Shown here: piece by piece, positions 1-64,000 of the stretch
Position numbering within the stretch: the stretch's first letter is position 1
Layout of the letters: each line of letters begins with the position of its first letter
Origin: Phyllobates terribilis
Lineage: Eukaryota
DNA: 64,000 nucleotides
Direction of reading: 5' to 3'
Assembly (NCBI RefSeq): GCF_046119375.1
Contig: NW_027362768.1
Location: forward strand, 29,698,001-29,762,000
Made by a program: the position numbers and the translations under genes
The notes under the pieces: model-generated
Told to the model about the DNA's origin: nothing
The model's input: only the letters and a program-made list of their open reading frames with translations
Database searches by the model: none

Positions 1-130
1 TTCTTCTGTTCCATTCCCTTACCTTCACACCTTAAAATATTTGCTTTTATAATGACTACATTCATAATAAACCAAGAAACACCAACTCCACCCACATTCC
101 TAATTAAATATTCAGCGTTGCTGTAAGCAC

Positions 131-411
131 CAGGGCTGTGGAATCGGCAAGCCAAAGCTCCCACTCCTCAATTTCCATGACACCAACTCCACGACTCCTT
201 CATACATGGCTCATGTGTAAGTGATACATTTACTGTAGCACAGATTCATCTCAGCTAAAAGTCTAGACCCTTAGATCAGGAATAGGACATGTCATAACTT
301 TCCCAAATTCTTATGAAAAAAAATATTCCCCACAAACTGCATTGAATTACTGTACCCAATTTATTATATATTTTAGGAGTCAATCCATGTTATACAGACT
401 CCACAGCCCTG
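131..411. mobile_element. hAT-type MITE, copy 1
   Basis: CAGGGCTGTGGA...ACTCCACAGCCCTG. 8-bp flanks gtaagcac/ctgagcac. Confidence 0.8.
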
Positions 412-646
412 CTGAGCACAATCATTTTTGTTACTATTATGCACTTCTACTAAATAAAATCTAAAAAGTTTCTTCCTGAGCTTTTCAGTAATTCTTTGGT
501 TCTATTTACTTACAAATTTTCTCTTCTTGATTCAGACTTGAAAGACTAAAGCTTTCATTGCTGCTTGCAGAAGGGGCTGGAGCCTCATACTCCATGCAAT
601 GTTGACCTATGAAGGAGCTGCTCCATGTGTTTGGACCTAATTAAAA

Positions 647-1046
647 AGGGAACCTGTCACTCAATTCATTCTTCCCAAACCATCGCGCAATGAGTCAGAG
701 CCCGGCTACCCGATTGCAACCAGTTGTATTTTTCTCTGAAACTCTCCGGCGTTCCAGAGGAAGCAGTTTGAAGTGCCGGCTGGGGACTATAAAGGAAAGA
801 CCATACTAGTCTGGCACCATCACCGGACAGCTTTTATCCACACTTCCATATGAAGACACCCATCACCTGGCGCGGCACTGGACCCGTATTGTCTCTCCTT
901 ATAGTGCCCAGCTGACTCTTGAAACAATTTTTCCTCTGAAACGCCGGAGAGTTTTATAGAAAAATACACCTGACTGCAATCGTGCAACCAGGCTCTGATT
1001 CATCCTACGATGGTTTAGACAGCAAGAATAAAGTGACAGGTTCCCT
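647..1046. mobile_element. T2/Kolobok-type MITE
   Basis: AGGGAACCTGTCAC / GTGACAGGTTCCCT TIRs, TTAA on the right side. Confidence 0.75.
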
Positions 1047-2271
1047 TTAATGTAAAAAGCATATTCCAAATTTTTCACAGCTGATCAGCACATCTCCTAC
1101 CCCCCTTGTTTATCCCCACCAGTCAGGAGGGATTTGTCTCTGGTTGTGAAACAGCCTCCCTTTCCATAATAGCGACACGTATCCCTTCTGAATTTCCCCC
1201 ATACACAGATTGCTCCTCTGTCATTTTACTCCAGGCTAGCTTTCCTGAAGGCTGAATACATGGCGACTTTGGTTGTGACGTGGCCTCCGGTGACGTGTAG
1301 AGCCAGCCTAAATCGTACATAAATGACACTTTTGAAGCGCCTAGCAATTTCATCGTGAATATTCACAAAAACTGAAGACCTTAGTGTTTCCATACTAAAT
1401 CCACGGTCTGGAATTAGCAATCTGCATTCCATTTTATAGGCAGTCATGTCACCTATTAAGGGAGTTTTTCTTCTTGCTGACCCCTTCAAATGGTTTCTAA
1501 GTTTGCACAAACTGGTCGACCCTGAGCTTGGGCTCCAATTTCCTGGTTGTGTAGGATGGCTTCTCTTCATTTAGTTTTTCAAACTATAATTTTACAATAA
1601 ACTATTTGCATTTGTTTAACAGTTCTGTTTTTGTGATTGGGGAAGGTAGGAGTGAATATCTTCCCGCATAAGGTAAATTATATTCAAAGCAGAGGCAGAC
1701 CAATAAAAAGCAATCGAATCATAGATCAAAATGTATTTTCTTAAAAACTGTTTACAATTAGACAATGACACAAAATTAAATGTTGTATTTGCATTCATAT
1801 CATTTTAGAAAAAAAACCCCACAAAAAGAGCCATTCTACCGAAATGTCAGCTAAGCCATGCACGTAGCGTCAGGAGGTAAACCACAACCTCACGAGTGCT
1901 GGGATGAGAAGAGTGACATGTTTAATGTCACTTACAAACTGGACCAGCAGGATTATTATGCCAGAAAAATAATTAAAACATCAGGGCATTGCCAAATACA
2001 GCCTGAACGTTTCAGGAACACTGAACTGATAAAAACGCAACAGTAACTGCATGAGAGCAGACAGCTTGGGCATATGTAGGGAAAGTTGCAGTATTGTCCA
2101 AAATACACGAGGTTCCCAAAAGGCACTTCCCTACATACAAGTGATATTGCAACTCTTTTCGTACAGAAGAAATAAAAAAAAAACATGAGTGCTAAAGAAC
2201 CAGGTGGGACTTTGAAATAGGAGAAAGGGAGAAAAAAAAAAAGGATTCAATGTGATCCATTTGTTGAAATA

Positions 2272-3022
2272 TTACAGACTATCATCTTTGACTCTTTGCT
2301 TTTCTTCATTGTCAGAACTGTGGCGGTCATGGTCCTTGCTCTCGTGCTCACGCTTATGGCCTCGGTCTTTACTCCGGCTTCTCTTCCGCGGCCTCTCCCT
2401 GCTTGAGCTGCGCTCTCTCTTTCGGGACTTTTCAGCACTGTCTGTCCGCCCACGACTACTGCTTCTGCTATGTTTGTTTGACTTCTCTTTTTGTCTGTTT
2501 GACTTTTCTTTGCTTCGGCTTCTCCCTCGAGCATTTCTGCTAGGGCTCCGGCTCTTTCTCTGTTTACGGTCTTTGCTCCTACTTCTGCTGTGTCGTCTTT
2601 CCTTACGCAATTCTCTGTCTTCCCTGTGCCGTCTGTCCTCTCTGTCCTTCCTCTCCTCACTCCTCTTGCGCTCTTTTGAACGCTCTCGGGGTCTATCCGT
2701 ATCCTTTTCCCTGCCATTGCCCTTTTTATCGTGTTCCCTCTTTCTGCTCCTCTCATTTTCTTTTTCTCTGTCCTTGTCTCTCCGGTCTGTCTTGCGGTCT
2801 CTGCTACGACTCCTTGTCCTGTGCCTCTCTCTGCTTTTACTTCTCCTACGCTCATTGCTTCGTGATCTCCGTTTGTCTTTGGACTCACGTTCTACCCGCT
2901 GCCGTTCTCGCTCTCTCTCTAGTTCCCTATCGAAACTTGATGTTCCATGATGTTCCCTGTGATGGCTTCTACTCCTTGATCTCCTAGGAGACCTTCGTGG
3001 ACTTGCGGACCTTTTCGGAGAC
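2272..3022 (-). CDS. PRPF38B: PRPF38B last coding exon, RS/RE-rich domain, stop TAA at 2274-2272
   Basis: SPRRSRSRSHHREHHGTSSFDRELERE... Acceptor ttgtatag. The six exons sum to 1497 nt = 498 aa + stop, in frame throughout. Confidence 0.95.
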
Positions 3023-3171
3023 CTATACAAATGCAAATATAAGTTAGTTGAATTAAAAATATATATATATATTACAAAGCAAAATGTAATGTCCTTTGAG
3101 GATCAGTCTTCGATATGTTAAAGGGTACCCCTTCATCATATACATGAAGCCCAATATCGCAAGTGATGCTC

Positions 3172-3173
<2 letters not shown>

Positions 3174-3212
<39 letters not shown>
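3174..3212. repeat. (TA)n microsatellite in the last PRPF38B intron
   Basis: ~19 TA units. Confidence 0.95.
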
Positions 3213-3217
<5 letters not shown>

Positions 3218-3545
3218 CAGAAAAACCTGACCAGCACCTCCTAGTGTGAACTGGTGCCAGCTGCCGTAACTATAAAATATATCAAAAGACTGCAGCAGCA
3301 CTCCAAGATATGTCTTAACATGTCGTAATGGTTGATGGGCACACATGAATTGGCCAATTTATGCGCTAAAAACCTTCATTGCTTGTAAGTACTTGTTGCT
3401 AAGCAAAACAGTTTAGATCTAATATTTTCATTATATTTATAAAAAATGGAAAGATGGAAAGGCAGATATTTTAACTGCTAAAGACATTTATACTAGGTGT
3501 GATAAAGCTAGGGGAGTTAGTGGAAGGGTTTATTTTGAAAGTCAC

Positions 3546-3769
3546 CTTGACCGTCTCCTCTCAACGTGTCGCTGAACGTCTTCTGCTTCCTCAGCACTCT
3601 CTTTCTTGACCTTTCTCGGTCTGGTTTTGATTTGTTGGTCTATGTGCTTTTGCACTGGAACAGGGATCCTTGGAAACAGCGTAGAGAACCACTCCAGCTT
3701 TGTAAGGAATGAACGTAACATCTCTCCTATTGTCATTATACAGCCTCCGCCAGCTTTCACATCCAAGTC
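3546..3769 (-). CDS. PRPF38B: PRPF38B coding exon 5 (DLDVKAGGGC...HVERRRSR), 224 nt
   Basis: Contains LEWFSTLFPRIPVPVQK, the PRP38 C-terminal motif. Acceptor ttttcag, donor AG|GTGACT. Confidence 0.96.
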
Positions 3770-4251
3770 CTGAAAAATTAGCGGAACAAAAAGGCAAAGG
3801 GGAAGAATCTTGTAAAACAGCATCTTGCATATATGAAAAAGTCACAAAGCCATAAGTTCATACTGGAGGTATCTAGTCTTGGATGCATCCATGTGTGTTA
3901 GTGATCCTAATAGCACATGGAGCGGTGCACTACTAGCACTCATTTTTCTAGATTTCCTACAAGATAATAGCTGGGCTGGATTCCTCTATTACATAAGAAC
4001 ACAGGCGCTAACAAAAACAGGTCCACTTTCTAAGATTTGGACTTTCAACTTTACACAAGCCTATAAAGTGTGTAGAGATGAATACGACTAATATTAAATA
4101 CACATAACTGTGAAGTTCCACATGCATTCTGAGGGCATTATAAGACAGGTGTGGACATATCAATTTATCCCCAAATTTCCCTCACTTTCATTTCATGTGA
4201 GCCCTGAGCATATTTAAAGGCGAATCTTCAGGTAAAACTTCTGGCACTCAC

Positions 4252-4307
4252 ACACATGCATGTGTTCAGTTTAATTTCGCCCCATACAATTGGTGCAGCA
4301 CAAAGAT
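4252..4307 (-). other. PRPF38B: Candidate 56-nt poison (PTC-containing) cassette exon in PRPF38B intron 4
   Basis: Branch point GCTAAC, then CTGCTCTTTTTTCCTCTAG acceptor. Donor TGT|GTGAGT. In-frame TGA at 4268-4266 after IFVLHQLYGAKLN. Confidence 0.6.
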
Positions 4308-5476
4308 CTAGAGGAAAAAAGAGCAGGTTAGCAGAAGTAAATCAGATATGCCATATTGTAAACCAATTTGGGGCATGGAAAGTTCTTCATAGCAGAAACA
4401 GGAGAAATCTTCCAAAGAAGCAACTACACTGAACCATCTTAGAGACATTGTCATGTGTAAAGTAACAGTGTCCTATAAAACGACGTCTGCAAAGCCGTCT
4501 GGCTACTCATATACAGGGCTAATCGGCAGGTAAATAGCTGTCTTACTCAAAGTGTGGCTAACTGGTGAAAATTAACTTATTTCCTGCTGGGAGCCGATGG
4601 CTTTCAGTCATAGGGGCATAGCGGGAGCTTGTCCCAGGAGGAAAAAAAAATCCTTTTCACTCGATAGCTGCAATTTCAGTAAGATGGTCAGACAGCATTG
4701 TAACGCTATTTGCCTGCAGATTATCCCAACATTTGAAGATATAGCAAACCTGTCAGCTCAGAAAACTCTAACAATTAGCAAAACTTTGCACTAAAGGAGC
4801 AACAGACTTCATATATTTTATATATAATTATTTTTATGATCAAAAATGCAAACAATCCCTACCACAAAATGTTTAAAGTAAAATGAATTCACAATTCTAA
4901 TAGCAAAAGATCAGAAGTGATCGTCTGTAAGTAACCTACAGACATGGAGAGTGTTGTGCCGTGTGGTGTCTTCTCATCTGGATGTAGGCGTCTTATCTAT
5001 TCCCCAAATTATCGATGAACCTGAATGGGGAGGTGGTTGAGCATGCATCCTGCTGCGTGCGTCACACATACTGCACATGTTCTTGTGAAAATACAGTGCA
5101 GATTTAAAAAAAAAAACAAAAAACAAACACTCTTCTACATTCTGCCAAATTATTTCATTTTTTAGTCAAACAATAGCTGATTCAACAAAAATATTAAAGA
5201 ATCACTCCACATCTGCCATCACATTACTCCAAACAGTAGATTGGTGGGGGTGTGCAGGGTGTAAGACCACCATGGATCTGAAATTGATGATCTGCCCTAC
5301 GAAGAGGTCATCAATAATTTAAGGCTGGGAAAATTCATTAAGGAAAAATACTGTATCACAATCTAAACGCCAGAGACCTATGAACGATATATGGTGCCAA
5401 CAACAGCCTGTTTCTGCATCAGCATGCACAATTGAAAGCTGTACAAATGAAAATTGAATTACCCTTGTTGACATAC

Positions 5477-5537
5477 CTCTTCGTCATCAAGAAAGTCTTC
5501 ATACCAGTCCCATAAGTCGGTAGGGGGTTGTGTGTAC
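5477..5537 (-). CDS. PRPF38B: PRPF38B coding exon 4 (YTQPPTDLWDWYEDFLDDEE), 61 nt
   Basis: Manual translation. Acceptor ttccatttcccag, donor GAG|GTATGT. Phases match the neighbouring exons. Confidence 0.95.
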
Positions 5538-5639
5538 CTGGGAAATGGAAAGACAATATTCATCCAACAGAAACAAACATAATAATGGATGCTTTAAAAA
5601 CCTGAATCAAAAATACGTACGTACGTGCGTGCGCACACA

Positions 5640-5909
5640 CAGGGCTGTGGAGTCGGTAAGCCAAACCTCCGACACAGACTCCCTCATACATGGCTCATGG
5701 TTAAGTGATAAATTTACTGCAGCACAGATTCATCTCAGCTAAAAGTCTAGACCCTTAGATCAGGAATAGGGCAGACATTTATAGGACATTTCATAACTTT
5801 CCCAAATTCTTATGAAAAGAATATTCCCAGCAAACTTCATTGAACTACTGTACCCAATTTGTTATATATTTTAGGAGTTGGTCCATTTTATACCGACTCC
5901 ACAGCCCTG
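5640..5909. mobile_element. hAT-type MITE, copy 2
   Basis: Same TIR and body. Flanks cgcacaca/catacaca. Confidence 0.8.
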
Positions 5910-6134
5910 CATACACACCACAGATTTCATATATGCAGTGGGATTTATAGAAATGTACCATCAATGTGTCTTTGATAGTTATTCTCAGCAGTGTCATATC
6001 CCACAGAATAAAGTCTATGCAATAGTGAAATATACTGCAAAAACATGATCACCATCTCCCCTGAATGCTCAACTATTTTATAGTATTCTGTAATAAAAAT
6101 AACATTTTCATAAAAAAAAAAAAAACTCACTTAC

Positions 6135-6286
6135 CTTATATACATGAACCCAAGTGCCCTAATGTACGGGGAGTCTGTGTGTGTGATAAGCCCCATTACT
6201 TGCTTTCTTGTCAGCTTCAGGGTGAACAGTTTATAGAGGAGACAGAATGCCGTTGATACAATGCCGCCTGTGCCAACACCACGTAC
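6135..6286 (-). CDS. PRPF38B: PRPF38B coding exon 3 (VRGVGTGGIVSTAFCLLYK...GFMYIR), 152 nt
   Basis: PRP38-domain sequence inside ORF 6131..6394. Acceptor cggcag, donor AG|GTAAGT (phase 2). Confidence 0.96.
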
Positions 6287-6459
6287 CTGCCGAGACAACA
6301 GAAGGTTTCTGTAAGTCACATCTCTCCATGTATGTGAAGTAAACCGCAATATCACGAGTCCTGGAGCAGAGGCGAGGAGCCCCATGAGAGTCACCCTGCT
6401 GTACAGAAGGTGTACGCCTAACTTCTTTGATCAGATAAATAGTGAACATGAGTTTGTAC

Positions 6460-6746
6460 CAGGGCTGTGGAATCAGTCAGCCAAACCTCCGACTCCTCAA
6501 TTTCCATGACACCAACTCCACGACTCCCTCATACATGGCTCATGTGTAAGTGATACATTTACTGTTGCACAGATTCATCTCAGCTAAAAGTCTAGACCCT
6601 TAGATCAGGAATAGGACATTTCATAACTTTCCCAAATTCTTATGAAAAAAATATTCCCCACAAACTGCATTGAACTACTGTACCCAATTTATTCTATATT
6701 TTAGGAGTTGGGAGTCGGTCCATTTTAAACCGACTCCACAGCCCTG
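6460..6746. mobile_element. hAT-type MITE, copy 3
   Basis: Same TIR and body. Perfect 8-bp TSD GTTTGTAC. Confidence 0.88.
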
Positions 6747-6943
6747 GTTTGTACACCGAAAGGCACATTTACCAGATCTTGAGCAACAATATTTTATTCT
6801 TCTCCCTAAAAATAATTCCATTCCAATAAAAAGAAAGGTTTTGATCAAATGAATAAATGCAAAAACCTATGTTGTGGGGTGAAAATTTCTTATATACCTC
6901 AGTGGAAAACACCAAGAATGGGAAGGCACGTACTTGTACTTAC

Positions 6944-7012
6944 CCCCCCGCACATCCCGGTTTGTCCAGCAGTTTTCCGACTTCCTTTCTCCCAAGGCTC
7001 AACATGATTTAC
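6944..7012 (-). CDS. PRPF38B: PRPF38B coding exon 2 (VNHVEPWEKGSRKTAGQTGMCGG), 69 nt
   Basis: Manual translation. Acceptor tcttctag and donor GGG|GTAAGT, phase 0/0. Not in the ORF track. Confidence 0.95.
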
Positions 7013-10000
7013 CTAGAAGAGTGAATGAGTGGGATTATTACAACGTCTTACATGTAGATACAACTCCGCTACTATCTACTGAGAAATCCTAACAAAGCAG
7101 ACAATAAAGGGATGTCAATATCTTGGAAGAAAAACTATTTCAGGGCCCAGTTATAGGGATCATCAGAACTATGTAACACAGGATTAGCAGATTTAGGGCA
7201 GTCACCAAGGGCCTCCCAGCCTTTTCCACAAAGGGTTGTACCCTTACAGGGTTGTCTCCCCTCTCCACATGCCTGAAAGGGGCATACAAATGCCATAAAG
7301 GATATTGGATCCCAGCTAAGGAATCCAGTCTATTATCTTTGCAGGAACAGCTCCAGTTCTTGAAGACAAAACTTTGAGTTGCAACTGCAAATTCAGCTAT
7401 GTGCCAGAGGTACCAGGTATCTCCTGAGATGCGGACTTCTACCTCTGTATATATATTTCAGTCCTATATACTGTTGCTATTGGAACAATTAATGAAATCC
7501 AAATGTTCCATAGCCTGTCCCCATCTTGCTCTTTCCTTCCGCTTGTATAAATTATAGACAGATAGGGATTTTGTATACAGGATACATTTAGCTTAAAATA
7601 ATTTGGTGTGGGGACTTCAGCTACTCTATATAAGTTTCCATGTAAGGCACATAGTATCTAATAGACATAAAATATAAATATTTAGTGACAAAATGCATAA
7701 TGGGTGGAGAGAATTTGAACTTGATGGAAATAGGTGTTTTTTCAACTGATGTAAAAATGATTTTAGTTTTTTTATATTCACATTTCTTTTCCAGGTTTTT
7801 CTGGTATCACTAGTACACTGGTAGGCCTAGTAGCTGCTGAACCACTGACACAGATGTACAGTATTTCTTATGCCTCCCACGACAAGCAGATGACAATGTG
7901 TTCTTCATAACCAGAAAAACAAGATGTACATGCAGCGACTCCACTGCCAAAATCAGCAATGGAAAAAGATCCTGTTTTCACGCAACTAATGGTCTGTATA
8001 ACAACAACCTATTAAATATAGAGGTGGCCAGTAAGAAACACTTCACAGTAGGCAACTAGAGAAACAATACTAACATTTCTGGGACTTTTTTTCCTCATAC
8101 ATTAGATGGTTTTTATTCTCTGGACATCTAACAAGTAATTAGGATAGGTCATCAATGATGAATCAGTGGGGATTGGACACCTGGCACCACACTGATCGGA
8201 TGTCATTAGCTCCGGACAGATGGAAACTTTGATTAGACATTACCCCACAGCTTAGTACAATGTGTAGAGGCCATTGCTGAGAACTGCACATTCGCTCCTA
8301 TTCAAAACAACAGGAACTGATCTGCAGCTCAGTAGCGGCTGCGATCTATTGATCGGAGCTGTGCTGCTCAGCCAGAGCTAATCACTAGGGATGAGTGAAA
8401 CCGAACTGTAAAGTTTGGGGTTGGTACCGGACACCGAAAGACCAGTGCTGAACTCCGAACACGGACTTCTCCAGGTCTGTTTTACAGTTCGGGGAGAGAC
8501 TTTCCAGCTCCAAAGTTCAAGTCCCCGTTAATTTCTATGGAGTTCAGGCTCAGGTTCTGGTACCCGAACTTTGGACCAAGGTTCAGTTGAACTTGATGAA
8601 CCAGAACATCCACGGATCTGTTCACTCCTACTAATCACTTCTGATAATGGGGGTGCCAGGATCTGATATTGATATAATGATGACTTCTCCTAAAAACGGG
8701 TAATAAATATTTGGATGCCTGGACATCCCTTTTAAATCTGCTGTTGCCAACTCCCTGTACTTCAGGTAGAGAGCACATGAAGACATTTAAAGTAAAACAA
8801 TATTGAATGGATATTAAAAAAGGTACGCACCAAAATATACAGTTCGAAAAAAATAAAAACACACGCATAGATTCACGTGTATACATGAATATGCCCAGGC
8901 ATCATCACCACTTGAATATAACAGGCTGAATAATTCTCTAGGACCCCATCTTTTCTACATCCAAAAACATGGAAAAATTAATACAATCCAGAGAGTAACA
9001 CAAATCGCTGTGTTTTTATGCTCAGAAACAATGTGCTTAGGGATTATACAGCGGTGCACTGCCTAGGACATACACCTTCCAGGGTATTCGTACACCATCG
9101 TACTACTCCATCTAAGGGTCCATTTACACAGCCAGACCGGCAGCACGATAAGAACGGCGGTTGTGTAATATCCTGTTTACACTGGCAGACCAAAGTAACC
9201 GATGAGCACCGGTCGATCAGATTGCTCATGCACATAGGCTGCCATTTTCCTCAGCAGCACAAGTCCCATTTACACAAGACGATGCACGGTCGAGAACGAT
9301 TTCACCTGATGGACGAGCGTTTACTTCACAAGATAATCATTAAACGAGCGTGTTTAAGAACACCCATACACAATTATCTTGTGGGGTACGTGCAGCTCTA
9401 GCGTTTACATGGGATAAATTGTAAGAACTCAATGGGGCAGATACATCAAGCCTTCCGCAATGTGCTATGCCTGTCTTCCTTCAGTACAAGGCTCCACATT
9501 CATTAAGAAGCGAACCACTTAATGAATTTGGCACTTTTAAGTGGCATGTGCCCCTGTGAGCCACGCTAGAAATGCTTCCCCAGGAGGGTACTAGAGTAGC
9601 CTTTCTGCAGAGTAAAACGACACTTTTGATGAGAATATCCCCAGAGGGATTGTTTGTTCGTCACTTGGTGTCACAGAACACGTGTAGCCAAGGAGAATGA
9701 CTTTAATAAAAATATGGAGTAATGTGGGTACAGAGGAGGCTGATTACGATTGTTCAACCAGCAACATCCTTTAATCCAATGTCTATGGGGTCTTTAACTG
9801 ATAACAGCATAATGTAGGAAGAGAGACGGATTCCAGCAATGTGTCACTTACTGGGCTGATTGCTGTTGTTTTTATACAATTACTGTTCTATCATCAGCAG
9901 ATTATCACTAGAGGACTAGCAAACCTGATTCCATGTAGACCTCCATATTCATGAGTTTTGAATAAACCCGCTGATTGCCAGATGTGTGTATACTGTGCAT

Positions 10001-10110
10001 AGGCAGAAAGCTGCCAATCTATTATCACCTGCTGATTGGCAGCTTTCTGTGTACAGAGTAAACAAAGAGCGACTGCAGACTTTTGTTCCAAGTCCAGACA
10101 ACACCATTAA

Positions 10111-10498
10111 AGCACCACTTCAGCTGGGTTTTTTTTTAGCGCTGGAGGGGCGCTTTAAATGTAAGCCCCCGTTCTTATACTCACCCTTCGGCTTCTCCCC
10201 CGTTTTTCAGCACTATCTTTTGACAGTACCTGAGTGGCCGAAGTCAGAAATTAAGTCACAAGCTCTCAATACAAGTCTATGAGAGCCGGAACGAGGCTCT
10301 CATAGCGATGTATTGAATAGTGACCTCCGTGCAGCTCCATGAAACACTGGAGCTGCAAGCAGGTCACTTTTCGCCGGAGACCAACAGGAGCGGCGGCAAA
10401 AACCGATGAAAACACCGGAGGGTGAGTATCAAATAGGGGACTTACATTTAAAGCATCACTCCAGTGGTGCAATAAAAAAAAAATGCTGGTGTGGTGCT
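10111..10498. mobile_element. T2/Kolobok-type MITE
   Basis: TTAA-AGCACCAC ... GTGGTGCT-TTAA. Confidence 0.7.
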
Positions 10499-11229
10499 TT
10501 AAAATCAATCATTACTATTGATAGAAGCTGTGGGAGAGAGGACATCACTCACATCTATCACCGCCCCCTTCAGAGAAACAAGCTGCGGGCCAGCGGCGAG
10601 AGAAGACGTGCGCCAGTGCTGTGGTCACCTCTCCCACAGCTTTTATCAGCGCTATTCATTGTGGACAGCATCAGAGGGCGGCGATGAAACCAGCTGTGGT
10701 AGGAGATCGCTGTGCTGCCCCCTGATGACGTCCTGTTCCTAGCCAGGTGGACCGGAGGGAGAAGTGACTGCAGAGCTATCCTCCTGATGACGTATACCAG
10801 TAAACAAAAGTCACAGAAAAAAAAAAGCAAAACCCCCAAATAAAAGAAAAAACAGGTACGGTTATTGGCTGTATAAGGAGAGCAGTAAAGTATTTTACAA
10901 TAAAGCAAATCACAAAAGTGGCTAGGGGTTGAAAATAGATTTTTATAAAGGGCTTTTTAGGTATCAGACCACCTCTTTAGTGAATCAAGGCCTTAGAATG
11001 CAATAGTAAAAGTAGTAATACCTTACCAACCGCCTCCCACTGGCTTATAGACATATGACCACTGTAGCCAATCACTGGCTGCAGCGGTCACATGTCCATA
11101 TCCATACATTAATAATAGAGAAGGAAGAGCAGAGAATGCTGGTGGGCACTGGAAGCGGTGAGGGAAACTTTAGAATTTTTCAGCATTTTAAGTAGTTCTT
11201 AAACATTTTTGGATGTTCAGATAATCATT

Positions 11230-11800
11230 AGATGTAATCGGGGAGAGGGGCACATAGCCCGGAGACCCCCCCGATAGACATGATCAGGGAGAGGGGCTCA
11301 TAGCCCGGAGACACCCCATCCCGATAGATGTGATCAGGGAGAGGGGCTCATAGCCCGGAGACCCCCGATAGATGTGATCAGGGAGGAGGGCTCATAGCCC
11401 GGAGACCCCCGATAGATGTGATCAGGGAGAGGGGCTCATACCCCGGAGACCCCCCCCCTGATAGATGTGATCAGGGAGAGGGGCTCACAGCCCGGAGACC
11501 CCCGATAGATGTGATCAGGGAGAGGGGCTCATAGCCCAGAGACCCCCTGTCCCGATAGATGTGATCAGGGAGAGGGGCTCACAGCCCGGAGACCCCCGAT
11601 AGATGTGATCAGGGAGAGGGGCTCATAGCCCGGAGACCCCCCCCCCCCGATAGATGTGATCAGGGAGAGGGGCTCATAGCCCGGAGACCCCCGATAGATG
11701 TGATCAGGGAGGAGGGCTCATAGCCCGGAGACACCCCGTCCCGATAGATGTGATCAGGGAGAGGGGCTCACAGCCTGGAGACCATGGATACTGCCAGCAC
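11230..11800. repeat. ~42-52-bp minisatellite, ~12 copies, in PRPF38B intron 1
   Basis: Unit GATAGATGTGATCAGGGAGAGGGGCTCATAGCCCGGAGAC(C)n with a variable C tract. Confidence 0.95.
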
Positions 11801-11879
11801 AGATCACGTGTCCTAGGAGCTCAGACACATGGAGGACTCCCGTCAGCCTGGCCCGCACCCAATGCCCCGCTCCACGTAC

Positions 11880-12119
11880 CTTAAAATAGATTTCGTCCAC
11901 CACCTCGTGGTAGGTCTTCAGCTCATACAGCTGCACCTTGAAATATGGAGAGGACAAGATGTTGGTCAGAATCATAGGGTTCAGATTCATAGTCTTTTCA
12001 TTGCCCCACAGCGGCAGTACATTCCCAGGCTTCCCAGAGGGCGCAGATTTGTTCCCACCACCACCTGTCTGAGTGGGTTGCGGGGTCCCCCCGAGGGCCA
12101 CCGCGTTGTTATTCGCCAT
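11880..12119 (-). CDS. PRPF38B: PRPF38B coding exon 1 (MANNNAVALGG...HEVVDEIYFK)
   Basis: ATG at 12119. Translation GNVLPLWGNEKTMNLNPMILTNILSSPYFKVQLYELKTYHEVVDEIYFK matches the recognised PRP38B N-terminus. Donor AAG|GTACGT at 11879. Confidence 0.96.
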
Positions 12120-12420
12120 TTCTAACCGGAGAAAATATGGCGGCTGCCTCACCGGACAGCAGGAAGTGACGTCACGTAGTGGAAAGGAGGAAGAAAGGCG
12201 GCAGAACAGACCGGCTGAGAGAACCAATCAACTTGCTTGAATATGCGGACAAATGAGAACGCTTGTGCCAGGCGCCCAATCAACAAACTTGTGTCTCGTA
12301 GCCATGGAGTAACCAATCAGAACGAAAAACCTTCACCCGCTTGTTTTTTTATTTCATTTTGGCGATTCGAAACTTTATTTCAACCACCCCAGCGAACAGT
12401 GAACATTGTAAGTCGTGAGT
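12120..12420. promoter_or_regulatory. Bidirectional CpG-island promoter shared by PRPF38B and HENMT1
   Basis: CpG-rich. YY1-like AATATGGCGGC at 12134-12144, overlapping ETS-CRE AGGAAGTGACGTCAC at 12161-12175, CCAAT boxes at 12224, 12276 and 12313. Genes are head-to-head. Confidence 0.75.
12330..12407 (+). other. HENMT1: Probable non-coding first exon of HENMT1 (5' boundary unknown)
   Basis: Donor GTAAGT at 12408 and a second GTGAGT at 12415, just downstream of the CCAAT boxes. The ATG-containing exon begins with an acceptor at 23885, so an upstream non-coding exon is needed. Confidence 0.45.
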
Positions 12421-12917
12421 CAGAAGAGACGTAAATGGCCGTCTGCCCGTCCCTGGAGTTTAATAACTGAGCTAAAACTCCCGTTTATCCCGGTGACTCC
12501 GGCTCCCGCTGCGGTTTATCTCCGGGGTATGCGGTTATGAAACTCCTAAGCAGCAGTGTGAGGGATGGAGGCAGCTTTGTTGCTTGGCTCACCCGCGCTG
12601 ATTTGTGTGTTGCTTTGTTTCGGCCTAAAAGTCAATGGAAAAATACATTTTTTCCCTTGTGTGTTTTTTTTCACCTATTTTCGGGGGTAAAATGACTGTT
12701 TTGTGATTACGTTATATTAACTAAGGGTTTTTTTATCTTGATTTTAGCTTTGATTCTGCTTCCAGAATCCTCCCAATATACTTTACTATTAGCTATAAAA
12801 TAAAACCTAATCCTCCTGGCGTCTGGTTGGGGTGTGGGAGACGCCTCCGATCTGCTGCATGAATCCAATGAAAGCTGAAAAAATGTCCTAAATCCAAAAA
12901 CCTGTCTGAGGCGGGTT

Positions 12918-14300
12918 TAGAATAATAATAATAATGGCGCTATAAAAACTAACATATTCCGCAGCACTTTACAAATTTTAGGGGAGACATATACAGACAG
13001 TACAGAATAAGCATATCTCATATCAAAAGGAGTGAGGGCCCTGCTCGCGAGCTTACAGTCTATGAGGAAGTGGGGGAGACACAAAAGGTAAAAAGTACAT
13101 ATATTGTATAATGCAGCCTTCATCTACTAAATAGGATAAATAATAATACATGGACCGGTCGCCTGCCAGTATGCGTACAGTCCTGACCGAGGCTATTATG
13201 TGCATGGTTGGTATGAACCTGAAATTGAAGAAGATTTTAATATGGGGGAAAACTGGGATGGACAGATAGTGTGTGGAGGCGATACGCCAGTCTAAAGAAA
13301 TGGTTTTTTTGGGTCCGCTTGAAACTGTGGGTATTGGAAATTAATCGAACTGTCCTGGGTAGTGCATTCCAAAGAATTGGCGCAGCACGCGAGAAATCTT
13401 GGAGACGGGAGTGGGAAGTTTGGATTATGGAGGATTTTAGTTTTAAGTCATTTGCAGAACGGAGGGCACGTGTAGGGTGGTAGACTGAGACAAGGGAGGA
13501 GATGTAGGGGGATACTGAAGCATGGAGCGCTTTGTGGGTAAGCGTGATAAGTTTAAATTGAACTCTATATTGGATGGGTAACCAATGCAATGACTGGCAC
13601 AGGGAAGAGGCATGGGTGTAGCGGTTGGCGAGGAATATGATCCTTGCTGCTGCGTTAAAGACGGATTGGAGAGGGGAGAGTTTAGTAAGAGGGAGACCGA
13701 TAAGTAGAGAGTTGCAATAGTCAAGACGAGAATGAATAAGAGCTACAGTAAGTTTTTGCTGAGTCAAAGGTGAGAAAAGTCCTGATTCTTGAGATGTTTT
13801 TGAGGTCTAGATGACATGAACGAGCGAGTGATTTGATGTGAGGAGTGAAAGAAAGATCTGAATCAAAAATGACCTCAAGACAGCAGGCTCGTTGCTGGGG
13901 AGAAATGGTTGAGCCACAAACGGAAATGGCAATATCGGGCACAGGTAGGTTAGTGGAGGGAGGAAAGATGAGTAGTTCAGTTTTTGACAGATTCAGTTTT
14001 AGGTAGAGGGAGGACATAATATTAGACACGGCAGAAAGACAATCACTGGTCTTTTGTAATAATGCAGGGGTGATGTCCGGAGCAGAGGTGTATAATTGGG
14101 TGTCATCAGCATAGAGATGGTACTGAAAACCGAATCTACTGATAGTTTGTCCAATAGGAGCAGTGTATAAGGAGAAAAGAAGGGGGCCTAGGACTGATCC
14201 GTGAGGAACCCTGACAGTAAGGGGAAGGAGAGAGGAGGAGGAGCCGGCAAAAGACACAGAGAAGGAGCGGTTAGAGAGATAGGATTTGTGACGTACACAA
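12918..14300 (-). mobile_element. 5'-truncated L2 (CR1/L2 clade) LINE with frameshifted RT
   Basis: [48 protein letters not shown] motifs. (ATT)n tail at 12920-12935. Frameshift near 13730. Confidence 0.9.
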
Positions 14301-16902
14301 CTTCTATTATAGGAGTTTGACCCTTTCTGCACCGCAGTAGACTCTTATAAAGTGTCTAGAAAAGCAGGTGAGACTGAAGCTTCATCATGGCTGGTTACCT
14401 AGACCAGGAGCATACGGCACTGTCTGGATCCATCCACCTCTGCGTCCCTGCGCTTCTCCCGCCCTTTGTTAGCAGCCTGGAAGGGAGCCCACAGTTCTGG
14501 CCAGTAGCGCCACCATACTGCTGTCCTGAGCTGACCATTTTCGGGGGCGCAGCAACGGCCTCCAGCAGAGCAGGGAGCACTACGCTCCTGAAGTTTCATG
14601 TTGGGAAAACTTTTTAAGGCCATGGCCCCACTATCAGTATTTGATCAGTATTGGGTCAGTATTTTTTCTCAGGAGTGGGAGCCAAAACCAGGTTAGGAAC
14701 AATCAGAGAAAAGGTATAATAGAAACAAGTCACCAATTCTGCATTTATCACACACTCCTGGTTTTGGCTCCCACTCCTGAGAAAAAATACTGACCAAATA
14801 CTGAGTGGGGCCGTGGTCTAAGAGTCCCCATCTCCAGTCTGTGGCTGCCTTTAATATTTAAGAAATCAAGGAGCAGCCACAGACTGATGAACACATCAAA
14901 AGTGTGCAGACGTGTCCTTTATGTTCCTCTCTCTAGTAACAGTCAGGTCCTAACATTAAGGCCATATGGATTCCAGCATGCAGAGCGAGATCCCACAACC
15001 ATCCTTGGTCCCCCACAGTTTTATTATGAGATTTCATGTGTTATCACAATATCTCGCGCTTTTCACTTACAAAGCGCCGCTGTGTCGTTTACTAGACAGT
15101 TACTGATATGTAACATCATTAGTGTGGTCACCCTTCAGTGACTGCTTAGTAAAGAGCACAGCAGCGCTGGGTCAGTGCAAAGCCCAAGATCTTGTTATAT
15201 CACTGCAAGGAAGACTGCACAGGGATGTGGGATCTCACACCACATGTCAAGATCCCATAACCTGGAAGTTTGGACATGACTTTTGCTGGAAAGTTAAGTG
15301 CTTTCTTTAGGGGGGAATTAGGAACACTTCTAAGTTATATTTAGAAAAATCATTGCTAAATAAACTGTGACCCGCAGACTGGTGATGGGTACTTTTAAAG
15401 ATTTGCACCACTTTTAAAAAAAAAAAAAAAGAATTTACCTTCCGCTCTATGACAGAAGACTTGTATCAAAAAGTCACAAAATTTGTCACCAGTGGTATTT
15501 TGTGCAAACTTTTACAACTTTCTTGCTCCCTTTGCATCATCTTTAGCATATTTCCAAAAAGTGGGGGCATGACAAAAACCAGCATACCAATACTATTCTC
15601 TACTATAATGTACAGCAGAAATCTGGCATGCATTGTAGCTGAACTCTACGCTTGCTCGTGGCTGGGGTAGAGTTTATTTTCTGGCTCATTGACAACCTGA
15701 AAGATGCCCCATGTTATTGAGATCCACCCTATTCAAGTTGGCTATAGTTTCAAGACTGGTGTACAAAATGCCGGTCTTTATAAACTCTCCTCTAAGGCTG
15801 GTTTCACAAGTCTGTATATCTCCGATACCGGTAAAACCAGTACCGGAGATATGTGTCCGAGTGTGTCACACGTGTGGCAACCGTGTGCTGCATCAGGATC
15901 ACACGGACCGGCTCCTGGGAATCAGCACTAGAGTTAGCGCTGTTCCCAAGCTCCGGGTGCTGAATGCTGCCCTCATCATGGTTCCCTGCCGGCGCTGTGA
16001 TCAGCACCAGCAGGGATGATCATGAGGGTAGTGGTAGCCTGCTCCCACAGTGTCCCTGTTTAAAAATAAGAATAAAATAATAAAATCCATATACTCACCT
16101 CTCCTAGGTGTCCCCCACTGTAATCCATGCGAGCGCTGCTACAGAGCAGCAGGGGAGAATGAGTGGCTCAGGAGCGGTGTCCTGTCGCTCCCTGAGCGCA
16201 GCTCCGGAACGGCTCATTGCTGATCGTTCTCATGGATTACAGCGAGGGACATCTCCGGACAGGAGAGTACGGATTTAACCACTTCGCGCCAGAGCCTGTT
16301 TTTGCCTTCGTGACCGGGCCAATTTTTTCAATTCTGACCACTGTCACTTTATGAGGTAATTACTCTGGAACTCTTCAACGGATCCCCCTGATTCTGAGAT
16401 TGTTTTTTTGTGACATATTGTACTTCATGATAGTGGTAAAATTTCTTCGATATCACTTGCGTTTATTTGTGAAAAAAATCGGAAATTTGGCAAAAATTTT
16501 GAAAATTTTGCAATTTTCAAACTTTGAATTTTCATGCCCTTTAATCAGAGAGATATATCACACAAAATAGTTAATGAATAACATTTCCCACATGTCTACT
16601 TCACATCAGCACAATTTTGGAACCAAAATTTTTTTCTGTTAGGAAGCTATAAGGGTTAAAAGTTGACCAGCGATTTCTCATTTTTACAACAAAATTTACA
16701 AAAACATTTTTTTAGGGACCACATCTTATTTGAAGTGACTTTGAGGAGCCTTTATGACAGAAAATACCCAAAAGTGATACCATTCTAAAAACTGCACCCC
16801 TCAAGGTGCTCAAAACCACATTCAAGAAGTTTATTAACCCTTCAGGTGCTTCACAGGAATTTTTGGAATGTGGAAGAAAACAATGAACATTTAACTTTTT
16901 TT

Positions 16903-18752
16903 CACAAAACTGCTACTTTAGCCTCAAATTTTTAATTTTCACAAGGGCAGCCAGAAAAAAATGGACCCCAAAATGTGTTGTGCAATTTCTCCTGAGCACG
17001 CTGATACCCCATATGTGGTGCAAAGCCACTGTTTGGGCGCACGGCATGGCTCGGAAGGTAAGGAGCGCCATTTGACTTTTGGAATGGAAATTTGACTGGA
17101 ATCGATAGCGGACGCCATGTTGCATTTGGAGAGCCCCTGAGGTGCCTAAACAGAGGAAACCCCCAACAAGTCACCCCATTTTGGAAACTAGACCCCTCAA
17201 GGAACTTATCTAGATGTGTGGTGAGCACCTTGAACCCCCAGGGGCTTCACAGAATTTTATAATGTTGAAGGGTGAAAATAAAAAAACACATTTTTATCAC
17301 AAAACTGCTACTTTAGCCTCAAATTTTTAATTTTCACAAGGGCAGCCAGAAAAAATGGACCCCAAAATGTGTTGTGCAATTTCTCCTGAGCACGCTGATA
17401 CCCCATATGTGGTGCAAAGCCACTGTTTGGGCGCACGGCATGGCTCGGAAGGTAAGGAGCGCCATTTGACTTTTGGAATGGAAATTTGACTGGAATCGAT
17501 AGCGGACGCCATGTTGCATTTGGAGAGCCCCTGAGGTGCCTAAACAGAGGAAACCCCCAACAAGTCACCCCATTTTGGAAACTAGACCCCTCAAGGAACT
17601 TATCTAGATGTGTGATGAGCACCTTGAACCCCCAGGGGCTTCACAGAATTTTATAATGTTGAAGGGTGAAAATAAAAAAACACATTTTTATCACAAAACT
17701 GCTACTTTAGCCTCAAATTTTTAATTTTCACAAGGGCAGCCAGAAAAAATGGACCCCAAAATGTGTTGTGCAATTTCTCCTGAGCACGCTGATACCCCAT
17801 ATGTGGTGCAAAGCCACTGTTTGGGCGCCCGGCATGGCTCGGAAGGTAAGGAGCGCCATTTGACTTTTGGAATGGAAATTTGACTGGAATCGATAGCGGA
17901 CGCCATGTTGCATTTGGAGAGCCCCTGAGGTGCCTAAACAGAGGAAACCCCCAACAAGTCACCCCATTTTGGAAACTAGACCCCTCAAGGAACTTATCTA
18001 GATGTGTGGTGAGCACCTTGAACCCCCAGGGGCTTCACAGAATTTTATAATGTTGAAGGGTGAAAATAAAAAAACACATTTTTAACACAAAACTGCTACT
18101 TTAGCCTCAAATTTTTAATTTTCACAAGGGCAGCCAGAAAAAATGGACCCCAAAATGTGTTGTGCAATTTCTCCTGAGCACGCTGATACCCCATATGTGG
18201 TGCAAAGCCACTGTTTGGGCGCACGGCATGGCTCGGAAGGTAAGGAGCGCCATTTGACTTTTGGAATGGAAATTTGACTGGAATCGATAGCGGACGCCAT
18301 GTTGCATTTGGAGAGCCCCTGAGGTGCCTAAACAGAGGAAACCCCCAACAAGTCACCCCATTTTGGAAACTAGACCCCTCAAGGAACTTATCTAGATGTG
18401 TGGTGAGCACCTTGAACCCCCAGGGGCTTCACAGAATTTTATAATGTTGAAGGGTGAAAATAAAAAAAACAAATTTTTAACACAAAACTGCTACTTTAGC
18501 CTCAAATTTTTAATTTTCACAAGGGCAGCCAGAAAAAATGGACCCCAAAATGTGTTGTGCAATTTCTCCTGAGCACGCTGATACCCCATATGTGGTGCAA
18601 AGCCACTGTTTGGGCGCACGGCATGGCTCGGAAGGTAAGGAGCGCCATTTGACTTTTGGAATGGAAATTTGACTGGAATGGATAGCGGACGCCATGTTGC
18701 ATTTGGAGAGCCCCTGAGGTGCCTAAACAGAGGAAACCCACAACAAGTGACC
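16903..18752. repeat. ~394-bp tandem array, ~4.7 near-identical units, inside the piggyBac
   Basis: Unit starts (cacaaaactgctact) at 16903, 17298, 17692, 18086 and 18481. The repeated 104-aa and 61-aa ORFs are by-products. Confidence 0.95.
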
Positions 18753-19152
18753 AAATTTTACAATCTACTCCTCTGTATAAATTAATCTAGTGGTGGGAAA
18801 ATAAGTAGATAGGTAAATGGTCACTAAACCCATAGATGAATTCCCACAGAGGTGTCATTTCCATAATGGGGTCACTTCAGGGGGGATTATGCTGTTCTGG
18901 CACTTTTCAGAGTACCAGAGCTAAAGAATCCCCCCTGAAGTGACCCCATTTTGGAAATGACACCCCTCTGGGAATTCATCTATGGGTTTAGTGACCATTT
19001 TAACTCGATGGATGATTTCCAGAAACAAGCACGCAATGGAAGGTTTAGATTCTGGAGAACCCCCCCTGGAAATTAAGTGAGCTCTACTCGAATATGTCAT
19101 TCACTAAATGAACCAAATGTTTGAATGACAAATTGGGATACATTTTTACAGT

Positions 19153-20964
19153 TTAAAAATGTGGTTCTGTGTGGTAGATTTTAAAGCAGTCAGTGACGCA
19201 TAAGGCTGGCAATGATGGGCATTGTGGGCAATAGTAGCGGGTATCACGCCTCATTCCTCTCTTAGTACATACACAACATCTTTTCTGGGGGTTCCTTCTT
19301 GTTTCCGTTGCTGGAATAAGTACAATAAAATGTCGCTCAGTGAGTCTTTTCACATCCTCAGATTCTAATGGATGAGCGGGGCTAACACTTTGAAAGACAA
19401 GATTTTCAATTACCTTTTCTTGATAATCAAGAAAAGGATCTGAATTTCCTGCTTTTTTGTACAACACAAAAGAATTGTATGTGGCCACCTGAAACAAATA
19501 AATAACCAACTTTTTATACCAGGTATAGGACTTTCTTGATACCTGGTATGGCTGTAGAACCTGGTCTGCAAGGTCCACACCCCCCATGTGTTTGTTGTAG
19601 TCAATGACTGACACAGGTTTTTGCTTCGGAGTGGTGGATCCTAGTTCTACAGTGGCCCTTGTGGCATCTGTGTGGATCGAGCTGAGGACAAAAATATCCC
19701 TCTTATCCCTATATTTCAGGGCAAGCAGCTCTCCGTTGCGTACAGCCCCTGACTGCCCCTTTTGGAACTTTTTGTTGACCAATGGTTGTGGAAACCCCTG
19801 ACGGTTTTTACGGATGGTCCCACAAGCCCCGATGTTGTGTTCAACCAGACTTTTAAATAGGGGTATGCTGGTGTAATAATTGTCCACATATAGATTGTAG
19901 CCTTTTTGAAAAAATGGACTTATCAGTTCCCAAACAATTTTTGCAGATGTCCCCAGATAAGTAGGGCATCCTGGTGGGTTTAGCTGGCTATCTTTCCCCT
20001 CATATATGCGGAAAGCGGATGTGTATCCGGTTGAACTTTCTTTATAGATCTTTATTCCAAACCTTGCCCTTTTAGATGGGATAAATTGCTTGAGGTGCAG
20101 TCTTCCTTTGAATTTTACAAGGGACTCATCTATAGAAATATTTTGTGTTGGGGTGTAGAGGCTTAAGAATTTTTCTGACAAATTTTCAATGATGGGTCTA
20201 ATTTTATATAACCTGTCATGTTCTGGGGCATTTCTGGGCAGGCATTGACTATTGTCGTTAAAATGCCAAAACCGCATGAGCATTTCATAACGGGTCCTAG
20301 GCAGAATGACTGAAAACATAGGGGTGGCTTGAACAGGGTGGTTGGACCAGTAGGATCGAATGCTCGGTTTTTTAACAAGCCCCATGGCAAATGTAAGTCC
20401 TAAAATTTTTTTTATTTCCGGGACATTAGTTGGTGTCCATAAATTTGCCCTAGCATAGTAAGATCGGGGATTCTGGCTTATGAATTGGGATGCATATAAA
20501 TTTGTTTGCACGACAATATGCTCTAGCAAGCTGTCTGTAAAAAACAAATTAAAAAAATGAATTGGTCCAAAATCTTCCACCTCCACATTTATACCAGGAG
20601 TGGCGTTGAAATCAGGGCTGAATGGAGCAGCCGAATCCGAAGCCTCCCATCTGGGAAATGCTAGATCATGTGGCAAAGCCCCTTGTACACTGGGGTGCAC
20701 CAATTCACTAGTAGCAGGGACAGCGCTTGTACTGGGCAGTGTTCCCTGATTTGGAGACGTTTCTCCAGTAGCGCTATTTGCACCTATTGCTGTACTGGTC
20801 CTTGGGCTTGAGGATGGAACAGAATCACTGCTCATTTCTGAGCTCTCAGTGTCGCCACTACTAAAGCCCTCAAAATCCACATCTCCATCTGAGATTGCGC
20901 TGTCATCAGGGTCAGAACACAGCAGGGCATACACCTCTTCTGCGGTATAAGTCTGACGGGCCAT
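19153..20964 (-). CDS. piggyBac transposase, 603 aa
   Basis: DDD triad (SIDES, YVDNYY, GGVDLAD) and C-terminal Cys-rich domain (CCVC...CPQC...LC...CF..YH). Uninterrupted ORF. Confidence 0.9.
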   Translation of the reverse strand: MARQTYTAEEVYALLCSDPDDSAISDGDVDFEGFSSGDTESSEMSSDSVPSSSPRTSTAIGANSATGETSPNQGTLPSTSAVPATSELVHPSVQGALPHDLAFPRWEASDSAAPFSPDFNATPGINVEVEDFGPIHFFNLFFTDSLLEHIVVQTNLYASQFISQNPRSYYARANLWTPTNVPEIKKILGLTFAMGLVKKPSIRSYWSNHPVQATPMFSVILPRTRYEMLMRFWHFNDNSQCLPRNAPEHDRLYKIRPIIENLSEKFLSLYTPTQNISIDESLVKFKGRLHLKQFIPSKRARFGIKIYKESSTGYTSAFRIYEGKDSQLNPPGCPTYLGTSAKIVWELISPFFQKGYNLYVDNYYTSIPLFKSLVEHNIGACGTIRKNRQGFPQPLVNKKFQKGQSGAVRNGELLALKYRDKRDIFVLSSIHTDATRATVELGSTTPKQKPVSVIDYNKHMGGVDLADQVLQPYQVSRKSYTWYKKLVIYLFQVATYNSFVLYKKAGNSDPFLDYQEKVIENLVFQSVSPAHPLESEDVKRLTERHFIVLIPATETRRNPQKRCCVCTKRGMRRDTRYYCPQCPSLPALCVTDCFKIYHTEPHF

Positions 20965-20989
20965 TTTATTTTTAGATTTTTTGACTGGA

Positions 20990-21255
20990 CTGAACGGACC
21001 GGACTGACCGGACTGGACTGACCGGACTGATCTGACAGGACTGACTGACCTGACAGGACTGACTGATCTGACAGGACTGACTGATCTGACAGGACTGACT
21101 GACTGACAGATCTGACAGGACTGACTGACTGACAGATCTGACAGGACTGACTGACTGATCTGACAGGACTGACTGACTGACTGATCTGACAGGACTGACT
21201 TACTGATAGATCTGACAGGACTGACTTACTGATAGATCTGACAGGACTGACTAAC
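20990..21255. repeat. GACT/GACAGGACTGATCT microsatellite-like array directly upstream of the piggyBac ATG
   Basis: Irregular (ggactgactgatctgaca)n repeats, followed by ctaaccctaa. Confidence 0.9.
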
Positions 21256-22769
21256 CCTAACTCTTACTTTCTTTTTTATTTTTTTTTTTTACTTTCACAG
21301 TGGCAAGGCTGACACAGCTCTTGTCACACTGTTTCTCCTCTGCTCTCTCACTGAGATCGGAGGAGAAACAGTGTATTTATCAGGCAGATCGCCCGGGAAA
21401 GTTTGTTGCTAAAACAAACTTCCCTGGTGATCTCTCTGATTGGCTGGTGTGACGCTGACATCATCGAGACCTGAGCCAATCAGGTCTCGATGATGTCAGA
21501 GGTCACAGCACCGGGATCCCCGCCGCTCCTGAGGTATGTGGGGGGTCCCGATCGCCGACCACCAGCTGTTACTATCTTTTAAATGCCGCGATCGCTATGG
21601 ATCGCGGCATCTAGAAGATAGGAACAGGTTAACGTCATGGGGACCTGATCCATTCAGGTCCGCATGATGCCACATGTCAGAGCTATCGCTCTGAACCGGT
21701 ACCGCAGCGCTAGCAGGACCCTGGGGGTCCTGAGCGCTGCGGGACCACCCACCGTTTTTAAACGTCGGCGCTGCACAGAGCCCGGGCAGCGCCGACGTTT
21801 ATGTACAGTGGGCGGTCCTGAACCGGTTAATTATTTTATTCTTATTTTTACACAGGGACACTGCGGGAGTCGACTACCACTACCCTCATCATTGTCCCTG
21901 CTGGTGCTGATCGCAGCGCCGGCAGGGAACCATGATGAGGGCAGCGTTCAGCAGCGGCACTTCGGAACAGAGCAATTCCCAGGCGCTGGTACATGTCACA
22001 CGGGTGACACACGGATGTCATCCGTGTGGTACGTTTTGCGGACCGTGTATCCGTAAAAAAACGGACTTGTCTCTGTGTGGAGCACATGGACACACGGTCC
22101 TTGGAAACACACTGACACGTGCACAGACCCATTGATTTTAATGGGTCTGCGTGCGTCAGTGTCTCCGGTACGTGTGGAAATTGTCACCACATATACTGGA
22201 GATACTGACATGTGAAAGAGATTTAATAGTGAGCCAACTAATGCATTGTGTAAACTTTGGGGTCAAGTAATCGCTTTTGGAGTGTTTTGCGACTTGCAGG
22301 TTGGCAATTTATCAAAAAACTTGTGCAAAGGAAAAGAGGAGTGGTTCATCATGTAATCCAATGAAATTGCTGTGGACAACATTCTTGCACATTTTTCCTT
22401 TGCACAAGAGTTAATAAACCCCCCATTGGAGTGTTGTTGTTTTTTTGCTACCATGTTAATATGTCATTTCTATCAGTTTGGATTATATCTGAAAACCAGT
22501 GCAGAAACATCCTTGAAGCTGCGGTTATAGTTACCAGGCCTTCCTGACTACTCTGTAATATTCAAGATGTCATCAGATTAGCAGGTTTACAATGAACTTT
22601 CTTTACCAGTATAGAAGTACAAGGTCTGAGAAATGTGTTACCTTGTTACAATTCATATTTTTTTTTACATTTTAATATAACAAATGTTAGATAATTATGA
22701 GTCCATGTCATTTAATATTGTATGGCACCTCATTAGCATATTTGACGAAGGGACAATTCTGGACACTAA

Positions 22770-23252
22770 GGCTATGTTCACACATTTTTTTTTTTTATTT
22801 ACGTCACAAATCTGCAGCAAAACTGATCTCTGGCAGGAAATCAGCTGGGGTCAAAAAACGCAGGTTTTGCTGCATTTTTTCAGTGTTTTTTTCACTGTCC
22901 TTCTGTCTCTATATTTATGCGTGTACATAAAGTTCTGTGAAAAAAAAGAACCCCATTCTATTTGCCATCAAAAACACTGAAAAAACGCTGATGCAAATTT
23001 TAGTGCCTTTTTTTATGCATTTTTTTCAGCGTTTTTTTCACCACCCATTGTGAAAGAATTGCTGAAATAAGTGACATGCTCTATTTTCCAAAAACCAAAC
23101 CAAGGCACAAAATACGCAACAAAAAAACCATGATGTGTGAACAGAGAATGCTGGTTTCTCATAGACTTTGCTGGTACTGCAAAACGCAGCTGAAAATTTG
23201 CTTCAAAATCTGCAGAAAAAATGCTAAAACCACAACATGTATGAACATAGCC
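22770..23252. mobile_element. Harbinger-type MITE
   Basis: GGCTATGTTCACAC / GTATGAACATAGCC TIRs, TAA TSD. Confidence 0.75.
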
Positions 23253-23914
23253 TAAAGGTGCCTTTTTTCTTACCAGGGCAGCATTTCCTACAAGCTGCAG
23301 TGTTTGGGTTTCATCATTCACATGCTGACACATTGCCTTAAATTGCCACGTTAAAGGGATTGTCCAGTCTGATGGTTGTGGCAAATTCAGATATGCTTTA
23401 AAAAAATATATACTGGTATATATTTTTTTAAGTTTTCCTAGTAGACTTAAACTTGCTTGTACTAAATACTGCAAAAATATACTGCATTATATAGTGAAAT
23501 AAGCATTCTTCATATGAAGTACAGACTGGGCTTCATAGGAAAACAAATGACAGCCACAAAAGTGTTTAGTAAGCCATGTCATCAGAGGCAGATGCCAGCT
23601 GTATAATGCTGCTGGCACCCGCCTAGTTCCCCAGCCCTCTCCATGCACCTGTATCCGATATAGGATGCTTTACTATGTTCTACACCAAGAAGAGATCAAA
23701 TGTCTTTTTTTTATTTTTGCTAATTAGAAGCTAAGAATGATGCGATATTTGAAAGCATTCTGTCACTATTGTAGTTTCCATTCTTGCAGCAGAATATCAG
23801 TAAGAAGAAAGTCTTAAACCCCCTACAGATATTTGCTGCATTGACTTTGTTCATTCTGGATTTAATCTGTGGTTTCACATTTCAGCTGTCAATGGGACGT
23901 TGTCTTAAATACAC

Positions 23915-24001
23915 ATGGATCCAGTACGTTTTATACCACCACTGTATGAACAACGATATGAATTTGTGAAAGCTTACATCGAGACTCACAAACCCAAAAA
24001 G
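23915..24001 (+). CDS. HENMT1: HENMT1 first coding exon (MDPVRFIPPLYEQRYEFVKAYIETHKPKK)
   Basis: FxPPLYxQRY Hen1 motif. In-frame TAA 9 nt upstream fixes the start. Acceptor tttcag at 23885, donor AAG|GTCAGT. Confidence 0.93.
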
Positions 24002-24220
24002 GTCAGTTTTTATCTATATAACCGGAGATCAGTCTGAATTGGAAGGTCATCTGAACCATAGTATGGGCCTTCTGATATATCCCAGCATGATCTGCAGTAC
24101 TTAGTGTTGTGGGTATGCACATGGCACAGAACGATTGCAGCTAGCCTGGGGTTTAGACAGAAATCATAAATTCCCATAGCAAAACTTAAATGACATCTTC
24201 AGGGGCATTTTCTAACTTAA

Positions 24221-24762
24221 AGAGGACTTGTCACCAAATTTTTCACATTGAACTGAACACAGGATGTAATAGTGGCTGCAGAGCAGAATAGAGCATTTTT
24301 TATTTCATCTCTGTTACAGAGATCTTAGCAATCAAAGTATTTGGAACCTAATGACTTAACTTTTTTAAAGTCAAAGTGGGTGTCATCAGATAGTTTTCAC
24401 TGGGGGCGTGTACTTCTCTCGCTGTGTGATGTTGACCAATCATAAGCAGGCGGCAATACACAGGAGAAAGGAGAACACGCCCCCACCATAGCTTAGAGCA
24501 GATTTCTCAGTGTGTGAGATGTATAATGACAGACTGCCTTATGATTAGTCAGCATTATACAGAGAGAAGTACATGACGCAAGTGAAAACTATCTTATTAC
24601 ACCCACTTGGACTTAAAAAAAGTTTACTCATTAGGTGCCAAATATTTTGATTGCAGTAATATTAGCAGTGGAGATGAGAGAAATAAAAATATATTCTGAT
24701 TTTCGAGCCACTATTACACAGTGTGTCCAGTTCAATGTGAAACGTTTGGTGAAAGGTCCTCT
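24221..24762. mobile_element. T2/Kolobok-type MITE
   Basis: TTAA-AGAGGACTTGTCACC ... GGTGAAAGGTCCTCT-TAA. Confidence 0.65.
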
Positions 24763-26046
24763 TAAGTGTGTATTTTTGCCTAAAATTAATTTTTGCAATT
24801 GGATTTAATTTCTAATTTTTGACTGTTTGGCTTCTTGATCCTCTTTGTCTCAAGATGCATAGCAAAAAAAAACAGAATGGTCAGCCGATTCATGCTGCCC
24901 AAACCGTGGGCGGCATGGATCAGAGGCTGGCTGCATGATTGGCCCCAAGTATATTTTTCTTTAAAATACTGTGGCATTTCAGAGCAGATATAGTTTGTTG
25001 ATATAGACAGACTCAAGACTAGTGCGGCGCCACCTACCTGCCGGCTTCTCGCAGCACCGCTCCAGACGGGAGCAGACTGGAGAGAAGCCGGCTGAAGGCC
25101 ACACTGGGCTATGGAACCTGGCCGGATCTTCAAACTGTTTTTTCTTTGACATGCCAGACCATTTTTCATCAGTGTTTGGTCGGTGTGTCCATTTTTACCA
25201 TCAATGTTTCAGCAGTAGTTTTCTTTTATTTGATTGTTAATAATGGACAGCACATGGATTTCACACGGATGGCAAGTGTGTGCCATCAACGATTTTTCAA
25301 AGGCCTCTCTACTGCTATTGTATTTTGAGGTATGACACTGATCAAAGAAGAAGGAGCAGAAGGGTAAAGAGAAGTAAACTCCTATAGACACAGTAGACTA
25401 ATGCCTCACAAATAATAAAGTACATCAAATACAGTGGACACCCAATAATGAAATATAACTAGATACATGCAGAGTGTCTAATACTTAAGTGTGTCCACTG
25501 CATGTCAGACACAAGGAATCACCAAATGCATTAACGTGCTTTAGTGCATATATATATCAATTGGTATGACAGCCTAGAAATTGCACAAAGTATTAAGAGA
25601 GATGTCCTTATATGATGCCAAATCTAATAGAAAGTGAAGCTATCTAATATAGTACCTTATATAGTGTACATAATGGCAAAACATATAGTCTCCCTGCAAT
25701 ACCTTGAGACATCCTGGTCAGTAAGTGAGGCACACTGTAACCTCGACGCGTAGTCTTCCATTTATTTTTATGCTACTTGTCTATGCGATCTTCATTTATG
25801 CATACACTGCAGTGATATAAACTGTGTATCACCCACTGTGGGCTATTATTGATGTCTTTGTGCCTGTACTTGTGCCCTATTTGTATTCTTATACTTTCAG
25901 TAGTTCTGAGTCCTTTACACCTTATTAGGACTGCTTGTTACCTCATTAACTTTTGTATGCCTGCAACCTGGATAGGTGGGGTCTCTGTGTCATATATTTC
26001 CCCCTTTCTTTTACTCTTATTTTATCATGATTGTTGATTTAATTTA

Positions 26047-27273
26047 CCGTATTTTTCGGACTATAAGACGCACCTAGTTTTAGAGGAGGAAAATAATAAA
26101 AAAAAAATGTAAGCAAAAAATGTTGTCATGATGCACTTTTAAGGGGAAGGGGGTCTTCTGCTGACACTGGTATAGGGGTAATGTCCCCCAATTCTGACAA
26201 TATCCCCCATCCTAGTATATATGCCCCCCCCCTCCTATTATACGTGGTTCCCATCCTGGTATGCCTGGCATCCCTCCATCCTGGTATGCCTGGCATCCCT
26301 TCATCCTGGTATGCCTGGCATCCCTCCATCCTGGTATGCATGGCACCCCTCATCCCTATCCTGGTGTGCATGACACCCCTCATCCCGGTCCTGGTGTGCA
26401 TGGCACCCCTCATCCCGGTATGAATGGCACCCCTCATCCCTGTCCTGGTATGCATGGCACCCCTCATCCCCGTCCTGGTATGCATGGCACCCCTCATCCC
26501 CGTCCTTGTATGTATGGCACCCCTAATCCCTATCCTGGTATGCATGGCACCCCTAATCCCTATCCTGGTATGCATGGCACCCCTAATCCCCATAATGCTG
26601 CGCGTAAAAAAAATAAAATAAACACTCCTACTCACCTTTCTTCTCTCCTCCAGTGCTGCTTCCTGTCTGCCTGCACTGATCTCTCCATGTGAGCCGTGCA
26701 TGGCGTCACTACCATGCGCGGCTCACAAGGAGAGATCAGCTGCCGGAAGTCACTGCTCCCCACGCCGGGACTATGTGCGCGGGGAGCAGTGACTTCACTC
26801 TCCTTCATAGCCGGCACACAGCGTACCTGCGCTGCGGCTCCTGCTGCTGCCGGCTATCGCGTGTGCCCGCTTATTAAAGGGTATGAATATTCACCCCTCC
26901 CCACGCCCATGGGCGTGGAAAGAGGTTGAATATTCATGCCCTTTAACAGCGGGCACAGGCGATTCCGGCAGCAGCAGGAGCCGCAACGCAGCTACACTGT
27001 TTGCCGCTATTAAGGAGCATGAATATTCAGTGCTCCCCACGCCCCATGGGCGTGGGGAGCAGTGAATATTAATTTTCTTTAGCAGCGGGGACAGTGTAGG
27101 CTGCAGCGGGCTTCTGCTGCCTCCTGTGCCCCGCTCCTCCACCGCTACTGCTCCTCCCACACCCCACATATATATACCCCCCCCCCCCCAACATTCGGAC
27201 TATAAGACGCACCCCCCATTTTCCTCCAAAATTTTGGAGGAAAAAAGTGCGTCTTATAGTCCGAAAAATACAG
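26047..27273. mobile_element. Non-autonomous Tc1/pogo-superfamily element with an internal ~24-bp minisatellite (26250-26595)
   Basis: TIR CCGTATTTTTCGGACTATAAGACGCAC, TA TSD. Confidence 0.8.
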
Positions 27274-28093
27274 TAGTTGTTTTTTCTTCCACTGATTTTT
27301 CGATTCCTATACTTTCTGGACATACCCTTTACATTTGGCTCTTTTTTGGTATTTGTATTTATACTATAGACTGATGCTGCATGTTTGCTTGTTGCTGTTA
27401 CTAAAGGGCTTATCTGGGAATTTTAATATTTCTGTGTATGGGGTTAAGAACTAACATTCAGGTAGTTGCTAGCTAGCTACCTGCCTGTTCTGTTGGCGCA
27501 GATCTCTGCCAACTCAGAGTGGTTACAGACCGCTCCTGCCAATGATTCTGCGGCCTCCGCTGATGTCACGTTGAGAGTGCAGCTTCTTCTTTCGCTCTGC
27601 TCTGGTGACGGGGCGTCACTGCGGATGTCAGGCTGATTGACAGCTTGTTCCCCGCTGTTTAACTGCAGGCAGCCAGCTATCAATCAGCAAGCTGTTTGCA
27701 GGGACAGCCTGTCGACAGAGCAGCCCACAAGAGAAAAAGCTGCTCTGTGAATGAGGGGTGAATTGGGGGAATTGCCGGCTGAGCTGGCAGAGATTGTCCT
27801 CGGGCAGAACAAACCGCTACTTAGCAATTACTTGCTTTTTAGTTCTTAGCCCCAGATGCAAAAATATTAAAAATTCTGGATAACCCGTTTAATCATTGGT
27901 TCTAAGTGTGAGGCTGAGGTCTTTGACGGGCATAACAAGAAGCAAACAATCATCAATTATTTTCTAATATTATATATTATAACTGACATCTGCTGAGACT
28001 TTTATAAAGCCATTGCGTGCTAGCCATGCATCAACTGCTGCAAGGGTGACCAGCCTAAATCAGTCCAGAGCCTCTCACCTAGCCAAATCAGTT

Positions 28094-28150
28094 CTCATAC
28101 TTTGCACTGACGAGGGCCAACAGCCCGAAACATTGTGTCTGCAAATTGAG
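28094..28150 (+). ncRNA. Type I (minimal, Penelope/retrozyme-like) hammerhead ribozyme
   Basis: Stem I TTTGCA(28101-06)/TGCAAA(28140-45), core CTGACGA(28107-13), stem II GGGC-CAACA-GCCC, GAAA(28127-30), short stem III, GUC cleavage triplet at 28137-39. Stem I extends via CTCA/TGAG. Confidence 0.8.
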
Positions 28151-28419
28151 ATTCTGATTTGGCTTTTATCCTAAATCATATTGCACGACTCATTAAAGGG
28201 TTGATTGTGACTTGTAGGATTGCTGCTTCCAATAGATGGCGCTATAGAGTTCAAGTCCTCTTTTTCTCTGAAGAGGCAATTTGCATATCCTTTATTCTTT
28301 TCATTTGTTAAAGATCCATTCCTGATTTTAGTATTAAAAACTGCCTATAAGTGCTGTGTGTGAATCTGGCTGCTCGGCAGCCAGTCAGTAACCAGGCTGG
28401 TTTGCGTTTTATTCTGCAG

Positions 28420-28532
28420 GTAGCAGATTTGGGTTGCTCAGAATGTACACTTTTACACAAGCTGAAGTTTCAGGACTGCATTGAGGAGCTTGTTGGTGTG
28501 GACATTGATGAGGAGATATTGAGAAGGAAAGG
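28420..28532 (+). CDS. HENMT1: HENMT1 coding exon 2 (VADLGCSECTLL...VGVDIDEEILRRK), 113 nt
   Basis: SAM-binding motif I (DLGC) and GVDID. Acceptor ttctgcag, donor GG|GTAAGT. Confidence 0.95.
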
Positions 28533-28978
28533 GTAAGTAACTGTTCTGTGATTAGGGAAAAGTATTGTCAAAAAAGCATTAAATGGATGAGTGCAAGAGA
28601 GTTTTAGATTAAAATGAATTCTTTAGAGTGATGTCACACATTACTCTAGAAGTCATCAGGGGTATCGGAGCCATGAAAAGTCTGAGTGAACATAACCTTA
28701 TAATTTCCAATTTCAATTCACACATAGTTGTATAGATGTATATTGAACTAATGTCCATGATACTCTGTATTTGGAAACATTTTAGACATTCAGGGCACTG
28801 CGCCATTTGCAAGGTGCATTTTATATGTAAGGGAGGTGGTCTACACTATTGCAATAGCATGGAGCCAAACAAAACTGTTGGTATTTGCTACATCTTACTA
28901 GTGTTAAGTCACATATCCCTTTAGTATGCCCCACTGTTGCTGCTCCTATTCAACCCAGCAGGACTTCCCTGGTCCATA

Positions 28979-29264
28979 TATAAATAATAAATAAATTTAT
29001 TTATATAGCGCCATCATATTCTGCAGCGCTTTACAATTCAGACAAGTTACAGACAATGGGTACTGTCCCCATTGGGGCTCACAATCTACATTCCCTATCA
29101 GTTTGTCTTTGGAGTGTCAGAGGAAACTGGAGAACCCGGAGGAAACCCACACAAACACGGGGAGAACATACAAACTCCTTGCAGATGTTGTCCTTGGTGG
29201 GATTTGAACCCAGGACCCCAGCGCTGCAAGGCTGCAGTGCTAATGACTGAGCCAATGTGCTGCC
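28979..29264 (-). mobile_element. tRNA-derived V-SINE-like element with an L2-type tail
   Basis: A-box TGGCTCAGTC, B-box GGTTCAAATCCC, V-domain GGAGTTTGTATGTTCTCCCCGTG...GGGTTTCCTCCGGG, tail TGTAAAGCGCTGC...GGCGCTATATAAATAAA. Confidence 0.8.
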
Positions 29265-31168
29265 CATATATCGACACATAAAGGCAGCGGGGACAACAAT
29301 GTAACTTATAGTTTTCATTTACAATGGTTTGTTATACATTTAAAGATAAATAAAATAAGATGCATCTGGAAATGTCTGATCTTCCCTCACATAAGAGTAT
29401 ATACATGTGTCCTATAATATCAGGTTTATTTACCCCTTGGGGGCACACTCTTGTTCTGCTTAGCGATGTTGCTTTACTAATTCATACATAACTATTAACA
29501 TATGCAGCAGGTGAACTAAGTGTTGACCACTTCACCAATATTCTAAGTAAATCTATTTCTATTGACCTGAAATGCTCGCCAGATGTCGGTAACAACCCAT
29601 CTAATCCACACAGGCAAGGAAATCAAACCGTAGATGTCCATAAATTAAGTTCTGTGTAATAATGAGAAATGACACAGGGAAAAAGTATTGAACACGCTAA
29701 CTGAAATTGAATTCGTACTTTGTACAAAAGCCTTTGTTGGTGATGACCGCTTCAAGATGCCTCCTGTGTGGAGAAACTAGTCGCATGCATTGCTCAGGGG
29801 TGATTTTGGCTCATGCGTCCGTGGGCTTCTTCTTTGAGTTCTGAGCTTTAGTTCCTTCCATTAATGTTCTCTTGGATTCAGGCCCGGTGATTGGCAGGGC
29901 CATTCTAGCAGCTTTATTTTCTTTCTCTGAAACCAAATAAGAGTTTCCTTGGCTGTGTATTTGGGATCATTGTTTTGCTGAAATGTCCACCCTCGTTTCA
30001 TTTTCATCATCCTGATAATTAGCAGTAGATTTTTTATCAGGAATGTCTCGGTGCATTTGTCCATTCATCCTTCCTTCAATCATATGAAGTTAGTCAGTGC
30101 TGTATTCTAAAAAACAGCTCCCCACCATGTACGAAGGTAAGGGGAGGGGGGAGGTTGGAGCTGATCACACTGGAAATATGTGTAGATCCGTTGCAGTGGA
30201 TATAAACCGGTCAGTGCCGTACCTGCTGGTGATTTCAGCTAACATGGAGAAGACGAAAGGGTAGTTTCCGGTACAACCATACTGGTAAAAAATGTTTTTT
30301 TATTGAGTCTTTTAAAAACAGAAACCTCAGAGCCTGACGCGTTTCTAACATACTAAGATGCCCTTTATCATAGGCTATCACATGAGGTAAGTTGGTTGAT
30401 ATACATACAGTATATATGAACAAGGAACCAATCACAACTAATCAAATTGCATTGGCAAAACATCAGCTGTGTTCGTTAGGGGGAAACCTCATATCAAAGC
30501 AAAATGCATATATACCAGGGTGGATAAAAATCAATGTTTTTTTTAAAAAAATCAAAAAAATCAGATTTTTTTGATTTAAATCGGATTTTTTTTATTTAAA
30601 TCGGATTTTTTTCAATAAACTGCTTTTTGAGGAAAATATTTTACCATCCAAAGGTTCTTCCATCATGAGATAAAGCTGAGTTGTTTAACTCAGTAGAATA
30701 AAGGCTGTATATGTGTAACATTCACAATGCCATGCTCTTCCAGAGGTTTCTGTAGGATTAGTGGGCAGTTTCTCTCCTATATTATCACAGACGCTCGCTT
30801 TACTTACGCAGTTCTCAAAACTGAATTTGACTCCACAGAGGTCCCAGCCTCTTCTTCACGGCAAAAATGTTACAACATGAACAGAGTTGAGAAAAAGACC
30901 TTAATCCTATTGTTCTACAAACCTATGAATACAGAATCAACCCCTTCAGTGCCAAGTCCAAGAAGTTAGACAATATGTTTGATTGTTTGGAGTGGAATAG
31001 ATCTGCACAACACAAGAAGAATGTGAATCTAAGTGTGAGGAGGAGGAAGGGCAAGCAGACAAGAAAATGAAAGTGAAACTTTGAGCACAATACTGCAGCA
31101 TAGCCACAGACAGACAAGTCTGGATCTGTTTGTGTACGATCTGAGGTTTATTACATTCGTTCCTTATA

Positions 31169-31370
31169 ATGGCAGCAGGCCGTAAAAGAGACCCAGTTTG
31201 GGAATATTTTAATGAAGCTCCTTCGCCTATCGGTAAGGCAGGCATGCGTTCAAAATGCAAACGATGCAACAAAGAGATGCAAGGCCTGGTGGCGCGAATG
31301 AGGCAACATCATGAGAAGTGCGGTGATGAAGATGACCAAAGAAACACTTCTGAACAGGCAGGATCTATTG
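31169..31370 (+). CDS. hAT transposase exon 1 (BED zinc finger)
   Basis: MAAGRKRDPVWEYF...CKRC...HHEKC. Donor G|GTAAAC at 31371 (phase 1). Confidence 0.8.
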
Positions 31371-31581
31371 GTAAACATTTTTATTGAATCCTGTTTCTAA
31401 AGACTGAACTGTCATGTGTGAGAAAAATTATATTTGTTATTATTACTGCATGTTACTGTCATTTGGTACAGTTATGAAGAAAAACAAATATTCCTTTTGG
31501 GGCAGGGGCAGTGATGTGTTGTGTACAATAAGCAGAAATTGTATAAACAATAAAATAACAGCATTGACTTTTTTTGTTTAG

Positions 31582-33215
31582 GGGAATTCATGGATTCTGG
31601 AAACTATCCACCTCCAAGATCACCATCATCCTGTTCTACAGTTTCAGAGTTATCCATCCAGGATAGTGCTTCATTAGCAGCAGCATCATCATCAGACACC
31701 CACAGCCACATATCACCATCACCCAAAAGGAAGAAAAAACCTTTACCTCCTGGAACCACCATAGATAGGTTTGTGATAAGAACTAGCAGATTAGAAAAAG
31801 AGTTGATTGATGAAAAAATTGCCCAGTTTATTTATGCAACGAACTCTTCTTTCCGTCTGACTGAGAACCCACTTTTCATTAATATGGTTCAGTCACTGAG
31901 ACCAGGATACAGTCCACCCAGCAGAGCTGATGTTGCAGGGAAACTGCTGGATCAAGTGTATGACAGAGAAATGGAGCAATGTGCAACAGCTCTGGAGGGT
32001 AAAATTGTTAACCTAAGTATTGATGGGTGGAGTAATGTCCACAATGATCCTATTGTATGTGCTTGTATAACAACAGAAGAAGGTAAAGTCTTCCTTGCAC
32101 AAACAACTGATACGTCAGGAAATGCACACACAGCAGAATACTTACAAGAAGTGGCAGTAAAAGCTATAGCAACATGTGAACAAAAATTCAAATGTCTAGT
32201 ACGCAGTTTGGTCACTGACAATGCTGCAAACGTATCCAAGATGAGAAGAAATTTAGAAGAGCAGGGAGGGAATACAAAGCTGCTAATAACATATGGTTGC
32301 AGTGCTCATTTGCTGCACCTCTTAGCCAAAGACTTAAGTGTTCCAGAAATAAAGGCTAATGTTGTTGAAATTGCTAAATACTTCCGTAATAATCATTTTG
32401 CTGCAGCAGCTCTGAAAAGGATGGGTGGAACCAAGCTAACGCTCCCACAAGATGTTAGATGGAACTCTGTGGTGGACTGTTTTGAGCAGTATATCAAAAA
32501 CTGGCCTATTCTGATGACACTTTGTGAAGAAAATCGAGATAAAATAGATGGCACTGTCACGGTCAAAATCCTCAACATTGGGCTTAAGAGAAATGTTGAA
32601 CATATGCTGAGCTTCCTGAAACCCATCTCTCAAGCTTTAAACAAAATACAGAAAAATAGCTGTTTTATTGCGGATGCTGTTGAAATTTGGAAGGAACTGA
32701 GTGAACACTTAAAAACAGAACTACACATGGACAGAATTAAATTACAAGCAGTAAACAAACGAATGGGACAAGCACTGACTCCAGCTCATTTTTTGGCAAA
32801 TATTGTCAATATCCAATATCAGGGTCAAAACCTAAGTGCTGAGGAAGAGGAGTTAGCTATGACATGGGTATCCAGCAATCATCCATCTTTAATGCCAACT
32901 ATAATAAACTTCAGAGCTAAGGGGGAACCATTCAAGAAATATATGTTTGCTGAAGATATTTTAAGGAAGGTCACACCAGTAAACTGGTGGAAGTCACTTA
33001 AGCGCTTGGATTTAGAGACTGTTCAAGTAATGATTTCACTTTTAACAGCAGTAGCTTCTTCTGCAGGCGTTGAAAGAATATTCTCTTCCTTTGGACTCAT
33101 TCATTCTAAATTGAGAAATCTGTTGGGACCCAATAAAGCAGGAAAGCTTGTTTTTCTTTTCCAGATTATGAATAGGAACAAAGAAGAAGATGATGATGAA
33201 GATGACGACGAGTGA
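31582..33215 (+). CDS. hAT transposase exon 2 (catalytic and dimerization domains); spliced product 611 aa
   Basis: Acceptor tttttgtttag at 31581 keeps the frame into ATG 31590. Motifs IDGW, VTDNAAN, CSAH, VRWNS and SAGVERIFS are intact. AATAAA at 33387. Confidence 0.88.
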
Positions 33216-33700
33216 GCTACAGAGGACAGCAGGGACAGTAGTATTTAAGTTTTTCATGTGTCGGCTGGGCTGACAGTCTAAGTTTCTTAAAATATATATA
33301 TATTTTGTTTAGCCAAATTAGTTAACAAACATGGATGTTTGTTTAAGCAAATAACTTATGCTGTAATGTTGTTATTGTTTCAGTTGAATAAATCTATTTA
33401 AATTGTTATTAAGGTCAGGATTATTTTTCTCCTTCCTAAGTACAACAGAACAGTGGTGTCCAAATATGAATGATTAACCCATTAAACTGGGGAGAAAAAA
33501 GTAATATAAAAAGTGATTCTAAAAATCTTCATCTACTTGCATGTTAAAGTAAAGTAGCAAGAACTAGTTTAGGTAGAAACTTTGATTTAAATCACTGATT
33601 TAAATCAAGCCTTACTGACTAGTGATTTAAATCGTGATTTAAATCAGTTAGATTTAAATCAAATCCACCCTGATATATACCATACCATGATTGACACATA

Positions 33701-34137
33701 TGTGGTAGAACCCTCCTGTTTGTTTTTTCCATCCTGTGTTTTGCGGTCACGTGACCACCTGCCTTTATATTCCAGCTCCGCCCTCCTGGCTGTGCTGGAC
33801 TTCAGTGTTTGACTGTTTTTCTAGCCAGGTACTTCGGTACCTTTCTCTGTCAGTTCGCTTGGTCCTTCTGGGACCTCTAGTATCTTTTTGTCTGTTTGTC
33901 TTTTTGTGTTCTGCAAAAACTTCTCTGTTTAGGAGGTGTCCCATTTTTGTTCCAGTCCTTAGTTCTTTTAGGGACCCCTCCCCTTATGTTATAGGTCTTC
34001 CTTCGGACTAGCCAAGGACTAAGGCGGGTCTGTTCACTAGGAACAAGCAGCCCGCTACATCGTAGGGATTCAGCTTAGTCTTACTGTAGGGACAGCTTTC
34101 CCCTATCTTTCCTTAGTACATGTTGCAGATCATAACA
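33701..34137. mobile_element. Probable solo LTR
   Basis: TGT...ACA termini, ATAT on the right side (left copy imperfect). Interrupts the Penelope terminal repeat. Confidence 0.55.
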
Positions 34138-34189
34138 ATATGTGCTTTGTCATACAGCATGATAACACATGACAAAAAGAATTATATAT

Positions 34190-34842
34190 TGTAAGGCAGC
34201 GCTAGTCATCATGCTGGGGGACACTCGCTGCACCTGGTCAATTAAAGCACACCAGCCACGTTTTCCAGTATTTTACAATCCAGCAGTTTATTACACTTCA
34301 TAACTGCTTATCACACAGTCCATCTCAGTGGCTCACCGGCATGTTTACACACATAACATCCAAGAGCCTTTCAAGTGGCAGACAAGCCCACTTGGCTCCA
34401 GTTACAGCCTTCAGCAAAGTAACTATATCAATGTCCATATAATGCACCGCTTTTACCTTTTGCCGGGTCTAGCGGTTTCCATCAGATTTGTTCTGCCACA
34501 GCTGTGACTTTACGGCTTCCCAGGTGGGGGTCTCCAGCCCTCGTACCTTCCAAGGCTACTGGCATCTCTTACACACAAGGATCCAGCCTCTGCCTTTCAG
34601 GCTGCACCTGGCTTCACTAGGCCTCACCAGGCCTCACACTCTAACGGTGTCCCACACACGGGGAACAGGCCTCACGCCTTTCTCACACTGTTTCAAAAGC
34701 ACCAGGATTTATATATCCTCCAGCACATACAGGACCTGTGCTGATGTCACAGTCATGTGATCAGTCACCTGAGGGAGAGGTACATGGTCAGCCAGAACAC
34801 ACCGTGGACCATTACAGTAATGCCGCAAGCCGCTGCATTACA
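34190..34842 (-). mobile_element. Solo LTR (gypsy-like), 653 bp
   Basis: TGTAA...TTACA termini, perfect ATAT TSD at 34186-89 and 34843-46. Confidence 0.75.
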
Positions 34843-36809
34843 ATATGTATAACAAAACATAAGACAGCCCTAATAAATGTAGAAAAGGTAATTTTTATAA
34901 TTCATGCCGTTACGGAATTTGGTATTTAATGTTAAAATCCAAAATGCCTCACGCAACGCCATCTTGCTTCTGGCAGTTTCCACCCGTCATTGGGCAGGTA
35001 ACCATTTCTACTCCAAAAAAAAGGAAAAACTGGACAAATCTCCCTTGTGTGTGATGATAAAATGTTTTGCGGCTCTTGAGTAACCCCGGTTGTTGCCGTT
35101 AATATTGGCTATATGTTCAGCTATTCTTCTTTTCAGTGTTCTTGTAGCAAATGTTGCATGCTCGGCACCTGATGCAGTAAACTGCATGATTGGCTTTGCA
35201 ACTGATGAAAGATTTGATATGGTGTTTGGTAATATGTTTGAAAAAAGGTGAGAGTATTTTGTTCTCCGCAAAGCTGCAGACTTTGCATCTGTTTCCATCA
35301 CATTTGTAGAAGCATTTGATTGACAACCATGTAGTGGATGATTGAGGCTGATACATTAGCCTTGGTGACAACATGTTGCCTAATGTGCAGCCTCTCTTTG
35401 CCACACGTCTATATCCATCTTGAATGTTAGTGTATAAAGTTCTATATTGATTGACGATGAGAAGGTATCTTTGGATAATGTTTTTAATGCTGTTATATTG
35501 CGGGCTATACGCTGTTCAACATTAAACACCAAATTCCCTAACGACATGAATTATAAAAAATTACCTTTCTGCATTTATTAGGGGTGTCTTATGTTTTGTT
35601 CTATATATATAATTCTTTTTGTCATGTGTTATCATGCTGTATGACAAAGTACATATGTGTCAATCATGGTATGTGTGATATCCTATGATTAAGGGCGTCT
35701 TAGTTCGCCAGAAGCTCGTCAGGTTCTGAGGCTTCTGTTTTTAAACATTTTTTAATCGACTCAATAAAAAACTTTTTTACCAGTATGGTTGTGCCGGAAA
35801 CTACCCTGTCATCTTATCCCCTTACAATGATTTTCATACCTCCAAACTTTACTGTTGGTATGATGTTTTAGGGTGATATGCTGCTCTTTTTGCCCTCCAA
35901 CCATGGTGTGTATTATGGCATCCAAAGAGTTTAGTTTTGGTCTCATCTGACCAGACTGTATTCTCCCAGTATTTCACAGACTTGTCTAAATGTGGTTGAG
36001 CAAACAATAAAAGCGCTTGAACATGCTTTTTGTGCAGCAATGGAGCATTGTGTGGTGAGTGTGCATACAGGCCATGGAGGTTGAGTACATTACTTATAGT
36101 TTCTTTGAAACAATTGTACCTGCTGATTCCTGGTATTTCTGTAATTCTCCACAGGTGGTCCTTGGCTCTTGGACAACTCTTCTGGTAATTCTTTTCACTC
36201 CTTTGTCTGAAATCTTGCAGGGAGCACCTGGTCGTGGCCAGTTTAAGCAAAATTACTTTCTTTCCACTTCTGAATTATGGCCCCAACCATGCTCACTGGA
36301 ATATTCAGTAGTTTAGAAATTCTTCTGTAACCAATGCCATCAGTATGTTTTGCAACAATAAGGTTACAAAGGTCTTGAGACAGCTCACTGGTTTTACCCA
36401 TCATGAGATGTTTCTTGTGTGGCACCTTGATAATGAGACACCTTTTTATAGGCCTCAGTTGAACCAGCTGATATTATTTTTCGCTAAGTGGCAGAATTGC
36501 TTTCTATGTACTGATAGATTTCAGCTGGTGTCATGACTTTCCATGGCTTTTTGCGCTTCTCTTTCTTCATGTGTTCAATACTTTTTACCTCTGTCATTTC
36601 TCATTATTACACATAAATTAATTAATGGATCTCTATAGTTTGATTTATTTGCCTTTGTGGATTGGATGGGTTGTTACTGACATCTGGTGAGAATTTCATG
36701 TCAATAACACTTTTAGAAATATATTTACTTAGATAATTGGTGACGTGTTCATTGCTTATTTCACCCGCTGTATAGTAGAAAATCTGATCTTCTATGCTTT
36801 TATCATCAG

Positions 36810-36944
36810 GTATACTTTAACTCCTCTTCCATTCCATTACTTGGACCCACTGGAAAGATCATTGTCTGTAACCCTGTATCATGGTTCTGTGGCTGAGAAG
36901 GATCCAGCCTTGCTTGGATTTGACCTAATAACTTGCATTGAGCT
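36810..36944 (+). CDS. HENMT1: HENMT1 coding exon 3 (YTLTPLP...LYHGSVAEKDPALLGFDLITCIEL), 135 nt
   Basis: LYHGS and GFDLITCIE motifs. Acceptor catcag, donor CT|GTAAGT. Confidence 0.95.
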
Positions 36945-37960
36945 GTAAGTATGTACAGACGCCTGATTCTTGGCTGTATGTGCTGTGTACATAAGATATT
37001 GTGGGTTCTGTATTAGCAGGAGGGAGTGGATTTGCTTGAGGGACTGACAGACTGAAGCTAGTGGTGCCAGCATTGAACTATACTTTCTTCTAAAAGTGAG
37101 CGGTATCAGCATCGATCATATTACTGCCTTGTAGGCCAGTATGGCATGGATCAATATTCTCCATGTTACTCAATAGGCTGTTGCACATTAGGAAACTGAG
37201 ATGTGGTCCATGTTATGATTATACACTACATTTGACCTTCTATTCAATATTTCTCTAATGCATTATTACTGGTCTTGACTTGTAATAGTCCTTTAGGAGA
37301 CTTTTGTCTTTGTACATCTCAAGAAAAAAAAAACTGTTGGGAGCATACATAGTTTGATAGACTACTTGCAATGACATTTTGTAGGAAATCCTAAGTCAAT
37401 GGGGTTGTCTGAGCATATAATATTGATGACCTGTCCTCAGGATAGGTCATCAATATCAGATTGCGGAGGTCAGACACCAATCAGCTGTTATCAGCTGACC
37501 TGCAGTTCTTGGCTGCGGCCACTACACTGTAGAGAGCGGCACTTGTTTATATCTGGACACCGCCGATGGGGATGATTCCTGGGGATGTTGGACACCCTCA
37601 CAATCTGATATTGATGACCTATCCTAAGGAAACTCTGCTACTCTGACTACAGAGACTGATTTTTTTGGTGATCCGCAGCTGGGACTAGATCATGAACTAC
37701 ATACATCATCTGCAGTAGGCAGCCCGCTTGCATCTGTGGGGCGGTTGAAATTCTTCAGCTGTTGACTTAGTACTGAAGACATCTGTTACTAAAATGAAGC
37801 ATATCTGTATTAGAATTTCCTTATATTTTATATAGCAAAGTTAAACAATTCATGAGCTTCTCCGTCATCTGGAGAACTTGTGCTTCCTAATATATAATTT
37901 TATTGATTTTATCATCAGTAAAATTCCTAACTGGTCTCTCATTTATCTGTGTTTTTGAAG

Positions 37961-38143
37961 GATTGAACACCTGGAAACGAAGGACCTAGAAGAGTTCCAA
38001 GATGTACTATTTGGTTTTATGGCCCCTAAGGCTGCTGTGATTAGTACTCCAAATGTAGAATTTAATGTCCTATTTTCTAAAAAAACACGCTTCAGACATC
38101 CAGACCACAAGTTTGAATGGAGCAGAAAAGAATTTCAGAGCTG
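37961..38143 (+). CDS. HENMT1: HENMT1 coding exon 4 (IEHLETKDLEE...STPNVEFN...FRHPDHKFEWSRKEFQSW), 183 nt
   Basis: Metal-binding ELIEH, TPNxEFN and HxDHKFEW Hen1 motifs are intact. Acceptor tttgaag, donor TG|GTCAGA. Confidence 0.95.
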
Positions 38144-38379
38144 GTCAGATTTCACTCTTAATAAATTAAGGGGTTTTGTGGTTTATAAAACACATTTTCC
38201 GATATCTTACTGGGAATTGTGAGTTACAAAAGGGCTTTTTCTTCATAAATTAGAGCAAAAGAAGCTGCAGAGTTTCTCCCTCTATGGAGCGCAGGGCTGG
38301 ACCATGCATCACACTATAGTTTCCTATAGGGGTGCTTTAGTGGAACAAAAACTTGCTGCCAGGTTTCCCTGTGGATTAA

Positions 38380-38815
38380 AGGGAACCTGACTGCTGATAC
38401 ATCCTGCCTGATCTATGGGCAGCATTAATCAGACATTTGGAGTAAGATTTCGGCTAGGTCTGATTGGCTGTGAAATGCTATTGTGTTTCAGAGAAAGACA
38501 CACTTGAAAAGCCACATGGGAGACTAGTTGAACAGGCCGGTGTCAGTCTTCTTCCTCCTGCCCGCTGCCAGTGACTGACATGTCTCTCCCTATACATGCA
38601 CGCAGGGAGAGGGCTGACACTGTAGGGGGTGGGTGAGGAGAAGTTGCCAGAGACCCGCCTTTCTGACTAGTCTCCCATGTGGCTCACTCCCCGGCGACTT
38701 TGAAAGTGTATTGTTCTCTAAAATGCCACAGAATTTCAGAGTCAAACATATATGGCAGAGATCATATAGCCAGTGCCTGATATACGCTGCTAGTTGATAA
38801 GCTGTCAGGTTCCCT
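38380..38815. mobile_element. T2/Kolobok-type MITE
   Basis: TTAA-AGGGAACCTGAC ... GTCAGGTTCCCT-TTAA. Confidence 0.8.
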
Positions 38816-40888
38816 TTAAGTTAATAGCCATAAGTCCTGGGGCTAGCTTACCATTTGAGGACTATTTTAACAAAAATGAATTGTTAAGTGTAAGCATCCT
38901 CTTTAAGAAAAACTCTTGCAACTGCAAAGTTTAACTTAAGAGTGTGCCTATCAGATACAGTTTTTCCTCATAAAACAATAGAGTATGCAAAGATAATTAA
39001 CTTTATACCAGGATAGACAAAACTATGGCCGTCTAGTCATCGATATACTGTTTTCTATAAGAGCATATTACAGGCAGGCTCTTTCAGAGTGCCCATCAGT
39101 ATAACACTGACAGGCTGGTATAATACACGCCGCTACATTTGTAGTAAATTTATACAGAAGTATAACAGATTCTGGCACTGACTTATTAGAACCTGTTAAG
39201 TTTCAACTTTTTGCTGCATTCTGCGCATCCAAATCAATGGAAACCTGCCACAAAGGAGACTGAATGAAGCCAACCCATAGCACTCGCCATCAGAAGAATT
39301 CAGCTCAAATAGAAAGCTTTTAAGATGGTTTTCCAGACCCATAACAATTGTAAATCAAGCGAACATGTATAAAAGATAAAACAATTTCCCCAGTGCTGCT
39401 CCATTTCTGGCCTCTGGTCCCTTTCTGCTCTTTGTTTCTGCCACTCCAGCAGTGATTTCACATTCTGCTATGTGATCACACCTGTCAATGGTTGATGTTG
39501 GCAAGATTGACATTTCACCTAAATGGCCTGTGATTGACTGTCATGTCATGTCACTGCAGCAGTGTACAAAAAGACAAGCAGGGTAACGAGAAAAATTTAG
39601 GTGGGGAGTTTTAAAAATATCAACTTTTTCTTATTTTAATACCGTGGTAGATTATTTCACTCAACTGATCATCGAGGTAGACAAAGGAACACTTTCTCTT
39701 TAAATCTTCCGCTGGTTTATTAAGAGTACTGCATAAACCACAGCAACATTCGCAAAACAAACACAGCGTAACTGGAAAAACAAAACATAATGTATGGCAC
39801 AGTCTTTGGTGCTAGTTTGGGGGTCCTTGTTGGGGAAACCGCTCGCTTCAGGAACAAACAACCCAAGGTTTAGCTTTCCTTCACATGACAATACAGCTCC
39901 AGAGCTTGATCCTCCAGGCCCACCCCACACCAAATGCTGTAGAAGACTGTGAATTTATCCTTTGGACTCCTCCCTCTCTGCAGCTGTTTAATCACCCTAG
40001 CACTAAACATGGCTGATTAACCCCTCTCAGCACTTTGTGTGCTGAATCATTTTCCTATGTTTATATTACTGGAGCTAACAATCTCAGTGCTACATATCTC
40101 CCCTTTGCCCAAAGCCGTAGGTTTTGGCTCCTTCAGTCACCCAATCGAGAAGTCTAAACAGGACATCTGCATTACCGTGCAGCTTCCCAGACCTGTGTTC
40201 CACATGAAAGATGAAGACCTGAAGCCCTGAGTTTCAACTCTAAAGTACTTTGCCAGTGACTTTGTCACAATACATAACTCGGTAGATTTAAGAAATGAAA
40301 AAAACTGGGAATAGGAAACCCTTTTAAGGTTGGTATAAATACTTTTTTTTGGAAGAGCATCACTTCAGCAGTGCAGATTTTTGGCTAAAAGACAGAAATG
40401 GATTCAAAATGAATGGGAAATATAAAGGAAGGACTTGTACTTCTTCTATGTGATGTATCCTTTTCTGGCTTTGGTTAAAAAAAAAATACATCCAGACTGA
40501 ATGGTGTTTAAAAAAACAAACAAAAACCTGTGTGTGAAATCAGCCTAAAGAGAACATTTCTTGTTTTTAGCACTTTCTGAAACGTGAGTTATGCTTGGTT
40601 TAGATGGCATGATCACAGCCATGAAATGATCACTGATCTGTTACATGCAACCAGTCAGTGGACAGATTTGTAATGCTTTATATCTGCAGGTTAATAGCAT
40701 CTGGAGACAGCTTCCCTTTAAGCCTGCTAAAAAATTATTGCACCTGACAAACGAGCATTTTGCTTGGTCATTGGGTGATTGCCAGCAAATTTAGATGAGC
40801 ACATAGTCGGAAATGAGTATTTTTATGACTGTTCATTCCCAGATCGGCATTGCCTAAATGGACCTTAACTTGTGTTTTGTTACCCCAG

Positions 40889-41066
40889 GGCTATGAAAAT
40901 TGCCAGACAATACAATTATACGGTTGAGTTTTCTGGGGTTGGACAGGCAGTACAAGAAACTAAAGATGTTGGTTATTGCTCCCAAATTGGAATATTCAGT
41001 AAGAACTACAACGAGAGCGAGGAATCCATCAATAACAAGAAGGGCCACAGAAGTGTTTACAAGAGA
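40889..41066 (+). CDS. HENMT1: HENMT1 coding exon 5 (AMKIARQYNYTVEFSGVG...GYCSQIGIFSK...SVYKR), 178 nt
   Basis: YxVEFxGVG and GYCSQIGIF motifs. Acceptor ttaccccag, donor AGA|GTAAGT. Confidence 0.95.
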
Positions 41067-41219
41067 GTAAGTACTTTTTTCTTTTTCACTTATATTTGTG
41101 TATTTCCATTAAAAGCACAGTTTTGACCAGTTAGAGACCTGGACATTTCTTTTTGACCAGATTTTATGAATCCTAAAACAAGATGCTAACATTTTTTGAA
41201 AAAAGAAACAAAAAAACTA

Positions 41220-41350
41220 CCGTATATAAACGAGTATAAGCCGACCTGAATATAAGCCGAGGCCCCTAATTTTACCACACAAAACTGGGAAAACTTATTG
41301 AATCGAGTATAAGCCTAGGGTGGGAAATGCAGCAGCTACTGGTAAATTGG
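41220..41350. mobile_element. Left end of a pogo/Tc2-like non-autonomous element that hosts the 28-bp minisatellite
   Basis: TA CCGTATATAAACGAGTATAAGCCGA terminus. No matching right end was found. Confidence 0.55.
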
Positions 41351-43500
41351 AGCCCCATATAATGCTCCATACAGGATGGGCCCCATATAATGCTCCATGC
41401 ATAATGGGCCCCATATAATGCTCCATGCATAATGGGCCCCATATAATGCTCCATGCATAATGGGCCCCATATAATGCTCCATGCATAATGGGCCCCATAT
41501 AATGCTCCATGCATAATGGGCCCCATATAATGCTCCATGCATAATGGGCCCCATATAATGCTCCATGCATAATGGGCCCCATATAATGCTCCATGCTGTA
41601 TGAGCCCCATATAATGCTCCATGCTGTATGAGCCCCATATAATGCTCCATGCTGTATGAGCCCCATATAATGCTCCATGCTGTATGAGCCCCATATAATG
41701 CTCCATGCTGGATGGGCCCCATATAATGCTCCATGCTGGATGGGCCCCATATAATGCTCCATGCTGGATGGACCCCATATAATGCTCCATGCTGGATGGG
41801 CCCCATATAATGCTCCATGCTGGATGGGCCCCATATAATGCTCCATGCTGGATGGGCCCCATATAATGCTCCATGCTGGATGGGCCCCATATAATGCTCC
41901 ATGCTGGATGGGCCCCATATAATGCTCCATGCTGGATGGGCCCCATATAATGCTCCATGCTGGATGGGCCCCATATAATGCTCCATGCTGGATGGGCCCC
42001 ATATAATCCTCCATGCTGGATGGGCCCCATATAATCCTCCATGCTGGATGGGCCCCATATAATGCTCCATGCTGTATGAGCCCCATATAATGCTCCATGC
42101 TGTATGAGCCCCATATAATGCTCCATGCTGGATGGGCCCCATATAGTGCTAAATGCTGGATGGGCCCCATATAGTGCTCCATGTTGGATGGGCCCCATAT
42201 AGTGCTCCATGCTGGATGGGCCCCATATAGTGCTCCATGCTGGATGGGCCCCATATAGTGCTCCATGCTGGATGGGCCCCATATAATGCTCCATGCTGCA
42301 TGGGCCCCATAAAGTGCTCCATGCTGGATGGGCCACATATAGTGCTCCATGCTGGATGGGCCCCATATAATGCCCCATTCTGGATGGGCCCCATATAATG
42401 CCCCATTCTGGATGGGCCCCATATAATGCCCCATTCTGGATGAGCCCCATATAATGCTCCATGCTGTATGATCCCCATATAATGCTCCATGCTGTATGAG
42501 CCCCATATAATGCTCCATGTTGTATGAGCCCCATATAATGCTCCATGTTGTATGGGCCCCATATAATGCTCCATGCTGTATGGGCCCCATATAGTGCTAA
42601 ATGCTGGATGGGCCCCATATAGTGCTCCATGCTGGATGGGCCCCATATAGTGCTCCATGCTGGATGGGCCCCATATAGTGCTCCATGCTGGATGGGCCCC
42701 ATATAATGCTCCATGCTGCATGGGCCCCATAAAGTGCTCCATGCTGCATGGGCCCCATATAATGCTCCATGCTGCATGGGCCCCATAAAGTGCTCCATGC
42801 TGGATGGGCCCCATATAGTGCTCCATGCTGGATGGGCCCCATATAATGCTCCATGCTGGATGGGCCCCATATAATGCCCCATGCTGCATGGGCCCCATAA
42901 AGTGCTCCATGCTGGATGGGCCCCATATAATGCTCCATGCTGGATGGGCCCCATATAATGCCCCATTCTGGATGAGCCCCATATAATGCTCCATGCTGTA
43001 TGAGCCCCATATAATGCTCCATGCTGTATGAGCCCCATATAATGCTCCATGCTGTATGAGCCCCATATAATGCTCCATGCTGGATGGGCCCCATATAATG
43101 CTCCATGCTGGATGGGCGCCATATAATGCTCCATGCTGGATGGGCCCCATATAATGCTCCATGCTGGATGAACCCCATATAATGCTCCATGCTGGATGGG
43201 CCCCATATAATGCTTCATGCAGGATGGGCCCCATATAATGCTCCATGCTGGATGGGCCCCATATAATGCTCCATGCTGGATGGGCCCCATATAATGCTCC
43301 ATGCTGGATGGGCCCCATATAATGCTCCATGCTGGATGGGCCCCATATAATGCTCCATGCTGGATGGGCCCCATATAATGCTCCATGCTGGATGGGCCCC
43401 ATATAATGCTTCATGCAGGATGGGCCCCATATAATGCTCCATGCTGGATGGGCCCCATATAATGCTCTATGCTGGATGGGCCCCATATAATGCTCCATAC
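41350..43500. repeat. 28-bp minisatellite, ~77 copies (GGCCCCATATAATGCTCCATGCTGGATG)
   Basis: Directly visible, with block-wise sequence variants. Confidence 0.97.
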
Positions 43501-43875
43501 ATTAAAAAAAAAATACTCATCTCTCCTCGCTGCCTCTGCTCTGCTCCGGACTCGTCAGCATGCACTGTGACTGCTCAGCAGAGGGCGTGCTGGAATTACG
43601 GTCTGACCTCAGTGGGAAGCATAACTCCTGAGAGGGAGAATGAGACCATGATCCCCCTCCTAGAGAGACCAAAGTTGACCTGGATTATGAGCTAAGCTGA
43701 GGCAGCTTGGATTGCTTCTGTGATCAGTCCTGCTGGTGTGGAATAGCTGGAGGGTCTGACTGTGCAGCAGTAAAAGTCCCCAGGGTGTTACAGACAGGAG
43801 TTATGCTTCCCACTGAGGTCAGACGTAATTCCTGGTCTATGTCAGGTTTGGACCACTATCAGGTGGGGAAGTTAA

Positions 43876-45100
43876 CCCCTTCTCCACGTTGGGTTTTTGC
43901 GTTTTCGTTTTTTGCTCTCCTCCTTTCCATAGCCATAACTTTTATATTTTTTTCTGTCAATATGGCCATGTGAGGGCTTGTTTTTTGTGGGATGAGTTGT
44001 ACTTTTGAACAACGCCATTGATTTTACCATATGTACTGGAAAACAGCAAAAAAATTCCAAGTGCAGTGAAATTGCAAAAAAAAGTGCAATTCCTCAAATT
44101 TTATTTTTTTTTTTACCATGTTCACGAAATGCTAAAACTGGCCATTGTGATTCTTCAGGTCTTTACGAGTTCACAGATACCAAACGTGTAAGTTCCTTTT
44201 ATTTAAGCGGTGAAAAAAAATTCCAAAGTTTGTCTCCATAGCGTCTCCATTTTCCGTGATCTGGGGCCGGGTGAGGGCTTATTTTTTGTTCATCGAGCTG
44301 ACGTTTTTATTGATACCATTTGGGGTAGATACATTGTTTTGGTCGCCCGTTATTGCATTTTAATGCAGTGTTGCGGCGACCAAAAAAAACATAATTCTGG
44401 CGTTTTGATTATTTTTCTTGTTACAACTTTTACCAATTGGATTAATCCTTTTTTATTTTGATGGATCAGGTGATTCTGAAAGCGGCGATACCAAACGTGT
44501 ATTTTTGATTGATTTTTAATTGTTTTATTTTGAATAGGGTGAAAGGGGGGTGATTTGAACTTTTAGATTTTTTTATTTTTTAATATTTTTAAAACCTTTT
44601 TTTTTTAAAAAAACTTTTCACTTGCTTCAATAGACTCCATGGGAGACTAGAAGCTGCGATCTTCTGATTGCCGGTGTTACACTTAGCAGGGCTGCAGCCC
44701 TGCTATGTGTAACAAAAATGCTCATCTGCTATGAGAGCCATCCATTGGGCTGCGCTCACAGCAGTTTGGCTATGACAACCACAGGGGTTTCCTGCAGACC
44801 CCAGGTTGTCATGTCAATCGATCGGCAGCCTTCAATCATGTGACGGGCGTGCCGATTGGTGTGGTTTGTGATGCGCTTCTGGCGCAGCCATGTTAAATGC
44901 TGCTGTCGGAGTTTGACAGCGGCATTTAACATGTAAACAGCCGCGGGTGGATTGCGATTCCACCCACGGCTACTAGTGGCACATGTCAGCTGATCAGATC
45001 GACTGTCATGCGCCCAGAAAGGTGTGGACTCCGGCGCACGTTGGACAAGAGGGAGAGGCGACCTTGGACGTAGTCATACATCCAAGGTCGTTAAGGGTTT
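43876..45100. mobile_element. Non-autonomous piggyBac-like (TTAA-CCCCTT) element, decayed
   Basis: TTAACCCCTTC at 43872 and degenerate GGTCGTTAAGGG end. A related copy spans ~61040-61894 and ends GAAGGGATTAA. Confidence 0.6.
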
Positions 45101-45179
45101 GAAGGGGTGGTCCGAGGGAAAAGCATTTTTCTTTTCTATTTAACGTCTGATGACTATTTGTTTGAGTATCCTTGTGCAT

Positions 45180-48100
45180 CATTAGGGGGCAGAGGCTGCG
45201 GTCACTGACACAGTCCCTGCCTGAAACGAAGCGTCATCAGTGATGCTCGTTTCAGGGGCTGGTCGCTGCTCTGTCCCTGATTGTCTGCCTTGTGCAGTGT
45301 CTCCCCCCATGTCAGCCGTGTCCGCATTTGAGGCGGAAAGTTTTTGCCGCTACTTGGGTGTCTAAAATGACGACTGCCTCGGTGAAGCAATTGCGTCAGC
45401 TTATGCTTTCTAATTCTCTTGGGGCTAATTTAGCGGATCTATCAGACCAGATCGCTCAAGCAGGCTAGTATCTGTGTTCGGAATCCTTGGACGCAGCTAA
45501 CTGCTCAGCTCAGACTGTGAACAATATTGTGGCTCAAAGCCTGGTGGATAGATGTCTCTTACAGGTCTCTGCCTTTTCAAGGTTCTCATCTGTTCGGAAC
45601 CACGTTGGCGGAGATCATTGCAGATGCCACTGGAGGTAGGAGCACGCTTCTTCCTCAGTCCAGGACTAACCCTCCATTGCGAAGATGCGTGTCTCTTTAA
45701 TTTCATCCTTTTCGTCAGTTGGCAAGTGACACCATCCATCAGGTGAGACCTCAGGTTTTCCAAAGAACAAGGAGACCATCGTTCAAGCCTACACCGTCAT
45801 GGCGATTGCATGGTCATGAAAGCAAGGCTTCTACTTCCAGAGGCTACAGAGGGGAAAATGCGTGACTGCTTTTCTCTACTCGGGGATTTCTTCTGGGTGA
45901 GTGGTCGTTTCTTTTCTTCCAGGTTGCATGACTGGGGGCGATCGAAATTTGGGTCAGAGAGATCATCCCCTCCGGTTATAGGATAGAATTCTTCATATCC
46001 TGTCCCCCCAGGACCACCTCCAATTTCGACCGGGCCTTATCGTCTCTCCTTCAGGCAGGGGTCTTTACGCCTGTACCACCCCTAGAATATTTCAAGGGAT
46101 TCTACTCAAATCTGTTTTTCATACCCAAGGACAACTCAGTGTGGCTTATCCTGGACCTAAGGCTACTGAATGAGAAGATCCGGCTGCGTCACTTCAGGGT
46201 GGAGTCTTTCCACTGGATTAACACCTCCATGGAATCCGAGGAGTTTCTGTGTTTGGTTGACAATCGGGGCGATTACCTACATATTTCTATTTTCCCTCTC
46301 ACAAGAGGTTTCTCCGCTTTGTGGCCTACCAAGATCATTTTCAGTTTGTCTCCCTTCCCTTTGGCTTGGACGCACCACCCAAGGTCTTGGCTTCAGCTGT
46401 TGCACTGCTTCGGACCATAGGCAATAATTTGTGGTGATAACTTACCTGGACAACATTCATATCAAGGCTCCTTACTCGAAGAACTTGGAGAGCCTACAGA
46501 TTGTCTTGGACACCCTGTCTCGCTTCAGGTGAATTATCAACAGGGCAAAGAAGTCTGGTACTTTGAGGAGACCAGGGAACAGCCCCCTCCAGTTCTGCAT
46601 GAGAGTCCTAGGCAAGATGGTTGTGGCTTTCGAGGTGATGTCATTTGTGCAGTTTCATTCAAGACCCCTTCAGAACACCCTTTTCTCTTCTTTGGAAAGG
46701 ACAGTTCATTCTCCGAATTGACGCTTTGGCTTACCATTTCAGATAGTGGTTAACTTCACCTTTGTTATATCAGTGTCACATCTTCTGCCCTAGTCAGTGG
46801 CAGGTTCTGACAACAGACGCCAATCTCCTCAAATGGAGAGTAGTCTTTTGTCATTTCTCCATTCAAGAGCTCTTGGAAGAGACTGGAGAGGCTTCTCCCA
46901 ATCATCATATTGGAACTCAGAGCTATGTGCCTGGCACTTCTTGCTACATGGATGGGGCTAGTTCTATGTTGCCATTAGGTAAGACTTCCACCCAGATTTG
47001 GACATTGTATCCTTAGCCTGCATGAGACTTCTTATCCACAAGGCCATTGCTCCCTGTATCCAGAAACTGCACGGGGCACTTTAACAGGAATTCCATTTTT
47101 GTCTTCACAAGCTAAGTGATCAATTCATTTTCATATTTGTTGCTCTATGAACTTACATTATATGTGCTCCTAATCAGCCTATCCTAAGGAGAAACGCTTC
47201 TAGCTTTACAAACTTTTGTACACTTTTTTATGAGCTTAGCATCAATTGTATTTCATGTGGGCCTATTGAACATTATATATCAGTGTACACTCTATTTTTT
47301 GAGCATAGCATCTATTATATTCAATGTGGACCTATTATACCATATCGCTTAGCAATGCGCTATTAAGTTTTACACATTCTTGTACCCTTTTTTGTGAGCT
47401 AAGCATAATTTCTATCTTATGTGGGCCTATTGAACATTATATTCTTGAGTACACTCTAGTTTTGAGCTTAGTATTTATTGTATCTCATTTAGGCCTGTTA
47501 TACCATATAGCTTTTGAAATCTGTCAGTTAATCAGCTTTATTGCTGGTAGGCAAAAGTTTTACTTAACAGACATATGAAAAAAATAACTTGAGGTACTTT
47601 TAGGATATACTAAAAACATGTACCCTTGAGGTGTATCATTTGTTCTCTTTTCTCATATATGCTATCACTTCTGGAGAAGGATCTTGCCACTAGCTACTTT
47701 CACATGGGCTGTATATTGCTACTTTAGTACAATCTGTCAGATTAATAGTATTGAATAGATTTCTGAATAAGTATACATCATTGAGATATACAATTCATAC
47801 CTTCTGGCTACTCAGTTTATTATGAATGTATTATTGGACTAAACACTGGGTGATATATAGTGGTGTGATCATATGGTTTCTAGTCTGCTGTGGACCAATG
47901 TCCAGAATAAGAGGTTGGCTACTAATTATCTCCGTTTTTGAGATTTCCCACTTTCCATGATTTCTCATTGGACTAGGGTCTTATAGGGACTATTAGGGAG
48001 AGCCGCCGTGGAGCGGGGGGCGCCATTTGCATCCAAGAGGGTGCTAACCTCTGCTGTCAGGTGGGGACGAGGTCAGTGGTCATTTTAGGGTGACTGCACC

Positions 48101-48860
48101 CCACTCTTGCACTACCGGATTTTTTATTTTTATCTTTATATTGGATATGGTCACATTTTTTGAGGGAATTGTGTTTTGTTTGTTTCTTGCAATGTTTTAA
48201 TGGATACTAATAAATAGTGATTTTATGTGTATGATCCGTGAATACACTTCTTCATTGGCAGCACCTGCTCTTGGGTTTATATGTACGGATTTAGTCCAGC
48301 AATGCCACCGCGGTGGCATAAATCAGCCATCAGGGCAGAATTCTGAGTCAATTGGCTATGGCAAAGACCGCAAGGATTTTGGATTTGGTGGAAGACAGAG
48401 TACTATTGATTTCAGCGATTCGCATAACCCGAGTGGATAATTGGGTTGTGGTTTTTCTTAAGCCAAAAGGGGTTATCTGCGGGAGAGTGATCACTTCATC
48501 TGGAGGTCTTCAGCCAAATCTGTCTCTGTTGGAGCACTCCAGATGTTGATCTAATGGCTTCCAGGCTAAACTGCAAGGTGCTTAGGTTTGTGGCAAGGTC
48601 TCAAGATATACTGGCAGTCGCGGTTGACGCATAAGCTATCCTTTGGTCTCAGTTCACCCTACCGTACATGTTTCTACTTCTTCCCTGCAAGCCAAGCTTC
48701 TCGAGAAGATTAGGGCACAGGGGATTCCCGTCATCCTCTTCTTTATGGAATGGCCTCGAAGATCCTGGTATGCGGATGTGAACAACCTCCTGTCAGACGT
48801 ACCGTGGCTCTCCCAGATCGTCCTGCAGACTAATCCATGGTTCCTGTGTACCTTAATGAA
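45180..48860 (+). pseudogene. Decayed DIRS1-like retrotransposon (RT/RNase H fragments), interrupted at ~47080-48295
   Basis: GFYSNLFFIPK...ILDLRLLN...HFRVES, YLHI.IFP and LPFGL at ~46090-46370. NATAVA.I.HQG, DNW..FL and PDVDLMASRLN at ~48300-48580. Many stops and frameshifts. Confidence 0.8.
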
Positions 48861-49243
48861 GACTACGAGAAATAGATTTTACGGTGAGTACCAAAAAGCT
48901 TTATTTTTTAAAAAAAAATTTGTGTTTAAAAAAAAAAACAAAACTTTTTTTTGGTATTAAGGGTCCCTTACCGTAATCTAAAAAAAATTACATTGATATA
49001 TTTATTGATTACTACTTTCTATATTCATTGCACGATGTACTTTATTATAGTAATTAGCCCGATATGAACTTTTTATATGTATATTTCTTCATGTATATAC
49101 ATATTCATACAAACTCTTTGATCTATATATAATTTTATCTCCTCCTGCTGTTTGTCGTACTCGTGAAATTGTCTACCTTATAATAAAGATTGATATTTTA
49201 ATTTGAGCTATAGCCTCTATCGTTTGTGGTTATACCTTTTTGT

Positions 49244-50510
<1,267 letters not shown>

Positions 50511-51293
50511 TCTATCTAGATAAGAGGGACAGGAGGAGCTCTGCCTCTAGCTCCTCGCTCCTGCCATCTACATAGAATCTCATCAGTGGCAGCTGCCATC
50601 TCTTATCTCAGTAATGGGAGAGTCTGTCTTCACTAAATACAGATTTTTACTTAAGAATTGAGAATTTTGATAATGACTGATCCATTCTGGCAGAGAAAGA
50701 AGCAAATTTATCTGATAAGATATATTACAAAGTTTCTTATTTTCATGTGTACTATTGATTTATGGAATAAAAATTAAAACGAAGGTTACTCTTTAACCCC
50801 TTCACGGGACCCACAAAATGACGTAAATTTACGTTATGGCGAACATGAGGGCACAGGAGCTGTGTCCACAAAACTGAATTGCTGTTTTTTGTTCATTCTG
50901 TCTCCCAAAAATCGGAATAAAAAGCGATCAAAAAAATGTCATGTGCCAGAAAATGGTACCAATAAAAGCATCAACTTGTCCCGCAAATACAGTGGGTACG
51001 GAAAGTATTCAGACCCCTTTAAATTTTTCACTCTTTGTTTCATTGCAGCCATTTGGTAAATTCTAAAAAGTTCATTTTATTCTCATTAAAGTACACTCTG
51101 CACCCCATCTTGAAAACTGAAATATCACATGGTCATAAGTATTCAGACCCTTTGCTCAGACACTCATATTTCAGTCACATGCTGTCCATTTCCTTGTGAT
51201 TCTCCTTGAGATGGTTCTACGCCTTCATTGGAGTCCAACTGTGTTTAATTAATCTAATAGGACTTCATTTGGAAAGGCACACACCTGTCTATA

Positions 51294-52339
51294 CAGGGTG
51301 GTCCAAAAGTAGGTGGACAGAAAGTGTAATAAGGTTCTGAAGGGGGAGATTTATCAAACATGGTGTAACATATTTATATATCAACATTTGTTCCGAGTCA
51401 AAAAAAAGTCCACCAGAAGAGCCTCTTTGGAATTGGGAATTTCACGAGCTTCTATCATGCGAATCCTGAAATTGGGTGGAAAGCTGATCGTCCATGTCTA
51501 ATTCATGGTTTATTGGAGGATGATCCAGACAGGCGGCTGCAATTTAGTGAGATTATGCTTAACGAAATTGAAGAAAATCCAGTAATTTTAGATAACATTA
51601 TGTGGAGTCATGAAGCTTCTTTCAAATTATCCGGCCATATTAACAGACATAATTGTGTTTACTGGTATAATGAGAACATGCATTTAACATTAGAGCAACA
51701 ACTAAATGAGCCTGGTGTCAATGTTTGGGGTGGTATTTCAAGTTTTGGTGTTTTAGGACCAATATTTTTAGATGGAACAGTCACAGGAGATAAGTATCTT
51801 GAAATTCTAATGAATCAAGTTGTTCCCCAGTTACAGCAACAGCCTAATTCAAATGACCTTTATTTCCAACAAGATGGGGCCCCTCCACATTATTCAAGAG
51901 TAGTCCGCGTGTATCTTGATGAAACATTTTCTAATAAATGCATTGGCTGAAGAGGCCCACGATTGGCCGGCACTTTCACCAGACTTGACCCCAATGGATT
52001 TTTTCTTTTGGGGAGTACTCAAGGACAAAGTTTATAGTCAAAATCCAAAAAGTGTCAGTGATTTGAAAAATTACATTTGCGATGCATTTCAAGAAATTAA
52101 TACCCAAAGAGACTTGTGCAAAAATGTTTGTCGAAGCATAAGAGGCAGACTTCAAAGCTGTGCAAATTGTAATGGAAAACAGTTTGAGCACCTGCGTTGA
52201 TAAAATTTAAGGGCTTTTGTATTATTATTCAGAATAAAATTTAATTGTCAATGTTATGCTTGTGTTAGTAAATATAATTTTATATATAAATCAAAATAAA
52301 TGTTATTATTTTCTGTCCACCTACTTTTGGACCACCCTG
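51294..52339 (+). mobile_element. DD41D (rosa/Visitor)-type mariner element, internally deleted, nested in the Tc1
   Basis: 30-bp TIR CAGGGTGGTCCAAAAGTAGGTGGACAGAAA, TA TSD. FQQDGAPPH...WPALSPDLTPMDFFFWG gives 41-aa spacing after repairing a stop and a frameshift. Confidence 0.8.
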
Positions 52340-52385
52340 TATAAGACCTCACTGCTCACAGTGCATGTCAGACCAAATGAGAATC

Positions 52386-53408
52386 ATGAGCTCAAAGGAA
52401 CTGTCCAAGGAGTGCAGAGACAGAATTGTGGCAATGCACAGATCTGGCCAAGGTTACAAAAGAATTTCTGCATTACTCAAGGTTCCTAAGAGCACAGTGG
52501 CCTCCATAATCCTTAAATGGAAGAAGTTTGGGACCACCAGATGTTTTCCTAGCCCTGGCAGTCCAGCCAAACTGAGCAATCGTGGGAGCAGAGCCTTGGT
52601 GAGAGAGGTAAAGAAGAACCCCAAGATCACTGTGGCTGAGCTCCAGAGATGCAGTAGGGAGATGGGAGAAAGTTCCACAAAGTCAACTATCATTGCAGCC
52701 CTCCACCAGTCGGGCCTTTATGGCAGAGTGGCCCGACGGAAGCCTCTCTTCAGTGCAAGACATATGAAAGCCTTCATAGAATTTGCTAAAAAACACATGA
52801 AGGACTCACAGACGATGAGAAATAAGATTCTCTGGTCTGATGAGACGAAGATAGAACTTTTTGGTGAGAATTCTAAGCGGCGGTATGTGTGGAGAAAACC
52901 CGGCACTGCTCATCACCTGCCCAATACAATCCCAACAGTGAAACATGGTGGTGGCAGCATCATGCTATGGGGGTGTTTTTCAGCTGCAGGGAAAGGACGA
53001 CTGGTTGCAATTGAAGGAAACATGAATGCGGCCAAGTACAGAGATATCCTTAATGAAAACCTCTTCCAGAGTGCTCTGGACCCCAGACTTGGCCGAAGGT
53101 TCACCTTCCAACAAGACAATTACCCTATGCATACAGCTAAAATAACAAAGGAGTGGCTTCAGAACAACTCTGTGACCATTCTTGACTGTCCCTGCCAGAG
53201 CCCTGACCTAAACCCAATTGAGCATCTCTGGAGAGACCTGAAAATGGCTGTCCACCAACGTTCACCATCCAACCTGACGGAACTGGTGAGGATCTGCAAG
53301 GAAGAATAGCAGAGGATCCCCAAATCCAGGTGTTAAAAACTTGTTGCATCATTCCTAAGAAGACTTGTGGCTGTACTAGCTCAAAAGGGTGCTTCTACTC
53401 AATACTGA
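52386..53408 (+). pseudogene. Tc1 transposase pseudogene
   Basis: WSDETK, FQQDN and SPDLNPIEHLW with 34-aa spacing. Premature TAG (53307) and TAA ahead of the natural ...KGASTQY* end. Confidence 0.85.
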
Positions 53409-56400
53409 GCAAAGGGTCTGAATATTTATGACCATGTGATATTTCAGTTTTTTTCTTTTTTAATAAATTTGAAAAAGTTTCTACATTTCTGTTTTTTTTT
53501 TTCAGTCAAGATGGGGTGCAGAGTGTACTTTAATGAGAAAAAAAATGAACTTTTTAGACCAGAAGAATAAATTTGTCTTATCACTTACACCGCACGAGGA
53601 ATGGCATAAAAAATAAAATAAAACTAATTCTTTAGCTACTGTTGATTTGTTCATTTTGCCTCCCAAAGATCGCAGTAAGGCTTGGCTCACATTTATTCTG
53701 CGCTGAGCGTTTGTACCGAGGTTTCCGTGTAATCTCTGAAATACGTGATTCAGACGAAACTCCAGGCAGAAGACTCCCTATAATGAGGCAGATGGAGACA
53801 CTTTGGGCATAATGTACGGGCACTACAATGTATTGGGCACTACACTGGCAGATTTGCAATTTTCACTGTGCAAGATCCACTGCTGTTTGTTTCTGTAAAA
53901 CACCCATGGAGTCAAAATAGTCATTACACCTATAGATAAATTCCCTGAGTGGTGTAAATCCAAAATAGGGTCACTTGAGAGGGGATGCTTCTCTTTTGGC
54001 CCTTCCAGACTCTGCATATGGAGTCCGCAAACTATTCTATGATCATTTGTTATCCAAGAGTCAAATAGCGCCCCTTCTCTCCCGAGTCTCGCCATATAGC
54101 TCAGCAGTACTGTACAGCCACATATGGGCTATTGCCACGTTTGGCACAAATTGTGTGACAAATTTTGGATGCCAACTTTACCTATTTCCTTGTGTGAAAA
54201 TGTAAAATTTGGGACGAAAACAAAATTTTTGTGGTAAAAATGTAATTATTTTTTCTTTACTTTCCAATAGTATGAAATTCTGTGATATACCCGTAGTACC
54301 AATATGATTACTGCAACCTTAGATGAATTCATTGAGCAGTGTCGTTTGTAAGATGGGGTCACTTATGGAGGGTTCTGTTGTTGTGTCACCTAAAGGGCTC
54401 TGCCAGTGGGTCATGGCACCCGCAAACCATAACAACAAAATTTGGATTATAATAAGGTGCTCCTTTTTTTCTGAGCCTTCCAGTGTGCCCGAAGAGTGTT
54501 TCCGATTACATGTTGGAGCGGGGAACAAATTGTGAGTTCCATTTTTTCATATTCGCCATTATAAAAATTAAAAACTTGGAGCTGAAAAAATATTGTAGTG
54601 CTAAAAATGTAATTATTCATTCTTCACCACCACCCAATGGTATAAATTTCTGTGAGGCACATGTGGTGTCAACATGCTCACTGCACCACTATATGAATTC
54701 ATTGGGGGGTGTAGTTTGTAAAATGAGGTCACTTATGGAGGGGTTCTGCTGTTCTGGCACCTCAATGGCTCTGCTAATTTGACATGGCACCCTCAAACCA
54801 GTCCAGCAAAATCTAAAACCTAAATATGGCGCTTCTTCCCTTCTGAGCTTTGCACTGTGCCTCATAAGTAGTTTTCTACCACATGTTGGGTATTTGGCGT
54901 ACTCAGGAGAAATTGCGTAACAAATTGTACCGTTCATTTTTTTGCTATTATCCCTTTTGAAAATTAAAAACTTGGGGTCAAAGCAACATTTTAGTGGAAA
55001 AAATGGTAATTTTCCATTTACTCAGCCCAATGTTATACAATACTGTGAATCGCCTGAAGGTTACAAATGCTCACTGCACGCCTAGATGAATACCTCAAGA
55101 GTTGTAATTTCCAAAATGGGGTCCCTTGTGGGGTTTTTTGCTTTTTTGGCATGTCAGGGGCTCTTCAAAAGTGACATGGCGTCCGCAATCTGTTCCAGAC
55201 AAAATTGAGCGCCAAAATTCAGTTAGCGCTCTTTCCCTTTCAAGCCCTTCTGTGCGGCCAAACAGTTGTTTTCCACCACATATGGGGTATCTGTGTACTC
55301 AGGAGGAATTGCACAACAAAGTTTACAGTCCATTTTCTCCTGTTACGCTTGTTAAAATGGAAAAATTGGGGCAAAACCAATATTTTTTCAGAAAAAATGT
55401 ATTTTCACGGTTGAACGTTATAACATTTTATGAAGCACCTGTGAGTTCACAGTGCTCAGCACACTTCTGGATAAGTTCCTTGAGGGGTGTAGTTTCCAAA
55501 ATGGGGTCACTTGTGGAAGGTTTCCACTGTTTAGGCATATCAGGGGCGCTGCAAACACAACATTGCATCCGCTATCTATTCCAGCCAATTTTGCACTCCA
55601 AAAATCAAATGGTGCTCCTTCCCTTCTGAGCCCTGCTGTGTGCCCAAACAGTAGTTTTCTACTACACATGGAGTATGGGTGTACTCAGGACAAACTGCAC
55701 AACAAATTGTACAGGCCATTTTCTCCTATTACCCTTGTGAAAATGCAAAATTTGGGGCTAAATCAACATGTTTATGGGAAAAAGTAAAATTTTATTTTTT
55801 TCCTTCCACATTGCTTTAATTTGTGAAGGATCTGAAGGGTTAATAAACTTAATGAATGTGCTTTTGAGCACTTTGAGTGGTGCAGTTTTTAAAATGGTGT
55901 CACTTTGGGGTATTTTCTATATGGAAGGGCCCTCAAAGTCACTTCAAATGCGATGTTATACCTAAAAAAATATATTTTGACAATTTTGTTGGAAAATTGA
56001 TTTTAAGGGCAAAAAAATTGAAAAATTTGAAAATTGCGAAATTTAAAAAATTTTCACCAAAATTCCAATACTTTTTGCATTTATTTGTGAAAATATCAGC
56101 CTAAATTTACCACCAACATGAAGTACAATGTGTCATGAAAAAACAATTTCAGAATCACTGGGATACATTGAAGTATTCCAGAGTTCTTATCGCATAAAGT
56201 GACACTGGTCAGAATTGTAAAATTTGGCCTGGTCAGGAAAGTGAAAACAGGCTGGGACGGAAGAGGTTAGAATGGTTTTCCTACTAAATATATTTGTCAC
56301 ATATCCACAAGATAAGGGATTCAGGTCTGTCTGATCTCACTGATCACTAGAAAGATGCTCCTAATCCTTTGTTCTTCTTCACTGCTTCTTGGAATTAATG

Positions 56401-56884
56401 GAAAAATATGGTAGACCATTATTCATTGTCTATTGGACTGACAAAGGTAGCCATGTGTAGCTCTTGAATACTTCCATCAGCAGGCGAGTAACGGGGCCAT
56501 GCGAGAGGGAGGCCCGCCCACGCCAGCACATATTTCAGCTGGATATGCGTCCAAGTACACACATTCAGCTGAAATGCATTGCGGCGCACAGACCCGCCGG
56601 GTCCCTGCAATGCAATACATGCTTCTGGCCAATCAGAGGCCGGCAGCTGACGTCAGCATCTACGTCACTGCCGGTGCATGGCAATGACGTCATTTGATGC
56701 CTGTCGCTTGCACGCTGAAGACCGCTGCCGGCTACAGAAGTGGATGCTGCGCTGCGTTGGAGTGGGGAAGGTGAGTAGAATCTTTTAGTTTTGTTTATGC
56801 GTTAATGAACAGCGATAGAGCAGGGGACATATATATCATGATGGGAGACATATATCCCAGGTTCGGCCCAGGATGGGATGCATA

Positions 56885-57170
56885 CAGTCATGGCCGAAAG
56901 TGTTGGAACCCTTGAAATTGTTCCAAAAAATTAAGTATTTCTCCCAGAAAATTATTGCAATTATACATGTTTTGTTATACACATGTTTATTTCTTTTGTG
57001 TTTATTGGAACTTCAAACAAACAGAGAAAAAAGGCAAATTGGACATAATTTCACACACCACCCCAAAATTGGGCCGGACAAAATTGTTGGCACCTTTCCA
57101 AAATTGTGGGTAAACAACTTTAATTTCAAGCATATGATGCTCGTTCAAACTCGCCTGTGGCAAGTAGCTT
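56885..57170 (+). mobile_element. Tc1-like terminal fragment
   Basis: TA-CAGTCATGGCCGAAAGTGTTGG terminus. Confidence 0.55.
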
Positions 57171-58045
57171 CATCTGCCATTTTGTTTACGCTTGAAAAAG
57201 GCCGCTTGTTAGCCGAAACATTGTTTTTATGATGCATTTTGGATGAATAAAGCAATAGAATCATCTCTCTGGTGCCTTGAAAACTATTGATATCTGAATT
57301 TGTTGATAAGTCGGTGTGAAGTTGCCCCAAGGAAGCACAGAGCCTGTGGAGTGGTGGAAAAGGAACTACCAATACAGATTGATATAAAGTTTTGTGAGAA
57401 AAGATACAGTATAACCTGTTTTTTCATCAGTTAACCCTCTGCTCTTTCTGGGATTTTCGGTTCAGAGGGCGGTCCTATCAGTGACTGACAGCTCTTTCTC
57501 TGTGCAAACTTATACAAAGGAAGCTGTCAGTCACTGATAGGACCGCCCTCTGGACCGAAAATCCTACAAGGAGCAGAGGTTTTAATGATGGAAAAACTGG
57601 TTATAATGAATCTTTTCACACAAAACTATATCTCAGCCTACTGCACTCTCCCTGCTTTATAACGTGGTGCCTGCAGATTGGACAATATGCTCCTTTTTAC
57701 AGGTTCACTCTAAATGATTTGCAACTTTTGGTGTTCAAAAGTTGCAAAAACTGGTTAAAGACAAAAAAAAAAGCATTTTTAGATTTTGCTCCAAATTGTG
57801 CACCATTTTAAAGAATTTAGCACAAAGTCACCAAATACCCCAAGACAAAAAAAAAGGAAAGGGACTGCAATAAATCTCAAATGTTGAATCGGGGCCATAG
57901 TCTCCGGCAGACTTTGCAAAGTATGTTTACTATGCATTGTTGCAGTGTCTCAGAGTAAATCATTCATGGCTGCAATTTCGCAGTCAGTGTCTGATTCATG
58001 TTGCTTGTGGTTCGGGCAGCTTGAATATGGCTTGTTCCCTTTTAA

Positions 58046-58337
58046 AGGGAATCTCTCTTTTCCAGCTAATCTGAGCTCTGCATAAATTATCTGCCACCAC
58101 TGATTGGCAGCTTTCTGCCTATGCACAGTGTCCACAGAAAGCTGCCAATCAGTGTTGTGGCGGGGTTGTACACAGCTCAGCATTTAGAGAACTGCTAGAT
58201 CTGCAGCAGATAAAACTGTGATTTTATTAAAACTACAGCAAGCAGCCCAGAAAGTGATAATTGCTGGAATCAGGGTCTCAATTTCTACATAGTGCGGCTT
58301 TCAGATTACGTGGCAAAAGCCTGGTGACAGATTCCCT
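58046..58337. mobile_element. T2/Kolobok-type MITE
   Basis: TTAA-AGGGAATCT ... AGATTCCCT-TTAA. Confidence 0.75.
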
Positions 58338-58529
58338 TTAAAGATCAGACTATATACCATAACTTCAGTAATTATAGGGGACACAGACACAGAACACATT
58401 GCTGGGCATTTGGCCCACTACTTAAAAGAGATATCCCAGATATTGTTGGAGGTGAAAATGTTGGATCGATGATAATGAAGGACTGAGTACAAGTAAAGAT
58501 GTAATTTTTTCTTTTCTGTATGTGACTAG

Positions 58530-58964
58530 GTTCTTCATGTGGTATATCCAAGCATTCAAGAGGAAAAATATCTGCGTAAAGTAGTACTGAACAATGCCCT
58601 ATCACACGCAGATCGTCTGAAAAACAACTTCTTACGTAATCTCTTCCCCGAAGAAGATGCGGAAAATGTGACTATGGCACACAATGAGAGCAATTCATAT
58701 GGAGTGTCAAAGTGGGTTTCTAATTTCCAGACTCCTATAGTAAATGAAGAAAACATTGCGAAACCTCCATTCCTGGATGGAGATGCCATTCATGTACCAC
58801 TAGAAACTCTGTTTGCCATCCCAAAGGTGAAGAAACTCTGTGGAAGTCTTGACGTCCTTCAAAAAATGATGAATGGAGAAATTCTGCTAAGCAGTGATGG
58901 GAGCGCCGTTGTGTATCCCCTCCATGTAGAGGATGACTTCGATTCTGATATGAGCGATGCCTGA
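58530..58964 (+). CDS. HENMT1: HENMT1 last coding exon (VLHVVYPSIQEEKYLR...LSSDGSAVV...MSDA*)
   Basis: YPSxQEE, VPLxxLFxxPKV and LSSDGSAVV vertebrate Hen1 C-terminal motifs. Acceptor gactag. All six exons sum to 1131 nt = 376 aa. Confidence 0.93.
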   Translation, partial: VLHVVYPSIQEEKYLRKVVLNNALSHADRLKNNFLRNLFPEEDAENVTMAHNESNSYGVSKWVSNFQTPIVNEENIAKPPFLDGDAIHVPLETLFAIPKVKKLCGSLDVLQKMMNGEILLSSDGSAVVYPLHVEDDFDSDMSDA

Positions 58965-59133
58965 TTTTTGCCTGTTGGTTGTTGGCCAAGTGGGGCTGTT
59001 TCATAAGTTGGACTTTGTCTTTTTAAGTTTGTTTTATTTTTATATATATATATTTTTTTATTTGTTTACTGATTTCTAAGGTTAATGTGTCTGGAGACTG
59101 CTATCTATGTATGCAGTTATTAATGGATCATCC

Positions 59134-59139
59134 AATAAA
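59134..59139 (+). terminator. Putative HENMT1 polyadenylation signal AATAAA
   Basis: First AATAAA, ~170 nt after the stop codon. Confidence 0.5.
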
Positions 59140-59283
59140 CAGCATTTATCACCAACCCACAGTGTGGTGGTTCCACACTGATCACAAGAACAGAGGCCAT
59201 GTGTGAATGAAGTTGTGGTGCACCTGCATGACCAGGACTCCATTTACTGTGTGTATAGTAGTGGTCATGTATGTGTAATTATA

Positions 59284-60299
59284 CAGGGTGGTCGAAAAGT
59301 AGGTGGACAGAAAATAATAACATTTGAATTAAGTTGTTGCTGTAACTGGGGAACAACTTGATTCATTAGAATTTCGAGATACTTTTCTCCTGTGACTGTT
59401 CCATCTTAAAATATTGGTCCTAAAACACCAAAACTTGAAATACCACCCCAAACATTGACACCAGGCTCATTTAGTTGTTGCTCTAATGTTAAATGCATGT
59501 TCTCATTATACCAGTAAACACAATTATGTCTGTTAATATGGCCGGATAATTTGAAAGAAGCTTCATGACTCCACATAATGTTATCTAAAATTACTGGATT
59601 TTCTTCAATTTCGTTAAGCATAATCTCACTAAATTGCAGCCGCCTGTCTGGATCATCCTCCAATAAACCATGAATTAGATGTGGACGATCAGCTTTCCAC
59701 CCAATAGATTTCAGGATTCGAATGATAGAAGCTCGTGAAATTCCCAATTTCAAAGAGGCTCTTCTGTGGACTTGTTTGGACTCTGAACAAATGTTTCAGC
59801 AACAAGTTGTTTATTATCTTCTGTACAGACTGTTTTGGGTCGACCATTCTTTGGAGCATTAAGGATTGAGCCAGTGGCATTGAATTTGTCACGAATGCGG
59901 TAAATGGTTTGTCTCTTTGAGGCTTGAGTACCAAATGTTTCAACCCAATTTGCTCTAACGGTTTCAGCATTTTGAGATTTCCAATACGCTGTTAAAATCC
60001 ATTTTCTTTGATCTGTATTTAAATTATTTGCCATTATGTGTTATCTGAATTATCTGAAAAGAAAACAGATTTGGGGGAGATCTATCTGTGAAAACTAGAT
60101 CTGTGAAACTGGCTCAGTTGCCCTTAGCAACCAATCAGATTCCACCTTTCATTTTCCAAAGAGTCTGTGAGGAATGAAAAGTGGAATCTGATTGGTTGCT
60201 AAGGGCAACTGAGCCAGTTTCACTTTACACCATGTGTGATAAATCTCCCCCTTCATAACCTTATTACACTTTCTGTCCACCTACTTTTGGACCACCCTG
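59284..60299 (-). mobile_element. Second DD41D-type copy, 3'-deleted, just downstream of HENMT1
   Basis: Same 30-bp TIRs and TA TSD. Retains the N-terminal HTH (MANNLNTDQRKWIL...). Contains a palindromic MITE at 60073-60251. Confidence 0.82.
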
Positions 60300-60834
60300 T
60301 ATTATTAGTGATGAGCGAGTATGAATTGTTAACCCTTTCGGCGAGCACGCTTAGGTGCTCGCCAAGTATTTGCGGCGTGTTCGGTATCGATGAAAGTGTC
60401 GCCATGGCGGCATGTGTCACATCTGTTATACACCTGTGACACATGCAGGGGTTGCCTATTTGTTAGAGAGCACTGACCTGGACTGGGGTTGCGGAAAGCA
60501 ATGTGCTCATCGCTACCTAGGAGCAACACAGTATATCAGTTTGGCAAAAAAAAAATCTTTTATTGGGATATTCTTGTTTTATGTAAATAAGTGCACAATT
60601 GAAATATTGGTAAATTCTTATACACTTCAGTACATCCATTGTTTCAGTAAAAGGAACCATTCTTTGTTGCATTCAGAAACTGAGACCCTCCTAATCTGGT
60701 GTTTATTGCACTTCTGAGAGGGAAGTCTGGAGACGTTTACAGGATAGCGCTTTGTTCTACTGTTGCTGTAAATGCCCGTACAATAAACGTTCAAAGCACC
60801 ACAATAACTAACTCTTGGTAATGTAGATATAATA

Positions 60835-61030
60835 CACTGCTCAGAAAAATAAAGGGAACACTCAAATAACACATCCTAGATATGAATGAATGAAATATTC
60901 TCATTGAATACTTTGTTCTGTACAAAGTTGAATGTGCTGACAACAAAATCACACAAAAATCATCAATGGAAATCAAATTTATTAACCAATGGAGGCCTGA
61001 ATTTGGAGTCTCCCCCAAAATTAAAGTGGA
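60835..61030 (+). mobile_element. Tc1-like terminal fragment
   Basis: TA-CACTGCTCAGAAAAATAAAGGGAACAC terminus. Confidence 0.55.
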
Positions 61031-64000
61031 AAAACAATTTTCCGAGACCCGTAGTGTTTTCATTTTTATGAATATGGGCTGTGTGATGGCTTATTTTTGC
61101 CACTGAGATGACATTTTTATTAATACTATTTTGGGGTCAGATACAATGCTTTTATTGCCTCTTATTGCATTTTACTGCAATATTGCGGTGGCCAAAAAAA
61201 AAATGTAATTCTGGCCTTTTGATTTTTTTTCCTGTTACGCCGTTTACTGATCTGATTAATTTATTTAATATTTTGATATGTTAGGCATTTCTGAACATAG
61301 CAATAATGTGTATTTTTTATTTTCTTTTAATTGTTTTATTATCAATGGGGCGTGATTTGAACAATTTGTTTTTAATTTTTTCTCATTTTTTAAAACTTTT
61401 TTTTTCCCGATTTTTCACTGTATTTAATCATCCCCTCAGGGGGACTTGAAGCTGCACTAGTCTGTTTGTGCTATACATAGCAGTGCATCAACGCTGCTAT
61501 GTATAGCAGAAATCACAATCTCCTATGAACACCAGCTGTGGGTCCGGTTCACAGGAGGATTGTAATGACAGGCACAGAGGTCCTCAGCAGACCCCCAGCT
61601 ATCATGGCAAACCATCGGCGCCCCCTGATCACGTCACAGGCACGCCAATAGGAGCATGAAATTATGCACTCCCTGCCTACGTGTGTTAAATCCCGCTGTC
61701 AGAGATTGACAGCGGGATTTAACAGGTTAACAGCCGCAGGCAGAGCTCCACTCCACCCCCGGCTGTTAAAGGCACATGACGGATAAATAAATCAGCTGTC
61801 ATGTACGGGGAAAGATGCAGGCTTAGCTTGCACGCTAAGCCCGCATCAAAGGCATGACAAATGACAGAAAAATACATCATATGTTGTGAAGGGATTAAAT
61901 AAAGGGGCCCCAAATGAGGGACATTAATAAAGAGGCCCAGGATGAAGGATATTAAATAAAGGGCCCCAGGATGGGGGACATTATTACAGCAAGGGGGACA
62001 AATACTGTTTGTGGGCCAGGATGGGGAACATAATTATTGTTTGGGGGCCAGTATGAAGGACATAATTACTGTTCGGGGGCTAGAATGAGGAACATTGGCA
62101 AGTCTTTGGTGGCAAGTAGTGACACAATTACTGTAGGGGGCAACTATGGGATATTATTACTGCTGTAATATATTTTACTTTTGAAGATACTGTTTTCCAT
62201 GGGTGGAACAAGACAGAAGTCCTTTCACTTTGCAGGGCAGCACTACGTCACATTTTTTTTTTCATCTGGCGCAGTGCAGAAGTTAAGGAAAAATTGGGGT
62301 CTTTGATCTAAAAGCGATCTGTGTGTTACTTTCTGCAGAGACGAGTCCTCGCTGGAAGAGGTGATGGCGGTCTGCGCCAGATGATGAAGAAGAAAAGCGA
62401 AGTTGAATTACTTCAACTAGAGACATCACTGGTAAGTCACTGTATTACCTGTACACTTACACTATATACAGAGCTCCTGTGTATAATGTCACTAGTTGTC
62501 ACGCTGTCTCTGTATACTGGAGGTAGGGGGCCTAAGCTGACCCTAAGCTGGGGCCCTGACTAATCCCTCAACCTGGAGGTACTGTTAAAGGTACAGAGGT
62601 CCAGGCCGCCAGCGTAACCCCTACCTCCTGAGGATCCCTGCACCTAAGTAATCTAGTCCTGAGAAGGACCCCGATCACAACAAAAGAGGACAAGTAATAA
62701 TATGCCCACACACAGTACTTAGACGAACGAGACAGTACAAGGGAAAAACCAAAACCACCTTGCATACAAAAACTACACAACTACAACAGAGGGAACACCA
62801 ACGGGAAAGGAGATAAATGATAAAGTGAGGAAGGGAAAAACCACTCCAAATACACTTATCTCAGAAACTCCAAATACCACGATCCGCTCTGTAAGTCTGT
62901 ATGAAATGCTTTCACCGACACTTCCCAAACAGACCAGCAGGCATTTGAAGGAGACTCACTACAGCAGCATTGATTGCAGCTGGGCGAGGCTGGACCTCGT
63001 CTAGCACAGAGAGAGAGAGAATTAACTCCCTCACTGCTGAAAACACAAAGCACCAAAAAGTCAGCTGCGAGAAGTCAGGCTGTGTAATCGTGACGATCTT
63101 CGTGGCGACACACCCGTGACACTAGTTGTAATCTTAGTGTTATTAATATTGTGGTTTTTATTAACGATCAGTATTGTAGTATTCGGTCACTATGTGGTAA
63201 TATTATTTAGTCACTATGTGGTGGTAATATGTGGTCTGGCCATGGTGTGGCAGTATTTCTCCCCCGTATGTGGCATTATTGGTCTTGATATACTGGATCA
63301 TGTTGTGTATGAAGATCACTTGTTCTATCAATAAGGAGAAGATTCTTTATTTACATAAGAGATTAAATATTTGGACGTTTAACCCCTTCCTGACCTGCAT
63401 GTGTCTTTGTATTCTTCTACGGAGCATTATCATTTAATTTACAAAATATATTCCAAAAATAAGCTTTTATGCCACCATCCAAAGGACCCAGATAATGAAT
63501 TTTCTATGACTTCCATTTAGATGTAGAAGATGTAGAGCGGCCATTGTGAGGAACAATGCAGGACTGCTTTACCTTTTTCTGGAAGTCCTTCACCACATTG
63601 CTGTGATTTTCCATCTCTTCTTTTTGTCTTTATTTTTTTTCTTCTTCGTTTACCTTGCATTTTGTTTTGTCTTACAGCTGAATGAAGGACTCTGAGGCAA
63701 GAGTTTCATGTTATTTGGGGGCCTCAAGATTGGGACCCCATACCCTATTTGTAAATGTCTTAATAGCCCTTTAAATTAGATAATTTTCACCCATCACCAG
63801 ATTTCACAATACAAAGTGCATATATTATTAAAATGATCTTTTAGACCTGATGAGAGCTGATAAAGGGGCCTGGAAGCAGCGAAACCTGTATGTTGCACTA
63901 TATCAAATAAAGAAGATTCTGCTTCAATACCATTACGAATTCCATTGGTCACTTGTGCCACTATCTGTCTAGAGTTTGCTGTGCCCAACCCCATGTACGC

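What the first reader, a model, noticed from the sequence alone, without database searches (positions are those of the whole stretch)
28094..28150. Complete hammerhead ribozyme in sense orientation inside a HENMT1 intron
Seen: all type I hammerhead elements are present in order: 6-bp stem I (plus a bulged 4-bp extension), CUGACGA, 4-bp stem II with a 5-nt loop, GAAA, a 3-bp stem III and GUC, predicting cleavage after 28139. It sits in a ~300-bp short repeat-like element (~27980-28290), 280 nt upstream of the HENMT1 exon at 28420 and on the transcribed strand. Established: minimal hammerheads with very short helix III occur in Penelope elements and amphibian retrozyme/satellite-2 repeats and often need dimerisation to cleave. 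Inference: this is probably a member of a retrozyme-like family, and it could nick HENMT1 pre-mRNA or seed circRNA.
Basis: partly seen in the sequence, partly recalled or inferred. Interest (0 to 1): 0.75.

Follow-up and report, generated by a model that had tools for sequence, protein, structure and literature searches.

The report
Retrozyme hammerhead copy in HENMT1 intron
The self-cutting "hammerhead" RNA motif is really there and looks intact, but it belongs to one truncated copy of a hugely abundant, already well-described kind of frog jumping-gene repeat that landed in an intron of HENMT1, so it is ordinary.

Summary
All parts of a canonical type I hammerhead lie at 28093-28151 on the + strand, and the predicted cut falls after C28139. 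A descriptor scan finds one such motif in the window and none in 300 shuffles. Rfam Hammerhead_1 aligns end to end at 26.7 bits, below its gathering score of 34, with E 4e-5 on the short stretch.

The motif sits in a 229-bp repeat copy at 28060-28288, not at ~27980-28290. Public contigs show this stretch is massively repeated in this frog and a second species. It also occurs in presumed RNA runs of two species. In the family, the well-supported variants spare the catalytic core, and helix II shows a matched compensatory change.

The copy lies sense in the 4.4-kb intron between the first two coding exons of HENMT1, 281 nt before the exon.

It is a lone, truncated monomer with a weak 3-bp helix III. 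Published amphibian ribozymes of this type cut poorly unless dimeric. A single site cannot release a circle. Retrozyme copies in introns are common in Xenopus.

Cleavage could not be tested because no raw RNA reads were available. This scan has noted many such motifs elsewhere in this genome.

Verdict: real motif, known kind, low interest.

The parts
28060..28288 (+). Truncated single copy (229 bp, 42% G+C) of a very abundant hammerhead-bearing repeat family (non-LTR retrozyme / Penelope-pLTR-derived kind)
   Evidence: contigs of two DNA runs (10,935 and 14,055 laid) and two presumed RNA runs pile up on 28060-28288 only. The flanks 27908-28047 and 28300-28410 are unique. At 28060 the family runs on leftwards with letters this copy lacks. 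At 28287/28288 the copies diverge. G+C.
28081..28164 (+). Whole hairpin: hammerhead plus its extended, interrupted helix I (11 + 5 + 6 bp)
   Evidence: Fold of 28078-28168 is -35.8 kcal/mol, z = -6.3 against 200 shuffles.
28101..28145 (+). Hammerhead type I core as aligned by Rfam RF00163 (6-bp helix I to 6-bp helix I)
   Evidence: 26.7 bits, gathering score 34, E 4.2e-05, model positions 1-45 of 45.
28107..28113 (+). Core strand C3-A9 (CUGACGA; the free position N7 is C)
   Evidence: Family variant C>T at 28111 only.
28114..28126 (+). Helix II (GGGC/GCCC) with loop 2 CAACA
   Evidence: In the family, 28117 C>G and 28123 G>C occur at matched shares in four runs. The same 13 letters occur in unrelated hammerheads of metagenome contigs.
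28127..28139 (+). G12 A13 A14, helix III (3 bp, loop UUG) and cleavage-site C17 at 28139
   Evidence: The strand 28130-28138 pairs with itself at 8 of 9 positions, which fits the dimer mode. 28133 is U here and C in 95-100% of the family.
28098..28100 (+). Internal loop 1 of helix I (UAC, opposite U28146), the expected partner of loop 2
   Evidence: Position read. Its role is inferred from the canonical metazoan type I build described in PMC4209133.
24002..28419 (+). HENMT1 intron that holds the element (between coding exons 23915-24001 and 28420-28532)
   Evidence: the two exons match residues 12-37 and 38-72 of human HENMT1 chain 4xcx_A. GT at 24002 and AG at 28418-28419 are seen.

Best explanation
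This is a passenger. A non-autonomous, hammerhead-bearing retroelement of the amphibian retrozyme / satellite-2 kind, which is related to the terminal repeats of Penelope-like elements, inserted into the first coding intron of HENMT1. Only 229 bp of its roughly 330-bp unit are recognisable. In the family's life cycle, tandem units are transcribed. Neighbouring hammerheads pair through their short, near-palindromic helix III to form an active double hammerhead, and each unit is cut after C17. The monomers are then circularised by a tRNA ligase and copied back into DNA by a Penelope-type reverse transcriptase (established for the class, inferred here). This copy keeps an intact core but has one ribozyme, no partner in cis, a 3-bp helix III and a predicted competing fold. 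It probably cuts HENMT1 pre-mRNA rarely or not at all, cannot release a circle, and leaves with the spliced intron.
For: The motif is complete, with 0 of 300 shuffles matching, and Rfam RF00163 gives 26.7 bits at E 4.2e-05. Family membership: 28060-28288 is covered by about 11,000-14,000 contigs at 80% likeness or more in two species and by contigs of two presumed RNA runs, while the flanks are unique. The best-supported family variants in the ribozyme fall at tolerant places: linker 28092, loop 1 28099, helix I 28103, N7 28111, loop 3 28133 and 28134, and the helix II pair 28117/28123. That pair changes C-G to G-C at matched shares: 15.5/16.4%, 87/81%, 11.2/10.5% and 33/20%. Some family contigs go back from 28285 to 28069, which indicates tandem units. 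The build (helix I 6 bp, helix II 4 bp, short palindromic helix III) is the canonical metazoan type I build (PMC4209133). Amphibian units measure 330-350 nt and are weak as monomers but efficient as dimers (PMC7229834). In Xenopus, 44% of retrozyme copies overlap introns. The hammerhead fold is -31.3 kcal/mol against -35.3 for a fold that ties up core bases 28110-28113 with 28133-28136. No reverse transcriptase gene was found among the five window ORFs scanned with Pfam.
Against: Cleavage was not measured in any way. The Rfam score is below the gathering score. All read evidence comes from contigs, so copy number, RNA ends and linkage of the two helix II changes on one molecule are not shown. 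The 'RNA' label of runs X15 and X17 is a guess by the tool. No target-site duplication was found, so the mode of insertion is inferred. The core is intact and helix I is long and stable, so some cutting in vivo, or cutting with a family RNA as a partner in trans, cannot be excluded.
Confidence: 0.82

Rival explanations
1. The ribozyme is active in cis and matters for the host. It cuts nascent HENMT1 pre-mRNA 281 nt before the second coding exon, which lowers or times the output of the piRNA 2'-O-methyltransferase, for example by uncoupling splicing or promoting early termination.
For: The core is intact, the orientation is sense, and the copy sits close to the 3' splice site. Loop 1 and loop 2 are in the canonical places. 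The 2026 preprint reports depletion of retrozymes from introns after normalising for size, which implies that genic copies can be harmful.
Against: The copy is alone, with a 3-bp helix III, and the class cuts poorly as single motifs. A more stable competing fold is predicted. In absolute terms 42-44% of Xenopus copies are intronic, and this scan lists many other sense intronic hammerheads in this genome, so there is nothing special about this site. No RNA data exist for the locus.
Confidence: 0.08
2. It is the 3' remnant of a 5'-truncated autonomous Penelope-like element (one terminal repeat) rather than a monomer of a tandem retrozyme family.
For: Most Penelope insertions are 5'-truncated and keep a single terminal repeat, and nearly every Xenopus retrozyme family is sister to a Penelope terminal repeat. 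This copy loses similarity to the family on its left side, while many family copies share its right end at 28287/28288.
Against: The ribozyme has the canonical build (helix I 6 bp, helix II 4 bp, a helix III). It does not have the Penelope 'minimal' build (helix II 7-8 bp, helix I 4-5 bp, no helix III). Tandem-type joints occur in the family. Earlier notes of this scan describe about 330-bp tandem units in this genome (not tested here). None of the five window ORFs scanned carries a reverse transcriptase or GIY-YIG domain. The two readings differ little in mechanism.
Confidence: 0.15
3. It is a chance look-alike inside an unrelated hairpin repeat, not a hammerhead.
For: Rfam gave no hit at gathering level or in a 371-base lax search. 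The loose sequence pattern alone is not rare (4 matches against 2.4 expected).
Against: 0 of 300 shuffles match when the helices are required. The Rfam alignment is full length at E 4.2e-05 once the filters are relaxed. There is a compensatory change in helix II, and the well-supported family variants avoid the core. The same helix II and loop 2 occur with different, still paired, helices I and III in unrelated contigs. Rfam in gathering mode also missed those textbook motifs.
Confidence: 0.01

Closest known systems
Amphibian non-LTR retrozymes / newt and axolotl satellite-2 repeats (units of 330 and 350 nt with HHR_Amex1/2; PMC7229834)
   Same: Type I hammerhead with 6-bp helix I, 4-bp helix II and a weak helix III suited to dimer action. 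AT-leaning non-coding unit, huge copy number, and presence in transcriptomes.
   Different: Here there is one dispersed, truncated 229-bp copy rather than a tandem array. Helix III has 3 pairs and a 3-nt loop, against 1-2 pairs and a tetraloop in the axolotl. The host is a frog. No cleavage or circle was shown.
Xenopus non-LTR retrozyme families, including REP4 (preprint 10.64898/2026.07.22.740005)
   Same: Frog repeats with type I hammerheads, found as evenly scattered monomers and as local tandem arrays. About 44% of copies are in introns, and the families are related to Penelope terminal repeats.
   Different: I could not compare sequences with those families because none was on hand. Whether this frog is one of the species studied there is unknown to me.
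Minimal hammerheads of Penelope-like elements (PMC4209133)
   Same: Retroelement-borne type I hammerheads thought to work as dimers. They occur mostly as single motifs from truncated copies and show low activity in vitro.
   Different: Those have helix II of 7-8 bp, helix I of 4-5 bp and no helix III. This one has the canonical 4-bp helix II, 6-bp helix I and a short helix III.
[quoted passage not shown]
   Same: A type I hammerhead in sense orientation in an intron of a protein-coding gene.
   Different: Those are single-copy and conserved across amniotes, and so are likely domesticated. This one is a copy of a high-copy repeat with no evidence of conservation at the site.

Membership tests
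Hammerhead ribozyme, type I | Conserved core: C3 U4 G5 A6 N7 G8 A9, G12 A13 A14, A15.1-U16.1, H17 not G, and G10.1-C11.1 closing helix II | tested here: met
   All present at 28107-28113, 28114/28126, 28127-28130 and 28138-28139.
Hammerhead ribozyme, type I | Three helices around the core, with helix I open-ended | tested here: met
   Helix I 6 bp (plus 5 and 11 bp), helix II 4 bp, helix III 3 bp. All are standard pairs.
Hammerhead ribozyme, type I | Covariance-model score at or above the Rfam RF00163 gathering score (34 bits) | tested here: inconclusive
   26.7 bits, full-length alignment, E 4.2e-05 on 95 bases. My scaling gives about 0.03 for the whole window and all families. The hit was filtered out. 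Gathering mode also missed hammerheads with a 6-bp helix III in L001-L008.
Hammerhead ribozyme, type I | Helices supported by compensatory changes among relatives | tested here: met
   Helix II: 28117 C>G with 28123 G>C at matched shares in four runs (linkage on single molecules not shown). Helix I and III have different but paired sequences in contigs that share the core.
Hammerhead ribozyme, type I | Site-specific self-cleavage that leaves 2',3'-cyclic phosphate and 5'-OH ends | not testable with these tools
   All runs on offer were contigs, which cannot show RNA ends.
Metazoan non-LTR retrozyme | Non-coding unit of about 170-400 bp with a type I hammerhead and low G+C | tested here: met
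   229 bp are recognisable, G+C is 42%, and the hammerhead is present. The full unit length comes only from earlier notes and was not measured here.
Metazoan non-LTR retrozyme | Head-to-tail tandem arrangement | tested here: inconclusive
   This copy is single, with no second copy in the window. A family contig goes back from 28285 to 28069, which suggests that tandem units exist elsewhere.
Metazoan non-LTR retrozyme | Expressed as linear and circular RNA monomers | tested here: inconclusive
   Family contigs occur in two runs that the tool guesses to be RNA (X15, X17). Circularity and ends are not visible in contigs.
Penelope-like element minimal hammerhead | Helix II 7-8 bp, helix I 4-5 bp, no helix III, located in a terminal repeat next to an RT/GIY-YIG ORF | tested here: not met
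   Helix II is 4 bp, helix I is 6 bp and helix III is present. None of the five window ORFs scanned has an RT or GIY-YIG domain.

The most novel reading that the evidence does not exclude
The lone hammerhead is active on nascent HENMT1 pre-mRNA, alone or paired in trans with abundant family RNA in germ cells. A retroelement-derived ribozyme would then dampen the enzyme that stabilises piRNAs, the very pathway that silences retroelements.
Probability: 0.03. Interest if true: 0.6.

Novelty: new member of a known kind. Interest (0 to 1): 0.15.

Why it matters
It matters little by itself. It is one more dispersed copy of a published class of ribozyme-bearing repeats, and this scan has already noted many hammerhead motifs in this same genome, several of them sense in introns. 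Its use is as a data point. Sense-oriented intronic copies with intact cores are the natural material for testing whether such ribozymes ever cut host pre-mRNAs, and whether that explains the reported depletion of retrozymes from introns. A practical lesson also follows: Rfam scans at gathering level, or on long stretches, miss these 45-nt motifs.

Tried and rejected
- The Rfam scan of the whole window at gathering level found nothing, and the lax scan of 27950-28320 showed only a chance lncRNA match. The hammerhead appeared only when 95 bases were given.
- No second copy of the element was found in the window by blastn or by repeat search.
- I looked in the window for the family's parts that lie left of 28060 and right of 28288, using letters from the loose ends. 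There were no matches with up to 3 mismatches and no gaps allowed.
- No target-site duplication was found; the longest shared word is 5 nt.
- RNA ends at 28139/28140 could not be tested. No raw-read RNA run holds the locus, and all runs are contigs.
- The viral contig collection holds no match to the core.
- Metagenome contigs share only 28103-28143, so they belong to other elements. They served for comparing helices, not as family copies.
- A full-text search for the 20-letter core string found no paper.
- The look-up of earlier findings by sequence was blank.
- The bacterial-type promoter and terminator scan is irrelevant to an animal genome and was ignored.
- I built no consensus of the repeat family.

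Full report
**Observation**

The sequence at 28081-28164 contains every element of a type I hammerhead in the right order on the + strand.

- Helix I is 28101-28106 paired with 28140-28145 (6 bp).
- An internal loop follows: UAC at 28098-28100 opposite U28146.
- Five more pairs follow (28093-28097 with 28147-28151), then 11 perfect pairs (28081-28091 with 28154-28164).
- The core strand is CUGACGA at 28107-28113.
- Helix II is GGGC/GCCC (28114-28117 with 28123-28126), with loop CAACA.
- GAA is at 28127-28129.
- Helix III is A28130-U28138, C28131-G28137 and A28132-U28136, with loop UUG.

A script confirmed that every pair is a standard pair. The stretch 28078-28168 folds at -35.8 kcal/mol, z = -6.3 against shuffles.

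**Is it more than chance?**

The bare sequence pattern without helices is common: 4 matches against 2.4 expected. A descriptor that also demands the three helices finds exactly this one site in the window. It finds none in 300 dinucleotide-preserving shuffles, even with loosened helix lengths.

Rfam gave nothing for the whole window at gathering level, and nothing relevant for 27950-28320 at E up to 10. When only 28076-28170 was given, Hammerhead_1 (RF00163) aligned over all 45 model positions to 28101-28145. The score was 26.7 bits against a gathering score of 34, with E 4.2e-05. By my own scaling, that corresponds to about 0.03 for the whole window and all families.

The earlier blanks were therefore filter losses. 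Gathering mode also reported none of the hammerheads with a 6-bp helix III in nine metagenome contigs. A sub-gathering score for this 45-nt model is thus weak evidence against the fold.

**The element around it**

All public runs on offer were kept as Logan contigs. I laid four of them on 27600-28410 at 80% likeness.

- Coverage is huge on 28060-28288 and only there. About 10,900 contigs were laid for an independent DNA sample of the same species (X5). About 14,100 were laid for a second species (X9). There were 372 and 85 for two runs that the tool guesses to be RNA (X15, same species; X17, a further species).
- The flank 27908-28047 has no coverage, and 28300-28410 has single-copy-like coverage.
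- At 28060 the family continues leftwards with conserved letters that this copy lacks.
- At 28287/28288 hundreds of contigs stop matching, and what follows agrees poorly (0.38-0.51).
- One contig goes back from 28285 to 28069, as in a tandem array.

Searching the window for the family's missing parts found nothing. There is no second copy in the window and no target-site duplication.

The copy is therefore 229 bp at 28060-28288, with 42% G+C. It is truncated relative to the roughly 330-bp unit that earlier notes of this scan describe for this frog genome (the unit length was not measured here).

**Family variation fits a ribozyme**

Among the best-supported differences, those inside the hammerhead fall at these places:

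- the linker (28092)
- loop 1 (28099)
- helix I (28103)
- the free core position N7 (28111 C>T; 27% in X5, 72% in X15)
- loop 3 (28133 and 28134)
- the helix II pair 28117/28123

At that pair, C>G and G>C occur at matched shares in all four runs: 15.5/16.4%, 87/81%, 11.2/10.5% and 33/20%. That is a C-G to G-C swap.

There are three caveats. The shares are depth-weighted over contigs. The linkage of the two changes on one molecule is not shown. Sixty lower-ranked rows were not listed.

This copy differs from 95-100% of the family at 28133, where it has U and the family has C.

**Independent comparison**

An exact-pattern scan found nine metagenome contigs with the same core, helix II and loop 2. 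They share only 28103-28143 with the window, so they are different elements. Their helices I and III have different sequences that still pair:

| Source | Helix I | Helix III |
|---|---|---|
| This copy | UUUGCA/UGCAAA | 3 bp, loop UUG |
| L001-L008 | ACUGCA/UGCAGU (ACUGUA in L002) | 6 bp, 4-nt loop |
| L009 | ACACCG/CGGUGU | loop-less ACAC/GUGU palindrome |

**Gene context**

I searched the two exons separately by reference.

- Exon 23915-24001 (MDPVRFIPPLYEQRY...KPKK) matches residues 12-37 of human small RNA 2'-O-methyltransferase chain 4xcx_A, with E 1.6e-05.
- Exon 28420-28532 (VADLGC...) matches residues 38-72, with E 6.7e-07.
- GT at 24002 and AG at 28418-28419 bound the intron.

The element therefore lies in the 4.4-kb intron between the first two coding exons of HENMT1. 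It is on the transcribed strand, with C17 281 nt before the exon. The window is otherwise rich in DNA transposons: piggyBac, hAT and Tc1/mariner ORFs. None of the five ORFs scanned with Pfam carries a reverse transcriptase domain.

**How it most likely works**

The build is the canonical metazoan type I hammerhead of PMC4209133: helix I 6 bp, helix II 4 bp, loops 1 and 2, and a short, near-palindromic helix III. It is not the Penelope minimal form.

According to PMC7229834, amphibian retrozyme units of 330-350 nt are transcribed from tandem arrays. They cut weakly as single motifs and efficiently as dimers, and they accumulate as linear and circular monomers, with a tRNA ligase closing the circle. 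The 2026 preprint links such families to the terminal repeats of Penelope-like elements. It also found that only 1 of 9 Xenopus dimer constructs cut in vitro.

Here the helix III strand 28130-28138 pairs with itself at 8 of 9 positions, which suits dimer action. But this copy has no neighbour.

Its hammerhead fold (-31.3 kcal/mol) is less stable than a fold in which 28110-28113 pair with 28133-28136 (-35.3 kcal/mol). That competing helix uses U28133, where the family majority has a C that could not pair with A28113. This last point is read from the sequence and is an inference.

One cut site cannot release a monomer, so circRNA seeding from this locus is not expected.

I conclude, at about 0.8, that the copy is a passenger removed with the intron. 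Cleavage itself was not testable.

**How ordinary is an intronic sense copy?**

In X. tropicalis and X. laevis, 42-44% of retrozyme copies overlap introns, although they are depleted there after normalising for size. This scan has many notes on hammerhead ribozymes in this same genome, including at least 15 that mention sense intronic positions. Two followed-up cases reached the same verdict: an abundant retrozyme or Penelope-type repeat with no sign of a host role. I treated these notes as leads only.

**Verdict**

This is a new member of a known kind, of low interest.

I built no family consensus and referred no step.

Noticed in passing
window 27402-27891: Inverted repeat with 76-nt arms (27402-27477 and 27816-27891, 76% complementary). 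Its right part (27600-27880) is a moderately repeated sequence in the DNA contigs of two species. It looks like a MITE-type insertion just upstream of the retrozyme copy, in the same intron.
   Followed up: no
window 27004-27265: An 83%-complementary 41-nt palindrome (27004-27088), a run of 12 C at about 27178-27189, and a perfect 19-nt inverted repeat (27194-27212 with 27247-27265) around a perfect 13-nt palindrome (27219-27244). This is probably another small foldback repeat.
   Followed up: no
window 41272-43498, - strand: A 704-aa ORF without any Pfam match, overlapped by ORFs of 431, 268, 449 and 197 aa in other frames of the same strand. A 2-kb stretch almost free of stop codons in several frames suggests a biased or repetitive sequence rather than a gene.
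   Followed up: partly
window 52365-53309, + strand: A 314-aa ORF with the Sleeping Beauty-type HTH, Tc3 HTH and DDE_3 domains. It is a Tc1/mariner transposase that looks open.
   Followed up: partly
window 19153-20964 (-) and 31590-33215 (+): Open piggyBac (603 aa; DDE_Tnp_1_7 at E 3.5e-84) and hAT-like (541 aa; DUF659 plus the hAT dimerisation domain) transposase ORFs.
   Followed up: partly
L001-L009 (metagenome contigs), e.g. L004:700-870: Environmental contigs carry canonical type I hammerheads whose helix II and loop 2 are letter-for-letter the same as in the frog copy. In L001-L008 they have a stable 6-bp helix III. In several contigs a second motif lies 119 nt downstream, and in the one read (L004) it is degenerate, with G12 replaced by A. 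The source organisms are unknown.
   Followed up: partly
window 28101-28145; L001-L009: Method note. Rfam's Hammerhead_1 hit appears only when a very short stretch is searched. Whole-window and gathering-level scans miss it, and they also miss textbook hammerheads in the metagenome contigs.
   Followed up: yes
window 28111, 28117, 28123 (family variants): In the presumed RNA run X15, the sub-type with CUGAUGA and GGGG/CCCC in helix II dominates (72-87%). In DNA of the same species it is a minority (15-27%). A sub-family other than this copy's may therefore be the transcribed one. The shares are depth-weighted contig figures.
   Followed up: no
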